Assembly (NCBI GenBank): GCA_965218795.1
Contig: OZ244653.1
Coordinates: 416,001 to 480,000, forward strand
Direction: 5' to 3'
DNA length: 64,000 nt
Origin: a bacterium
GTDB lineage: Bacteria; UBA8248; JACPRG01; G963555815
Made by a program: the position numbers and the translations under genes. The notes under the pieces were generated by a model that was given only the letters and a program-made list of their open reading frames with translations, made no database searches and was not told the origin of the DNA. This document shows positions 1 through 64,000 of this stretch, piece by piece. Within the stretch, counting starts at the first letter, position 1, and each line of letters starts with the position of its first letter.

Positions 1-383
1 CGGTCGGCGCCGACATTGTTCACATGCATCCCGGCGCTCAGCAGGAGGAAGCCTCCGCCGCGCTGGGCCGTGCGATGATGCGGGATTTTCAGGTCTTCTC
101 CGAAGCGGTCAAGGGGTTGGACGACGGCGGTGTGTATCTCAACCTCGGCTCGGCCGTCATCATGCCTGAGGTATTCCTGAAGGCGGTCAACATCGCGCGC
201 AACCTGGAGGGGAAGTCCCACAAGATCGTAACGGCGAACCTGGACATGCTTCAGCATTATCGGCCGAGGGAAAACGTCGTCCGCAGACCTACGGCTCCAG
301 GAGGGGCAGGTTACGAGATTACGGGCCATCATGAAATACTGTTCCCGCTTCTTTATGCGATGGTTCGGGACCGGCTGGGATGA
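1..383 (+). CDS. Conserved hypothetical protein (deoxyhypusine-synthase-like family), 5' truncated by the window edge
   Basis: Frame open from base 3 (VGADIVHMHP...); motifs GGVYLNLGSAVIMPEVFLKA, HYRP, GHHE; TGA stop at 381-383. Confidence 0.55.
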   Translation, partial: VGADIVHMHPGAQQEEASAALGRAMMRDFQVFSEAVKGLDDGGVYLNLGSAVIMPEVFLKAVNIARNLEGKSHKIVTANLDMLQHYRPRENVVRRPTAPGGAGYEITGHHEILFPLLYAMVRDRLG

Positions 384-424
384 GAGACGAGGCATCCGGG
401 ACATTGGCGATAAGGAGGGCGTGA

Positions 425-1192
425 ACGATTCGGGTCGCGGTTTTGGGAAGCGGAAGCGGCGGTAACGCCATTTACATGGAATCCGATGGGCAGGCATTGC
501 TCATCGATGCAGGATTCTCTCTAAGGCAAATGGAGCGGCGGTTGGATGAAATCGGAGGCGCTTTGCAGAGGGTGCGAGGAGTTTTGCTGACGCATGAGCA
601 CGCCGATCACATAAAGGGTCTGTCTCGTCTGACGAAGCGTTACCCTGTTCCAGTCTACATGTCAGAGGGAACAGCGCGCGTCATCAGGGATGGATCTGCA
701 GGTTGTCATATCTATTCCGAGTTCAAATGTTTCCCGATTTCCAGAAAGTTCCAATTGGGTTGTTGGACATTGTGTGCGTTCCACACCCCTCACGATGCGG
801 AAGAGTCTGTTGGCTTTCTTGTCGAATCTGAAGGAATAAGGATTGGGATTGCAACGGACATGGGAGCCATCAATGAACAAGTTGTATCCTCTCTGTCAGG
901 ACTCCATGCTCTCATCTTGGAGTCAAATCATGACCCGCAGTTGTTGGCTGTCAGTGCATATCCGGAATACTTGAAAGATCGAATTTCCGGTCCCCTGGGG
1001 CATCTTGCCAATGACCAGGCTGCCCGGATTTTGGAACGAGTTTCTCACCGTGGTCTCCGAGCGGTGACACTGGTACATCTCAGCGAGACCAATAACACTC
1101 CCGAGCTTGCTGCGAAGTCCGCGCGTTCCGTGCTCGCTCCATGGGGAACAAAAATCGAGATTGCTGCACAACACGACCCCAAGGTGCTCTGA
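425..1192 (+). CDS. MBL-fold metallo-hydrolase (YycJ/WalJ/PhnP-like)
   Basis: LGSGSGGN, THEHADH, HDA, ESNHD, GHL and HLSETNN motifs. Coding similarity (IRVAVLGSGS) starts upstream of the tracked TTG at 443. AGGAGG at 413-418 points to ACG 425 or ATT 428 as start. Confidence 0.85.
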   Translation, partial: TIRVAVLGSGSGGNAIYMESDGQALLIDAGFSLRQMERRLDEIGGALQRVRGVLLTHEHADHIKGLSRLTKRYPVPVYMSEGTARVIRDGSAGCHIYSEFKCFPISRKFQLGCWTLCAFHTPHDAEESVGFLVESEGIRIGIATDMGAINEQVVSSLSGLHALILESNHDPQLLAVSAYPEYLKDRISGPLGHLANDQAARILERVSHRGLRAVTLVHLSETNNTPELAAKSARSVLAPWGTKIEIAAQHDPKVL

Positions 1193-1413
1193 TTGATCAG
1201 AAAATGAGGGTACTGAATCAATGAAACCGGTCGAAGGATCGCGATAGCAGAGCTACCCGACTTTCACTCGGTTGTGACTCCAAGAAGGCGCTGGAAACGA
1301 TTTTGACAGACCTGGATCGCCCGAATGTGGGATTGCGAGAGCAACAATGAATCTCCACCGAAGTGAGTCCTCATACATCCAACAGATTGAAAACAGCGGG
1401 TTTCGAGCTTGAG

Positions 1414-1440
1414 CGGATTCCTCGCTTCGTTCGGAATGAC
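1414..1440. repeat. REP-like palindrome (GATTCCTCGCTTCGTTCGGAATGAC type)
   Basis: Imperfect hairpin ATTCC...GGAAT followed by GAC in an intergenic gap; resembles widespread REP-like elements. Confidence 0.45.
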
Positions 1441-1516
1441 ACCGGGCAAGGTCCGGCCCAGTGGGTAAAACGTATCGTCGTCGGAGTTTCTCCCAATGAG
1501 CATCATTTGTATGGAG

Positions 1517-1538
1517 GGGCGGAGCTCTGTATCCGCCC
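1517..1538. repeat. REP-like hairpin GGGCGGA-N8-TCCGCCC
   Basis: Perfect 7-bp inverted repeat upstream of purB; similar to GTAG-class REPs. Confidence 0.45.
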
Positions 1539-1575
1539 GAATTGAACTTCTTCCAGATGGAAGGCGTCGAATTCG

Positions 1576-2886
1576 ATGATTCCCCGTTATTCCCGCCCTG
1601 AAATGGCCGCCATCTGGTCGGAGGAGACGAAGCTGGCCCATTGGCTGGAGATCGAATGCCTCGTCTGCGAGGCCATGGAGGAGTTGGGTCTCGTTCCCTC
1701 CGGCACGGGTGAATCCATCAGAAAGACCGTAGACGTTGACCCCACCCGCGTTGCCGAGATCGAGCGAAGCACGCGGCATGACGTGATCGCCTTTCTGACC
1801 CACATAGAAGAGCAGGCCGGAGAGCCAGCCCGACATCTCCATCTGGGGATGACCTCGAGCGACGTTCTCGACACGGCCCTGGCCCTTCAGATGGTTCAGG
1901 CGGCGCGGACTCTCCTGCAGGATATGGCTTCTCTCAAGGATGTCCTTCATCGGCGCGCATGGGAGTTCAAGGATCAGCTGATGATTGGCCGGACTCACGG
2001 GATGCATGCTGAGCCCACGACGTTCGGCCTGAAGCTGGCCCTGTGGTACGGCGAGTTCGCCCGGGCGGAAGAGCGGTTGACCCGGGCCATGGAGGGCGTC
2101 CGTTACGGGATGGTCTCAGGCGCAGTCGGGACGTATGCCCACCTTTCGCCGAAGGTGGAAGAATTCGTTTGTGAGCGGCTCGGATTGCGGCCGGTTCCTG
2201 CGTCCTCGCAAATCATCCATCGGGACCGCCACGCCGAGTATCTCTCGACGTTGGCGCTCACGGCGGCTTCAATTGCCAACGTAGCCATGGAGATCCGGAA
2301 CCTGTCGCGTTCGGAGGTGGGAGAAGTTGCGGAGGGGTTCGGTGAGTCCCAGAAGGGCTCTTCCGCCATGCCCCACAAGCGAAATCCCGTGACGTCGGAG
2401 CAATTGGTGGGCTTGGCAAGACTGGTCGGATCGAATGCCTCGGCGGCGCTCCAGAACATACCGCTCTGGCATGAAAGGGATATCAGTCATTCCTCGGTCG
2501 AGCGGGTGGTCCTGCCGGATTCAACGATTCTGGTCGATTACATGCTGGCAAAACTGACGGACTTGTTGGATCGTCTCGAGGTCTATCCGGAGGGCATGAA
2601 GAGAAATCTGGAGAGTACCCGGGATTTGTTTCACTCCGAACAGGTTTTGCTGGCCCTCATTCGCTCGGGAATCGGCCGGCAGGCGGCGTACGAAATGGTC
2701 CAGCGGTGCGCATTCCGGGCTCTGGAAGGAGGTGATTTCCGGGAGGCGCTCGCCTCCGATCCCGATGTGGCGGCGCGCCTGGATATGGAAACTTTGGATT
2801 GCTCTTTCAGCGTGGAACACCACCTGGCTCATGTCGACCACATATTCGAGAGGGTCTTCAGGCATCAGGAATCGAATGAGAGGTAA
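1576..2886 (+). CDS. purB: Adenylosuccinate lyase
   Basis: MIPRYSRPEM start, GRTHG, fumarase-superfamily signature GSSAMPHKRNP, WHERDISHSS. Confidence 0.97.
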   Translation: MIPRYSRPEMAAIWSEETKLAHWLEIECLVCEAMEELGLVPSGTGESIRKTVDVDPTRVAEIERSTRHDVIAFLTHIEEQAGEPARHLHLGMTSSDVLDTALALQMVQAARTLLQDMASLKDVLHRRAWEFKDQLMIGRTHGMHAEPTTFGLKLALWYGEFARAEERLTRAMEGVRYGMVSGAVGTYAHLSPKVEEFVCERLGLRPVPASSQIIHRDRHAEYLSTLALTAASIANVAMEIRNLSRSEVGEVAEGFGESQKGSSAMPHKRNPVTSEQLVGLARLVGSNASAALQNIPLWHERDISHSSVERVVLPDSTILVDYMLAKLTDLLDRLEVYPEGMKRNLESTRDLFHSEQVLLALIRSGIGRQAAYEMVQRCAFRALEGGDFREALASDPDVAARLDMETLDCSFSVEHHLAHVDHIFERVFRHQESNER

Positions 2887-2894
2887 GGGAAACG

Positions 2895-3632
2895 GTGGAA
2901 AGACGAGAGAAGCTCTATGAGGGCAAGGCCAAGATTTTATACGCCACGGAGGATCCAACGCGCGTCATCCAGTATTTCAAGGATGACGCAACGGCGTTCA
3001 ATGCTGAGAAAAAAGGGACCATTATTGACAAAGGAGTCATGAACAATACGATCTCAACGCTTGCGTTTCAATATTTGGAATCGTGCGGCGTGGCCACCCA
3101 CTTTGTCGAAAATCTCAGTGATCGCGAAATGCTCGTCCAGCGCCTGAATATCGTTCCGCTGGAAATGGTCGCCCGCAACATTGTGGCCGGCAGTTTGGCC
3201 AAGCGAATGGGGTTGGAAGAAGGCGGCGAGTTGCCCAGCCCCGTCATCGAGTGGTACTACAAACGGGACGATCTGGGGGATCCTCTCCTGAACGAAGATC
3301 ATGTCGTGATTTTCGGACTGTCCGATGTCTCCACGCTCCACACCCTCCGGGAGACGACCCTCCGCGTGAATGGGCTTCTGAAGGAGTTCTTTCTCGCGCA
3401 GGAAATTCTCTTGGTCGATTTCAAGGTTGAGTATGGCAGAAATCGCGAAGGCGAAATCCTGCTGGCCGACGAGATCACGCCCGACGGCTGCCGATTCTGG
3501 GACCGAAAAACCCGTGAGAAGATGGACAAGGACCGCTTCCGCCGCGATCTCGGCGGTGTGGAAGAAGCCTACCGTGAGGTCATGACGCGTATCCAGGGCG
3601 CGTCTTCGGCCGGGGCGGGAGGCGAAGCGTGA
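2895..3632 (+). CDS. purC: SAICAR synthetase
   Basis: LYEGKAK, FKDDATAFN, LVDFKVEYG, LADEITPDGCRFWD, DKDRFRRDLG. Confidence 0.97.
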   Translation: MERREKLYEGKAKILYATEDPTRVIQYFKDDATAFNAEKKGTIIDKGVMNNTISTLAFQYLESCGVATHFVENLSDREMLVQRLNIVPLEMVARNIVAGSLAKRMGLEEGGELPSPVIEWYYKRDDLGDPLLNEDHVVIFGLSDVSTLHTLRETTLRVNGLLKEFFLAQEILLVDFKVEYGRNREGEILLADEITPDGCRFWDRKTREKMDKDRFRRDLGGVEEAYREVMTRIQGASSAGAGGEA

Positions 3633-3877
3633 TGACGAAGGCTCAGGTCTACGTGACCTATAAGGATGGGGTTCTGGAACCCCAGGGATTGGCGGTTCAG
3701 GGGGTTCTCTCCTCCCTCGGGTTCCACGAGGTCAAAAAGGTTCGGGTCGGAAAGTTCATTGAGGTCGAATTGGATTCCGCGGAAGACGTTGATCTTTTCC
3801 AGCGCCTCCAGGACATGTCCAGAAGGGTTTTTGCGAACCCGGTGATTGAGGATTTTCGAGTCGAGCTGTCCGAATAG
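3629..3877 (+). CDS. purS: FGAM synthase subunit PurS
   Basis: [22 protein letters not shown]; located between purC and purQ. Confidence 0.95.
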
Positions 3878-3915
3878 GCTTTCGCCACGCACCACGAAGA
3901 GGTCAGGCCCGTTCA

Positions 3916-4611
3916 GTGAGAATTGGTGTCGTCACGTTTCCCGGTTCCAACTGCGATCACGACTGTTATCACGCCCTCAAGCATGTCCTGAATCAGGAAG
4001 CGCGATTCGTTTGGCATAAAGAGACGGACATCGAAGACCTGGATTGCGTCATCCTGCCGGGCGGATTCTCTTATGGTGACTACCTGCGCACGGGCGCGCT
4101 CGCCCGTTTCTCGCCCGTCATAGGCAGTGTGACCCGATTCGCCGCCGAAGGCGGAAGGATCCTAGGGATTTGCAACGGCTTTCAGATCCTTCTGGAGGCG
4201 GGTCTTCTTCCCGGAGCGATGGTCCGCAACCGGTCCCTTCGGTTTATCTGCGAGGATGTTCACATTCGAGTGGAAACGGAGGACACGCCCGTGAGCCGAG
4301 GGCTGGAAGGGCGAACGCTCAAGCTCCCCATCGCCCATACGGAAGGCAATTACTTCGCTCCTCCTGCTTTGCTCGAACGACTCGAGGCGGAGGGCCGAGT
4401 CGTATTCCGGTATTGTGACGCAAGAGGCAACGTGAGTCCCGAGGCGAATCCGAACGGCTCCACCGGCAATATTGCGGGCATTTGCAATGAAAACCGAAAC
4501 GTCGTGGGCATGATGCCCCATCCCGAGCGGGCCTGCGAGCCCGTTCTCGGAAGTGAGGACGGACGGGCGATTCTGGAATCCCTGGTCCACGAGTTCACGG
4601 CGAAGACATGA
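3916..4611 (+). CDS. purQ: FGAM synthase glutaminase subunit
   Basis: [32 protein letters not shown]. Confidence 0.97.
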
Positions 4612-6917
4612 GCGGGGAATCCGTCTCCTCGGGCGAGTCCGCGCCATCGGGATTTTCAGGCGAACCGGACGTCACGCCTGAACTCGCAGCCCGCCACGGC
4701 CTGAGTCCGGAAGAATTCGAGCACGCCCGGAGGGTCATCGGGCGACTTCCCACGTTCACCGAATTGGGTATCCTCTCCGCGTTGTGGAGCGAGCACTGCT
4801 CCTACAAATCCTCGAAGCCCCATCTGAAAAAGTTTCCCACCCAAAGTCCGCGGGTCTTGCAAGGTCCAGGAGAAAACGCCGGTATCGTCGAAATCGGCGA
4901 AGGCCTCGCCGCGGTATTCAAGATGGAAAGCCACAATCATCCGTCCTTCATTGAGCCCTGCCAGGGAGCCGCGACGGGCGTGGGTGGAATTTTGCGCGAC
5001 GTTTTCACGATGGGGGCGCGTCCGGTGGCGCTGTTGAACTCGCTCCGCTTCGGGGAGCTTTCCGAGGCGAGGAACCGTTACCTGCTGAAGGAGGTCGTGG
5101 CGGGTATTGCGGGTTACGGCAACAGTATCGGGGTGCCCACGGTGGGAGGGGAGATCGGCATCGATTCTTGCTACAACGGAAATTGCCTGGTGAATGCCTT
5201 CTGTCTGGGGGTCGCCAGGACGGATCGGATCTTTCGAGGGGTGGCGGGTGGCTCGGGGAATCCCGTCGTATACGTGGGCGCCCGCACGGGCCGGGATGGA
5301 ATCCACGGGGCCGCCATGGCATCCGAGTCCTTTGAGGAAGAATCCTCCGAGAAGCGGTCCGCTGTCCAGGTGGGCGACCCCTTCATGGAAAAGCTCCTGC
5401 TGGAGGCCTGTCTCGAGTTGATGGAAACGGACTCTATCGTGGCCATTCAGGACATGGGCGCGGCCGGTCTGACGAGCTCGTCGGCCGAGATGGCCTCACG
5501 CGGGAAGGTCGGCATCAAAATCGAGACGGCCCGCGTCCCCAGGCGTGAGGACCGGATGAACCCTTACGAGGTGATGTTGTCCGAATCCCAGGAGAGAATG
5601 CTGCTGATTCTCCGTCCCGAAGGGCTTTCAAAGGCCTCCGAAATTTTTGAGAAATGGGATCTGGAGTTTGCCGCGGTGGGGGAGGTGACAGAGAAGAATC
5701 GTCTGCAGGTGGTCGACAACGGCCTGTGCGTGGCCGACCTGCCGATTTCCTTGCTTGTGGATGAGGTTCCCCAGCCTGTCAGGTCGGTTACGCCGCCGAA
5801 GGCCTCGCGCTTCGCGCCCATCGGGTCGGACGGCAGGTCAACGCTCGGTCCGAACTTGAATCTTGATGAAGCATGGGCCGGCGTGCTGGCGCATCCGGAC
5901 ATCGCCTCGAAGCATCTGGTTTTTCGCCAGTATGACCATATGGTCCGGACCGATACCGTCCTGCGGCCGGGCGGGGACGCGGCCGTGATTCGCGTCAAAG
6001 GAACGGACAAGAGCTTGGCTTTGACCGTGGACGGCAATTCTCGATATTGCGCGCTGGACCCGAGGATGGGCGGCCGAATCGCGGTGATGGAGGCCGCGCG
6101 AAACCTCTCATGCGTCGGCGCGGAACCCATCGGACTGACGGACTGTCTGAACTTTGGCAACCCGGAGCGTCCGGAGGTGATGTGGCAGTTCGCCGAAGTC
6201 ATCGAGGGGATGAGTGAGGCATGCCGAAAGATTGGGGTTCCGGTGGTCAGCGGAAATGTCAGTTTTTACAACGAAACCGAAGGAGAGAACATCCATCCAA
6301 CTCCGACGGTTGGGATGGTGGGACTCGTGGAAAATGGTTCCAATATCTGCCCGACCGCCTTCCAGAGGGAAGGGGATTGGGTGGTGCTCCTGGGTGAGCC
6401 GGGTCGGTACGAAGGGGAATCCGCTCTCGGCGGAAGCGCTTATCTCTGGTACGCTCTGGGAAGGAAGCTGGGACCTTGCCCGGAGGTGAATCTCGACGCG
6501 GAGGCGGCCCTCCAGACTCTCTGCCGCCGTGCCGTGGCGGAAAGGTTGCTGTCGTCCTGCCACGACATTTCCGATGGCGGGTTAGCGGTGGCACTGGCCG
6601 AATCAGGATCGTTGGCGAACCCTCCGCTGGGGGCCCAAGTAGAGATCCCCTGGTCCGGAAACCCTGAGGCCATTCTCTTTGGTGAAGCCCAGGGGCGGGT
6701 GGTGGCCTCCATCCCGCGGGGGAACCTGTCCCTGTTGGTTGAGTTGGCCCGGGAAGTGGACGTTCCCGTACATCATCTGGGTCACGTTCAAAAGGAAAAC
6801 TTCACGGTTCGGTTCTCTTCGAGCCTCGGTAGGAAGGAGAATTTCTTGAACCCTTCGGTGGAAAATCTCCAGAGGGCTTGGCAGGAAGGGTTGGAAGCGG
6901 CTCTGAACCCTGATTGA
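4608..6917 (+). CDS. purL: FGAM synthase large subunit
   Basis: [43 protein letters not shown]; ATGA overlap with purQ. Confidence 0.97.
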
Positions 6918-6918
6918 C

Positions 6919-6960
6919 TCCCGGCTTCCCCTGGCGGGAGGGGAACGGGATTCGCTTTTT
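6919..6960 (+). terminator. Probable Rho-independent terminator of the pur operon
   Basis: TTCCCCT/AGGGGAA stem with TCCCG/CGGGA extension, then TTCGCTTTTT, directly after the purL stop. Confidence 0.55.
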
Positions 6961-7085
6961 CAAGAAGGTGTAGGGTGACCCTGTCGAATGAGCCCGCGGG
7001 GGCTGAAAATAAGTAATTGTTATCAATTGATTTAATTGGGGTTATCTCATTTTCGTGGGTGTCTCAGAATGGCAGCTGAGTCTTC

Positions 7086-7116
7086 TTGACTTGTCGGGGC
7101 CAGTAGCACCTATAAT
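7086..7116 (+). promoter_or_regulatory. Sigma70-type promoter for cupin-purF
   Basis: TTGACT (7086-7091) and TATAAT (7111-7116); the 19-nt spacer is long. Confidence 0.45.
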
Positions 7117-7191
7117 GGTCTCTCAAGGCGGGCAGTCCTTTGGTAAGCTGACCGTTCGGCTATCAAATGTTTGGCCTGCGGAATTGAATTC

Positions 7192-7518
7192 ATGAGTGTC
7201 GATTCCTATTACTCCGTTGGTACTGTCCAGGATTGGCTGGATTGAGACGCCGAACCGGACGAAATCATGGAGGCCATGTCCGACCGGGACTTCAAGGTAT
7301 CCGGCGCCGCGCAGCCCGCCGGCGTGCTGGTTCCGTATCATACGCATGAAAAGGAAGAATGGATTATCGTTTTGGAAGGCTGCTTGAAGCTTATCATCGA
7401 GGAAGAGCCCGTGATGTTGGAGGTGGGGGAAGTCATCACCATCTCGGCGGGAGCGGTTCATGGTGCTGTCGCCATCGGCGATGAGCCCGCAAAGGTTCTC
7501 ATTGCGTTCCCTAGTTAA
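7192..7518 (+). CDS. Small cupin-domain protein; in-frame TGA at 7243-7245 if it starts at 7192 (otherwise starts at 7267)
   Basis: Cupin motifs PYHTHEKEE...VLEG and G-x5-I-x-A-G-x-VH; ATG 7192 is in frame with ATG 7267. Confidence 0.7.
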
Positions 7519-7559
7519 GGAGCGTCTCTACTCGTTGTTCTCCTGACCTGCTGTTTCGA

Positions 7560-9020
7560 ATGGCCGATCATTTCTGTGACGAATGCGGGGTTTTTGGGAT
7601 TCTGGGTGACCCGGAAGCCGCGCGAATTACCTATCTGGGTCTTTATTCCCTCCAGCACCGGGGTCAGGAGAGCACCGGAATTGTTGCGTCGGACGGCGGC
7701 GAGTTGCGCCTCGAAGTCGGCATGGGTTTGGTGGCCGACGTTTTTACAGAGGAACGCCTGAGCCGATTGCCGGGTGATCTGGCAGTCGGCCACAATCGGT
7801 ATTCCACGACGGGTTCAAGCGCCCTCGTGAACGCACAGCCACTTGTTGTGACCTACTCCAGGGGCGCATTAGCCGTTGCGCATAACGGTAACCTGGTCAA
7901 TGCCTCGGAGTTGCGGATCGAGCTGGAAGAAGAAGGCGCCATCTTTCGTTCGACCATGGACACCGAAGTAATCGTCCACTTGGTGGCCCGGTCTCGGCAA
8001 GAACGGCTGGAGGATCGCGTTATCGATGCGCTCTCCTCCGTGCGGGGAGCCTACTCCCTTCTCCTCATGACGGAACGTAAGCTTATCGGGGTTCGTGACC
8101 CGCACGGGCTTCGGCCCTTGTGGCTCGGACGCCGGAGCTCGTCGTTCGTCCTGGCCTCCGAGAGTTGTGCGCTGGATCTGGTGGAAGGGGAAGTCATCCG
8201 TGAGTTGGAGCCGGGTGAGATGGTCGTCATCGATGAGACCGGGTTACAGTCCCATTGGCCGTTTCAGCCGGTCGCGCCTACGCCGTGTGTGTTCGAGCTG
8301 GTTTACTTCGCGCGGCCGGACAGCCGGGTGTTCGGCCGGAACGTGTACCAGGTTCGAAAGGCCATGGGCGAACGATTGGCTGAGGAGCACCCGGCCGAGG
8401 CGGACCTCGTGATTCCCGTCCCGGACTCGGGCGTTCCCGCGGCCATGGGGTACGCGCACCGGGCGGGCCTGCCTTTCGAGCTTGGGTTGATTCGTAACCA
8501 CTACGTGGGCCGGACGTTCATTGAGCCGGCGCAGTCCATCCGCCACTTCGGAGTGAAGGTCAAGCTCAACCCGGTCAGCTATCTCTTGGAAGGCCGCCGG
8601 GTGGTGGTCGTGGATGATTCCATTGTCCGGGCCACGACGGCGAAAAAAATCGTACAGATGCTGCGCCAGGCCGGGGCGAAGGAGGTTCACGTCAGGGTGA
8701 GCTCACCGCCCATCACCCATTCGTGCTTTTATGGCATCGACACCCCGAGGCCTGAGGAGCTCATTGCGTCCTCCCATCCGGTGGACGGGATATGCCGTTT
8801 TCTGACGGCTGACTCGCTGGGCTACTTGAGTCTTGAGGGAATGCTGGAAACCGCGGGCGGGCAAATCTCGCCGGAATCAGGAGCCGGCGGCAAGAATCCC
8901 GATTCCGGATTCTGTTCGGCATGCTTTACGGGCGATTATCCTATCCCCATTCCAGACCGGCCGAAGAATCGGATCCGGCGGGGACTCGAGGCGACCGTCC
9001 ACGAAATTTCTCAAAGATAG
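7560..9020 (+). CDS. purF: Amidophosphoribosyltransferase
   Basis: ECGVFG after the propeptide, [32 protein letters not shown] motif, CSACFTG Fe-S cysteines. Confidence 0.97.
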
Positions 9021-9031
9021 AGGGAGTACCC

Positions 9032-9388
9032 TTGCGAGATTTTAGGGTTCAGCGTTTTGCTCATCTGACCTGGGTAGTCGTTTTTTCCATGGCCGTGATG
9101 GGGTCGTTGTTCGGCTTGGCCTCCTGCACGAGGGAGCCCCTCAAGCGAGCGCTGCGCGGCGACTTTCTCGCTTCCGAGAACAACCGAATCATCAGTAACT
9201 ACTGTCGAAGCTGTCACGTTCACAAGGATTTCGCCGCCGCGAACCACATGGGAAACGTGAAGGCCAAATATAAGGTTCGGCAATACAGGGACGCTGAGGA
9301 ATGCCGGGATTGTCACGGGGTCAATTTCAAGTTTTTCCGCCCCCCGCACCGCCGCACGCGCCATCCACCGGACGGCCGGGTGCTCTGA
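9032..9388 (+). CDS. Small dihaem c-type cytochrome, probable lipoprotein
   Basis: Two CxxCH motifs (CRSCH, CRDCH); hydrophobic leader ending in lipobox LASC; GGAG before TTG 9032. Confidence 0.7.
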   Translation: MRDFRVQRFAHLTWVVVFSMAVMGSLFGLASCTREPLKRALRGDFLASENNRIISNYCRSCHVHKDFAAANHMGNVKAKYKVRQYRDAEECRDCHGVNFKFFRPPHRRTRHPPDGRVL

Positions 9389-9526
9389 GACCCCGACGGC
9401 CGGGCCTTCTCCTCTACCATTTTCACGATTCAGGTTCCATATAACTTTTATTGAAGGTGAGCCATTCATCGGCCGTTCAGTGCGCCTTTTCGCATTTCCC
9501 CGAAAAGGAATGGATGATTCGAAATC

Positions 9527-10276
9527 ATGGAGTCGACGCTGGGCCATGAGGCCGTTCTGGTCGTCCTGTTGTTCTCGACGCTGGCCGCGTGCCTCTCGGG
9601 TCTGGGGACCGCGCCTTTTTGTTGTTCGAGTGAGGTGCCGTTGACCTGGATCGGGTGGGCCTATGCCTTGGCGTCCGGATTGATGCTCGGGGCCGGTTAC
9701 ATCCTGATGGCCGCCGCGCTGGGCACCTCCACTCTCCCGGTGGTGTTCGGCGGGGTTCTGGGGGTGGTTTATACGTATTGGACCCACGCGTATTCCGGGA
9801 CCAAAGAGTTGGATACGGGCCCGGGAGAGAATCCAAGTGCGGATTACGCCATCAAATTTATTCTTCTGAATTCGCTCCATTCCGCATCCGAGGGAGTGGC
9901 CATCGGCGTCGCAATGGTGCTCAATTTGAGCTTGGGGATCTTTATGGCGCTTGCCCTCGCCGTGCACAATATTGCCGAGGCGATGGTGCTCACGGATGTC
10001 CTTCGGCGGGGCAGGATGTCGTACGGCGAAATGGCAGGTATGGCCATTGTGACCAACGTTCCCCAGATCTTGCTGGCCATCGTCGCTTTCGCGGTGATCC
10101 CCGCCATACCGGGATCCCTGCCTTGGGCGGTCGGTTTCGCGGCCGGGGCGCTGGTCTATCTGGTGATGACGGAGTTGCTGCCCGCCTCTTACGAGCGGGC
10201 CGGGCATACCAGCATCGCCTTTGTGGTGAGCTTCTCGACGGGCGGGGTGGTCCTTTTAAAGGGATTGTTTGTGTAA
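9527..10276 (+). CDS. ZIP (ZupT/GufA-like) metal transporter
   Basis: Multi-TM protein with ASGLMLG, HSASEG, HNIAEA, GFAAGA and ELLP motifs. Confidence 0.8.
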   Translation: MESTLGHEAVLVVLLFSTLAACLSGLGTAPFCCSSEVPLTWIGWAYALASGLMLGAGYILMAAALGTSTLPVVFGGVLGVVYTYWTHAYSGTKELDTGPGENPSADYAIKFILLNSLHSASEGVAIGVAMVLNLSLGIFMALALAVHNIAEAMVLTDVLRRGRMSYGEMAGMAIVTNVPQILLAIVAFAVIPAIPGSLPWAVGFAAGALVYLVMTELLPASYERAGHTSIAFVVSFSTGGVVLLKGLFV

Positions 10277-10291
10277 GGGAGAAGCCGTCCG

Positions 10292-11023
10292 GTGGGCGAA
10301 GCCGTATTTCACGTTTTCATTTTCGGGCTGATCACTGCCCTGGCGACGGGCCTGGGGGCGATTCCATTCGCCTTCCTCAAGGATGTGTCCGTCCGGACCG
10401 TTGCGCGCGCGGAAGCGATCGCCGCGGGACTGATGCTGGGCGCCAGTTTCGGCCTGATCATCGAGGGGACGAAGCACGGAGCTTGGCAGACGTTGGTCGG
10501 CGCCGCCATTGGCGTGTTGTTTATCCTTGCCGGTCACCGGTATTTGGAGGGCCGGGAGGTATCAATCGGGGACATTCGTGGGGGGAGCGCGAAGCAGATA
10601 CTCCTCATTCTGGGGATCATGACGGTGCATTCTTTCTCCGAGGGCGTGGCGGTGGGGGTTTCCTTCGGCGGCGGTGAGAAGCTGGCGGCGCTTATCACCA
10701 TCGCCATCGCCGTTCATAACATTCCGGAGGGGCTCGCCATCAGCGCCGTTATGCGGCCCAAGGGCGCGAGCATCGCGGCCTGCGCGGGTTGGAGCGTATT
10801 TTCCTCCCTCCCTCAGCCGCTCATGGCCGTTCCTTCATTTCTTTTCGTCGAGTCTTTTCGGCCTTTTCTGCCTTACGGATTGGGTTTCGCGGCGGGCGCG
10901 ATGGTCTTCATGGTCTTTCTGGAGTTGTTGCCCGAGGCCTACGAAAAGTGTGGAAAGGTCCCGGTGGGCCTGCTCGTGAGCCTGACACTCGGGGCGATGA
11001 TCCTCTTTCAGCGGTATCTCTAG
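10292..11023 (+). CDS. ZIP (ZupT/GufA-like) metal transporter
   Basis: ATGLGA, AAGLML, HSFSEG, HNIPEG, GFAAGAM, ELLPEA. Confidence 0.88.
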   Translation: MGEAVFHVFIFGLITALATGLGAIPFAFLKDVSVRTVARAEAIAAGLMLGASFGLIIEGTKHGAWQTLVGAAIGVLFILAGHRYLEGREVSIGDIRGGSAKQILLILGIMTVHSFSEGVAVGVSFGGGEKLAALITIAIAVHNIPEGLAISAVMRPKGASIAACAGWSVFSSLPQPLMAVPSFLFVESFRPFLPYGLGFAAGAMVFMVFLELLPEAYEKCGKVPVGLLVSLTLGAMILFQRYL

Positions 11024-12459
11024 CCGGAAGCCGAGGGATCGCCCAGCCACCGGGGCAGCGCGCGTTCACCGATCCCCGCCTTTTCCGAAATTTCCCTTCC
11101 GCGCTTTGTCGCTTCCTGAAGGATCCGCTCCCCGTCGGTGAACCCCGAGATCTGGCCGTCCTGGATGACGATGCGTCCGTTCACCAGGACGGCGTGGACA
11201 TCCGTGCCCTTTGCCGAATAAACCAGACTGGAAATGGGGTTGTGTGCGACGGTGGCATGCGGGGTGCGGAGATCGAAGACGGCGATGTCGGCCAGTTTCC
11301 CGGCTTCCAGCGATCCGATTTCGTCCTCCATTCCAACCGCCTTGGCCGCACGGATCGTTGCCATCTCCAGGCACGTTTCGGGGCCCATCACCGTCGGGTC
11401 GAGGTGCTTGACGTTTTGGAGCATCGAACACGCCTTCATCTGCTCCACCATATCTACGGAGTAATCGACCATGGGTCCGTCCGAGCCGAGCGCCACGTTG
11501 ACCCCCGCCCTGAGCATCGGGACGGTCGGGCCGATGCCTCCCCCCCGCACGGCTTCGCTGGTGGGCGTGTAGACGGAACTGCACCCGGCGTCCGCCATGA
11601 GGCGGATATCCGTTTCGGTGGCGTTGATGCCATGGGCGAGGATGTAGGAGGAATCCAGCAGGCCGAGCTGCATCAACGTCTGGACGTCGGTCCTCCCGGT
11701 TTTTCGCAGCACTCGAAGGTAACTCTTGTCGTGGGAGAGGGTGCCGCCCGAATAGTGAGCGGCGACCTGAAGACCATGCCGGTCGGCGAGACTTTTTCCT
11801 TCCGCCAGCAGCTCCTCGGATGTGACCTGCTGGTCGATGAAGATGGAGTTGCACTCTGTAACCAGCGCCATCCGGATGAGACCGTCGTGCGCCCCATTCC
11901 ATTTGGGGATCAGTCCGTCCACATAGGAGATTTCCTCCCCCAGGTTGCGGGGGTGGTTCGGGTTTCCCGGCAGGCGGCATTGGAGCTCCTTGCCGATGAC
12001 CTGGCGGAAGCCGACCTCATGGGCGGGCCGGGCGATCTTCTCGAGAGTCGCGTCCGTTGATGTCGTTCTCAAGTGATGGAAAGAGCACGTCGTGCCCGTC
12101 CCGAGCATTTCGATCCCCGCCAGGTAGGCGGTGAGTTCCATGTCGTCGTCCGTGAGATGGGGGACAACCGGAAAGACGACGGCGGGAAACCAGTCTTCGA
12201 TGAGCAGACCGTTTGCGAGACCCTTGAAGAGGTGGTAGTAGAAATGCTGGTGTGCATTGATCAGCCCGGGGATCACGATCATGCCCCGCGCGTCGATAAC
12301 CTCGCCCGGCGTTTCTCCCTTGTCCAGGTCGGACGCGGCTCCCACTGCGGAGATCCGGGTCCCCTCGATTGCCACGCAGCCGTTTTCGAATACATCGCGG
12401 GCGGGATTCATTGTGACGACGTAGCCGCCCTCAATCATGATTCGGTCAGATGGCGCCAT
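11020..12459 (-). CDS. Amidohydrolase, MTA/SAH-deaminase/AtzA-like family
   Basis: PGLINAHQH, GTT, LGSDG, MATIRAAKA, GSLEAGKLADI. Confidence 0.85.
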   Translation of the reverse strand: MAPSDRIMIEGGYVVTMNPARDVFENGCVAIEGTRISAVGAASDLDKGETPGEVIDARGMIVIPGLINAHQHFYYHLFKGLANGLLIEDWFPAVVFPVVPHLTDDDMELTAYLAGIEMLGTGTTCSFHHLRTTSTDATLEKIARPAHEVGFRQVIGKELQCRLPGNPNHPRNLGEEISYVDGLIPKWNGAHDGLIRMALVTECNSIFIDQQVTSEELLAEGKSLADRHGLQVAAHYSGGTLSHDKSYLRVLRKTGRTDVQTLMQLGLLDSSYILAHGINATETDIRLMADAGCSSVYTPTSEAVRGGGIGPTVPMLRAGVNVALGSDGPMVDYSVDMVEQMKACSMLQNVKHLDPTVMGPETCLEMATIRAAKAVGMEDEIGSLEAGKLADIAVFDLRTPHATVAHNPISSLVYSAKGTDVHAVLVNGRIVIQDGQISGFTDGERILQEATKRGREISEKAGIGERALPRWLGDPSASG

Positions 12460-13270
12460 GCCCGGAAACTCCCCTTCTTGGATCCAGTCTGTCTCTGAGA
12501 CCGTCCCCCAGGAGGTTGAATCCCAGGACGGTGACCATCACGGCGAGCCCCGGGAAGAGCGATATGTGGGGAGCCTCGAACAGCCGGAGGTGACCCTCTT
12601 TCAGAATCGTTCCCCACGAGGGCGTCGGCGCCTGTGTCCCGAGCCCCAGAAAGCTGAGGCCGGCCTCAGCGAGGATCGCCGAGGCGATTCCGAACGTCGC
12701 CTCCACCAGAACGGGAGACAGGACGTTGGGAACCAAATGCCTGAGAATGATTCGCGAAGTCCCACCACCCAGGGATCTGGCGGCCGTGACAAACGGCTCT
12801 TCCTTCAAAGCCAGAACCTGCGCCCGCACCAGCCTCGCGTAACCGACCCAGCCCATGATACACAGGGCCAGGATGACGTTTCGAAGTCCCGGTCCGAGTA
12901 TCGCCATCAGGGCGAAAGCCAGGAGGATTCCGGGAAAGGCCAGAAACACGTCCGTCAGGCGCATCAGGGATTCGTCCGCCCAGCCTCCCCAATACCCCGA
13001 AAGTGCGCCGATGATCACGCCGGCCACCGCTGAGATCCCCACGGTGATCAGACCCACGGTCAGGGAGATTCTCGCGCCGTGCGCCACGCGGCTCAACAGG
13101 TCGCGGCCTTTGCCGTCTCGCCCGAACCACCTGTCCCCGCCCGGTGGGGACAGCCTTTCCTCCAACCGTTGTTCAAAAGGGTTCTGAAGCGGCAGCCAGG
13201 GGGAAAGGACAGCCGTCGTGACCAGGGCGCTCAGAATCAAACCGCCCACCCAGAGATTGAATCTTCGCAT
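12446..13270 (-). CDS. Dipeptide/oligopeptide/nickel ABC permease (DppC-like)
   Basis: GRDLLSR, EAA-loop AARSLG, LSFLGLG, NLLGDGLRD. Confidence 0.93.
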   Translation of the reverse strand: MRRFNLWVGGLILSALVTTAVLSPWLPLQNPFEQRLEERLSPPGGDRWFGRDGKGRDLLSRVAHGARISLTVGLITVGISAVAGVIIGALSGYWGGWADESLMRLTDVFLAFPGILLAFALMAILGPGLRNVILALCIMGWVGYARLVRAQVLALKEEPFVTAARSLGGGTSRIILRHLVPNVLSPVLVEATFGIASAILAEAGLSFLGLGTQAPTPSWGTILKEGHLRLFEAPHISLFPGLAVMVTVLGFNLLGDGLRDRLDPRRGVSGHGAI

Positions 13271-13280
13271 TCCGAAACCT

Positions 13281-14204
13281 TTATTCCTCGAGCCGGATGC
13301 GCGGGTCGCAGCCCGTGTAAATGAGATCCGTGAGCAGGTTCAGCCCTACGTAGGTCAGGGCGATGGCCAGTACGCATCCCTGCACCAGGGGATAATCCCG
13401 CGAGGCGATGGCCTCGATGGTCAGCCGTCCGATACCCGGCCATGCGAAAATCGATTCGGTGATGACCGAACCGGACAGCACGGCACCGGTTTGAAGGCCG
13501 GCAACAGTGACGATGGGCAAGAGGGCATTTCCCAAGGCGTGGCGGATGAGGACGACCCGCTCCGCAAGGCCCTTGGCCTGAGCCGTGCGTATATACTCCC
13601 TGGGCAGAACCTCCAATACACTGGCACGGGTCATTCGCGTCAGAATGGCCGCCAGGCCCGTCCCCAGCGTCAGGGCGGGCAGGACCAGATGAGACCAACC
13701 CCCCCGGCCGGAAGGCGGAAGCCAGTTGAACTCCAGGGAGAACAGGCTGATGAGCAGGGGGCCCAGCCAGAAGTTCGGAATGGATACGCCCAGGAGTGCG
13801 CCTGCCATGGATCCGTGATCGACCCAGGAACGCGCCCGGGCCGCCGACAGAATTCCAAGCGGCAGGGCGATGAAAACGGCGACGGCCATGGCCGCCGCTC
13901 CCAGCTCCAGCGTTGCCGGCAGGCGTTCGAGGACGAGTGCCGTCACGCCCCTTCGGTGGTGCAGACTGTCCCCGAGCCGGCCGGTCATGAGCCCGCCCAG
14001 GTAGCGGAAGTACTGCTCGGCGATGGGCCTGTCCAGCCCAAGGGTTTTCCGGAGGGATTCGCGGTCCGCCGGGCTCGCTTGCTCGCCCAGCATGATTTCG
14101 ACGGGGTCGCCCGGAATGAGATGGATGATCATGAAGACGGCCGTGGCCACGCCGAGGACCACGGGGATGAGAAGCAGAAGCCGGCGGGCGAGATATTTGC
14201 GCAA
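13281..14204 (-). CDS. Dipeptide/oligopeptide/nickel ABC permease (DppB-like)
   Basis: PGDP, LPATLEL, YIRTAQAKGL, ESIFAWPGIG, RDYP. Confidence 0.93.
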   Translation of the reverse strand: MRKYLARRLLLLIPVVLGVATAVFMIIHLIPGDPVEIMLGEQASPADRESLRKTLGLDRPIAEQYFRYLGGLMTGRLGDSLHHRRGVTALVLERLPATLELGAAAMAVAVFIALPLGILSAARARSWVDHGSMAGALLGVSIPNFWLGPLLISLFSLEFNWLPPSGRGGWSHLVLPALTLGTGLAAILTRMTRASVLEVLPREYIRTAQAKGLAERVVLIRHALGNALLPIVTVAGLQTGAVLSGSVITESIFAWPGIGRLTIEAIASRDYPLVQGCVLAIALTYVGLNLLTDLIYTGCDPRIRLEE

Positions 14205-14207
14205 GGG

Positions 14208-15815
14208 TCAGCGGCTCCCGTTGGAATGATCGCGGACGAGACGTACGTCTTTCAGCGAGATCATGTCCTCATCCGGGTACAGGACAAACCCCCGTACACG
14301 CTCGTTCATGACGGCGATGTTTGTCGAATGCCAGAAATTCACGTACGGGAGATCGCCGGACAGGATTTCCTGGACCCGTCCGTAAATTGTCCGGCGATCA
14401 TCCAGGCCGAAGGTGGATCGGCCTTGTTCCAGCAGACGATCCAATCCAGGGTTTCGATAGCGCCCCCGGTTGGCGCCACGGGGCGGGACGTTGCTGCTGT
14501 GAAAGATGTAGTAATAGATGTCGGGGTCCGTGATCCCCACCCACGTGAGCGTGTACAATTGAAAGTTTCCCTTTCGGATGTCAGAGAAGAAAGTACCCCA
14601 CTCGAAGGAGCGGATATCGAGCTCGATACCCACCTTCCGGAGTTGGTCCTGAAGGACTTCGGCGATCTCGATGCGCGTCTCATTCTGAGATGTCTTGAAC
14701 GACAGCTTGATCCGCGGCTTTCCGCCCGGACCGTCCGGGTCGGGGTAGCCCGCTTCGTCCAACAGCTTTTTAGCCAGACCGGGACGATGGGCGGGTCGCC
14801 AAAGGTTCTTCCTGAACGCCCAGTGGGATTCCGGCAGCAGGCTGGAGGCCGGGCGGGCGAGGTCTCGCAGGAGAAAATGGATGATTCTCTCCCGGTGTAT
14901 GCCGTGCCCAATCGCCCGGCGAACCTTTCGATGGGAAAGAACCGGATCCTCCAAATTGAAGCCCATATACGTGAAGTTCGTGCCCGTTTGACGGGTGACC
15001 TTCAGCCCCTGACGCCCTTCGAGCCTGGGCAGTGAATCCGGCGGAACGGCGTTGACAACCAGATCGACGGTCCCCTTTTGAAGCTCGAAGATTCGTACAA
15101 TGCCATCCGGGATAATTTTATATCGGATCCCCGACACGCGGGGAGGCCCATCGTGATAGCAGGGGTTGGCCGCCAGAACCACCTCCTGATCGGTCTTGAA
15201 GCGGATGAAACGGAATGGGCCCGTGCCGACCGGATTTCGGCCGAACGCCTTGCCGGCCGCCTCGGCCCGGACGGGAACAATCGGCACAGCCATTTGCCCG
15301 ATAAAGGGAGAGAAGGGCCGCTTGAGATGAAAGACAACTTCGTGAGGAGTCGGCGTATCGATTTGGCGGATGACTTCAAAGCTCCCCCGCTTTGGCGAAT
15401 TGGTCCTGGGATCCAGGATCGATCGAAAGGTGTAGGCGACATCGGCGGAGGTCAGGGGTTCCCCGTCGTGAAAGACGGCATCCTTGCGGAGATGGAAGAT
15501 GTACGTCAATGGGTCCGATTGTTCCCAGCGTGTCGCCAGGCTGGGAATGATCGCTGCCCTTCGGTCTCTTCGAACGAGGCGGTTGAAAACGAGCTGGGTG
15601 ACACGCGCCGAGGCGACGTCAAGCGAGAATCGGGGATCCAGATGAGTGGGGTTGGCCTCGAGGGCTACTGTGATGGTTCCGGGGAATGACTCATGGCGGC
15701 CATCGCAGGAAATCATCCCCCAGGAAAGGGCCAGGAGGAGCCAAAAAATTCCGGCGCGTGCGAATCCCCGCCGCGCCTCTACACATGAACTTTGACGTGC
15801 GATCGACACCCTCAT
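14208..15815 (-). CDS. ABC substrate-binding lipoprotein, family 5 (DppA/OppA-like)
   Basis: Lipobox MISC, FHDG.PLT..DV.YTF, PVGTGPF, AKKLLDEAGY; start uncertain. Confidence 0.92.
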   Translation of the reverse strand: MRVSIARQSSCVEARRGFARAGIFWLLLALSWGMISCDGRHESFPGTITVALEANPTHLDPRFSLDVASARVTQLVFNRLVRRDRRAAIIPSLATRWEQSDPLTYIFHLRKDAVFHDGEPLTSADVAYTFRSILDPRTNSPKRGSFEVIRQIDTPTPHEVVFHLKRPFSPFIGQMAVPIVPVRAEAAGKAFGRNPVGTGPFRFIRFKTDQEVVLAANPCYHDGPPRVSGIRYKIIPDGIVRIFELQKGTVDLVVNAVPPDSLPRLEGRQGLKVTRQTGTNFTYMGFNLEDPVLSHRKVRRAIGHGIHRERIIHFLLRDLARPASSLLPESHWAFRKNLWRPAHRPGLAKKLLDEAGYPDPDGPGGKPRIKLSFKTSQNETRIEIAEVLQDQLRKVGIELDIRSFEWGTFFSDIRKGNFQLYTLTWVGITDPDIYYYIFHSSNVPPRGANRGRYRNPGLDRLLEQGRSTFGLDDRRTIYGRVQEILSGDLPYVNFWHSTNIAVMNERVRGFVLYPDEDMISLKDVRLVRDHSNGSR

Positions 15816-15955
15816 GAATCATTAGTATGGAGACTGGGAAAAACGGAAAGCAAGGTTATAATCGTTCCTCGGGGGCATTTTATTTCGTCGAAGACCCTAT
15901 ACTGCCTATACTAAAGGAAGCCGTCGATGAACCAATCCTGAAGATGGAGTTTGTC

Positions 15956-16513
15956 ATGTCCCTGAACATTTCTCGGAAAAAAATCATATTCGGGGGGATC
16001 CTCGCGGGCCTGATTCTGGCGGCGTGGTTCAGCCTGCCGCCGGCCCAGGGCCAGAACCTGCCCGGGACTGAGAACGCTCCTAAAGTGGGCGGCAAGGCCC
16101 CGATGTTCGATTTGGAAGGATTTGACTTAAAGAAACAATTGGAACGAGGGCCCGTCGTCCTCGTATTTTATCGAGGATTCTTTTGAGGAATCTGCCGCCA
16201 GCAGCTCGTGCAGCTGCAAGCCGATCTCAAGAAAATCAAAGAACTGAAAGGCGGGCTCGCCGCGATCAGTTCGGATCGTTTAGAAACAGCCATCCAGACC
16301 AAGACCGCCCTGAAGCTCTCCTACAACATCCTGCCCGACACCAAACGGCAGGTCATTCAGCTTTACGGCATCCTGCATCCTGACGAAGGGATCGCGCGTC
16401 CGGGCATTTTTGTTATCGACCAGAAGGGTTTTGTCCGCTTCCGCCACATCGGGAAGAACGCAGGCGACCGGCCAACCAATGCCCGGATAATCAATGCTCT
16501 CAAATGGCTCTAA
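15956..16513 (+). CDS. Selenocysteine-containing AhpC/TSA (peroxiredoxin-like) protein, UxxC, with signal peptide
   Basis: Tracked ORFs 15827-16186 and 16208-16513 are in the same frame. Joined sequence VVLVFYRGFF-[TGA 16184-16186]-GICRQQL matches FYRGxxCxxC. ARPGIFVIDQKG downstream; GGAG before ATG 15956. Confidence 0.88.
16201..16217 (+). promoter_or_regulatory. Putative SECIS element
   Basis: GCAGCT-CGTGC-AGCTGC perfect 6-bp stem; loop GU at +22/+23 after the UGA. Confidence 0.7.
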
Positions 16514-16626
16514 CCCACTGAGAAGCAGGCCGAAGTTTTTCTGTTTATTTGATTTTGTCTGGTTTGAGGACAGAAACGAACGGTTCTTTTTGGCCGGAAA
16601 AATTTCATGAAAAATGAAAAACGAAA

Positions 16627-16655
16627 TTGACACGCCCGTCTCTTTCTGCGAGAAT
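16627..16655 (+). promoter_or_regulatory. Sigma70 promoter upstream of the GntR regulator
   Basis: TTGACA, 17 nt, GAGAAT, with TGn extended -10. Confidence 0.5.
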
Positions 16656-16713
16656 TTCAATGGAAATTGTGAGTTGACGGCTGCCATTCATCCAGATCCG
16701 GCGGAGCGATTCT

Positions 16714-17403
16714 TTGAACATCGCACATGACAACCTGAGAGAGAAGGTCTACCAGCGGCTCAAAGAGTTGATCGTCAACGAATCCTATCCCCCCGGGTCG
16801 AGGATCAACGTTGAGAGGCTTACGCGGGAATTCGGCGTCAGCCGGACGCCGATTTGGGAAGCCGTCCAGAAACTCACCCAAGAGGGTCTGCTCGAGGACG
16901 TCCCACGGCGGGGCGTATTCGTGCTCGCCCATTCACCCGAGCGGGTCGAAGATATCTATTCGTTATGGGAAGTCCTGGAAGGTCTCGTCTCCCGTTGCGC
17001 CGCGGAACGGCGGGACGGCTCCGCGCTCCTTCGGATCCGCAAGGCCCTCGACCGTCAGGCCGGGTGCCTGGAACAGCATGACCTGGACGGCTGCATCCAG
17101 GCCATCGGCGATTTCCACCAGGGAATCGCCGCGGCATCGAGCCACGGTCAGGCAAGGGTGCTGCTCGAGAGCGTTATCAGCCAGAGCCGTGCCCTGGGTT
17201 TTCGTTCGATCTATTTTCCCGGCCGGCCGGTCAAGGACGTGGAAGAACATGCGGCCATTTACCGGGCCATTGAAGCGGGGGACGGCGACCTCGCCGAGGA
17301 CCTCGCCCGGGAACACATTCGAACGGTGAAAGAGAAGGTGCTGGAAAGCGTGAGGTTGGAATTGGAAGGATCCGGGAAGCGGGAGAGCGTTCCAGCGTCT
17401 TGA
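16714..17403 (+). CDS. GntR (FadR/FCD) transcriptional regulator
   Basis: FGVSRTPIWEA wHTH; FCD FH...EH..I..AI...D...A....REH. Confidence 0.92.
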   Translation: MNIAHDNLREKVYQRLKELIVNESYPPGSRINVERLTREFGVSRTPIWEAVQKLTQEGLLEDVPRRGVFVLAHSPERVEDIYSLWEVLEGLVSRCAAERRDGSALLRIRKALDRQAGCLEQHDLDGCIQAIGDFHQGIAAASSHGQARVLLESVISQSRALGFRSIYFPGRPVKDVEEHAAIYRAIEAGDGDLAEDLAREHIRTVKEKVLESVRLELEGSGKRESVPAS

Positions 17404-17462
17404 CCGCGCGGATTGTCCGGCCATGAGATGACGCGAAGTCGTCATGTTATTTTGGGGAACCG

Positions 17463-17954
17463 ATGGCAATGCAAGCGAACAGGCATGTCGTGGACTTCAC
17501 GCTGAACGGCGAGGCCGTTTCGGTCGAAGTCGACGTTCGAGAGCTCCTGCTTCACACGCTCCGTGAGAACCTGGACCTGACGGGGACGAAGGAGGGTTGT
17601 ACAACGGGGGCGTGCGGCGCGTGCGCCGTCATACTGGATGGCCGGCCTGTCAACTCCTGCCTGGTGTTGACTGCGTCCATCGGAGGTTCCGAGCTGCAGA
17701 CCGTAGAGGGCCTTTCGGAGGGTGAGTTGCTGGATCCCCTGCAGGAGGCCTTCATTAAATTTGGCGCGACGCAATGCGGTTATTGTATCCCCGGCATGCT
17801 GATGACGAGCCGGGCCCTGCTGGATGTCAATCCGAATCCGTCAGAGGATGAGGTTCGGAGCGCGCTCGCCGGAAACATTTGCCGCTGCACCGGATACGTG
17901 AAGATCGTTGAGGCGGTGAAGGACGCTTCAAAGCAGTCCGCCGCCGAGGTTTGA
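17463..17954 (+). CDS. Xanthine-dehydrogenase-family [2Fe-2S] subunit (CoxS/HcrC-like)
   Basis: GTKEGCTTGACGAC, NSC, QCGYCIPG, GNICRCTGY. Confidence 0.95.
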   Translation: MAMQANRHVVDFTLNGEAVSVEVDVRELLLHTLRENLDLTGTKEGCTTGACGACAVILDGRPVNSCLVLTASIGGSELQTVEGLSEGELLDPLQEAFIKFGATQCGYCIPGMLMTSRALLDVNPNPSEDEVRSALAGNICRCTGYVKIVEAVKDASKQSAAEV

Positions 17955-17979
17955 GGAAGGGATCAAGGGGGAATTCAGA

Positions 17980-20361
17980 ATGTCCACCGACTACGCAGTG
18001 ATTGGCAAGCGGCTCCCGCGGATTGACGCATGGGAGAAGGCCACGGGCGAAGCCGTTTACGTCAGCGATTTCAAGCGGCCGGGGATGCTGACGGCCAAAG
18101 TCCTGCGAAGCGCGATTCCCCACGGCCGAATCCTCGATATCGATACCTCGAAGGCCGAGCGCCTCCCGGGTGTCAAGGCGGTCATCACGGGAAAGGACGG
18201 CCCCGGCGTTTGTTTCGGTGTCACGGACGGCCCCATCGATCAGCTTCCCCTCCAGCCGAAGAAGGTCCGGTTCGTCGGAGACGAGATCGCCGCCGTGGCG
18301 GCCGTCGACGAGAATTCCGCATTGGAAGCCTTATCGTTGATCCAGGTCGATTTTGAGGAGCTTCCGGCCGTCTTCGAGCCGGAAGATGCCTTCTCGGACG
18401 ATGCCATCGAGATCCACGAAGGGAAGAAGCGGAACGTCGCCAAAGACTACCACCGCCAATTCGGCGACATCGATGAGGTCTTCGCCAGGGCGGACCATGT
18501 ATTTGAAGACGAGTATCGGACCCACTACGTCTCGCCGTGCCCGATGGAGCCGCACGGGTGCGTGGCCGATTTCACCAAGGCGGGCCGCTTGACGATTTGG
18601 CCTTCCACCCAGAACGCGCATCCCGCCCGGGAAAGGCTGGCCAAAGTCTTGAACCTGCCCGTTTCTCATGTCCGGGTCATCAACAACCATATTGGGGGGG
18701 CTTTCGGCAGCAAGATCGATATCGAGCCCCTGGAGCCCATCACCGCGCTTTTATCCATGAAGGCCCGCAAGCCCGTGAAGCTCCAGTTCAGTCGGGAGGA
18801 ATACTTCATCTATACCCGCACCCGGCATCCCATGATCATCAATCAGAAGGCGGCCGTGTCGAAGGGCGGCAAGCTTTTGGGGCGGCAGGTCCACATCATC
18901 ACCGACAACGGGGCTTACACGAGTCACGGTCACCGCGTGACCAGTCTTGCAGGGAACACGCCGCCCGTCTTGTATCGGAACCCGGCGTACAAGTTTGACG
19001 CCTATGTCGTATACACGAACAAGCCCTACGGCGGCGCCTACCAAGGGTATGGAAATCCGCAGTCGGCATTCGCCCAGGAGGCCCACTTCAACCGGATCTG
19101 TTCTGAATTGGGCATTGATCCCGTTGAATTCAGACTCAACAACTGTACGCAGGCTGATGATGTAACGGTATCCGGGGCCCAGGTGACGAGCTGTGAGCTC
19201 AGCCGTTGCATCGAGAGGGCGGCGGAAGGCATCGAGTGGAGCAAAAAACACGGCCACCCCGTTCTGGAGGATCGAAAAAAGAAACGGATCCGGCGGGGAT
19301 TGGGGATGGCGCTGGTCTGCCACTCGGCCAGCTCTATCGGTTTGCACGGCCCGGTGAACTTCGGTGAGGCGATCGTCAAGATGGCCGAGGACGGGTCGGT
19401 GACCCTCTTTTCAGGAACCTGCGAGATGGGACAGGGCTTGGGGACCGCCATCTGCACCGTTGTCTCGGAAGAGCTGGGAATCCCGCTTGAGAACGTCAAT
19501 CTGGTTCTCTCGGATACGGAAATTACGCCTCCCGATCTTGGCGTGTATGCCACACGCGGGGTCTTCGTCAGCGGCAACGCGGCCCAGCGCGCCGCCAAGG
19601 AGCTCAAGGGAAAGTTGTTTGAAAACGCGGCGGAGATGCTGGAGTGCAGCCCGGAAGACCTCGAGTGCAGGGACGGCTGCGTCTACGTCCGCTCCAACCC
19701 GGCGGCGAAGACCTCTTTGTCGCAGATTGCCCGGGATTGCTTCTATCAGCGGGGGGCCTCTTTGGTGGGGACCGGGCAGTACAGCTCGGAAGGCAAAGGT
19801 CTGGATCCCGTGACCGGTTACGGCAATTACTGCCCTGCATATATTTTCGGTGCGCAGGCGGTGGAGATTGAGGTGGACTTGGACACGGGGCTGGTCAAGG
19901 TGGTCAAGGTCGTTTCCGCCCACGACGTAGGGCGCCTGTTGAACCCCATCGGCGCGGAAGGGCAGGTGGAGGGCGCTATCTCGCGGGGGCTGGGGATGGC
20001 CCTGTCCGAAGAAATGGTGATGGAAGACGGAAAGCCCCTGAATGCCACCATGTTGAATTACCGGGTTCCGACCATCATGGAGATGCCGGAAATCGTCCCC
20101 ATCTTCATTGAGCAGGAAGAGCAGAACGGCCCCTTCGGCGCGAAGGGGATCGCTGAGCCGGCCCAGGTGCCCACGGCGCCGGCCATCCAGGACGCCCTGC
20201 ATGATGCCCTCGGCATCCGCCTTAACACCACTCCGTTCACGCCGAAGAAGGTCCTGCAAGCCATTGAACGTCAAGGCAAGGCGCAAAGGAATGGCAGGCC
20301 AGGCAATGACAAACCCAAGTCCGGGTCGAACGGCAGCAGCACGAACGGGAAGCACGCCTGA
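17980..20361 (+). CDS. Xanthine-dehydrogenase-family molybdopterin subunit (CoxL/HcrA-like)
   Basis: KATGEAVY, MEPH, GGAFGSK, EMGQG, GQVEG, GAKGIAE. Confidence 0.95.
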   Translation: MSTDYAVIGKRLPRIDAWEKATGEAVYVSDFKRPGMLTAKVLRSAIPHGRILDIDTSKAERLPGVKAVITGKDGPGVCFGVTDGPIDQLPLQPKKVRFVGDEIAAVAAVDENSALEALSLIQVDFEELPAVFEPEDAFSDDAIEIHEGKKRNVAKDYHRQFGDIDEVFARADHVFEDEYRTHYVSPCPMEPHGCVADFTKAGRLTIWPSTQNAHPARERLAKVLNLPVSHVRVINNHIGGAFGSKIDIEPLEPITALLSMKARKPVKLQFSREEYFIYTRTRHPMIINQKAAVSKGGKLLGRQVHIITDNGAYTSHGHRVTSLAGNTPPVLYRNPAYKFDAYVVYTNKPYGGAYQGYGNPQSAFAQEAHFNRICSELGIDPVEFRLNNCTQADDVTVSGAQVTSCELSRCIERAAEGIEWSKKHGHPVLEDRKKKRIRRGLGMALVCHSASSIGLHGPVNFGEAIVKMAEDGSVTLFSGTCEMGQGLGTAICTVVSEELGIPLENVNLVLSDTEITPPDLGVYATRGVFVSGNAAQRAAKELKGKLFENAAEMLECSPEDLECRDGCVYVRSNPAAKTSLSQIARDCFYQRGASLVGTGQYSSEGKGLDPVTGYGNYCPAYIFGAQAVEIEVDLDTGLVKVVKVVSAHDVGRLLNPIGAEGQVEGAISRGLGMALSEEMVMEDGKPLNATMLNYRVPTIMEMPEIVPIFIEQEEQNGPFGAKGIAEPAQVPTAPAIQDALHDALGIRLNTTPFTPKKVLQAIERQGKAQRNGRPGNDKPKSGSNGSSTNGKHA

Positions 20362-21350
20362 TGGAAACCTTCGAGCTTCATCAACCCACGGCCCTTGACG
20401 AGGCGCTCGATATCCTGACCCGCCACCGAAACGAGGCCATGATCATGGCGGGGGGGACGGATGTCCTCATCCAGCTTCAGCAAGAGGTCAAGGCGCCCAG
20501 GCACGTGGTCCTTCTCAACCGGATCAAGGAGCTCGACGTGGTCCGATCGACCGAGGACGGCGGACTCGTCATCGGGGCGGGGGTTCGTTTGTCCGACGTC
20601 GAGCATTCCCCCCTCATCCAAGAGCAGTTCCCGGTTCTTGCGCAGTCGGCAGCCCACGTCGCGTCTCCCTTGATTCGCCAGACGGCCACCCTCGGAGGAA
20701 ACATCTGCCTCGACAACAAATGCTGGTACTACGATCAGACCGCTCATTGGAAGGAATCTCATCATCATTGCTTCAAGCATGACGGGGACATCTGTCATGT
20801 GGTCAAAGGCGGTGAGATTTGTTACGCAATCTCCAATTCCGACACGGCCACCGCCCTCATCGCGCTCCGGGCTGAAATCAAGGTGATTGGAGGGGAAGGT
20901 GAGCGGGTCATTCCGCTGACCGAATTGTATACGGGCATCGGCGAGACGCCCATCGGTCTGGAGCCGAATGAAATGGTTATCGAGATCAGGGTCCCTCTGC
21001 CCAAACCCTCGACGGGCAGCAATTACCAACGGCTGGCGACACGGGGCGCGATTGATTTCGCCTTTGCCTGCGCCGCTGCGGTCGTGTCGCTTGACGCGGA
21101 TGGAGAGAGCTGCGCCGATGTCCGGATTTGCGTGAACAGCGTGTCCATGAAACCGGTGGACGCGGTGAAGGGGGCCTCGTTGCTGATTGGAAAGAAGCCC
21201 ACGGATGAATTGATGGAAGCCGCGGCCAAGGAGGCTTCCAAGGAATCGCGCCCGTTCAGCGACATCGAAAAGCTGGCGGGATACCGCAGCAAAATGACTC
21301 GGGTGATCGTGCGTCGGGTGTTGGAGGCGGCATACGAGGCGGCTGCCTAG
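20361..21350 (+). CDS. FAD-binding subunit with HcrB-type Cys-rich insertion
   Basis: AGGTD, IRQTATLGGNIC, insertion CWYYDQ...CFKHDGDIC...CYA. Confidence 0.9.
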   Translation: METFELHQPTALDEALDILTRHRNEAMIMAGGTDVLIQLQQEVKAPRHVVLLNRIKELDVVRSTEDGGLVIGAGVRLSDVEHSPLIQEQFPVLAQSAAHVASPLIRQTATLGGNICLDNKCWYYDQTAHWKESHHHCFKHDGDICHVVKGGEICYAISNSDTATALIALRAEIKVIGGEGERVIPLTELYTGIGETPIGLEPNEMVIEIRVPLPKPSTGSNYQRLATRGAIDFAFACAAAVVSLDADGESCADVRICVNSVSMKPVDAVKGASLLIGKKPTDELMEAAAKEASKESRPFSDIEKLAGYRSKMTRVIVRRVLEAAYEAAA

Positions 21351-21482
21351 CCCTTCTTTCGAATTTCCAGAGACAAGTTGGTATAATCGCCCGGTTCGGC
21401 TTTGTTTGATAATTTCTGTACGGCGCGTCAGGCCGTTCGGGGATGATGCGAATCCAATCCTGTTCTGGGAGAACGTGTAAAG

Positions 21483-22187
21483 ATGGGTCTGGATCAGAAG
21501 GCGATGGGGGTTCTGAAGCTCTACCTTTGGGATTATCCCATCGAGGACAACAAGTGGCATCTGTTCGACAAGTGGGGTATCCAGCAACAGCCCTGGGCCG
21601 AGCGTGAAGGGAAGCGGGGGTACCTATACCGGTATCGTGAGGATGGGTCGGAACTTGTCCGAGCCGTCATCGTGAATTATTTCGACCCCCCCAAACCGTT
21701 GGCCCCCGGCCAGAAAGAGAAACGAACGGCGATGGACGAAGAAGAAGACGACGAGCGTCCCGCCGTTCTCGCGGTGCTGCCCTACATCAATTGCGTCACG
21801 TGGCACCCGGAGTCTCAGGATCAGGTCAATCATTTCCTGGAGGAGACCTTCCACTTTTTCCATCCGGAGGGGAACGGCCGTTTCGTGTTGGGGTATCGCC
21901 GGACCGGGCTGTCCCACTGGACGGAAAGCAGTGCCGACTTGAACGTCTCCGATGAGGGGCTGAATCCCTTTATCCAGGAACGACTTCGGGAAATCCGAGA
22001 CGAAAAGGTGGCAACAGCCATCGCAGAAGCGCAATTGTCCACGGATGCCGCGGGAGAGGGTGAAATGTTGGGCGGTGTGCGTGCGATCTTCGAAACTACG
22101 GATCACATCAAGCCCTACTGGAAGACGATGGAGATTTATGAGATGCCCGGGCCGTTCAATCTGGCCATCTTTCCCAAAGACGCCTGA
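21483..22187 (+). CDS. Hypothetical protein
   Basis: 234-aa ORF with host-like codon usage; GGAG upstream; no family recognised. Confidence 0.7.
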   Translation: MGLDQKAMGVLKLYLWDYPIEDNKWHLFDKWGIQQQPWAEREGKRGYLYRYREDGSELVRAVIVNYFDPPKPLAPGQKEKRTAMDEEEDDERPAVLAVLPYINCVTWHPESQDQVNHFLEETFHFFHPEGNGRFVLGYRRTGLSHWTESSADLNVSDEGLNPFIQERLREIRDEKVATAIAEAQLSTDAAGEGEMLGGVRAIFETTDHIKPYWKTMEIYEMPGPFNLAIFPKDA

Positions 22188-22556
22188 CCCGGACGGCTTT
22201 CCCCGCCTTCGTGCCGGATGAAACGGACCCACCCAGACGAGCGAGCAAAAAAGTCAGTCACTCCAACAGGCTGGGCGCGATGCCCGGCCTGTTGAGCTTG
22301 GGTCGCTATTTCCTGAAACCAACGGAATCATGGCCTATGGGGACAAGATCGACCCAGGCCGACGGTCGGTCTCCTCGAAATGATTCCGGATTTCTCCCGA
22401 TTCGGGAACACATCGGGGCACTGTCGGCTGCGGTTCCTTAATTTCTTCCTCGGAAAGCCTGTGGTATGGAGGAGGAAAGGATTTCTCCATGAGCGGCCAT
22501 CGGGTTCCGGCTCCCGCCGCATTTCGGTCGTGATGGAAAATTCTGTTTGAAGGGAT

Positions 22557-23651
22557 ATGTCGATGCGCTCGATTCGAAGTGATGTAATCGGTAGCCTCTT
22601 GCGCCCTGATGATTTGAAAGCGGCGCGGGAGAAGCTTGAGGCCGGCGGCCTCTCGCACGCGGAATTCAAACGGATTGAAGACCGGGCCGTGGATGAGGCG
22701 GTTGAACTTCAGGAGAGAGCGGGGCTCGATGTCGTCACGGACGGCGAGATGAGGCGCTATGCCTTCTTCGGCCACCTGGTCGATGCCGTGGAGGGGTTCG
22801 ACAAATTCGGTGGTTGGGCCATCCCGTTTCGGAATGAGGAAGGGGAGGAGCTGACCTATCGTCGGCCGGTCGTGGTTTCAAAGCTGGTTCGCAAGCGGCA
22901 TCTCTGCGCCGAGGAGATGGTCTATCTCCGCGCCAGGACCGATCGTTTCGTCAAGGCCACCTTCATCAGCGCCCAGCAATCCGCCGCCTATTATGACGCT
23001 GAGAAGTCCAAAGGGGCTTACGCAACGATGGACGCCTACCTCGCCGACATCGTGGACATCCTTCGGAGCGAGGTGGACGAGCTCATCCGGCTGGGCTGCA
23101 CGTATATCCAGATTGACGGCCCTCAGTACGCGGCCCTGATCGATCCGGAAATTCGAGAGGGATACCGAAAGCGCGGGAACGACCCCGACCGTCTCATCGA
23201 TACCTGCATCGAGATGGATAACGCCGTCATCGACGGACGCTCCGAGGCGGAGTTCGGCCTTCACATCTGTCGGGGGAATAATCAGAGTAAATTCTACGCA
23301 AGCGGCGGTTATGATCCCATTGCCGCGAAGGTCTTCGAGAAGACTCATTTCAATCGGTTCCTGTTGGAATATGACGACGAGCGCTCCGGCGGATTTGAGC
23401 CGCTGCAACAGGTGCCGGAGGATCGGACCGCCGTCCTGGGTCTGGTGAGCTCGAAAAAGTCCGCGTTGGAATCCCGGGATGAGCTGAAGGAGCGCATCCG
23501 TGAAGCCCAGAACTTCATCCCGCTCGAACGGCTCGCGCTGAGCCCTCAGTGCGGATTCGCCTCCACGTGGGAGGGGAACGAGCTCACGCCGGATGAGCAG
23601 GAGGCCAAGCTCCGGTTGGTATCTGAAACGGCCAAAGAGGTTTGGGGTTAA
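22557..23651 (+). CDS. Cobalamin-independent methionine synthase II family protein (copy 1)
   Basis: GSLLRP, TDGEMRR, IQIDGP, Zn ligands HICRGN, LEYD and QCGF. Confidence 0.9.
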   Translation: MSMRSIRSDVIGSLLRPDDLKAAREKLEAGGLSHAEFKRIEDRAVDEAVELQERAGLDVVTDGEMRRYAFFGHLVDAVEGFDKFGGWAIPFRNEEGEELTYRRPVVVSKLVRKRHLCAEEMVYLRARTDRFVKATFISAQQSAAYYDAEKSKGAYATMDAYLADIVDILRSEVDELIRLGCTYIQIDGPQYAALIDPEIREGYRKRGNDPDRLIDTCIEMDNAVIDGRSEAEFGLHICRGNNQSKFYASGGYDPIAAKVFEKTHFNRFLLEYDDERSGGFEPLQQVPEDRTAVLGLVSSKKSALESRDELKERIREAQNFIPLERLALSPQCGFASTWEGNELTPDEQEAKLRLVSETAKEVWG

Positions 23652-23727
23652 CGGTTCCGGGGGGATCGGAAGGGTGGGATCCGGGCGGGCGGCGGCGAAC
23701 CTCCGGGTCAGCCTGCGGGAGACGGAG

Positions 23728-24825
23728 ATGGCTGAAATGCGAAGTGATGTGATCGGCAGCCTTCTTCGGCCGGAATATCTCAAGGAGGCGCGTCAACGCC
23801 TGGCCGCCGGGGAAATCTCGGATCCCGGGTTCAAACGGATCGAAGACCGGGCAGTAGACGAAGCGGTGGATCTCCAATTGCGGTCGGGCGTGGATGTGAT
23901 CACCGACGGCGAGATGCGGCGATACGCCTTCTTTGGCCATTTCGTCGATGCGATGGAAGGTTTCGACAAGCTGGGCGGCAAGCAGATCACCTACCGGAAC
24001 GGGGAAGGAGAGAAGCATTCCTACGCCCGCCCCGTCGTCGTGGGACCGCTCAAGCCCCGCCGCCACCTGTGCGCCGAGGAATTCTCCTATATGAGAGTCC
24101 GGGCTGGAGGAAGCGGGAAGACCATCAAGACCACCCTGATTAACGCCCAGCAGGCCGCCTCCTATTATGAACCGGAGAAATCGAAGGACGCTTATCCTAC
24201 CGTGGACGCCTACATGGCCGATGTCGTGGACATCCTTCGCCGGGAAGTGGAGGAGCTGATTCGGCTGGGTTGTCAATACATCCAGGTGGATGCTCCCCAG
24301 TATGCCGCCTTGATCGACCCGGAGATGCGCAAGATGTACGAAGAGCGGGGGATCGACCCCGACCGCACGATCGACATGTGCATCGAGCGCGATAACGCCA
24401 TTGTGGAAGGATTTTCCGAGGCCACCTTCGGCGTCCATCTTTGCCGGGGGAACAACCAGAGCAAGTTTTACGCGAGCGGCGGATACGATTTCGTAGCCGG
24501 GAAGCTGTTCCGAAAAATTCGATTCGATCGGTTTCTGCTGGAATACGACGACGAGCGGTCCGGGGGATTCGAGCCGCTGAAAGAGGTCCCCGAGGATCGA
24601 ACGGTGGTGCTGGGTCTCGTCACCACGAAGACGGGCCTGCTCGAGAGCAGTGAGCAATTGAAAGCCAGAATCCGGGAAGCGGAGCGCTATATCCCTCGGG
24701 AGCGTTTGGCCCTGAGCGCCCAGTGCGGGTTCGCCTCGGTGATCGAAGGCAACCTGCTGACGGTCGAAGAGGAGGAGTCCAAACTTCGATTGATTGCCGA
24801 GACGGCTGGTGAGGTCTGGAGATGA
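23728..24825 (+). CDS. Cobalamin-independent methionine synthase II family protein (copy 2)
   Basis: Same motifs (HLCRGN, LEYD, QCGF); start moved to ATG 23728 by GGGAG and alignment with copy 1. Confidence 0.9.
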   Translation: MAEMRSDVIGSLLRPEYLKEARQRLAAGEISDPGFKRIEDRAVDEAVDLQLRSGVDVITDGEMRRYAFFGHFVDAMEGFDKLGGKQITYRNGEGEKHSYARPVVVGPLKPRRHLCAEEFSYMRVRAGGSGKTIKTTLINAQQAASYYEPEKSKDAYPTVDAYMADVVDILRREVEELIRLGCQYIQVDAPQYAALIDPEMRKMYEERGIDPDRTIDMCIERDNAIVEGFSEATFGVHLCRGNNQSKFYASGGYDFVAGKLFRKIRFDRFLLEYDDERSGGFEPLKEVPEDRTVVLGLVTTKTGLLESSEQLKARIREAERYIPRERLALSAQCGFASVIEGNLLTVEEEESKLRLIAETAGEVWR

Positions 24826-25922
24826 GGAAAATTCGAAGCGATGTCGTCGGCAGTATGCTCCGGCCCGCGTACCTCCTGCAGGCGCGCAAGCGCTATGAGG
24901 ACGGAGAGATCGGCCATCCGGAATTCAAAGAGACTGAAGACCGGGCGGTCGATGAAGCCGTTGGGATGCAGGAAAGGGTCGGACTGGATGTGATCTCCGA
25001 CGGCGAGCTCCGGCGCTATTCTTTTTACGGTCATCTGATCGATTCCTTGGATGGGTTTGACAAATTCGGCGGCTGGGCGATCAAGTTCAAGTATGAAGGG
25101 GGCGGGGAAAAGGAGGTGAAGCGGCCCCTCGTCGTCTCCAAGCTTCGGCGCAACCGCCATCTGTGCGCGGAGGACTTCACGTACCTTCGCGCGCGCGTGA
25201 GCGGAACCGAGCGATTGCTCAAGGCTACCTTGATCAGCGCCCAGCAGGCCTCTGCCTTTTACGACGGCGAGAAATCAAAGGTCGCCTATCCCGATGTTGA
25301 CGCCTACTTGGCTGATATTGTAGACATCCTGCGCGATGAGGTTCGGGAGTTGATCCGCCTGGGGTGCTCTTACATCCAGGTGGATGCGCCCCAGTATGCG
25401 GCTCTTTTGGACCCCGCGTTGCGGGAAGGGTACCGGAAGCGGGGAAACGACCCGGACCGCCTCATCGACCTCTGCATCGAAATGGACAACGCTGTCATCG
25501 AAGGACACTCGGGCGCGACCTTCGCGATGCACATCTGTCGCGGTAACGCATGGGGCGGATTCTACGCGAGCGGGGGATATGAGCCCATTGCCAAAATCTT
25601 CTCCAAGACGAACTTTTCGCGGTACCTTCTCGAGTACGACGACGAGCGTTCCGGTGGATTCGAGGTATTGGGAAAATTGCCCGAGGACCGGACGGTCGCC
25701 CTGGGTCTCGTGACAACGAAAAACCCCCGCTTGGAGAGCAAAGCCGAACTGAAGGCGCGGATCGAAGAGGCGTCTCATTACATGCCGCTCGAGCGCCTCT
25801 CCCTGAGCACCCAGTGCGGGTTTGCCTCGGAAATGGCGGGCGGACCGCTCACCCTTGAGGACGAGGAAGCCAAGCTTCGTCTTGTCGTGGAAACGGCGGA
25901 GGAGGTGTGGGGTTACGGATGA
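24822..25922 (+). CDS. Cobalamin-independent methionine synthase II family protein (copy 3)
   Basis: HICRGN, LEYD, QCGF; ATGA overlap with copy 2. Confidence 0.9.
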   Translation: MRKIRSDVVGSMLRPAYLLQARKRYEDGEIGHPEFKETEDRAVDEAVGMQERVGLDVISDGELRRYSFYGHLIDSLDGFDKFGGWAIKFKYEGGGEKEVKRPLVVSKLRRNRHLCAEDFTYLRARVSGTERLLKATLISAQQASAFYDGEKSKVAYPDVDAYLADIVDILRDEVRELIRLGCSYIQVDAPQYAALLDPALREGYRKRGNDPDRLIDLCIEMDNAVIEGHSGATFAMHICRGNAWGGFYASGGYEPIAKIFSKTNFSRYLLEYDDERSGGFEVLGKLPEDRTVALGLVTTKNPRLESKAELKARIEEASHYMPLERLSLSTQCGFASEMAGGPLTLEDEEAKLRLVVETAEEVWGYG

Positions 25923-26151
25923 ACCTGGGCGATCTGACAGTCTTGAGCGACTCGGGTCAATGATTCTTTGGTCTGCGTCTCCGATGCCGTCCTGCAGGAT
26001 TCGCTCAAAGTATGGAGAGCCCCGATTATCCGGTGGGACGGTTTCAATTACTGAGGTTCTCTCCCCTTGCAACGATGAGCCGAACCCCTGACGTCAGAAG
26101 CGGCCGGGAGCGGGGAAGGGGAATCGATGGCCTGGATCCTCCGAACCACTC

Positions 26152-26179
26152 GGGAGGCTGTATGCGCCTCCTGTTTTTT
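26152..26179 (+). terminator. Rho-independent terminator
   Basis: GGGAGGC-TGTATGC-GCCTCCT stem-loop followed by GTTTTTT. Confidence 0.65.
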
Positions 26180-26293
26180 GCGTATATGCAGGAGACACGG
26201 TCGAGGCCGGTCCTTGATCGCCGGGCTCTGATTTTAAAGTAAATGGACCGCCCCGTGCGGGTCATCCCGTTTTTTCCGATGGAGGTGAAGGTC

Positions 26294-26980
26294 ATGGCGG
26301 ATTTGCCAAACATCGATGTCTTTCACGAGTATCACTGACCTTGGGCGTACATGGCCTCGGCGAGGCTGAAAGCGATCTTCCCGGAGTATCAAGACAAGCT
26401 CACGATTCACTACAGAGCTTTTCCGCTCGACGTGATTAACGGGGGCCCCCTTCCCCGGTTTATCGTTGAACAGGAATGGCCGCACGTCGCCAATGAGGAG
26501 CCTTTGTGCGAGTTCCGTCCGTGGAACAACCGGGGCTATCCGGATTCAAGCCTGATGGCGTTTGAGGCGTACGAGTGCGGATACGCGCAGGACCCGGCCA
26601 AGGCGTTCGATCTGGACTACCGCATTCGCAGGGCTTTTTATTTCGAGAGCCGCTGGGTTCATTTGAGAAACACCCTATTGGAGATTGCGGAAGAAGCGGG
26701 CCTGGATATGAAGCGTTTTACTGACGACTTCGACACCGGCCGGTACAAGGCGCGGATCATGATCGACTGCAATGAGGCCCTGCGGAAACGCGACGAAGAG
26801 GATCGGCCGATGACCAGTCCGACGCTCATCCTTCCGAATGACGAGTTCTATTACAATCCCTTCGCCACGGAAAAGATCTTCGATGAGAACAAGGTGATGA
26901 TTGTCACCAAGGCTGCCGAAAAGACCGGCGAGGCGGCGCTGGAAGGATACCGGAAAATTCTGGACGGGGCCCTGGCGTGA
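26294..26980 (+). CDS. Selenocysteine-containing DsbA/FrnE-like protein (UPWA)
   Basis: GGAGGTG RBS at 26281. MADLPNIDVFHEYH-[TGA 26336-26338]-PWAY is in frame with tracked ORF 26351-26980 and matches DsbA/FrnE CPWxY. AF..., A...GLD and SPTL cis-Pro motif downstream. Confidence 0.85.
26353..26367 (+). promoter_or_regulatory. Putative SECIS element
   Basis: GGCCTC-GGC-GAGGCT stem; loop G at +21 after the UGA. Confidence 0.6.
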
Positions 26981-27321
26981 GCGTCTCGTTTCGCCGCTCC
27001 GTTCTCATGGGTTGCGGGGCGTCCGAAGTCGAGCTGAAAGAGCGCCTGTCCTGCACGGAAAATCCGTTTGAGCATCCGGACGCTCCCATTTCGCTTCTCC
27101 TGGAAGATGACCATCCCTGACGATTTCCTCGGTCGTCGCCATGCTTGAATCCTTCCCTCAGGGGGCGGAAAATGCCCATGAACCGGTTCAGCGGAACGCC
27201 TCGCCGGTTTCAAATTGAAGGAGTTGCCCGATATTCCCATGCGATGCCCTTTCATACCCGTTTTATTTTCAGCTGGTATGACAGGTGCAGGGTATTCCGG
27301 TTCGGATTTTGAAGGACAGAC

Positions 27322-28761
27322 GTGGAGACTGGGTTGGATCTCATCATTGAGAACGGAACCATCGTAACCCCGTCGGAGCTCCATCAGGCCGATATCGGGA
27401 TTGCGGGGGAAACCATCATCCGGATCGAACGGGGACTCGGCGAGGCGGCCCGGCGCGAATTGCCGAATATCGAGATTTATGACGCGCGAGGCAAATACAT
27501 CTTCCCCGGAGCCATTGATGTCCACACGCATTTCGAGATGCCGCTCCCGACCACCCGGGTCTGCGACGACTTCGCGTCCGGAACCATCGCTGCCGCCTGC
27601 GGCGGAGTGACCTCAATCATCGATTTCGCCAACCAGGTGAAGGGAGAGAGTCTGGCGAAGACCTTCGACGACTGGCAGGAGCGGGCGCACGGCAAGGCCG
27701 TCGTGGATTACGGTTTTCACATGACGATCACCGACGCCCGGCCCGAGGTGTTGGATGAAATCCCCTGGGTCCGCGATCAGGGGATCTCCAGCCTGAAGGT
27801 GCTCATGGCTTATAAGGGCACCATCATGCAGGATGACGCCTCGATCTACCGGATCCTCCGCCGGGCCGCGCAGGAGGAACTTCTCGTTCTGGTCCATTGC
27901 GAGAACGGCGACGTTATCGACGCCCGGCAAAAGGAGTTCGTTGCGGAAGGAAGGCTCTCCCCCGTCTGGCACCCGCGCAGCCGCCCACCCATTCTGGAAG
28001 GGGAAGCCACCGGCCGGATGATCGACATCGCAACAATGGTCGGTGCGCCGATATATGTCGTCCATCTCACGTGCCGGGACGCGCTGGAGCGCGTTCAAGC
28101 GGCCCGTATTCGCGGGTTGCCGGTTTTCGCGGAGACCTGCCCTCAGTATCTCGTCCTCGACGAGTCCATGATTGATTCGCCGGATTTCGAGGGGGCCAAA
28201 TTCATTTGCTCGCCGCCCCTTCGTCCTCAATCCCATCAGCGGTTCCTGTGGATCGGTCTTGGCAGCGGTATCCTCTCTGTCGTGGGGTCGGACCATGCGC
28301 CGTTCAACTTCAAGGGTCAGAAAGATCTGGGACGGGAAAACTTCCTCTTGATCCCCAACGGGCTCCCGAGCTCGGAAACGATCATCCCCATTTTGTATTC
28401 GGAGGGTGTGCGAAAGGAGAGAATTTCCATCCATCAGATGGCCGCGCTCACGAGCACGAATCCCGCCATGCTTTTCGGGCTGTTCCCGAAAAAGGGTTCG
28501 GTGGCCGTCGGGAGCGATGCAGACCTCTTGATTCTCGAACCGGAGAAAAAGATGGTCCTTGGGCGGGAGACCCTGCACCACAGGGTGGATTACAGTCCGT
28601 TCGAGGGGATCGAGGTGCAAGGCGTTCCCGTCACAACGCTCTCGCGGGGAACCTTCCTCTACCGCGACGGGGAGGTGACGGCCCCGGCGGGGCATGGTCG
28701 GTTTCTGGTCCGTCAACGGAGCGCGGCTTTCGTAGGACAATCGGCGCGTGCGGATGGATAA
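27322..28761 (+). CDS. hydA: Dihydropyrimidinase / D-hydantoinase
   Basis: PGAIDVHTH, GGVTSIIDF, KVLMAYK, VHCENG, ETCPQYL, CSPPLR, SDH, IPNG. Confidence 0.93.
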   Translation: METGLDLIIENGTIVTPSELHQADIGIAGETIIRIERGLGEAARRELPNIEIYDARGKYIFPGAIDVHTHFEMPLPTTRVCDDFASGTIAAACGGVTSIIDFANQVKGESLAKTFDDWQERAHGKAVVDYGFHMTITDARPEVLDEIPWVRDQGISSLKVLMAYKGTIMQDDASIYRILRRAAQEELLVLVHCENGDVIDARQKEFVAEGRLSPVWHPRSRPPILEGEATGRMIDIATMVGAPIYVVHLTCRDALERVQAARIRGLPVFAETCPQYLVLDESMIDSPDFEGAKFICSPPLRPQSHQRFLWIGLGSGILSVVGSDHAPFNFKGQKDLGRENFLLIPNGLPSSETIIPILYSEGVRKERISIHQMAALTSTNPAMLFGLFPKKGSVAVGSDADLLILEPEKKMVLGRETLHHRVDYSPFEGIEVQGVPVTTLSRGTFLYRDGEVTAPAGHGRFLVRQRSAAFVGQSARADG

Positions 28762-29470
28762 AGGAGGGGACCGGGCCCCTCCGCCGGATTCCCTCCTGGT
28801 CGTTATGGCAAAAGCCCCGCGGGCGGGTGAAGTCAAAACCCGGCTGATCCCCCCGTTGACCCCTGAGGAGGCAGCAGCGTTCCATAGCGCTTGTCTGATG
28901 GACACCCTGGAGAAGGTCAAGGGCCTTTCGGGGATTGTCCCGGCCCTGGCCTATACGCCGGATGATGCGAAAGCCGAATTTCTGGAGCTTTGGCCCGGCG
29001 AACTTCTCCGCTTTTCGCAATCCGGACGGGGTTTGGGCGAGCGAATGTTGAACTGCCTCCGACGCGGTTTCGCCGATGGATTCCGGTTTGTCGCGGTTCA
29101 CGGGACCGATATCCCTCACGCCCCGCCCCGGGAATTGTTGCGGGGTTTTGAGGAGCTTCGGACCGATCGAGCGGATCTGGTCCTGGGCCCGACACTGGAT
29201 GGAGGTTATTACTACCTTGCAGCGTCGGGTGAGCACGCAGAGCTTTTTCGGGAAATTCGATGGGGCACCCGGGAGGTGTACGAAAAGACCTTGAAGCGTG
29301 CGGACAGCCTTGGCTTACGGATCGGCGCCATTGCCCCGGTCCGTGACCTGGACACGCCGGAAGACCTCGAGTCCGTTCATATGGAATTGATCCGGCCCGG
29401 CCCACCGGATCCGGATTGGTGGTCGGCGAGTCGGACGAGATGGTTCCTGACGGAACAATGGAACGCGTAG
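28748..29470 (+). CDS. DUF2064 / TIGR04282-type GT-A-fold transferase
   Basis: MAKAPRAGEVKTRL, Q...LGERM, GTDIP, VLGPTLDGGYY, W.T..V, DLDTPEDL. Confidence 0.88.
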   Translation: MRMDKGGDRAPPPDSLLVVMAKAPRAGEVKTRLIPPLTPEEAAAFHSACLMDTLEKVKGLSGIVPALAYTPDDAKAEFLELWPGELLRFSQSGRGLGERMLNCLRRGFADGFRFVAVHGTDIPHAPPRELLRGFEELRTDRADLVLGPTLDGGYYYLAASGEHAELFREIRWGTREVYEKTLKRADSLGLRIGAIAPVRDLDTPEDLESVHMELIRPGPPDPDWWSASRTRWFLTEQWNA

Positions 29471-29536
29471 ATCACCGTGGCACCTGGAAACTGATTTCTT
29501 TATCATGAATCTGGGCGGACGTAGAATGGCGGAGGC

Positions 29537-29947
29537 ATGACGGACGAATCCAGGATCCGTGTTCTGGTCGCCAAACCCGGACTGGACGGTCATGACCGGG
29601 GGGCCAAGGTGGTTGCGCACGCCCTGCGCGATGCCGGCATGGAGGTGATCTACACCGGCATCCGTCAGACGCCGGAACAAATCGCACAGGCGGCCCTTCA
29701 GGAAGATGTTGACGCAGTTGGGTTGAGTTCCCTTTCCGGCGCGCACGCCACGCTGTTCCCGCGCGTGATTGCCTGCCTGCGGGAAAAGGGATTGAAGGAC
29801 GTCGTGGTGTTCGGTGGCGGAATCATCCCCCCCAAAGATGCCGAAAAATTGAAGAATCAGGGGATGCACGCCCTCTTCGGCCCCGGTACGAGTCTGCAGG
29901 AGATCGTCGGTTTCCTTCGCAAGACGGTGAAACCTCGAACGAGCTGA
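29537..29947 (+). CDS. Cobalamin-binding domain protein (methylmalonyl-CoA mutase small-subunit type)
   Basis: [30 protein letters not shown]. Confidence 0.95.
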
Positions 29948-30007
29948 GCAAAGGCGAATTCTTGATCCAGCAATCGATTTCAGCATCGATGGGTGGGAGC
30001 GTGACGG

Positions 30008-30844
30008 TTGCTTCTTGACATCCTGACAGAAGAAGAATTGGAGCGCCGGGCGGGACTGAAACAGGAAGAGATCCCCTCGCCCATCAAGGAAAAAGAGGAA
30101 AGCGGCTTGACCGAGGTGAACCGCTGGAAGACCGCCTTGATGTTCGGTTCGGGCGGGTTGCTGCTGATGGTGTGGTTCTGGTGGTCGATCGTCGAGCCCC
30201 GTCTCCACTGGTTCGCGCCCAAGCCATCGCCTGAATCGCTGGCGGCGCTGTCCAAACAGGGGCCGGGCGACGACTCCTCCTTCCTGCATGCCGACGAGAA
30301 CCTCGTGAAATCAGTTCAGAACCGGTTGAACAAACTTGGATTTCGGGCCGGGAGAGTCGATGGTGTGGTGGGGCCCCGAACCATGGAGGCCGTCGATCGA
30401 TTTCAGCTGAGTCAGGGCATTCCGGTCACGGGAGTCATCGACCGAAAGACCAAGGCGGCCTTGGACGCAATCGAGATGCCCAAGGGTGAGTCGAATCCCT
30501 ACATGATTGCCCGGGCCCGAAGAGAAAAGGCCAAGAACGGTGTGCGGTTCATCGTAGATTTGTCCATGGATCCGGCCCTCGGCCGAAAGGATGTGGAGAG
30601 ATACATCCGGCGGGTGACGGTCCGGTTTGCGAAATCCAATCCCGATGTGAATCGATTTCACGTGCGGGGTTACCTGGGAATCGCCTCTCTCTCCGCGGGC
30701 GCCTACGCCATCGCCGACTGGAGCCGGAAGGGCAAAAACGTCTCGAAGCTGGAAGGGATTACGGTTCGCTTTCAGGAATGGACCCGGAAGGATGTCGAGA
30801 TCGAGCTGCCCCCCGAGAAAAGCAAAGACTCTGGCGGAAGTTAG
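30008..30844 (+). CDS. Membrane-anchored protein with peptidoglycan-binding (PG_binding_1) domain
   Basis: TM helix, then VQNRLNKLGF..G.VDGVVGPRT..AV..FQ...G..VTG. Confidence 0.8.
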   Translation: MLLDILTEEELERRAGLKQEEIPSPIKEKEESGLTEVNRWKTALMFGSGGLLLMVWFWWSIVEPRLHWFAPKPSPESLAALSKQGPGDDSSFLHADENLVKSVQNRLNKLGFRAGRVDGVVGPRTMEAVDRFQLSQGIPVTGVIDRKTKAALDAIEMPKGESNPYMIARARREKAKNGVRFIVDLSMDPALGRKDVERYIRRVTVRFAKSNPDVNRFHVRGYLGIASLSAGAYAIADWSRKGKNVSKLEGITVRFQEWTRKDVEIELPPEKSKDSGGS

Positions 30845-30944
30845 TCCGGAAGGCCATCCCTCTCCTCGATCCTGAGCTGAACCCTTGACGAACATTGGAC
30901 ACTCATCGGGACCCGGCTTGGTGAATCCGGTAGGTTACGTTCAC

Positions 30945-31745
30945 TTGCTGAGGATCGGCATCATCGGACTCGGGGCCATTGGCCGGGCCATCTGCCGCGC
31001 GGTGGATTCGAGCGATCTGCGTCTGCGGGTTGCGGCCGTGACCAGCCGTGATCGGACGAAGGCCGAAGATTTCCTCAAATCGCTGAAGGCGCCCCCTCCC
31101 TGGACCTCATTGGATGAGCTGATCGGAGCGTCGGACTTAATCGTTGAGGCGGCGGGGGGGCAGGTTGTTTCCTCCCTTGCCGAAACCGTCTTCGATGCTG
31201 GCAAAGACCTTTTGGTCATCAGTGTCGGCGCGCTGCTCCAGCGATTGGATTTGGTGGAACGGGCAAGGCGGGAAGGCCACCGGTTATATATCCCTACCGG
31301 CGCCATCGTCGGACTCGATGGCGTCAAGTCGGCCATGGCGGGCCGTGTGGACCGGGTGGTCATGACCACCCGAAAGCCGCCCCGGGGTCTCGCCGGGGCC
31401 CCCTACCTCGTGGACAATGGAATCTCCGTGGAGGGTCTGACAGAATCCAAGGTGGTATTCGAGGGGAACGCCCTCGAGGCGGCAAAGGGGTTTCCTGAAA
31501 ATGTCAATGTATGCGCGGGGTTGAGCCTTGCGGGCGCAGGTCCGGAGAAAACGCAAATGCGGATCGTTGCCGATCCCTCGCTGGACCGGAACATGCACCG
31601 GTTCGAGGTGGAAGGGGAGGCCGGCCGCTTTGAAATCCAGATTGAAAACATCCCCACGGAGAATCCAAAAACGGGCAAACTGACGGCCATGTCGATCCTG
31701 GCCACGCTCAAGGCCATTATTGCTCCACTCTCTGTGGGAACCTGA
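30945..31745 (+). CDS. nadX: L-aspartate dehydrogenase
   Basis: GIIGLGAIG, VEAA, SVGAL, GAIVGLD, FPENVNV, NPKT; start moved to TTG 30945. Confidence 0.9.
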   Translation: MLRIGIIGLGAIGRAICRAVDSSDLRLRVAAVTSRDRTKAEDFLKSLKAPPPWTSLDELIGASDLIVEAAGGQVVSSLAETVFDAGKDLLVISVGALLQRLDLVERARREGHRLYIPTGAIVGLDGVKSAMAGRVDRVVMTTRKPPRGLAGAPYLVDNGISVEGLTESKVVFEGNALEAAKGFPENVNVCAGLSLAGAGPEKTQMRIVADPSLDRNMHRFEVEGEAGRFEIQIENIPTENPKTGKLTAMSILATLKAIIAPLSVGT

Positions 31746-31816
31746 TCGCCGGCTTGTTTTCCGGAAGTCGAATTTTGCTGAAGAAGGCCCGGGACTTCCA
31801 GCGCCATTGAGGGTTC

Positions 31817-33433
31817 ATGAATCATTCAGGGTTGATCGTCGCCATTCTCGAACGAGCGGGCGTCCGTCACGCATTCGGCGTTCCCAGCGGGCCGACCCTC
31901 CCAATCATGGAGGCCCTTCGGCATAGCCCGCTGGAGTACGTCCTCGTGGCCCACGAGGCGGCCGCGGGCTTCATGGCCGATGCGACGGGGAGGCTGACGG
32001 GCACGCCCGGGGTTTGCATTTCCACACTGGGACCGGGCGCGACGAACCTTGCTACGGGTGTGGGGAACGCGCTCTTGGATTCGGCACCGCTCCTGGCTTT
32101 GACATGCACCTATGAAACGGATCTGCTCCGGCGACGGGTTCAGATGCAAATCGACCATCACGCCCTCTTCACCCCCCTGACGAAGGCATCCTTCCTCTTG
32201 GAGGAAGGGAAGGTGGGAGAGACCATGGTCGAGGCGATCCGTTTGGCTCTCTCCGAGCCGCCGGGGCCGGTTCATCTGGATTTCCCGGAGGACGTGGCCA
32301 AAGCACAAGCCGCGGAGGCGGTTCCTGGGCTTGCGCCTTCCGAGGGTCCCCCGCCTCCCCCGCATGAGGACCTTCGGCGGGTGGGAGAGGTGCTGGCGGC
32401 GGCCCGGAAGCCCGTGGCCGTTCTCGGGCTTTCGTTGACGAGGACGAATGCCCGGGAGGACCTCCAGTCTTTCATCGAGGAGCGGAATGTTCCGTTCGTG
32501 ACCACCTTGATGGCAAAGGGCTACCTTCCGGACGACCACCCTCTCAACGCCGGGGTGATCGGCCGGGCGCGCAGGACAGACGTTCGACGGTTCACCGATC
32601 AGGCAGATGTCATCCTGGGTATCGGCTACGACGTGATCGAAATCAATTACGAGGAGTGGATCCGAGACGGCGTCCCCGTCGTTTCCGTGGATGTTCGGAA
32701 GGCCGACATCGACGAATCGGTTCAACTTCGAGCCGAAGCGGTGGGGGACCTGTATCAGTCGGTCCAATTCATACGCGATTCGCTCTCTGGCCCCACTGAC
32801 TGGAAAAAATCGGAGGTCGCCGAGCATCGGAGCCGGTTCGAGGCCAACCTTCGCCCGGCGGGATACGGGTTTGCACCCCATGATGCGATTGACGCCCTGC
32901 GGGAGGAGTTTCCCGATAACGGTCTCATGGTCTATGACGTGGGCGGGCACCTCCACCAAATCGCCTCCCAATGGCCGGCTCGTAAGCCTTTGACCGCACT
33001 CTCGACGAACGGATGGTCGTCCATGGGGTATGCCGTTCCGGCGGCCCTGGCCGCAAAATTGGCGCAGCCGGAGCGGTCCGTGCTGGCAATCGTGGGGGAC
33101 GGCTGCTTCCAGATGACGGCGGGAGAGATGGCGACAGCGAGACGGCTCGGGCTGACCATTCCCTTCGTGGTCCTGAACGACGGCGATTTGGGTCTCATTC
33201 GTGTCAAGCAGGAACGGAAGCATTACGGAATTTATGGTGTGGACCTCGCACCCGGGGGAAGGAGTAGTCCAGTGGAGCCGCCCCCCCATTATTTTGGCGT
33301 GCCCTGCGTTGCAGTTCGTTCTCGGACGGAATTGAGAGAAGCTGTCCTGGCGGCCCTCCAGGCCGAGGGCCCAACGGTCATTGAAGCGTTCATCGACGGC
33401 CGGGCCTACTCGGAAACCCTATTCGATGAATGA
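31817..33433 (+). CDS. Thiamine-diphosphate-dependent enzyme (acetolactate synthase-like)
   Basis: FGVPSG, HEAAAGFMA, TLGPGATN, GDGCFQM...N. Confidence 0.9.
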   Translation: MNHSGLIVAILERAGVRHAFGVPSGPTLPIMEALRHSPLEYVLVAHEAAAGFMADATGRLTGTPGVCISTLGPGATNLATGVGNALLDSAPLLALTCTYETDLLRRRVQMQIDHHALFTPLTKASFLLEEGKVGETMVEAIRLALSEPPGPVHLDFPEDVAKAQAAEAVPGLAPSEGPPPPPHEDLRRVGEVLAAARKPVAVLGLSLTRTNAREDLQSFIEERNVPFVTTLMAKGYLPDDHPLNAGVIGRARRTDVRRFTDQADVILGIGYDVIEINYEEWIRDGVPVVSVDVRKADIDESVQLRAEAVGDLYQSVQFIRDSLSGPTDWKKSEVAEHRSRFEANLRPAGYGFAPHDAIDALREEFPDNGLMVYDVGGHLHQIASQWPARKPLTALSTNGWSSMGYAVPAALAAKLAQPERSVLAIVGDGCFQMTAGEMATARRLGLTIPFVVLNDGDLGLIRVKQERKHYGIYGVDLAPGGRSSPVEPPPHYFGVPCVAVRSRTELREAVLAALQAEGPTVIEAFIDGRAYSETLFDE

Positions 33434-33690
33434 ATCCGACTGGGGAAACCCGGGCCCAGCCCCAGCATTGTGTGTAGGGGATCAGCAACCGCCCGACGGT
33501 TTGCTTGATTCCGCTTTTCCCCGGCGATATTCTTTTTGGGTACCGGTTTTTTTGAAAGCGTGGATTTGTCGATCGGATGTTTTCGAATCATGCCTGAAAT
33601 CGAGACTGGGCCGCGCCGTGCATCCAGGAAAGTTTTGAATCGAGATGTTCAGGTTGAGGGACCAGGCCGCCCCTCTTTGGAGAGTTCGCA

Positions 33691-35550
33691 ATGAATGGTT
33701 ACGGGGGAAAGATTCTCTATATCGACCTGGGATCGGGAGAGACACGCGTCGAGCCGGTTGACGAACAAATGGCCCGTCGATTCATCGGTGGAAACGGCTT
33801 TTGCGCCCGGCTGCTGTATGACCTGATCGGACCCGACACCGATCCCCTGGGGTCCGGGAACGCCATCGCCTACGCTGTCGGCCCCCTGACCGATACGGCC
33901 ATCCCCAGCGCGAGCCGGGCCTGTGTGGCGGCCAAATCCCCCCTCAATGAACTTTTTTTCGATTCCACGTTCGGCGGCTCCTGGCCCTCCAGCCTCAAGC
34001 GGACTGGGTACGATGCCTTTGTTCTGACCGGACGGGCAGACCATCCGGTCTATCTTTCGATAACGGACGAGGAAGTGGCCATCAAGCCCGCGGAGGACCT
34101 TTGGGGAAAATGGATCCGGGAGACCTGCGATCTCCTTTCTGAGCGGGAGGGGGGCAAAGCGGATGTCATCGCCATCGGTCCAGCGGGCGAGAACATGGTC
34201 CGGTATGCGGCTATGGCCCACACCTGGCGGAAGAGCCGCGACGGGATATCCGGCCGGGGCGGGATCGGAGCGGTGATGGGCTCGAAAAACCTGAAGGCCA
34301 TTACCGTTCAGGGCCGCCAGAAGACAACAGTCGCCGATCCCAAGGGGCTGAAGGAATTCGTGGGCGGCTCGACGGAGGACGTCCGAACAGGGACGAAAGG
34401 ACTGAATATTTACGGGACCCCGATTCTTGTTCGAATGATCAATGAGTTGGGCGCTCTGGGGACCCGGAACCTGCAGACGGAGACCTTCGAAGATTGTCTG
34501 CCGATCAGCGGGGAGCAGATGAAGGAGGAGATTTGGGAGAAGGACACGACCTGCTTCAAGTGTCCCGTTGCCTGCGGGAAAAATTACAGCGTCACGGAAG
34601 GAGAGTTTGCAGGCACGGCCTGGAAGATGCCCGAATACGAAACCATTTTCGCGCTGGGCACCATGCTGGATCACCGGGATCCCGGCGCGCTCCTGAAGGC
34701 CAACATGCTCTCCGATGAATTGGGGATGGACACCATCTCATTGGGGGTGACGATCTCCTACGCCTTCGAGTGTTACGAGAAGGGCATCTTGACCGAGGGC
34801 GACGTGGGGTTTCCCTTGGAATGGGGCGATTATCACACCATGCTGCGGCTGGTGGAGGACACCGCGCACCGCAGGGGGTTCGGCGATCTGCTGGCCGAGG
34901 GCTCCTGGAGGCTGGCCGAACAATGGGGAGAGGAAACGAAGGGGTTCTTGTATGCGGCGAAGGGCCTTGAGATGCCGGCTCACTCCGCCCGGGCGCTCAA
35001 AGGGATGAGCATCGGCTACGCGACGGGCACCCGCGGGGGCAGTCATCACGACACCCGGCCAACGCTCCAATACGCCGGGGATTTTGATAACCGCTCGGTG
35101 GAGGGCAAGCCTCTTTTCGCTATCCGAACCCAGGACTTCACCGCACTGGACGATTCTATTACTCAGTGCCGGTTCACCAGCGAGCGCGGTTACGGCGCCA
35201 TGATCAATGAGAACTATGCCAGGATGCTTCAGCTTGTCGTAGGCTGGGATGTCACCGTCGACGAGTTGGAGGCGACGGGCGCTCGAATCTGCAATCTCGA
35301 GCGGGCCTTCCATATCCGAGACGGCATCCGACGCAAGGACGACACGCTCCCTGCCAGGGTCCAGCACGTTCCCATTCCCGACGGTCCGCATAAGGGCATG
35401 CATTGTCCGCCCGATGAGCTCTCGGCCATGCTCGATGAGTATTACAAGCTTCGGGGGTGGAATTCAGACGGGGTACCGACGGAAGAAAAGCTCCGGGAGT
35501 TGGAACTGGACTTTGTCGTTGAGGATTGGACCGCCCGAAACGGCGTCTGA
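33691..35550 (+). CDS. Aldehyde:ferredoxin oxidoreductase family (W/Mo-pterin) protein
   Basis: IGPAGEN, GRGGIGAVMGSKNLKA, CFKCPVAC, PEYET, DELGMDTIS, YYKLRGW. Confidence 0.94.
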   Translation: MNGYGGKILYIDLGSGETRVEPVDEQMARRFIGGNGFCARLLYDLIGPDTDPLGSGNAIAYAVGPLTDTAIPSASRACVAAKSPLNELFFDSTFGGSWPSSLKRTGYDAFVLTGRADHPVYLSITDEEVAIKPAEDLWGKWIRETCDLLSEREGGKADVIAIGPAGENMVRYAAMAHTWRKSRDGISGRGGIGAVMGSKNLKAITVQGRQKTTVADPKGLKEFVGGSTEDVRTGTKGLNIYGTPILVRMINELGALGTRNLQTETFEDCLPISGEQMKEEIWEKDTTCFKCPVACGKNYSVTEGEFAGTAWKMPEYETIFALGTMLDHRDPGALLKANMLSDELGMDTISLGVTISYAFECYEKGILTEGDVGFPLEWGDYHTMLRLVEDTAHRRGFGDLLAEGSWRLAEQWGEETKGFLYAAKGLEMPAHSARALKGMSIGYATGTRGGSHHDTRPTLQYAGDFDNRSVEGKPLFAIRTQDFTALDDSITQCRFTSERGYGAMINENYARMLQLVVGWDVTVDELEATGARICNLERAFHIRDGIRRKDDTLPARVQHVPIPDGPHKGMHCPPDELSAMLDEYYKLRGWNSDGVPTEEKLRELELDFVVEDWTARNGV

Positions 35551-35584
35551 ATCCGCTTTCCGGCTTCCGTAGCCCCTCACAACG

Positions 35585-36073
35585 TCATTTCAACGATGCC
35601 ACGCTGAAAATGACGCTGAACGCCTTGCACCAGATGACTACGCTTTTTTGTTTCGAGATATCCACGTCTTTGGGAATCGGATAGTTCTGGCTCCCGACAT
35701 TCCCTTTCAGTCTGCCGAGGTCCACGAACCCCTCGTCAACGACGTCCGATTTTTCTTGCGGGTTCGGATGAGTCGCCAGGTAGACACGCAGGTCGGGGCC
35801 GTTCGTCCCTTTGAAGTCTTCCATCCTCAGGACTGCCGACCCGTCGCCCAACCTGTGGATGGCGGCCTGTCCGCTCCCTTTATGAAACGAGTCCCCATCC
35901 CGGAATGCTCCCGTTCGGAGCTTTCGGACGGCGGATGCCGTCCCTGCCTTCGGGAATTCTTCTTCCACCGTCCTGTCGATGAAAAGAGGCGAAAGCAGCC
36001 ACCAGGCGATCGGTGCTGCGATGACGATGACAATCGCTCCAAGAATTTTCCATTTTCTCTTCAGTCGCGCCAT
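35585..36073 (-). CDS. DM13 electron-transfer domain protein
   Basis: WLLSPLFID, NGPDLRVYL, LKGNVGSQNY, VVIWCKAFSV. Confidence 0.9.
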   Translation of the reverse strand: MARLKRKWKILGAIVIVIAAPIAWWLLSPLFIDRTVEEEFPKAGTASAVRKLRTGAFRDGDSFHKGSGQAAIHRLGDGSAVLRMEDFKGTNGPDLRVYLATHPNPQEKSDVVDEGFVDLGRLKGNVGSQNYPIPKDVDISKQKSVVIWCKAFSVIFSVASLK

Positions 36074-36169
36074 GATCGTCCCCCAAGTTCTTTCGTTGCC
36101 GGGTTAGAGTGATAAACTGCCATGAGCCCTTGGATTCGCATTCTGCCCGAAAGGATTCATTGCAAATCG

Positions 36170-37030
36170 TCATACGCGCGCCAGCGAAATGATTGTAACA
36201 CCCAGCACGACCAGTATCCCGCCGAGGACAACGCGGGCGCTCAGCCGTTCTTCCTTTCGGAGAAAGAGAAAACTGATGATCAGCGTGAAGAGCGGTGTCG
36301 AGTGGATGACCGGCGCTACGGTGACCACGTGTCCGGCATTCAGGGCGGCGAACAATGAGAAATAGGCAGTTACGTAAAACAGGCCGCTCAATATCAGATG
36401 CGGCAGGGCTCTCTTCTCCAGGCGAAACCGGAATGCCTCCGGACCGCTGAAGAAGAGAATGCTCAGGAAAAGACAAGCAATCGACGGGGCCAATGCCCCC
36501 GCCACCAGAGGGAAGGGAAAGTCCTTGACCCCGACTCTCGCTACAACATCTCTCGCCCCAAAACAGATGGCCGCGAACAGCGCGAACAGGAGATGGACCT
36601 TCTTCCATTCGGACCGGGGCAGATTCTCATAGGCCAGCAGGATGACCCCGACCGTGGTCGCTCCCGTTCCGGCCGCAATTCGGAGCGTGAAGGGTTCTCC
36701 GAGAAAAAGAATCGCCATCAGCGTGGCCCAAAACGGTGTCGTCCCGATGACGATCGTGGGACGGGAGAGCCCCAGGCGGGAGAACGCCATGTACAGGGAA
36801 ACCCGCGCAAGGAAGGGAGAGAAGAAGGCCGCCGCGGCCAGTCCAAGAACGACCTGATGATTCAAGGCGGGAAAAGGCTGTGAGAGGCTGATCAGCCACA
36901 GGATGAGTGCGCTGACCCCTGAGGTAAACCAGGCTGCGGTGGTCGGGTTCGTATACGTGAGGCCTCTGCTGATCAGGGCTTGCCCGATAGAAAATGAGAG
37001 CGCCGTGCAGAGGGCCCAGACGATAGGCAT
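36170..37030 (-). CDS. EamA/DMT family transporter
   Basis: Two EamA repeats, about 10 TM; GTTPF..., LGE, STPLF...EE. Confidence 0.88.
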   Translation of the reverse strand: MPIVWALCTALSFSIGQALISRGLTYTNPTTAAWFTSGVSALILWLISLSQPFPALNHQVVLGLAAAAFFSPFLARVSLYMAFSRLGLSRPTIVIGTTPFWATLMAILFLGEPFTLRIAAGTGATTVGVILLAYENLPRSEWKKVHLLFALFAAICFGARDVVARVGVKDFPFPLVAGALAPSIACLFLSILFFSGPEAFRFRLEKRALPHLILSGLFYVTAYFSLFAALNAGHVVTVAPVIHSTPLFTLIISFLFLRKEERLSARVVLGGILVVLGVTIISLARV

Positions 37031-37104
37031 GAAATGACAAGCTCCACAGTGAGCGGGCCAATCTCATCGATTGGCTTCGAAGAAAACGCAGCAGGCGCGG
37101 GTCG

Positions 37105-37350
37105 CTAGAGCTTTCCCCTTGCCACCGAACTTATGGTTATCCCCAAGACGGCCACAACGGTGCCAATCAATACGCGGACCGCCAATTTCCCTTCTCTTTT
37201 GAACCAAAGATGCCCAAGAAACAATGCAAGTAGCGGGGTTGTCCCCACAACAACGCCGGACCTCACAATCCCGACGTGGGGAAATCCGAGATACAGAAAT
37301 AGCCGGGCAAGGAAGGTCGAAAGGGCCGCCGTTGAATGGACGCCGATCGT
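37105..37350 (-). pseudogene. EamA/DMT transporter remnant with no start codon
   Basis: Reads STFLARLFLYLGFPHVGIVRSGVVVGTTPLLALFLGHLWFKREGKLAVRVLIGTVVAVLGITISSVARGKL*; clearly similar to the adjacent EamA gene. Confidence 0.65.
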
Positions 37351-37369
37351 AGTTTGCGAATTCCCCCTG

Positions 37370-38392
37370 TCAGACGAACGGATCCAGACCCCTGAGACTA
37401 ACCTCGCCGGCTTTCAGACCCCAAGCCATTCCAGCGAGCGCATCCCAGCCGGAACTGTGTCCGCGTTTCGCCACCTTCCTCATGACCGAGTCAAACGAAT
37501 CTTGGCTCTGTGATCGGTCGCCGCTCAATACGAGAGAGATGAGGTCGTGAAGGGAGTCGGAGACAGCCCCCTCCAGTGCGCACCGCAGGAGGGATTCGCT
37601 GATCATCGGCGTCCTGCCCGCAGCCAGCCGACAGATTCGCGAACACGCCTGTCCCAAGAATTCCGGTCGATAGACGGAAGGCCCCATGGCCCGGATTGCC
37701 GCGAAAAAAGCGCCCAGAAAATCGTCCCCCGACGGTGTCAGTCCGGGTCCGGCTCCGATCAACCCCCGGGCTCCGGCCTCCATCAGGTCGAGGTTTTCCG
37801 AGAGTATTCCTCCGAGGAGTTGGCGGGCGAAAGGAAATAGCAGATTCGCCAGCGGAGGGAGCGTATCGATTGATTTCTGTCCTGGAGGTTGATGTACAAA
37901 AGCTGCCAACAGACCCAGTCCGAGTGGCTTGGGGTGAAAAACCGCCACCGAGGCGAGGGAATCAAGGCGTGATCGAAGCGCATCGATAGGTGCCGTCCAG
38001 GACCGGGCCGGGGGAGGGGTCCAGACTTCCGCACCCTTCAATAGAATCCTCTGGGGGCCGAGTCTGACAAACCCATTCTCGACGCTGGTCGAGTCGCCCT
38101 TCCGAAATCCGAGCTGGTCAAAAGTCGTTCCGGGGGAAAGTCCGAGCAGAAGGTTCAGCGGGCCCTTGCCGATGGCCGGCAAACCAAGGCAAAAAAGGAG
38201 ATTCGGTCCGGATCCCGCATAACAAGAATGCTCAAAAACGGCCAGGATTCGTGGGTCCTTGCCGGTACCAGTAAATCCTTGGGACTGAAGCCCGTTCATT
38301 TCCTCAAGAGCCCGATGGATCCAAGGCGTTACAGTTGCTGCTTGAAGCCAGCGGTTTGCCGTGATTGTCTGAGCCTCCTGAGTAGGGGACAC
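37370..38392 (-). CDS. DUF2877 (YlbF/AllH-like) protein
   Basis: LIGAGPGLTPSGDDFLG, GHSSGWDALAG. Confidence 0.88.
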   Translation of the reverse strand: MSPTQEAQTITANRWLQAATVTPWIHRALEEMNGLQSQGFTGTGKDPRILAVFEHSCYAGSGPNLLFCLGLPAIGKGPLNLLLGLSPGTTFDQLGFRKGDSTSVENGFVRLGPQRILLKGAEVWTPPPARSWTAPIDALRSRLDSLASVAVFHPKPLGLGLLAAFVHQPPGQKSIDTLPPLANLLFPFARQLLGGILSENLDLMEAGARGLIGAGPGLTPSGDDFLGAFFAAIRAMGPSVYRPEFLGQACSRICRLAAGRTPMISESLLRCALEGAVSDSLHDLISLVLSGDRSQSQDSFDSVMRKVAKRGHSSGWDALAGMAWGLKAGEVSLRGLDPFV

Positions 38393-38584
38393 CCATCAAT
38401 CCATTCTGCTCGGGAGTCCGGCAGGAGTCAATCGAGGGATTCTGGAGGGAATCTTGGCCTGAAACATGCAGGACTGTTTGTCTATAAGCCTTTGCCTCCC
38501 TGGGTTCATCAAATATTTGGGTGGCGGAATAAAAAAAGTTAGAATATAGTAAAAAAAGGCCGGTTTGCAAAGCCCGGAATTGGA

Positions 38585-40180
38585 GTGAAAAAAACCATTA
38601 CCTTATTAACATGTCTGGTCAGTAGAGTGTTGAGATATTTTCTAGCTTTATCAATTCAATTTATTGTTTTCATTGGACTAATTATACATCCGAATTTCGA
38701 AGCGGTAGCGGCAGACCGCCTTGCGGTGCGGGTTGTGACCGTGGTCTCCCGGAAGGACGCGGAAACCATCCTCACCCGCATGAGACGTGACACTCCCTTG
38801 GCCCTTGGGGCAAGAGGGGTCGCTCAAGTGCGGACTCTGACCCGAAAGCAGATCGATGCACTGCCACAGGGTGTCAGAGACACCATGAAGTCGCTGGAAG
38901 GGGGGGGACATACCGGAATTATTCGTGGGGAACAGGCGTACAGCATTTATCAGGCTACAACTTTCGACCATTATAGGGAGGGATGGGCTCTCTATCGAAA
39001 AGGGAAGACTCTGGAGGCCATCCGAAAGGTGGAGAAAGATCTAATCATCAACCCCGACCACGCCCAGGGACTTGTATTGCTCGGCCGGATTTTTGAGGAA
39101 CGCGGAGAATACAGGCGGGGTGTAGAAGCCTACCGGCAATTAATTGGATTTCACCCGAACTCCGCGCTCGGATATCGAATGCTCGGCCGAATTTATGAGA
39201 TCGAGAAGAAGTGGAACCAGGCTGCAGAAAATTACGAAGCCAGTCTTGAGCTTGATTCCAGGCAGCACGACGTGCTCAACGCTCTCGCCCTTATCTATGC
39301 ACTGCGGCAAAATCAGCCCGAACGGGGGCTTCCCCTGATTGAAAAAGCATTGAGGCTGCGGCCAAATACCCCGGAGTACGAAGATACCCTCGCATGGGTG
39401 AGGAAAGCTCTGAAGGGTCCGAAACAGACCCGAATAGCAAAAGCCGTCAAGATTGAGAAGAAGCCGGCCCCGTCACCGGCCCCCAAAGAGCCGAAATCGA
39501 ATTCGGCCGAATCCCGCGTGATCAAATCCAATCCTTCTGAACCCAAGACGGCGAATTCCAACGCGAAGCCGTCCCCGGCTCGGGGTCCCTACGCATTTCC
39601 CCCGCCTCCGGTCCTGCGCGAACGTGAAAAGCTTCGGTTTGAGGCGAAAGAATGGCCGCCTCCATTGGATGTGCGGAGTCAGTTGCCCGTTCCTCCTGTC
39701 TTGATGGACCCGCCCGCGCAGGATGGTAACGGGAAAAATGGAGACCAACTCCACGATGTACTTCCAGAGAGAGGGGTCTTGTACGTCATGAATCCTTCGT
39801 TGCGCGTGGAAGCTCTGAAAGATGCCGGGAAGGCCCTGAGATTCTTGGGATCGGTAAAAAAGAACGAACCCCCCGGCCGGTCCGGGTCGAAGGGCGTTTC
39901 GCGGTCCTTCAGGATAAAGATTCTTGATGGCACCGGGAACTTGGCGAATACTCAGCGCCTTAGATCCAAATTGATGACAAAAGGGAGCAACGTTACCACC
40001 ATCGCTGTGAGTGACAAGGGAAAATGGGAACAGACAGTCCTTTACTACGGAAAGGGTTCCGAGGCTCATGCCGAAAAGGTAGCGGCAGCCATTCCCGGAA
40101 GAGTCCTGTTGCGGCCCCTAACCTGGAAAACCTCCTACGACATCATCCTCGTGCTCGGGAAAGACAAGGCGACCAATTGA
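38585..40180 (+). CDS. Exported TPR protein with LytR_C-like C-terminal domain
   Basis: Signal/TM, degenerate parvulin-like segment, TPR repeats, Pro/Lys linker, ILDGTG...TVLYY...DIILVLGKD. Confidence 0.75.
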   Translation: MKKTITLLTCLVSRVLRYFLALSIQFIVFIGLIIHPNFEAVAADRLAVRVVTVVSRKDAETILTRMRRDTPLALGARGVAQVRTLTRKQIDALPQGVRDTMKSLEGGGHTGIIRGEQAYSIYQATTFDHYREGWALYRKGKTLEAIRKVEKDLIINPDHAQGLVLLGRIFEERGEYRRGVEAYRQLIGFHPNSALGYRMLGRIYEIEKKWNQAAENYEASLELDSRQHDVLNALALIYALRQNQPERGLPLIEKALRLRPNTPEYEDTLAWVRKALKGPKQTRIAKAVKIEKKPAPSPAPKEPKSNSAESRVIKSNPSEPKTANSNAKPSPARGPYAFPPPPVLREREKLRFEAKEWPPPLDVRSQLPVPPVLMDPPAQDGNGKNGDQLHDVLPERGVLYVMNPSLRVEALKDAGKALRFLGSVKKNEPPGRSGSKGVSRSFRIKILDGTGNLANTQRLRSKLMTKGSNVTTIAVSDKGKWEQTVLYYGKGSEAHAEKVAAAIPGRVLLRPLTWKTSYDIILVLGKDKATN

Positions 40181-40310
40181 CGGGTTGTTCACCTCTTCCC
40201 GACAAACCGGTTATCGGCGAACCTGCTTGATTTCCCGGCTTTCCTCCTCTTGAAACTTTCGCCATACGCAATAGATAAATGCGATTGGTTTTCCCTTGGA
40301 AGGAATGGAG

Positions 40311-41369
40311 ATGGGAAAGCGCGTGAAACCTTGGCGAAAAAAGCTGGCGGAGGCGGATGCCTCCTTGTTGATGCTGTTGAACCAGCGGGCCGGAATCATC
40401 CGGAACCTGCCGAGGACGGAGTTGCCGGCAAAACTCTCCAGTTTGAGCCGAGAGACTCTTTCCGCTCATCAAGGGGAGTTCTCCAAGAGGGCCGCGTCTC
40501 GGGTTTTCGAAGAAATCGACATGGGAATGGCTCCTCTGGGAGAGGAGCAAGAGGTCGCGTTTCTTGGCCCGGAGGGCACCTTTTCCCATCAGGCGGCCCT
40601 CGCCTATTTCGACGAGTCCTGGTCGTATTCGCCCTGCGACGGCCTGGAGGACGTCTTCCGGCGGGTGGAAAGCGGCGACGTGATGAACGGGGTGGTACCC
40701 GCCGAGAATACGATTGAGGGCGTAGTCAATCATACACTGGATCTGCTTCTGGAGGCCTCATTGGAAATTGTCGGTGAGATCGTTGTTCCCATCGACCATT
40801 ACCTTTTGTCGCGCGAGTCATCACTCGATCAGGTGAGGGAGGTGTATTCACATCCGCAGGCTCTGGCTCAGTGCCGCCCGTGGATCTCGTCCAGCATGAT
40901 CGGGGTCAAATTGCGGAAAGCGTCCAGCACGGCCGATGCGGCCTCCAAGGCGCGTCGGAAGAAGCAGTCGGCGGCCATCGCTTCCAGGTGGGCCGCTGAG
41001 CGGTATGGTCTTTCCATCCTCGCCGCTCAGATTGATAAAGTATCCGGGATGGAGCAGAACATCACCCGGTTCCTGGTCCTGGGTCGTCATTCAGCCTCTC
41101 GAACGGGCGAAGACAAGACGTCCATCGCCTTTGCGGTTAAGCACGAAGTCGGTGCGCTGGTCGAGATGCTGAAGCCTTTTTCGAAGCATGGAATCAGTTT
41201 GCTGAAGATTGAGTCCCGTCCGAGCCGGGAAACGCCTTGGGAATACTTGTTTTATGTTGATCTCGAAGGACATGTGGAGGATTCCGCGGTCCGCCAGGCT
41301 CTCCGGGAACTGAAAAAATTCTCGCAATATTACAAGTTACTGGGGTCATACCCGAGGGCGGGACAATGA
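40311..41369 (+). CDS. pheA: Prephenate dehydratase with divergent chorismate-mutase domain
   Basis: FLGPEGTFS, ENTIEG, YSHPQALAQC, NITRF, ACT IESRPS, LGSYP. Confidence 0.93.
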   Translation: MGKRVKPWRKKLAEADASLLMLLNQRAGIIRNLPRTELPAKLSSLSRETLSAHQGEFSKRAASRVFEEIDMGMAPLGEEQEVAFLGPEGTFSHQAALAYFDESWSYSPCDGLEDVFRRVESGDVMNGVVPAENTIEGVVNHTLDLLLEASLEIVGEIVVPIDHYLLSRESSLDQVREVYSHPQALAQCRPWISSSMIGVKLRKASSTADAASKARRKKQSAAIASRWAAERYGLSILAAQIDKVSGMEQNITRFLVLGRHSASRTGEDKTSIAFAVKHEVGALVEMLKPFSKHGISLLKIESRPSRETPWEYLFYVDLEGHVEDSAVRQALRELKKFSQYYKLLGSYPRAGQ

Positions 41370-42457
41370 GCGGGCCGGAAGCCGCGGCACGATCCCGGGA
41401 GATAATTTCATACGATCCGGGAAAACCGATTGAAGAGGTCGAACGGGAGCTGGGGATCTCTGAATCCGTCAAGCTTGCCTCGAACGAGAACCCGCTGGGC
41501 CCTTCTCCCAAGGCTTTGGAGGCCATGGGGTCGGCCCTGGTGGATTTGAACCGATACCCGGATGGAGGCGGTTTCTACCTCAAGGATGCGCTGGCCTCCC
41601 GGTTCGAGTTGTCTCCCGAACAGATGACCCTGGGGAATGGGACCAATGAAGTCTTGGAGAATATAGGGAAGGCATTCTTGGATCCGGGAGACCAGGCCAT
41701 CATGGGCGATGCGGCTTTCATTGTCTTCCACATCGTTTCCCAGCTCTGCCAAGCTGAGCGAATCGTTGTCCCGCTGAAGGATTACGTCCACGACCTGGAG
41801 GAAATGGCGAGACGGGTGACGCCGAAGACGAAACTGATCTTTGTCGCCAACCCGAACAATCCTACGGGTACCGCCGTTGGGGAAACCCGCCTGAAGGCGT
41901 TTCTGGACAGCGTGCCGGAGCGCATCGTGGTGGTGTTGGACGAGGCCTACGCGCAATATCCCACCATGGATGATTTCCCGGATGGTTTCAGGCTGATTCG
42001 GGATTTTCCGAACCTGTTCGTGCTCAGGACCTTCTCGAAGATCTATGGCCTGGCGGGGATTCGGATCGGTTTCGGGGCGGGACACCCCGAGTGCATCAAG
42101 AGCGTCGAGAAGCTTCGGGAGCCTTTCAATGTCAACAGCCTGGCCCTTGCAGGGGCTCGGGCCGCCCTGGAAGACAACGATCACGTTCAGAAAACCAGGG
42201 CGGTCAATGCCTCGGGCCTGGACTACTTGTACAAAAAGTTGGACGAGATGGGCGTCCCTTGTGTATCCAGTCAGGCCAATTTTCTGTTGGTGGAAGTCGG
42301 CGACGGCGTTCAGGTTTTTGAAAAACTCCTGCGCGAGGGCGTCATTGTTCGGCCGGTGAAGGGATACGGCTTGCCGGCGCACATCCGGGTCACGGTGGGC
42401 CTGCCGAAAGAAAACAAGCGATTCGTAGAAGCCCTGAGAAGGGTTCTCAATCCCTAG
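41366..42457 (+). CDS. hisC: Histidinol-phosphate aminotransferase
   Basis: KLASNENPLG, NPNNPTG, DEAY, RTFSKIYGLAGIRIG. Confidence 0.95.
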   Translation: MSGPEAAARSREIISYDPGKPIEEVERELGISESVKLASNENPLGPSPKALEAMGSALVDLNRYPDGGGFYLKDALASRFELSPEQMTLGNGTNEVLENIGKAFLDPGDQAIMGDAAFIVFHIVSQLCQAERIVVPLKDYVHDLEEMARRVTPKTKLIFVANPNNPTGTAVGETRLKAFLDSVPERIVVVLDEAYAQYPTMDDFPDGFRLIRDFPNLFVLRTFSKIYGLAGIRIGFGAGHPECIKSVEKLREPFNVNSLALAGARAALEDNDHVQKTRAVNASGLDYLYKKLDEMGVPCVSSQANFLLVEVGDGVQVFEKLLREGVIVRPVKGYGLPAHIRVTVGLPKENKRFVEALRRVLNP

Positions 42458-42477
42458 CGTTTTCCCCCTAGATTTCT

Positions 42478-44148
42478 ATGACACCTGAACGGACGGGAAA
42501 AAGCTCTTCCACGGGATCTGACTGGTTCGAGCGTCTCGCTCTGGTTGGCGTGGGCCTCATCGGCGGCTCATTGGCCCGAGACCTTCGCGCGCTGGGCCGC
42601 GTGGGGGAGATCGTTGGATGCAGCCGCACAGTTGAAACTTTGACCAAGGCCCGAGGGCTTGGTGTCATCGACCGGGGCGAACATGACCCGGCAGCGGCTG
42701 TTGAGGGCGCAGATCTGATTGTCGTGGCCGTCCCGATGGGTGTGGCGGCCGAGGTGACGCGGAAGGTTCTCCCCCACTGTGCATCCGGCTCCCTTTTGAC
42801 CGACGTTGGAAGCGTCAAGGGCGCCTATGTGCGCGCTGTTGAGAATTGGGTCCCCGAGGGGGTCCTGTTTGTCGGGGGACATCCCATCGCAGGCACGGAA
42901 CACGCCGGCGTGGAAGCGTCCTTTGAGGGAATGTTTCGGAATGCCAAGTGCGTCTTGACGCCGACAGACCGGACATCCCCCGAAGCGGTCCGGTCCTGCC
43001 GGGCCATGTGGGAATGCGTCGGCGCTCGAGTGTATCAGATGGATCCGGATCGGCATGATGACATCCTCGGAGCGGTCAGCCATATCCCCCACATACTTGC
43101 CTACTCGGCCATGAACGCTTTGCCGGATGATGCCCTCAAAGGTTTCTCAGGCGGAGGGTTTCGTGATTTCTCTCGAATCGCCTCCTCCGATCCGGTCATG
43201 TGGCGCGATATATGCCTCTCGAACCGGGAGGCGATTCTTCGCTGGATTTCGCGCTATGAGGATGCCTTGGGAGAAATTCGGAACCTGATCTCCACAGGGG
43301 ACGGAGTCCGCCTTGAAAAGATCCTTCGTTTGGCTAAAAAGCGGCGAGACGCTCTTGTGGTTCCGGAAAGCGCTCCAGAGGTCGACCAGCTCCCGAAACT
43401 TAGACGGGGCGAGGGGGTTCGGGTCGCGCGGGCGAGGGGTTTTCACGAAATGGTTGGGAATGTAACCATCATAAGTGTCGATGGCCCTGCCGGGGCCGGG
43501 AAGAGCACGGCGAGTCGGGGTCTGGCTCAACGTCTGGGATTTCGCTATTTCGATACCGGTTCGGTTTATCGTGCCTTGGCGTGGCGGGCCCGGCATCAAG
43601 GGGTGGATTGGGGGGCCCCGGAAGAAGAACTCGCCGACCTGTGCCAAGACCTGCTCTTGAGGTTTGAGCGGGGGGATAGGAGCGTAGAGGATTGGCGAAT
43701 ACTGGTCAATGGAGAGGATTTGGCTCTGGAATTGAAGAGTGAGGAGATCGGCAGGGGGGCATCCATTGTTTCCGCTCGTCCGAAGGTTCGCGAGGCTCTT
43801 CTGGGACTCCAGCGAAGAGAAGCGAAACCTCCCGGGTTAGTCATGGAAGGCAGGGATGTGGGGACGGTCGTCTTTCCGGGGGCATCATTGAAGTTTTTCG
43901 TCACTGCAGATCCGAAGACGCGGGCCCAGCGGCGGTGGCTCGAAATGCAACGATTGGGACTGGAAGGAGACGTCGAATCGGTGGAAAACGAGATCAGGAC
44001 CCGGGATGAACGGGATCGAACCAGGAAAGTGGCCCCTCTGGTACCCGCAACGGATGCCGTGATCATCGAGACGACTCAAATGAATGTTGACGAAGTTGTT
44101 GAAAATATGGTAGATATAATTCTCCAGCATTTACCCGCTCGGTTTTGA
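42478..44148 (+). CDS. Prephenate dehydrogenase-cytidylate kinase fusion (TyrA-Cmk)
   Basis: N-term GVGLIGGS, DVGSVK, HPIAG, SHIPH, GFRDFSRIA; C-term DGPAGAGKST, DTGSVYR, EGRDVGT, RDERD; one uninterrupted ORF. Confidence 0.9.
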   Translation: MTPERTGKSSSTGSDWFERLALVGVGLIGGSLARDLRALGRVGEIVGCSRTVETLTKARGLGVIDRGEHDPAAAVEGADLIVVAVPMGVAAEVTRKVLPHCASGSLLTDVGSVKGAYVRAVENWVPEGVLFVGGHPIAGTEHAGVEASFEGMFRNAKCVLTPTDRTSPEAVRSCRAMWECVGARVYQMDPDRHDDILGAVSHIPHILAYSAMNALPDDALKGFSGGGFRDFSRIASSDPVMWRDICLSNREAILRWISRYEDALGEIRNLISTGDGVRLEKILRLAKKRRDALVVPESAPEVDQLPKLRRGEGVRVARARGFHEMVGNVTIISVDGPAGAGKSTASRGLAQRLGFRYFDTGSVYRALAWRARHQGVDWGAPEEELADLCQDLLLRFERGDRSVEDWRILVNGEDLALELKSEEIGRGASIVSARPKVREALLGLQRREAKPPGLVMEGRDVGTVVFPGASLKFFVTADPKTRAQRRWLEMQRLGLEGDVESVENEIRTRDERDRTRKVAPLVPATDAVIIETTQMNVDEVVENMVDIILQHLPARF

Positions 44149-44259
44149 GATGAGTCATGGGATATCCCGTGAGGGGGATTTTCTCGCCGGTGCCGGCTCC
44201 CCACAGGCACTGTTGCGAGTCAAAGCCGGGTAATCTTATCCCGGGGGAAGAGAGATGGT

Positions 44260-46359
44260 ATGGCTGAAGATTTAGAAAAGACGATGGTGGAGACTGTGGA
44301 GCAGGCAGGGCAAGAAGTGGTGGAGAAGAGTCCTTCTCCTGAAGAATCCTCGCCGCTCTCCGGTGATTCCGCTGAAGTGAGTAGTGAAGGAGGCGCGGTT
44401 GAAGCCGCCCCTTCGATAGCTTTGGTCATCCCGGACAATTTGGAATCGCTCGGCGAGGAAGCCATCACCAAGATCTATGAAGATTCTCTGGAAAGCATCA
44501 AGGAAGGGCAGGTCATCCGCGGTGTGGTCGTCTCCCTTGAGCGCGAGCACGTCGTTGTGGACATCGGGTACAAATCGGAGGGAGCCATCGCCCTGGATGA
44601 GTTTTCCAATCGAGGGCGAGACCTGAAAGTTGGAGAGGAAGTCGATGTCTTTCTTGAAACCAGGGAAGACAACGAGGGGCGGGTCGTCCTTTCCAAGGAG
44701 AAAGCGAACCGCATCAAAGTCTGGGACCAGATCAGCGATGCCTATGAGAAGGAGGAAACGGTCACGGGAACGGTCGTGGCCCGGATCAAGGGAGGTCTGA
44801 CAGTGGATGTGGGCGTCCGGGCATTTTTGCCGGGCTCCCAGGTGGACCTCCGCCCTGCACGCAGTCTGGACCAGTACATTGGGCAGTCCCTGGAAATGCG
44901 GATCATCAAGTTGAACCGCAATCGGGGCAACATTGTCCTCTCGCGCAGAGTGCTTCTGGAGGACGAACGGTCCATGCTGAAGGCGAAGACGCTGGAGACG
45001 TTGGAGGAAGGACAGGTTGTCGAGGGCGTGGTGAAGAACATCACCGATTATGGCGCTTTCATCGATCTGGGAGGCCTCGACGGACTTCTTCATATCACCG
45101 ATATGTCTTGGGGACGCGTCGGACATCCTTCCGAAATGTTCAAAATTGGAGACACGGCCAAGGTCGTGGTTCTAAAGTTCGATCGGGACCGTGAGCGAGT
45201 CAGCCTTGGCCATAAGCAGATTACACATGACCCGTGGGAAGATGTGGATATGAAGTACCCCGCGGGAACCCGTATCAACGGACGCGTGGTCAGCATAGCC
45301 GATTATGGCGCCTTCATCGAGTTGGAGGAGGGGGTCGAAGGCTTGGTGCACGTATCGGAAATGACTTGGTCCCGCCGCATGCGGCACCCCTCCAAGATTG
45401 TTTCCGTAGGTGATACGGTAGAGGCGGTTGTGTTGAATGTGGATAAGGAGAACAAGCGGATCTCCCTGGGGATGAAGCAAACCGAGGAAAATCCCTGGCT
45501 CAAGATCCAGGATAGTTATCCCGTTGGCGCGAGCGTAAAGGGCCGCGTTCGGAACATGACGGATTTCGGTGCTTTCCTGGCGTTGGATGAAGGTATCGAC
45601 GGGTTGATCCATATTTCCGATATGTCCTGGACACAACGGATCAAGCACCCGTCGGAGCTCCTGAAGAAGGGTCAGGAAGTCGAGGCGGTGGTGCTCAACA
45701 TCGATATCGAGAACGAGCGCCTTTCCCTGGGGTTGAAGCAGGCAGGGGAGAATCCCTGGGACAGGATTGAAGAGCATCACCAAGTCGGAGAAAACGTAGA
45801 GGCCGCCATTGTCAAGGTTGTCAATTTCGGTGCCTTTGCCGCCTTGGATGACGGGATGGAAGGCTTGATTCACGTATCCGAACTGGCCGAGGGAAAGGTG
45901 GAACGACCGGAAGACATCGTTGCTGTGGGAGAGAATTACTCGGTCAAGATCATCAAGATCGATCAGGAAGAGCGAAAGCTGGGCCTCAGCCTTCGGGCCT
46001 ATATCGAAGAGCACGGAGAGCCCGAGGAGTGGAAGGAACGCCGAGAGCGCCGACTGGAAGCCAGTGATCAGGCCGCAGAGGAGCCGAAGGGGCCGAAAAC
46101 GGATGGGGAATCCGCATCAGCAGCGGAGGATCCCGAGGCTGAACCCGAAGAGGCGCTCGAGGCGACAACTGGGTTGGATTCAGAAGGGACGGGCCCCGAA
46201 TCGGAAGAGGCTGGCACTGAGGATGTTTCCGCGGAAGAACATCCTTCGGAGGCTGAAGAGAGAGAGGGGGTTATCGAAGAAGGTGACAGTTCCTTTGAGC
46301 CCGGGGATGAAAGCGCCGGCCATCCGGCGGAGGGGTCGGAAGATAGAACGGAGGTTTAG
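44260..46359 (+). CDS. rpsA: 30S ribosomal protein S1 with acidic extensions
   Basis: Six S1 repeats (YKSEG, AFLPGSQVD, DGLLHITDMSW, EGLVHVSE, DGLIHISD, EGLIHVSE). Confidence 0.97.
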   Translation: MAEDLEKTMVETVEQAGQEVVEKSPSPEESSPLSGDSAEVSSEGGAVEAAPSIALVIPDNLESLGEEAITKIYEDSLESIKEGQVIRGVVVSLEREHVVVDIGYKSEGAIALDEFSNRGRDLKVGEEVDVFLETREDNEGRVVLSKEKANRIKVWDQISDAYEKEETVTGTVVARIKGGLTVDVGVRAFLPGSQVDLRPARSLDQYIGQSLEMRIIKLNRNRGNIVLSRRVLLEDERSMLKAKTLETLEEGQVVEGVVKNITDYGAFIDLGGLDGLLHITDMSWGRVGHPSEMFKIGDTAKVVVLKFDRDRERVSLGHKQITHDPWEDVDMKYPAGTRINGRVVSIADYGAFIELEEGVEGLVHVSEMTWSRRMRHPSKIVSVGDTVEAVVLNVDKENKRISLGMKQTEENPWLKIQDSYPVGASVKGRVRNMTDFGAFLALDEGIDGLIHISDMSWTQRIKHPSELLKKGQEVEAVVLNIDIENERLSLGLKQAGENPWDRIEEHHQVGENVEAAIVKVVNFGAFAALDDGMEGLIHVSELAEGKVERPEDIVAVGENYSVKIIKIDQEERKLGLSLRAYIEEHGEPEEWKERRERRLEASDQAAEEPKGPKTDGESASAAEDPEAEPEEALEATTGLDSEGTGPESEEAGTEDVSAEEHPSEAEEREGVIEEGDSSFEPGDESAGHPAEGSEDRTEV

Positions 46360-46391
46360 TCCAAAGACCTTTTTCGGGAGTTGGACCTAGC

Positions 46392-47294
46392 GTGGAAGGC
46401 CAGATCGAGAAGAAAAGACCTCGACGTTGGGGCCGCCGGATGGTTTGGATCCTGGTCCTGCTCTTGTTGGGGGCGGGGTTGCTGAATTACATCGGCGGCA
46501 ATGCGGCCAACCTCCGAAAGAAAGATAAGGTCGCCCTGATTCGGATCGAGGGCCCCATCTTAAGCGGCAAAAACATTGTCCGCCTGATTGAAAAGTATCA
46601 AGAGAATCCTTCCATCCGGGCGTTGGTGGTGCAAGTGAATAGTCCGGGAGGAGGGGTCGCCGCCTCTCAGGAAATTTATCACGCGCTGCTTCGTTTTCGA
46701 GAGAGCGGAAAATCGGTGCTCTCCTCCATGGAGAGCGTCGCCGCTTCGGGTGGGTACTATGTGGCCCTGGCCTCCGACAAGATTTTCGCCAATGCAGGCA
46801 CAATCACCGGCAGCATCGGTGTGATTTTGCAAGTGGGAAACGTGGAAGGTTTATTGAAGAAGGTGGGCCTGAAGGTCGAGGTCGTGAAAAGCGGCGAGTA
46901 CAAGGACGTAGGTTCTCCCCTGCGGCCGTTGTCGGAGAAGGATCGAGAGATACTCGAGCAAGTCATCGATGATGCCTATGAGCAATTTGTTCAGGTCGTG
47001 GCAACGGGGAGAAAGCTGCCGATCAGTCGAGTCAAAGAGATTGCGGACGGCCGGATTTTCAGCGGGGAGCGCGCGAAACGGTTGGGATTGGTGGACGAGA
47101 TCGGGACATTGAGTGACTCCATTCGAGAGGCGGGAAAAATGGCCGGCATTCCGGGGCGTCCTCAAATTCAAGAAGAACGGCCCCTGAAGGGTTGGATCGA
47201 ACGATTGATCCGCGGAATGTGGCCTTCGGCATGGATGTCAGAGCAATTGCCCGTTAGGCGGGGGCTTCAATATCTCTGGACCTATCCGTCCTGA
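46392..47294 (+). CDS. sppA: Signal peptide peptidase SppA (36K type)
   Basis: NSPGGG, AASGGYY, TGSIGV, KSGEYKD, ADGRIFSG. Confidence 0.95.
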   Translation: MEGQIEKKRPRRWGRRMVWILVLLLLGAGLLNYIGGNAANLRKKDKVALIRIEGPILSGKNIVRLIEKYQENPSIRALVVQVNSPGGGVAASQEIYHALLRFRESGKSVLSSMESVAASGGYYVALASDKIFANAGTITGSIGVILQVGNVEGLLKKVGLKVEVVKSGEYKDVGSPLRPLSEKDREILEQVIDDAYEQFVQVVATGRKLPISRVKEIADGRIFSGERAKRLGLVDEIGTLSDSIREAGKMAGIPGRPQIQEERPLKGWIERLIRGMWPSAWMSEQLPVRRGLQYLWTYPS

Positions 47295-47359
47295 AGGAGA
47301 GTGAAGGCTCCCGGAATGGAGCGGGGAACGCTGGCGCGGCGGTCGGGAGGTACGTGCGC

Positions 47360-47677
47360 ATGACAAAGGCGGAGTTGGTTGAGAAGGTCGCCGATCAGAT
47401 TGATCTGACGAAGAAAGAAACGGAGAGAATCGTCAATATCGTCTTTGGTTGTGTGGTGGATGCGCTTAGCCAAAGCGATAAGGTGGAGTTGAGGGGTTTT
47501 GGCAGCTTCCGCGTCCGAGACCTCGACCCGCGGGACGGCCGAAATCCAAAGACGGGGACGACGGTGAAAATTCCCGCAAAGAAGGTGCCGTTCTTCAAGG
47601 CAGGAAAAGATCTCCGTGAAATGGTCAACGTCGAATCGGAAACACTGTCCCACGAGACGGCCGGTATACCGCGTTGA
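47360..47677 (+). CDS. ihfB: Integration host factor beta / HU-family protein
   Basis: MTKAEL, VELRGFGSF, GRNPKTG, PFFKAGK; rpsA-sppA-ihfB synteny. Confidence 0.88.
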   Translation: MTKAELVEKVADQIDLTKKETERIVNIVFGCVVDALSQSDKVELRGFGSFRVRDLDPRDGRNPKTGTTVKIPAKKVPFFKAGKDLREMVNVESETLSHETAGIPR

Positions 47678-48006
47678 GCAGGCGGCTGGCTTCAGCGGCG
47701 CGGAAGCTGCAGCGATTTTCGATCCTCTAACATTACTTCCGGCCTGAAAACCCGTACTCGATTGATCCAATCCCGAAGACCCAATGGATTTCCCTCCTCT
47801 CAAGCTGGTCGAGGTTGGGGCATGGCTAGGTGAAAGGCTCGATCTCGGGAGATGTTTGCGGCATGCAGGCTGCCAGTCGAGTTGTGAACGGTTCAGATAG
47901 CATTGACCGGTGCCCGTTGCATCCGGAAAGGCTCTTCCCCTTGTCAGCTTGGGATTCCACGAAGAATCGGCAGGTTATCCGGAGTGCATCCTGACGTTGA
48001 GGGACA

Positions 48007-48993
48007 ATGAATATCGACATGATGGATTCTTCCGAAATCCCGGTGGTTGCCATCCTGGGCGCGACGGCGTCCGGTAAGCATGCTGTGGCCCTTAGGCTGG
48101 CGGAGAAAATTCCGGTCGAGTTGGTTTCGGTCGATTCGATGAAGATTTACCGGGGCATGGATATTGGTACGGCCAAACCAACAAAAGAGCAACGTCGGCA
48201 ACTCCACCACCATATGCTGGATTTGACCGATCCGGACGAGCCTTACACGGCCGCCCGGTTTGGACGGGAGGCACGCGCCGTCATTCGAGGGATTGCCGGC
48301 CGGGAAAGAGTTCCTCTTCTCGTAGGCGGCAGCGGGATGTATCTGAGAGCGATATTCGGGTGGATTTTCCCCGGTCCGGAAGGAGACCCCGACATCCGTG
48401 AACGGCTTCAGGCCGAAGCTTCCGCTCAAGGAGTGGAAGCGCTGCATGCAAGACTGGTTGAGATTGATCCGGAGAAGGCAGAGATCATCCATCAGCGGGA
48501 TCTCAAGCGAATCGTCCGGGCCCTGGAAGTCTACGAGATGACGGGAATCACTCTCTCCCGTCACCACGCAGATCATTCACGAGACGCGCCTGCCTTTACC
48601 GAGCCCCTTCTTCTCTGCCTTCGATGGGAACGCGAGGCGCTTTATCAAAGGATCAACGACAGGGTGCGTTCCATGGTGGACGCCGGTTGGCTCCAGGAGG
48701 CGAACGCCCTCTGTCAGAGAAAATTTCCCCCGGACTTGCCCGCTCTCCGGGCACTTGGCTATGCAGACTTGTGGCGACACCTGCAGGGGGAGATCGGGCT
48801 GGAGGAAACCATCGAAGTCATCCAGAGAAAAACGAGGCAGTTCGCGAAACGGCAAATGCTCTGGTTCCGGGGGATGCCGGATGTTGATTGGATCGATGTC
48901 TCGGATGGGAGTCTGAGTGATGCTGTCGGGAGAACGGCGAAACGGATAGAAGCTTACTTGAGAAGGCATCATGGAGTCCTGCACCGGGTATAG
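48007..48993 (+). CDS. miaA: tRNA dimethylallyltransferase
   Basis: GATASGK, DSMKIYRGMDIGTAKP, VGGSGMY, RALEV, FAKRQ.WFR. Confidence 0.96.
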   Translation: MNIDMMDSSEIPVVAILGATASGKHAVALRLAEKIPVELVSVDSMKIYRGMDIGTAKPTKEQRRQLHHHMLDLTDPDEPYTAARFGREARAVIRGIAGRERVPLLVGGSGMYLRAIFGWIFPGPEGDPDIRERLQAEASAQGVEALHARLVEIDPEKAEIIHQRDLKRIVRALEVYEMTGITLSRHHADHSRDAPAFTEPLLLCLRWEREALYQRINDRVRSMVDAGWLQEANALCQRKFPPDLPALRALGYADLWRHLQGEIGLEETIEVIQRKTRQFAKRQMLWFRGMPDVDWIDVSDGSLSDAVGRTAKRIEAYLRRHHGVLHRV

Positions 48994-49600
48994 TGGTTCT
49001 TGGGAGACCGTGGAGGCGGATGAATTGCTCGTGATCCTGATCGGGTCCAAGGCGTGCGGCAAATCGACCGTCGGGTCGAAGCTTGCCCGGATGTTGGCGT
49101 TGCCGTTTGAGGATGCGGACGATGTGTTGGAGTCGGCCTACGCCGATCGGATTGGAGCGCGTCTGGGTTTCCGTGAGATCTATCGAAAGGAAGGCCCCGA
49201 AGCGTTCGCGACGCTTGAAGCGGAGGCGGTTGGGAGATGCCTGCGGGCGGGAGACCGGGTTGTGGCTCTCGGAGGCGGCGCGCCGGCGAGGATCGATCTG
49301 GATTCTCAGTTGGATGAAGGATCTCTGGTTGTCTATCTGACGGTGCCGGAAGACGTCCTGTGGGGGCGCATGATCCGGGATGGATTGCCGGCCTATCTGG
49401 ATCCCGGGAACCCGAGAGAGGATTTTCGAAGAAATCTAGGCGAGCGGATTCCTCTTTATGAACGCCTGGCCGATTTGAGAATCGACGCGAATCGGGATCC
49501 CGCGATGGTGGCCGAAGAGATCGCGGCCGAAGTCAACGTCATTCTTCAAGAGCGGAAAACGACGCCATCTCCTGACAAAAACCTTGGAGGCTCTTCTTGA
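48971..49600 (+). CDS. aroK: Shikimate kinase
   Basis: [10 protein letters not shown]-loop, D.D, G...F...E, ALGGG, R...Y; start uncertain. Confidence 0.85.
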
Positions 49601-50703
49601 GCGGGAGCACGTTCGGCGAGAGATACCGGGTAACCACGTGGGGCGAGTCCCATGGGCGGGCATTAGGCGCCGTCGTAGATGGATGTCCGGCCGGTCTGGA
49701 ATTGTCCGATGCGGACATTCAGCCGGATCTCGATCACCGCCGTCCGGGGCAGAGCCGCGTCACAACGCAGCGAAAGGAGAGCGACCGGGTCGAGATTCTG
49801 TCCGGTCTGTTCGAAGGGAAAACCACGGGGACCCCCATCTCGCTCATGTTTCGAAACGAGGACGCCGATTCCTCCAAGTACGATGAAATCCGGGATCTCT
49901 TCAGGCCAGGCCATGCGGATTACACCTATCTTGCCAAATACGGACTGCGCGACCATCGGGGCGGGGGAAGGGCCAGCGCGCGGGAGACCGCCGCGCGGGT
50001 GGCTGCAGGCGCGATTGCGCGAAAGTATTTGGGCCTCCAGGGAATTCGGACCCTTGCGATGATCCGGCAAGTGGGGGGCATCCATTGGGAGCCGCCGGAG
50101 GACTCCGGCTCCATCGCGCGCGATGCCGTTTACGCGAGTATTGTCCGCTGCCCGGACGATGAGATTTCGGAGCGGATGATCGCGGCCATCAATGAAGCGC
50201 GCAAAGATGGCGATTCTGTCGGTGCGGTGGTGGAGGCCCGGGCCGTAGGGGTGCCTGCGGGATTGGGGGAGCCTGTGTTCGACAAGCTCGACGCGGACCT
50301 GGCGAAGGCCTTCATGAGCATTCATGCGGTCAAGGGGGTCGAGATCGGATCGGGATTCCGGGCCGCATCCATGCGGGGATCGGAACATAACGATGAGATG
50401 GTCGGAGCCGGTGATCGACCGGCGTTTCGATCCAATTGGTCGGGCGGGGTGCTGGGAGGCATCTCGTCGGGCCAGGAAATTGTGATCAGGCTCGCAGTGA
50501 AGCCCGCCTCATCGATTCTGAAGGAGCAGGAGACGGTGGACGTCGAGTTGAACCCGCGGACAATCCGCGTCGAGGGGCGCCACGACCCCTGCGTGGGCCC
50601 GCGCGCCGTTGTCGTCGCCGAGGCGAGTTTGTGTATCGTCCTCATGGATCATTGGCTTCGCCGGTTCGGGGAAAGGGGCGTATCAGGGGAGGAGACGGTC
50701 TGA
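49597..50703 (+). CDS. aroC: Chorismate synthase
   Basis: [35 protein letters not shown]. Confidence 0.97.
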
Positions 50704-50704
50704 G

Positions 50705-51979
50705 ATGAAGCTCGAGGTCGAGAAATCAAACCTCATGGGAACGGTGGCCATCCCGCCCAGTAAGTCTCATACCATCCGCGCCGTTGCACTGGCCTCGCTG
50801 GCTGAGGGGATGTCTCAGATCCTCAATCCGCTGATGTCCGAGGATGCGCAGGCGGCAGTCCGCTTTTATGAATCCTTGGGCGCGAAGATTCACCTGGAAG
50901 AGGACCGGTGGCTGATCGAAGGGGCGGGCGACCGGCTGTCGGCGCCGGACAACGTGATCGACGTCGGCAACTCGGGGACCACGTGCCGAATCGGGATCGG
51001 CTCTGCCGCGCTCTGCCGGGGATATTCCGTCGTAACCGGGGACGCCCAGACGCGAAAACGCCCGATGGAACCTCTGTTGAACGCATTGAACGATTTGGGG
51101 GCTGAAGCTTTTTCTACGCGGGGGAACGGCTACCTTCCTGCAGTCGTCGGCGGCCGGCTCAAGGGCGGCGAGACCACCGTAGACGGATTTACTTCCCAGT
51201 TCCTGACCAGCTTGCTGATCAACTGTCCGCTGGCCGAGGGGGACAGCGTGATTCACGTGACCGACCTGCGGGAGCGCCCGTATGTGGACATGACGCTTCG
51301 CTGGCTGGAGAAGCAGGAAATTATGCCGCAGAACGAGAATTACGAATCGTTCCGGATCCAGGGCGGAAGGTCGTATCTTCCTTTCGCCGAGGTGGTGCCG
51401 GCGGATTTTTCCTCGGCAACGTTTTTTCTCTGCGCGGCTGCGATTACGAATTCCTGGATCATGCTTCACGGGCTGGATATGGACGACACACAGGGCGACA
51501 AGGAGGTGGTCAACTATCTGATCGATATGGGTGCGGATATCGACGTGACGCATAAGGGAATTCGAGTTCGAGGGGCGGACCTGCAGGGGCGGGAACTCGA
51601 CCTCAACAGTACGCCCGACGCCTTGCCCGCCATGGCGGTGGTCGGCTGTTTCGCATGGGGGGAGACGGTTCTCAAGAATGTCCCCCACGCACGTGTCAAA
51701 GAGACGGACCGGATTGCCGCCCTGGCTGAGAATCTTCGGCGCTTGGGAGCGGATATCGAAGAGCTGCCGGACGGGCTGGTCATCCGGCGAAGCGTTTTAC
51801 GCGGAACGGATGTCGACGGAGCGGGCGACCACCGTGTGATCATGGCCTTGGGCATCGCCGGCTTGCGGGCTCAGGGAAGAACCTCGATCCTGAACGCCGA
51901 TGCGATCAACGTCTCCTTTCCCACGTTCACCCATCTCATGAACGAGTTGGGCGCCAATATGCGCATGACTCGGGGGTAG
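50705..51979 (+). CDS. aroA: EPSP synthase
   Basis: PPSKSHTIRA, GNSGTT, RPM, SQFLTSLL, KETDRI, DHR, SFPTF; start ATG 50705. Confidence 0.95.
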   Translation: MKLEVEKSNLMGTVAIPPSKSHTIRAVALASLAEGMSQILNPLMSEDAQAAVRFYESLGAKIHLEEDRWLIEGAGDRLSAPDNVIDVGNSGTTCRIGIGSAALCRGYSVVTGDAQTRKRPMEPLLNALNDLGAEAFSTRGNGYLPAVVGGRLKGGETTVDGFTSQFLTSLLINCPLAEGDSVIHVTDLRERPYVDMTLRWLEKQEIMPQNENYESFRIQGGRSYLPFAEVVPADFSSATFFLCAAAITNSWIMLHGLDMDDTQGDKEVVNYLIDMGADIDVTHKGIRVRGADLQGRELDLNSTPDALPAMAVVGCFAWGETVLKNVPHARVKETDRIAALAENLRRLGADIEELPDGLVIRRSVLRGTDVDGAGDHRVIMALGIAGLRAQGRTSILNADAINVSFPTFTHLMNELGANMRMTRG

Positions 51980-52039
51980 GGCGGGCCCGAATCACTGATT
52001 TTTTCAGAGCAGCCCGTCAAAATCCGAATCCGGCAAGGG

Positions 52040-52287
52040 CTACGGCCAATCTTGTTGTCCACACAGAAGTGCTTTACGAGGAGAGCAATCTCGTGGATTC
52101 CTTTTTCAGCGTATCCAAGACGGCGAACTTCTCTCATGTGAAAGTACAGCCCGTCATCGGATTTGGCAGTCATCGAGGCCGCCGGTGCGATTGCTTCTTT
52201 CGGGAGCCGCTCCAGTTTTCGGTCTGGGAAAACGGCCTTGGCGCAAGTCCAGATGATGTTGTGTATCAGCTTCAGTCGGTTTGCGGA
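52040..52287 (-). pseudogene. Carboxymuconolactone decarboxylase (AhpD/CMD)-like remnant
   Basis: Reads WTCAKAVFPDRKLERLPKEAIAPAASMTAKSDDGLYFHMREVRRLG...IHEI; L-x3-KE-x-IA and H...G pattern of the CMD family; CxxC lost; no proper start; boundaries approximate. Confidence 0.45.
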
Positions 52288-53007
52288 TCAACTTGTAACA
52301 GCAGGCACATGAATGTGAGCGGGAATCTCCCGAACATGCCGGACGATCAGATCGGGCCTGGCCCTCGAAAGCCGGTCTCCGCCGTTGTAGCTCATCGGCC
52401 AATCGACCGCGATCGTCCACACGCCGACCTTCTTGGCCTCCTCGATGTCCTTTTCCATGTGACCGACGTATCCGCATTGACCGACGGGGAGTTCGTTCTC
52501 GGAAAGGATATGCATGATGGCGTGGGCCTTTGTTCTCGAAATGTTGCCGGGATTGAACACGGTGCTCCATTCCCTCGCGGCCAGGAACCTGCCGAAGTCC
52601 GGAAAGAACCCGGCCAGCCCCAGCCGTTTGAGCTCCGACTGCACGAAGTCCCCCCCTTTTGATGTGACGATCGACGTGGATACGCCCATCCGATGGAGCT
52701 CCGCCAGGGATTCCAGGACCCCCTCACATAGTCTGCAGCGGGGCTCTCCTTTGGTCGCCTTGACGAGTTCCGCCCTCAGGGCCTCCCGGTCATAACCCGG
52801 CATGAAGTTCGGGATGATGAACTCATCGAGAGTCCCCTCCGCCACTTCCCGAAACTCATCAAAACTGATGGTATCCAGCTCGTGCAGGCAGAGTACCTTG
52901 TTCGTTATGGAAAATGCGACTTGGACATCATCATATAGAACTCCGGGGAAACTCAGGATCAGGTGTTTGATTGGGTATGGAGGATAGGGATTCACCTGAC
53001 CGTTCAT
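52288..53007 (-). CDS. HAD-superfamily protein (Gph-like) with degenerate active site
   Basis: HAD layout: LILSFPGVLYD, GV.E.L..L...G....IVTSK, YVGHMEKDIEEAKKVG; AGGAAGG RBS before ATG 53007. Confidence 0.75.
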   Translation of the reverse strand: MNGQVNPYPPYPIKHLILSFPGVLYDDVQVAFSITNKVLCLHELDTISFDEFREVAEGTLDEFIIPNFMPGYDREALRAELVKATKGEPRCRLCEGVLESLAELHRMGVSTSIVTSKGGDFVQSELKRLGLAGFFPDFGRFLAAREWSTVFNPGNISRTKAHAIMHILSENELPVGQCGYVGHMEKDIEEAKKVGVWTIAVDWPMSYNGGDRLSRARPDLIVRHVREIPAHIHVPAVTS

Positions 53008-53297
53008 TGTTTCCTTCCTGCTTGGTTTACCGCCTGAAAAAGCCGACAAATTTCAAATTGATGATTTCAGGGTAGGCGCAAGCCCCATTGACTCAGAGAA
53101 TGACCGGCCTGCTTTCGCTGGGCGAGAATTTCCAGCCTTTGCTGCTGTCTGATATGATCCTCCGCGTATCCCGAGGCCGGAGTCCTTGATGCCAATCTGT
53201 TCTTTATAGGACGGCCCAATCGAGCACAGGGACATGATTATATATGGAAATGATTTCATAGGAGTTTGCGGGCTCGATTCGCGATCCGGAGGTTGGA

Positions 53298-54161
53298 TTG
53301 AAACCTGAAAATATCATCGACATTCACACTCATATGGCATGGATGGAGAACAGCCAACCCGGATTCGTGGCGTTCATGGAGGCGACGATTGGCGAAAAAT
53401 ATCAACAGTTCATGGAGAGTCATCGGGAGCCGGAGACGTTTCTGCGGGTCATGGATGAAAACGGCATCGTCCGCGCCGTGGTCCTCGCAGAGTATTCCCC
53501 CGCAACCACAGGAATAGCCAGCCATGAGCAGTTGCTGGATTACTGTGCGGCTTCCAGCAGGCTCATCCCGTTCGCCAACGTCAACCCTTTCCTGTTTCAT
53601 CGTCCCGAGCGGGAGTTCGAGCGTCTTTTGAAGCTCGGAGTGAGGGGCTTGAAGCTCTGCCCAACCTATCAGTTTTTCTGTCCGAACGATCAGCTGTTGG
53701 CTCCGCTCTACCATGTGGCGCAAGAAGCCGGTGTGCCTGTCCTCGTGCACACGGGTACTTCGATGTTTCCCGGCTCCAGACTCAAGTATGGGGATCCATT
53801 GTTTTTGGATGATGTCGCCGTAGATTTCCCGGAATTGCGTTTAGGTATGTGCCATGGGGGAAGGGGATTCTGGTACGCGGAGGCGTTCGCGCTGTTGCGG
53901 TTTCACAAGAACCTGTTCATCGATATCGCCGGCCTTCCTCCGCAAAAACTGTTGGATTATTTCCCCGAGCTCGAAAGGTGCCCGGACCAATTCCTCTTCG
54001 GGTCCGATTGGCCGGGGCTCCCGAGGACGGTTGCCGAGAACGCGGAGGCGGTGGCCCGTCTGAAAATCTCCAGCGAGACAAAAGAGAAGATTCTTCGAGG
54101 CAACGCGCATCGATTTCTGGGCGGCGATTGCACTCAGTTTGGAACTGGATCAGGTGGCTGA
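53298..54161 (+). CDS. Amidohydrolase_2 family protein
   Basis: IDIHTH, GLKL, VHTG, CHGG, FGSDWP. Confidence 0.9.
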   Translation: MKPENIIDIHTHMAWMENSQPGFVAFMEATIGEKYQQFMESHREPETFLRVMDENGIVRAVVLAEYSPATTGIASHEQLLDYCAASSRLIPFANVNPFLFHRPEREFERLLKLGVRGLKLCPTYQFFCPNDQLLAPLYHVAQEAGVPVLVHTGTSMFPGSRLKYGDPLFLDDVAVDFPELRLGMCHGGRGFWYAEAFALLRFHKNLFIDIAGLPPQKLLDYFPELERCPDQFLFGSDWPGLPRTVAENAEAVARLKISSETKEKILRGNAHRFLGGDCTQFGTGSGG

Positions 54162-54749
54162 CCGGGCGGTCGTGTCGCCAATCCCTTCCAGCCGCAGCAT
54201 TCGATCTTTTGTAAGGATGCCGCCGGGTGCCGAAAACCCTCTAAGGTCCCCACGGGACCCAATGACCCGGTGTCACGGTACGACAAGAGGCACCGGATTA
54301 CCCGCCATGACCGCCCCGACCGCGCGCGACGCCTTGGGAGAGCCTGCGAGAGCTGCCACTTGGCCGTACGTCCGGATTTGTCCATAGCCGATATTTCTGG
54401 TAGCCGTCATCACCTTTTGGGAGAATTCCGAAAAGTCCGAGAGGTCGAGAGGGTAATCCATCTCCGCCGTCCCACCCTCAAAGTACATTTTCACTGAAGA
54501 ACCGATTTTCTTCAGCAGCGGCGTTGGTTCGCGCAGGAGAACCGCTCCAGCTTCCTCCAGCTTTGATTCGACCCGTTGCTGGCTGGATTCATGAAGAAAC
54601 AAGTACCTGAGGCCCTTGTCCGTCACGGCAGCACCGGCCCACCCAAAAGAGGTCTGGAAGGTGCCCCCATTCAACGAAGAGTGCAGGATTTTTGGACGGT
54701 CCGCTCTGGACGTGCCCTTCCGGTGAGCAACTCTTTTCGTATTTTGCAT
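54150..54749 (-). CDS. ogt: Selenocysteine-containing methylated-DNA--protein methyltransferase (PUHRV)
   Basis: IGYGQIRTYG, ASRAVG..MAGNPVPLVVP-[TGA 54275-54273]-HRVIGSRGDLRGFSAPGGILTKDRMLRLEG; the TGA replaces the Cys of PCHRV; true stop at 54152-54150. Confidence 0.9.
54244..54260 (-). promoter_or_regulatory. Putative SECIS element
   Basis: mRNA GGGUCCC-GUG-GGGACCU; loop GU at +20/+21 after the UGA, as in E. coli fdhF. Confidence 0.75.
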
Positions 54750-54868
54750 CGAAAACCCCCTCCTGGACCATAGGCATTGTGCTCAAATAAGCAATAGTGT
54801 ACAGTATTTTGTGGTCGGAAGGAAGTCGCAGAAACCATCGTAAATCATGCGAGGGTGACCGCAGCCGG

Positions 54869-55330
54869 ATGGGAAAAGGTCGAATTGCCATAGGGTCGGA
54901 TCACGCCGGATTCGAGTTAAAGGAAAAGATCAAAGAGTTCCTGGAGAGGCGCGGGGAGGTCGTTGTCGACTTCGGAGCGAATTCTCGCGAATCGGTTGAT
55001 TATCCTGATTACGGGCGGAAGGTTGCAAAGGCTGTCGCGAACGGCGAGGATGAGCTAGGGATTCTGATCTGCGGCACGGGTATCGGGATGAGCATTGTCG
55101 CGAATAAGGTGCCGGGCATCCGTGCCGCGTTGGTTCAGGATATTTTCACTGCGAAAATGGCGCGTGAGCACACCAATGCGAACCTTCTCGTTCTTGGGGC
55201 CCGTGTGGTGGACCCTGAGATCGCACCACAACTCGTGGGGACATGGCTCGATTCCCAGTTCCAGGGAGAGCGTCACAAGCGGCGGATCGACAAGATTGCC
55301 GAACTAGAAAAGGAGAATGGGACCCCGTGA
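54869..55330 (+). CDS. rpiB: Ribose-5-phosphate isomerase B
   Basis: [32 protein letters not shown]. Confidence 0.96.
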
Positions 55331-56592
55331 TCAACCATCGGCCCGTTGAAGATATCGACCCTGAAATCGCAAAGATCATCGAACTGGAACAGCAACGCCA
55401 GGAGGAAAGCCTCGAACTCATCGCATCCGAAAACTTCACCAGTGCCGCTGTGATGGAAGCGCAGGGCTCTGTGCTCACGAACAAGTACGCCGAGGGTCTC
55501 CCCGGACGCCGATATTATGGCGGTTGTGAGTTTGTAGATCAGGCCGAGAACTTGGCGCGGGAACGCGTCAAATCGCTGTTCGGGGCCGGCTATGCAAACG
55601 TTCAGCCGCACTCGGGCACGCAAGCGGTGACCGCCGGATATTTAGCGTTGATCAAACCCGGTGATACGATTCTGGGGATGAATCTTGCGCATGGAGGGCA
55701 TCTGACGCACGGCAGTCCGGTCAATGTTTCGGGAACCCTCTTTCAGGTCGTCGCATACGGAGTGGATCGGGAGACCGAAACCATCGATTTTGATGAGGTA
55801 CGCTCCAAGGCGAGGGAACATCGTCCCGCGATGATCGTGGTGGGAGCGAGCGCGTATCCTCGGCGGATCCCGTTCGATCGGTTCCGTGAAATCGCGGATG
55901 AGGTAGGGGCCAAGGTGATGGTGGATATGGCTCACATTGCGGGTCTGATCGCTGCGGATCTGCACCCCAACCCCGTTCCCCACGCCGATATTGTCGTCGC
56001 CACAACGCACAAGACATTACGGGGACCCCGCGGCGGGTTCGTCCTGACGAATCATGAAGACGTCGCCAAAGAGATGAACAAGAAGGTCTTTCCGTTCCTT
56101 CAAGGGGGCCCGCTGATGCACGTGATCGCGGCCAAAGCGGTTGCGTTTCAGGAGGCGTTATCGGAGGAATTCCGGAGTTATCAGCTTCAAATCGTGCGCA
56201 ACGCTGCAACGCTGGCCGAAGCCTTATTATCCCATGGGATCGATTTGATCTCCGGCGGAACTGATAACCATCTCATGCTCGTGGACTTGCGCAACAGCCC
56301 CGTAGACGGCAAGGCTGCGCAAACGGCTCTGGAGGCGGCGGGAATTACGGCGAACCGGAATATGGTTCCTTTTGACGAGCGGTCGCCTTTTGTCTCCAGC
56401 GGCGTCCGGATCGGCACGCCGGCCATCACCAGCCGGGGGATGGGTGAGGACGAGATGCGCGTCATCGCTGGATGGACCGCCGACATTTTGGGCGATGTCG
56501 AAAACACAGTCTTGAGGGAGAAAATCCGGGAAGGCGTCCGGGAGCTCTGCGGGAGATTTCCCCTGCATTCGAGGACCCACGCAACGGTTTGA
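55327..56592 (+). CDS. glyA: Serine hydroxymethyltransferase
   Basis: [39 protein letters not shown]; GTGA overlap with rpiB. Confidence 0.97.
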
Positions 56593-56614
56593 TTCCATAT
56601 AGGAGAATGCATGA

Positions 56615-57139
56615 ATGAAGTGTCCCTCCTGCGGGTCGACGAACACACGAGTCATCGATTCCCGCCTCACCAAGGACGGGAACGCGGTTCGACGTCGGCG
56701 GGAATGCGAGCAGTGCGAGCGGCGATTCACGACGTACGAGCGCCTCGAGGAAGTGTTTCCGCTTCTGGTCAAGAAAGACGGCCGGCGCGAACCGTACGAC
56801 CGGAACAAAGTGGTTCTCGGGCTTCAAAAGGCATTGGAGAAGCGGCCGGTGAGCGCGGACGTCATCGAGGCCATCGCCGATCGGGTGGAACGGTTCATCC
56901 TGGAGACGGGAGAGAAAGAGACTCCCAGCGTGGCCATCGGGGAGCAGGTGATGAACGAACTGCGCGATGTCGACCACGTCGCTTACGTTCGATTCGCTTC
57001 GGTCTACCGATCGTTCAAGGACCTAGACGATTTTATGGACCAACTCAAAGAACTCTTGCAGGACCGCTCCGGGGACTACAGCGACGGCTCGGCCGACTTG
57101 GCGGCCCGACCCTCTGAGCGCTCCCTCTCCGCCTCCTGA
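56615..57139 (+). CDS. nrdR: Transcriptional repressor NrdR
   Basis: [29 protein letters not shown] cone, AYVRFASVY. Confidence 0.97.
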
Positions 57140-57357
57140 GCCTCTACCGCATATCGCCCATCACTGTGTTTCTCATACCAGGCAGGCATTGAACTCCCCA
57201 AGGATGTCCTGCTTTTCTCCCGGCATCCGGATTTTTGCAATGATCAGACATCTTTATGACAAAATGCTCCCGGTTCGTGTCTACATTGATGACAGGAGAA
57301 GTATCGGAGACGTGAATTGAAAGAACAGGTTCTTCCGCGCCACCGGGGGCTTTGGAT

Positions 57358-57912
57358 ATGAACAGAAAACATTCAACTCGTTACTGGGTATTGGGAAGTA
57401 TCGGGTTGGCGCTTGCGCTGTTTGTGTTTTTTCCGATTCAGGCGAGAATCTCCGCCAATTCTTTGATTGGAAGTCCTGCACCCGCTATCAAGAGCACGGC
57501 ATGGATCAATTCGCCCGGCATCGATTGGCCATCGCTCCGCGGCAAGGTGGTCCTCATCGACATGTGGACCTTCGGGTGATTCAACTGCCGCAATGACGTG
57601 CCGCAGTTGGCGGCTTGGCATCGAAAATACGGGAAGCAGGGTTTGGTCATCATCGGAAATCACGCTCCCGAGTTCCGTTATGAGAAGAAGCTCGAAAACG
57701 TGCAGAAGGCAACCAGGGAGCTTGGGATTCAGTACGCCGTTTGCCTGGATAACGATTTCAAGAACTGGAAGGCATACCGCAACCGGTACTGGCCCACGAA
57801 ATATCTAGTCGATAAGAAGGGGATCCTGCGGTACTTCACGATTGGAGAAGGGAATTACTCATCGACTGAAATCATGATTGAGCGGCTCTTGGCGGAGACT
57901 CCGCAAAGCTGA
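57358..57912 (+). CDS. Selenocysteine-containing exported thioredoxin-like (DipZ/TlpA-type) protein, UxxC
   Basis: WINS...LRGKVVLIDMWTFG-[TGA 57577-57579]-FNC, then in-frame HAPEFRYEK, NRYWPTKYLVDKKG, GEGNY; N-terminal signal/TM. Confidence 0.9.
57600..57614 (+). promoter_or_regulatory. Putative SECIS element
   Basis: GCCGC-AGTTG-GCGGC apical stem with loop GU at +27/+28; lower stem TGCC/GGCA; an alternative CAACTGC/GCAGTTG fold also exists. Confidence 0.55.
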
Positions 57913-57997
57913 CGTGAATGAATGTGTGAGCCGTTCGGTGATTCGGCTTGCAGCTCTGAGTAAAAAAACATCCCGACGAGGAGAAAAGGCGCCTTCC

Positions 57998-58360
57998 TCA
58001 TCGGGATGTCTTGATTTTCCGCTTGGGGCGTTTTGAACTGCGGGCGTCCGACACCTGAGATCGGACGGCTTGTTTGGCCCAATCGGTCAGGCTCTCCGGG
58101 TCGTCCAGGATATCCGCCGGCACCTCGTAATAAGTCTTGAGGGTCATCTTCTCGCTGGGCCGGAACGGCGCCATTTCCTTCGCGAGGTATTGTTCCCGGG
58201 TGGTCGCGTCGGTCTTAAAGAACAATTGTCCATGAGAGATGATCCCGAAGAAGATTTCATCCTGGTAGACTCCGAAACCTCCAAACATCCTTCGGCAGCG
58301 GACCCCGTCCATCTTTTGCAATTGATCCTGAACGAACTCCTTGAAGGAATCACTGCTCAA
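57998..58360 (-). CDS. TfoX/Sxy N-terminal domain protein
   Basis: FKEFVQDQL, RRMFGGFGVY, LFFK, PF, YYEVPADILDD; AAGGA before TTG 58360. Confidence 0.88.
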   Translation of the reverse strand: MSSDSFKEFVQDQLQKMDGVRCRRMFGGFGVYQDEIFFGIISHGQLFFKTDATTREQYLAKEMAPFRPSEKMTLKTYYEVPADILDDPESLTDWAKQAVRSQVSDARSSKRPKRKIKTSR

Positions 58361-58391
58361 GCCGTCATTCCTTTGCGTGGTTCGAGCAGGG

Positions 58392-58754
58392 TTATGGGGC
58401 GGTTGGCGAAAGGATGCCGACGCAGTGGCCTTCCGGGTCGGTGAACATCGCGATGGATATCCCCGCATCCGGAATGGGGCACGGTTCCATCACCTTCTTT
58501 CCGCCGAGCGATTCCGCCTGGACCAGCGCGGCTTCCAGGTCTTCGACCTGGACATAGAAGGTGATGCCTCGTGCGCCTTCGTCATCATTGGCGTAAATGC
58601 CGCCGTTGATTCCGCCCTCTCCCCCTGTTTCAGCCATACCGTACTTCATTGAGTTATTGGAATCGATTTTCCATCCGAACATCTTTGCGTAAAAATTCCA
58701 GAGCTTGTCTGCGTCTGCGCCGGCGATTTCCCAGTGAATGACGGGCTGACCCAT
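58392..58754 (-). CDS. VOC (glyoxalase/bleomycin-resistance) family protein
   Basis: PVIHWEI, FYAKMFGW, GINGGI, YVQVEDL, AMFTDPEGH. Confidence 0.9.
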   Translation of the reverse strand: MGQPVIHWEIAGADADKLWNFYAKMFGWKIDSNNSMKYGMAETGGEGGINGGIYANDDEGARGITFYVQVEDLEAALVQAESLGGKKVMEPCPIPDAGISIAMFTDPEGHCVGILSPTAP

Positions 58755-58860
58755 TTTCCTCTCCTTTTCAATTTGTCGTGGTGAACCGGTATCACGGTGA
58801 TTGGCTTTCGGGAAGGGCGCGGATCCCTTACGGATTACATAGGAAACCATCCAAAGCCCG

Positions 58861-59102
58861 TCAAATAGCCCCGGATATATCCGAATGCCAGCACTCGGAA
58901 ACCCACAACAGGGGTTCGTGCATCAAGTCTGAAATGAAGGCATCTTCGATTCGCGCCTTATGCCGCAGAAGCCATCCAATCGGATTGGTCTGCTCGCGCG
59001 GGAGGCTTTGGCCAAGTCATCGTCCGACAAATCCTCCAAAGCCATTTGAACGATTCCGTCGCCCGAATTGAGGACGTATTCCACAATCCCGCCGGTAGCC
59101 GT
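58861..59102 (-). pseudogene. DinB-family pseudogene (frameshifted, truncated)
   Basis: AGGAG then ACG start; ALEDLSDDDLAK, frameshift near 59005, then QTNPIGWLLRHKARIED...W; early stop. Confidence 0.6.
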
Positions 59103-59175
59103 CGTCGACTCCTTTCCCGGCCGCCTTTTCCCGGGAACTTGTGATCACACGCGAAGCTTTCCCGCCCTGATGGTC

Positions 59176-59625
59176 TTACAAATACCGACCGAGACGAGTA
59201 AGCGTCCCGTTCCATCCGTCCGAATGGGCTTGGCGCGCCTCCTCGTTGGGCAGCTGCTCGTGTGTGATTGAGACTTCCGTCTGCTCCCCGTCTTCACGGA
59301 ACTCGACGGTGACCAAGGTTTCGCCGATGTCCATTCCCCCTTCTACCCAGGACCAAGTGAAGACGAGTTTCTCGCCCGGCACGACCTCGCGATACGTCCC
59401 GGCGACCGTATTGTTGTTGCCATCCGGAGAGATGAGGACGAAGCGGTATTTTCCGCCGACCTTCGCGTCGACCTCGACCGACGGAATCTGGAAGTCGTCG
59501 TGCGGACCGAACCATTGCTTCAGCGCCTCCGGGTCCGTCCATGCTTCGAAGACCTTCTCTCGGGGCGCCGAAAAGGTCCGTTGAAACGTGACGGCATCAG
59601 CGGATCCGATGTTTCCTGTTGCCAT
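59176..59625 (-). CDS. SRPBCC/AHSA1 domain protein
   Basis: RTFSAPREKVFEAWTDP, VGGKYR, LVFTWSW, GWNGTL. Confidence 0.92.
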   Translation of the reverse strand: MATGNIGSADAVTFQRTFSAPREKVFEAWTDPEALKQWFGPHDDFQIPSVEVDAKVGGKYRFVLISPDGNNNTVAGTYREVVPGEKLVFTWSWVEGGMDIGETLVTVEFREDGEQTEVSITHEQLPNEEARQAHSDGWNGTLTRLGRYL

Positions 59626-59885
59626 CGTGGCACCTCAATTCATTTCTTTAGTTTGTGAGATACTCGCTTCGAATTTGGAGGGCCTGGTTTGTTACTCCGA
59701 GAAAGGGTCTTTCACTCCCTCATGGATACGGATCTTCACCGATAATCAACGAATTTACGATTTTCCCATGGGTTCGGTCCTCATCCTGGGACCGTCTCCC
59801 ACGGGATGAAGACCGCTCGTTCGAGCCCAACTTTTCCCTTTGAGACGTGCGTTTTTTCGGACACCCCTCTCGGGCCCTTTTCTCA

Positions 59886-60227
59886 CTAGGATTTCGATGA
59901 TCTCGTGGACTCGAGGTATTCCGCGAGGGCGCCCATCCGTCCTTCCCAGAATTGCCGGTAGCGTTGAATCCAGTCGTCCGCGTCTTTCATGGGTTTGGCG
60001 TTCAGCCGGCAAAGGCGGACGCGACCGTCCCGCTCTCGAGTCAGAAGACCAGCCGTCTCCAGAACCCGCAGATGTTTCGAAACGGCCGGAAGCGACATAT
60101 TGAACGGCTTGGCCAATACAGTGACGGAAGACTCACCGCGCGCCAGTCGCGCGAGAATTGCCCGACGTGTTGGATCGGCCAGCGCCGAAAAGGTCGAATC
60201 CAATGTCTTGGAAGAATACTTAACCAT
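59886..60227 (-). CDS. ArsR/SmtB family regulator (SRPBCC-associated)
   Basis: FSALADPTRRAIL, MSLPAVSKHLRVLE, GR. Confidence 0.93.
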   Translation of the reverse strand: MVKYSSKTLDSTFSALADPTRRAILARLARGESSVTVLAKPFNMSLPAVSKHLRVLETAGLLTRERDGRVRLCRLNAKPMKDADDWIQRYRQFWEGRMGALAEYLESTRSSKS

Positions 60228-60239
60228 ACGGTTAAGTAT
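60216..60239. promoter_or_regulatory. Perfect 10-4-10 inverted repeat, probable ArsR operator
   Basis: ATACTTAACC-ATAC-GGTTAAGTAT, overlapping the -10 box and the start codon. Confidence 0.75.
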
Positions 60240-60262
60240 AGAGCCGGTTGAGAATTTGTCAA
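60235..60262 (-). promoter_or_regulatory. Sigma70 promoter of the ArsR operon
   Basis: TTGACA (60262-60257), 16 nt, TATACT (60240-60235); ATG follows 7 nt later. Confidence 0.7.
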
Positions 60263-60486
60263 GAAAATATTATAGAAAGTCCATTCTTCTGCCAATGAAG
60301 CGCCTGAATGCGTTCTAGTACTATAACTATTTATTTTTATTCACTTATTTCAGTTCTTCTCCTGTTTCCAGCCCCTTGCATTCCCGCCATGTTTGTGCTC
60401 AAGTACGCACCGAGTTGATGCCGGTCATATTCGTTTTGATTACGGACTTGCACACCGATTGCCATCGTATAAAGGCAAGGAGGACC

Positions 60487-61671
60487 ATGCCCAGAAGAAG
60501 CGAACTCAGGATCACCAAACGCACCGTGGATGCGCTCACCGTCGAAGCCGAGGATGCCGTCTTCTGGGATCGGGACCTGGCCGGCTTCGGGGTGCGGGTC
60601 CATGCCACCGGCCGCAAGGTCTACGTGGTGCAGTCCCGGGGGCCGACCGGGCCGAAGCGTGTGACCCTCGGGCGTCATGGGGACCTGTCGACCGATGAGG
60701 CGAGGAAGCGGGCGGCCGTTGTCATCGACCGCATCAAGCGGGGGGAGGACCCCGTGCCCGCGCCGCCCGAACCGGAGCTCACAGTGTCCGAACTGTCCGA
60801 ACACTTCATGCGCGTCCATGTCAAGGTGCATTGCAAGCCGAGCACGGCCGCCAAGTATCGATTGGTACTCGACAAACACATCTTGCCGGTGCTGGGCGGG
60901 ATGTCAATCAGCGAGGTCGGACGAGGGGAGATTGCGGCGCTGCATCACCGGCTCCACGACACACCTGCAATGGCCAACGGGACGGTCAATATCCTGTCGA
61001 AAATGTTCTCGCTGGCCGAGGCGTGGGACCGGATACCGCCCGGCCGGAACCCGTGCCGGTCGGTGCGCCGTTACAAAATGCGGTCGCGCGAGCGGTTTCT
61101 GACGCCGGAGGAGTTCCGGCGCCTGGGCCGTGTATTGAGGGATGCGGAAACGGACGGCTCGGTGTGGCCGCCGGCGATTGCGGCGCTTCGCCTGCTGATG
61201 TTGACCGGATGCCGGAAGAGCGAGATCCTGACGTTGCGTTGGGACGATGTGGACCGCACGGCGGGCGAACTGAGGCTCAGGGAGGCCAAGTCGGGCCCGC
61301 GCATGGTTCCCCTGACCATGCCTGTGCTAGCGGTGCTCGACGGCATTCCCCGTATCGACGGCAATCCCTGGGTGATTGTGGGCCGGAAGCCGGATTCCCA
61401 CCTGCCTGACCTCCAACGCTACTGGATGCGGATTTGCGAACGCGCCGTACTTGATGACGTTCGGATCCACGACATCCGGCACTCCTATGCCTCGAGGGCC
61501 CTGGCGCTTGGCGAGGGCCTACCCACGATCGGCAAGCTGCTCGGTCACAGGAAGGTGTCGACCACGGCGCGGTACGCACACCTGATGCGGGATGCGGAGA
61601 AGGTCGCGGCCACCCGGGTGGGCGACAGCATCGGGGCCCACATCGGGCCGCGGAGCACCGAGGCAGCATGA
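60487..61671 (+). CDS. Tyrosine recombinase/integrase with arm-binding (DUF4102) domain
   Basis: WD..L.GFGVRV, catalytic R (GCRKSE), K, HDIRH, LGH, RY; AAGGAGG before ATG 60487. Confidence 0.93.
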   Translation: MPRRSELRITKRTVDALTVEAEDAVFWDRDLAGFGVRVHATGRKVYVVQSRGPTGPKRVTLGRHGDLSTDEARKRAAVVIDRIKRGEDPVPAPPEPELTVSELSEHFMRVHVKVHCKPSTAAKYRLVLDKHILPVLGGMSISEVGRGEIAALHHRLHDTPAMANGTVNILSKMFSLAEAWDRIPPGRNPCRSVRRYKMRSRERFLTPEEFRRLGRVLRDAETDGSVWPPAIAALRLLMLTGCRKSEILTLRWDDVDRTAGELRLREAKSGPRMVPLTMPVLAVLDGIPRIDGNPWVIVGRKPDSHLPDLQRYWMRICERAVLDDVRIHDIRHSYASRALALGEGLPTIGKLLGHRKVSTTARYAHLMRDAEKVAATRVGDSIGAHIGPRSTEAA

Positions 61672-62885
61672 GGCTGGATCCGGACATGGCGAAGCTAGCA
61701 TACAAGACGCTCTCGAACCGAACGGTCGAGAAGCTGAAGGTCGAAAAAGACACGGTGTTCTGGGACCACGAGCTCACCGGCTTCGGGGTGCGGGTCTATC
61801 CCACGGGCGGCAAGGTCTATATCGCCCAGGCCCGGGGACGGGGGGGACCGAAGCGGGTCACGGTGGGCCGGCACGGAGTGCTCGGCGCGGAGCAGGCGCG
61901 TCAGAGGGCGGCCTTGATCATCGCCCGGGTCAAGGCGGGCGAGGAGCCGGTGCCCGAGCCCATGGCGGTGAAGCTGTCCGGAGGACCGACCGTGGGCGAG
62001 CTTGCGAGGCGATATCTCGAAGAGCACGTGGCAGTGCGCTACAAGCCGAGTTCCGTGGCATCGACCCGCACGGTGGTCCATCGGCACATCGTGCCCACCC
62101 TCGGCAAGCTGCCGCTTGCGGCGGTCAGTCGCGCACGGGTCATGGAACTGCATGACGAACTCTGCAAAACCCCTGCGATGGCGAACATGGTGGTCCGCAC
62201 CCTGTCGCTGATGTACAGGCTGGCCGAGGGTTGGGGACTCGTTCCGGAGGGTTGTAACCCCTGCCGGCTGGCGGTCAAGTTTCCCGAGCGCAAGCGGGAA
62301 AGGTTTCTGACCGATGGAGAGTTCACCCGCCTGGGAAAGGTGCTGGATGGGGTCGAGACCCGGGGCGGCGCGTCGGCATCCGCGGTGACCGCTCTCCGTC
62401 TGCTCATGCTGACCGGATGCCGGAAGAACGAGATCCTGACCCTGCGCTGGGAGGACGTGGCGCTGGAACTGAACGAATTGAGGCTGCCCGACGCGAAGAC
62501 GGGCGCACGGGTGGTTCCCTTGTCGCCCTCGGCAATGAAGCTTCTTTCCGGTCTGCCTCGGGAACCGGGCAACCCGTGGGTCATTCCCGGGCGGAAGCCG
62601 GGTACGCACATGAGCAACGTGGATCAGGCCTGGCAGGCCATCCGGGCGCGGGCCGGCCTGGAGGACGTCCGGATTCATGACCTGCGTCACAGCTTCGCGT
62701 CCAGGGCCCTGGCACTGGGGGAGAGCTTGCCGATGATCGGCAAGCTGTTGGGCCACAGCCAAGTGGAGACCACGGCCCGGTACGCCCATCTGGCGCGGGA
62801 TTCGGTGCAGGAGGTCGCGGAGCGAATCGCCGACAGCATCGCGGTCGACGTCCTGGGCGAAGGCTGGAAGCAGGCTTCCGGATGA
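61668..62885 (+). CDS. Second tyrosine recombinase/integrase, paralog of the first
   Basis: GCRKNE, KTG, HDLRH, LGH, RYAH; ATGA overlap with integrase 1. Confidence 0.93.
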   Translation: MRLDPDMAKLAYKTLSNRTVEKLKVEKDTVFWDHELTGFGVRVYPTGGKVYIAQARGRGGPKRVTVGRHGVLGAEQARQRAALIIARVKAGEEPVPEPMAVKLSGGPTVGELARRYLEEHVAVRYKPSSVASTRTVVHRHIVPTLGKLPLAAVSRARVMELHDELCKTPAMANMVVRTLSLMYRLAEGWGLVPEGCNPCRLAVKFPERKRERFLTDGEFTRLGKVLDGVETRGGASASAVTALRLLMLTGCRKNEILTLRWEDVALELNELRLPDAKTGARVVPLSPSAMKLLSGLPREPGNPWVIPGRKPGTHMSNVDQAWQAIRARAGLEDVRIHDLRHSFASRALALGESLPMIGKLLGHSQVETTARYAHLARDSVQEVAERIADSIAVDVLGEGWKQASG

Positions 62886-63319
62886 TGCACGTCCATGCCC
62901 TGACAGGATACCCTGCGGTCGGGCCGGACATCACTCCTCGCGCAGAGACCCTTGAGAAATGGTCCGTGAGTTGCTTGGCGAAACCTCGCGTGGCTCCATG
63001 GTGGAGTTGCCCCATGTCCGGAGGAGGCTGTGCAGATCTCGGAAGCGGCGGCAAGCGTGCCAGGGCAGGTCATCCAGTCTGACAAACTGTAATAAAATAG
63101 TTTATTTTCCGCCCCTATACTCAATATAACATACTGAAATTAAATGAATTTTAGATAATTGATTTTGTGGAGCCAGTACAATTTTACCAAATTGGGAATC
63201 TATTGGGAATCAAATGAAAAGCACTCACAGCGCATGCCTGTCGCAGACATAGTCATGCAATCAATGGATCCGCCTAGTGAAGGCATCGCCCCGGTGCATG
63301 GTCCTCGCCAGAGTAAACG

Positions 63320-63396
63320 CGTGACTCACGGCTTCATGATCTTTGTCATTCGTATGCCAGCCGCGCACTGGCGCTTGGTGAGAGCTTGCCGATGAT
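63320..63396 (+). pseudogene. Third integrase fragment cut by the IS
   Basis: RLHDLCHSYASRALALGESLPM, near-identical to the C-terminal motif of both integrases. Confidence 0.75.
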
Positions 63397-64000
63397 GGGG
63401 GTGTTGAAGAACTAGATTCGGGACAGTGCGCGTGCAGGATTATGTGGCGGTGGCCGCCCGGAGGCCGGTTCGGACCGTGTGGGCGCGATGGGCACGCAGT
63501 AGTCCTTCCTGGCGGCCCGGGCCGTCCAGATGGCCCATCGGATTGCAAGCACGGCGGTGGCGAGCCGTTTGAGATTGATCGCCGCGGCCGTCAGGTAGGC
63601 CTGGACCTTCACGTTGTCGAGACCGCGCCGGATCGCGCGCCCGAGGCCGTGCCAGGTCTTCGCCTCGCCGTGGAAGCCTTCCGAACGCCAGAGGTGACGT
63701 TGATACAGCCGCCGATCCTCCTCGCTCCATCGCGCATGCCGGCGACGAGCGCGGAGCAGCGCCGGATAGTCCTGCGGGATCACCACCTCCTTGTTGATGC
63801 GCGTCTTCGGCAGACACGCGCCTTTGAGCGGACAGCGCGCGCAGTCGCTGGTCCTGGAATGGAAGAAGCGTCCGCGCCCGGTGACCCGCAATGGACGCAG
63901 GAGCTTTCCCCGCGGGCACTTCACGATGTTGTTCCGGGCGTCGTAGCGGAAGCGACGCAGGGGAACCCGGCTCCTGGACGGGTCCTTCCGCGCCGGAATG
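63397..64000 (-). mobile_element. IS1182-like insertion sequence (partial); transposase CDS 63412 to >64000
   Basis: FRYD...CP.G, CARCPLK..C, Y.R...EG..GEAK.WHGL.R...RG...V..Q......NLKRL; probable terminal repeat GGGGGTGTTGAAGAAC at 63397-63412. Confidence 0.8.

Follow-up and report, generated by a model that had tools for sequence, protein, structure and literature searches.

Gene Organization and Protein Features

The window, that is, the whole stretch of 64,000 nucleotides that was analysed, carries on its reverse strand an ogt/MGMT gene interrupted by an in-frame TGA codon. The features of the locus are as follows:

54150..54749, (-): coding sequence of ogt/MGMT, a two-domain alkyltransferase of 199 aa plus TGA stop
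54759..54764, (-): Shine-Dalgarno-like AGGAGG, 9 nt ahead of the ATG at 54749, identified by eye
54273..54275, (-): in-frame TGA, predicted Sec159, aligned to Cys145 of hAGT
54244..54260, (-): SECIS-like 7-bp hairpin of the centroid fold, nt 16-32 from the U of UGA, with loop G23-U24-G25
54234..54236, (-): Phe172, at the position of Tyr158 in the active-site loop according to the alignment to hAGT

Codon 159 was TGA, in the context NPVPLVVP-U-HRVIGSRGDLRGF, confirming the claim of a preliminary description that this codon replaces the acceptor Cys codon of the PCHRV motif (VVP-U-HRV). It was followed by exactly 40 codons and a TGA stop at 54152-54150. These codons complete the fold, as had also been proposed: the read-through product matched PF01035 over positions 1-81 of 81 (97.5 bits for a cut-off of 27, E 4e-28); the product stopped at the TGA matched only positions 1-51 (57 bits). 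The read-through product also exceeded the cut-off of TIGR00589 (85.1 and 46.4, respectively) and was under the cut-off of each of the narrower equivalogs PRK10286, PRK15435, and PRK03887. The AlphaFold model showed a pLDDT of 85.6, and its top Foldseek matches were all AGTs (E 1.5e-13) with the same two-domain fold, the first ten having TM values of 0.62-0.68 by query length.

In the alignment, Y128, R142, N151, U159, and H160 corresponded to Y114, R128, N137, C145, and H146 of hAGT, and F172, K181, and E188 to Y158, K165, and E172. The acceptor motif of AGTs was thus found as P-U-H-R-V, accompanied by the equivalents of Tyr114, Arg128, Asn137, and Glu172. On sequence grounds, the gene is a real ogt/MGMT with a predicted Sec in place of the alkyl-accepting Cys, and it is the sole PF01035 gene of the genome. 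The Zn-binding domain of Ada (PF02805) had no match in the genome; given this absence and a score of 56.8 for PRK15435 (cut-off 345), the bifunctional regulator/alkyltransferase Ada was ruled out.

The TGA was intact in contigs of runs X7 and X10, which belong to different studies, although X7 possibly derives from the same source DNA. Sequencing error was rejected as the origin of the codon, which is intact in both runs and in relatives. Within ogt, the contig of X10 showed few differences, three in total and all amino-acid changing (A174S, G83S, and T43A; window positions 54230, 54503, and 54623); A174S was present in X7 too. Short contigs of the RNA runs X18 and X19 lay on genes beside ogt and none on ogt itself. 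Short contigs of two sponge metatranscriptome runs, 99% or more identical, matched window positions 53994-54144 (amidohydrolase) and 54952-55208 (rpiB), a hint at the habitat.

Selenocysteine Machinery and Other Selenoprotein Genes

A full set of genes for selenocysteine was present in the genome: SelA (1.9e-140), the adjoining SelB (1.8e-115), SelD, and a tRNA-Sec with UCA anticodon (72 bits), the sole UCA tRNA among the 56 detected with ARAGORN. The gene of SelD (L041, G000:C1:5147448-5148413) has its own in-frame TGA, as a Sec form of this protein would. A lack of Sec machinery, which the preliminary description had named as an objection, is thereby removed.

A different decoding of the codon was considered, in which UGA is read as Cys by a Cys-inserting variant of tRNA-Sec, or as Trp or Gly by genome-wide reassignment, and the enzyme is an ordinary one. 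The codon does sit at a Cys position, and some bacteria have systems that insert Cys at UGA. Against this, TGA ends ordinary genes in the window, ogt among them, the only UCA tRNA scores as tRNA-Sec, and SelA and SelD are intact, so that this explanation is very improbable.

Two further genes of the window contain an in-frame TGA. The first, at 57352-57912 (+) with TGA at 57577, encodes an AhpC/TSA-family protein with the motif W-T-F-G-U-F-N-C (U-x-x-C), has a hairpin directly after the TGA, and is broken into two pieces when genes are called in the standard way; it is a probable selenoprotein. The second, at 15818-16510 (+) with TGA at 16184, encodes another protein of this family, with the motif Y-R-G-F-F-U-G-I-C, and is probably a Prx-like selenoprotein. 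A tyrosine-integrase-like ORF was recognized by eye at 60376-61671 (+), with a close paralogue near selA (C1:4773433-4774353) among IS remnants. In the available text of BSepDB (PMC13326102), the record of L078 is placed under UBA8248 with 54 selenoproteins, and by that record UBA8248 is a selenoprotein-rich group.

Conservation and Distribution of the Sec Form

An alkyltransferase match with one TGA was found in 43 of the 51 genomes of the class, the source genome included (codon position verified in 27 of the 43; the other 16 come from the search table only). Uniqueness of the TGA to this assembly, an objection that the preliminary description had named, is thus excluded. By groups, the TGA form was present in 7/7 genomes of the family, 35/42 of a large sister family, and 1/1 and 0/1 of two others; the ten outgroup genomes had none. 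Among the top 30 loci, 27 had the TGA at the acceptor codon. SelA was detected in 42 of the 43 genomes with the TGA form, the exception being 79% complete. It was also detected in seven of the eight class genomes lacking this form, and Sec at Ogt is therefore optional. Together, the conservation of the TGA and the full Sec machinery support the earlier proposal that UGA specifies Sec at the acceptor position.

Each of the seven family genomes had a single PF01035 gene; most genomes of the sister family carry a second, Cys-type copy. In the family, ogt adjoins glyA in 6/6 relatives, within a housekeeping context (rpiB-glyA). Over the 30 codons past the TGA, pN was 0.08-0.20 vs a pS of 0.50-0.65 in all five family comparisons; purifying selection acts on these codons. 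Two broken Sec-Ogt genes were observed: L017, from a family member (G005), with a frameshift in a G run nine codons past the TGA, and L101, a GTDB match with an in-frame stop upstream. Their breaks are due to either assembly error or decay.

These data bear on an alternative in which the TGA serves as a genuine stop or as a regulatory break, and the gene is either a pseudogene or the source of a truncated or ATL-like (damage-binding) product. Public collections hold the product of the gene only as a protein of 158 aa, and a few relatives are broken (L017 and L101). The 158-aa entry, however, reflects gene calling; the codons past the TGA are under purifying selection, none of the seven family genomes has another PF01035 gene, and SelA and hairpins accompany the TGA. 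We consider a true stop highly unlikely.

A TGA-specific pattern scan of the GTDB genomes returned at least 119 stretches. Among the 119 matches listed, 116 were Ogt at E < 0.001, one was a broken Ogt, and two were chance matches. According to the record titles, the listed matches belong to Desulfobacterales and other deltaproteobacteria, Bacillota, Dehalococcoidia, Nitrospirota, Nitrospinota/Tectomicrobia-labelled genomes, Planctomycetota, Sumerlaeota, Fusobacteriaceae, and Acidimicrobiia. SelA was found in 9/10 of the GTDB-match genomes checked, with no match in G067. Sec-Ogt is thus common and no one-off, and databases store a truncated product.

In the Ogt tree, the proteins of the class-mates grouped with Nitrospinota/Tectomicrobia-titled records, a set of titles to which L078 belongs; going by this tree, the class of the source genome is probably UBA8248. 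Twenty-two deltaproteobacterial Sec-Ogts (L050, L062, L064, L084, and related loci) formed a well-supported clade with the motif NP[YF]xxEVP-U-HRV; several of them have about 55-60 open codons before the TGA, are ATL-sized, and are devoid of the N-terminal domain. Four Cys-Phe genes (L032, L039, L340, and L356) were nested among Sec-Phe genes. One of these, L340, retains a strong hairpin (z -1.68) and looks like a recent Sec-to-Cys change.

SECIS-Like Hairpin

The centroid structure contained a stem GGGUCCC/GGGACCU closed by a GUG loop, whose G23 and U24 are at the same offsets from UGA as the loop G and U of the fetched E. coli fdhF gene. The 7-bp hairpin described previously at the fdhF SECIS position is therefore present and its G and U match, but its stability is not significant when the gene is taken alone: z was -0.15 with respect to dinucleotide shuffles, no better than chance, and -1.29 with respect to synonymous shuffles (p 0.09). 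Loop G23 was conserved in 6/6 family sequences and U24 in 2/6. Six of the seven stem pairs hold one standard pair type across the six sequences, and no compensatory change was detected among them; the SECIS covariation that had been proposed as a check among orthologs was not observed in this set.

As a set, the Sec genes had clearly stronger SECIS-like hairpins than the Cys controls. The mean z vs synonymous shuffles was -1.56 for 126 distinct TGA genes and -0.36 for 116 Cys genes, kin among them being non-independent. A hairpin with a loop G, the loop starting at nt 20-27 (a criterion set after the data were seen), was found in 121/126 TGA genes vs 40/116 Cys genes. Lineage-matched values were -2.13 (20 TGA genes) and -0.24 (10 Cys genes) in one Nitrospirota class, and -1.15 (6 TGA genes) and +0.15 (22 Cys genes) in a Tissierell-type family. 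The stem register varies from clade to clade.

Pairing of Sec with Phe at the Tyr158 Position

When Sec and Cys forms were compared column by column, the position of hAGT Tyr158 differed most, with Phe in 120/122 Sec and 25/111 Cys forms. In the pooled set, after removal of 19 duplicates, 13 short rows, and four broken or chance loci, this position was 147 F/2 Y in Sec forms (n = 149) and 43 F/128 Y in Cys forms (n = 171). The search patterns required Asn at the Asn137 position, with His also allowed in the lineage-matched and pooled sets. Within lineages, the counts were as follows: Tissierell-type family, Sec 6 F and Cys 9 F/13 Y (loci L284 and L290, outside the motif, were left out); Clostridiaceae-type family, Sec 1 F and Cys 1 F/28 Y; Nitrospirota class, Sec 20 F and Cys 8 F/2 Y; and Desulfobacterales-type order, Sec 4 F and Cys 1 F. 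Of the two Sec genes with Tyr, one comes from a genome in which SelA had no match, and it may be no true Sec gene.

On a poorly resolved tree built without both trait columns, 37 changes between Sec and Cys were counted; on an earlier core tree, only two were forced on well-supported branches. Pagel's test, which is liberal and was applied here to a sample enriched for Sec, indicated dependent evolution of Sec and Phe (LR 77.5, 4 df). The strict independent-pairs test gave eight pairs on well-supported branches, about four as expected and none opposite, and was not significant (median p about 0.125). Earlier sets of such pairs comprised two, three, and three, none of them significant and none opposite.

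The Phe codon could also be constrained by the RNA, but its middle base had a mean pairing probability of 0.45, 65 of 123 sequences had no partner above 0.3, and switching this base to A altered the upper stem by a median of +0.03 pairs. An RNA-level cause is thus unsupported, and since the codon is no consistent part of the hairpin, a cause at the protein level is the likelier one. In some clades the Cys enzymes often have Phe, which could therefore be a precondition for Sec rather than its consequence.

According to the available text of a review, this Tyr holds the base in place within the pocket, and a bacterial OGT in which it is changed to Phe has a lower affinity for DNA with alkyl lesions (PMC5751216). 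The openly accessible literature yielded no report of a Tyr158 change in Sec-Ogts and none of Y158F. We lean somewhat towards the view that natural Sec-AGTs arose or spread many times, each with Phe, that the Sec-Tyr combination is selected against, and that these proteins have a distinct, convergently retuned active site, in this family within its sole alkyltransferase. If so, the Sec-Phe active site would have different kinetics or lesion preference, and mutation avoidance in this family, with its sole alkyltransferase, would hang on selenium supply. The pairing is a lead not found in print, which bears on the selenium cost of a suicide protein and on the role of Tyr158 in ordinary AGTs.

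Proposed Mechanism

The gene is predicted, with a probability of about 0.88, to encode a full-length O6-alkylguanine-DNA alkyltransferase in which UGA is recoded by SelB as Sec159, the selenolate acting as single-turnover acceptor. SelB and Sec-tRNA would recode the UGA, with the downstream hairpin (nt 16-32) as their guide, as suggested by the machinery, the conservation, and the SECIS signal of the gene set. The helix-turn-helix, Arg142, and Tyr128 would then flip out the O6-alkylguanine, a step to which the conserved residues and the fold point. The selenolate of Sec159 would take the alkyl group in one irreversible step, by analogy with the mechanism of the family and with engineered hAGT-U145, and the protein would be spent, at a cost of one Se per lesion. 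A selenolate acceptor may depend less on assistance by the active site than a cysteine does, and the near-universal change from Tyr158 to Phe could be part of a retuning for the selenolate, which is the simplest reading of this change.

The preliminary description had also contemplated that Sec makes the enzyme recyclable; in that case the Se-methyl group would be removed and the protein would turn over. The only argument in favour is one of cost: many lineages spend Se on a suicide protein, and this calls for an explanation. No neighbour gene was common to the Sec clades (two isolated cross-clade similarities in the 1.5-kb flanks of 58 loci), the gene context in the family is housekeeping, and the usual AGT residues are all kept. 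Moreover, selenoethers are stable, and their oxidation leads to elimination, not to regeneration. A recyclable enzyme thus finds no support and has very little probability.

Under the predicted single-turnover mechanism, natural Sec-Ogt would be one of the rare selenoproteins without a redox role, and a single-use one. An acceptor of higher reactivity could, speculatively, be of interest to SNAP-tag engineering.

Comparison with Known Systems

Sec-Ogt is a known predicted family since 2005, to which the gene of the window adds one more member. As the preliminary description had suspected, such genes were predicted in surveys: Wu et al. (2005) described CHY0809 of Carboxydothermus hydrogenoformans as a Sec suicidal alkyltransferase, which was thought unique and recent (PMC1287953). 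The novelty attributed to the gene was accordingly overrated, and part of the MNNG rescue proposed for it has already been performed, in that engineered hAGT U145 rescues an ada ogt mutant of E. coli from MNNG (Haruna et al. 2014, PMC4150793). In the same work, N137A inactivates the Cys form of hAGT and spares the Sec form (PMC4150793). In the available text of reviews, Sec-MGMT appears as predicted only (PMC9312934; PMC13188914), and a study of a natural Sec-Ogt was not found in the openly accessible literature. BSepDB may well list these genes already.

CHY0809 (ABB14497.1), likened here by its description, shares with the Ogt of the window the PF01035 domain, Sec at the acceptor Cys, a stem-loop after the UGA, and the Sec machinery; whereas it was thought unique, Sec-Ogt of the type found in the window is the main form in the class (43/51 genomes) and occurs in several phyla. 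The predicted Sec-MGMT of the Olavius symbiont metagenome (PMC1976440) and the MDP of algae, a predicted Sec-MGMT (PMC7539508), belong, from the text available, to the same predicted selenoprotein family in other lineages. Engineered hAGT C145U also has Sec as alkyl acceptor, but it is artificial and amber-encoded, was followed as survival in vivo, and keeps Tyr158, where natural Sec forms have Phe. With the Cys-type Ogt/MGMT proteins (E. coli Ogt, Ada-C, hAGT, and archaeal OGT), the Ogt of the window has in common the fold and the equivalents of Y114, R128, N137, H146, K165, and E172. It differs from them in the predicted Sec for Cys145, in Phe for Tyr158 (Tyr in 128/171 Cys forms), and in a two-residue insert after the loop.
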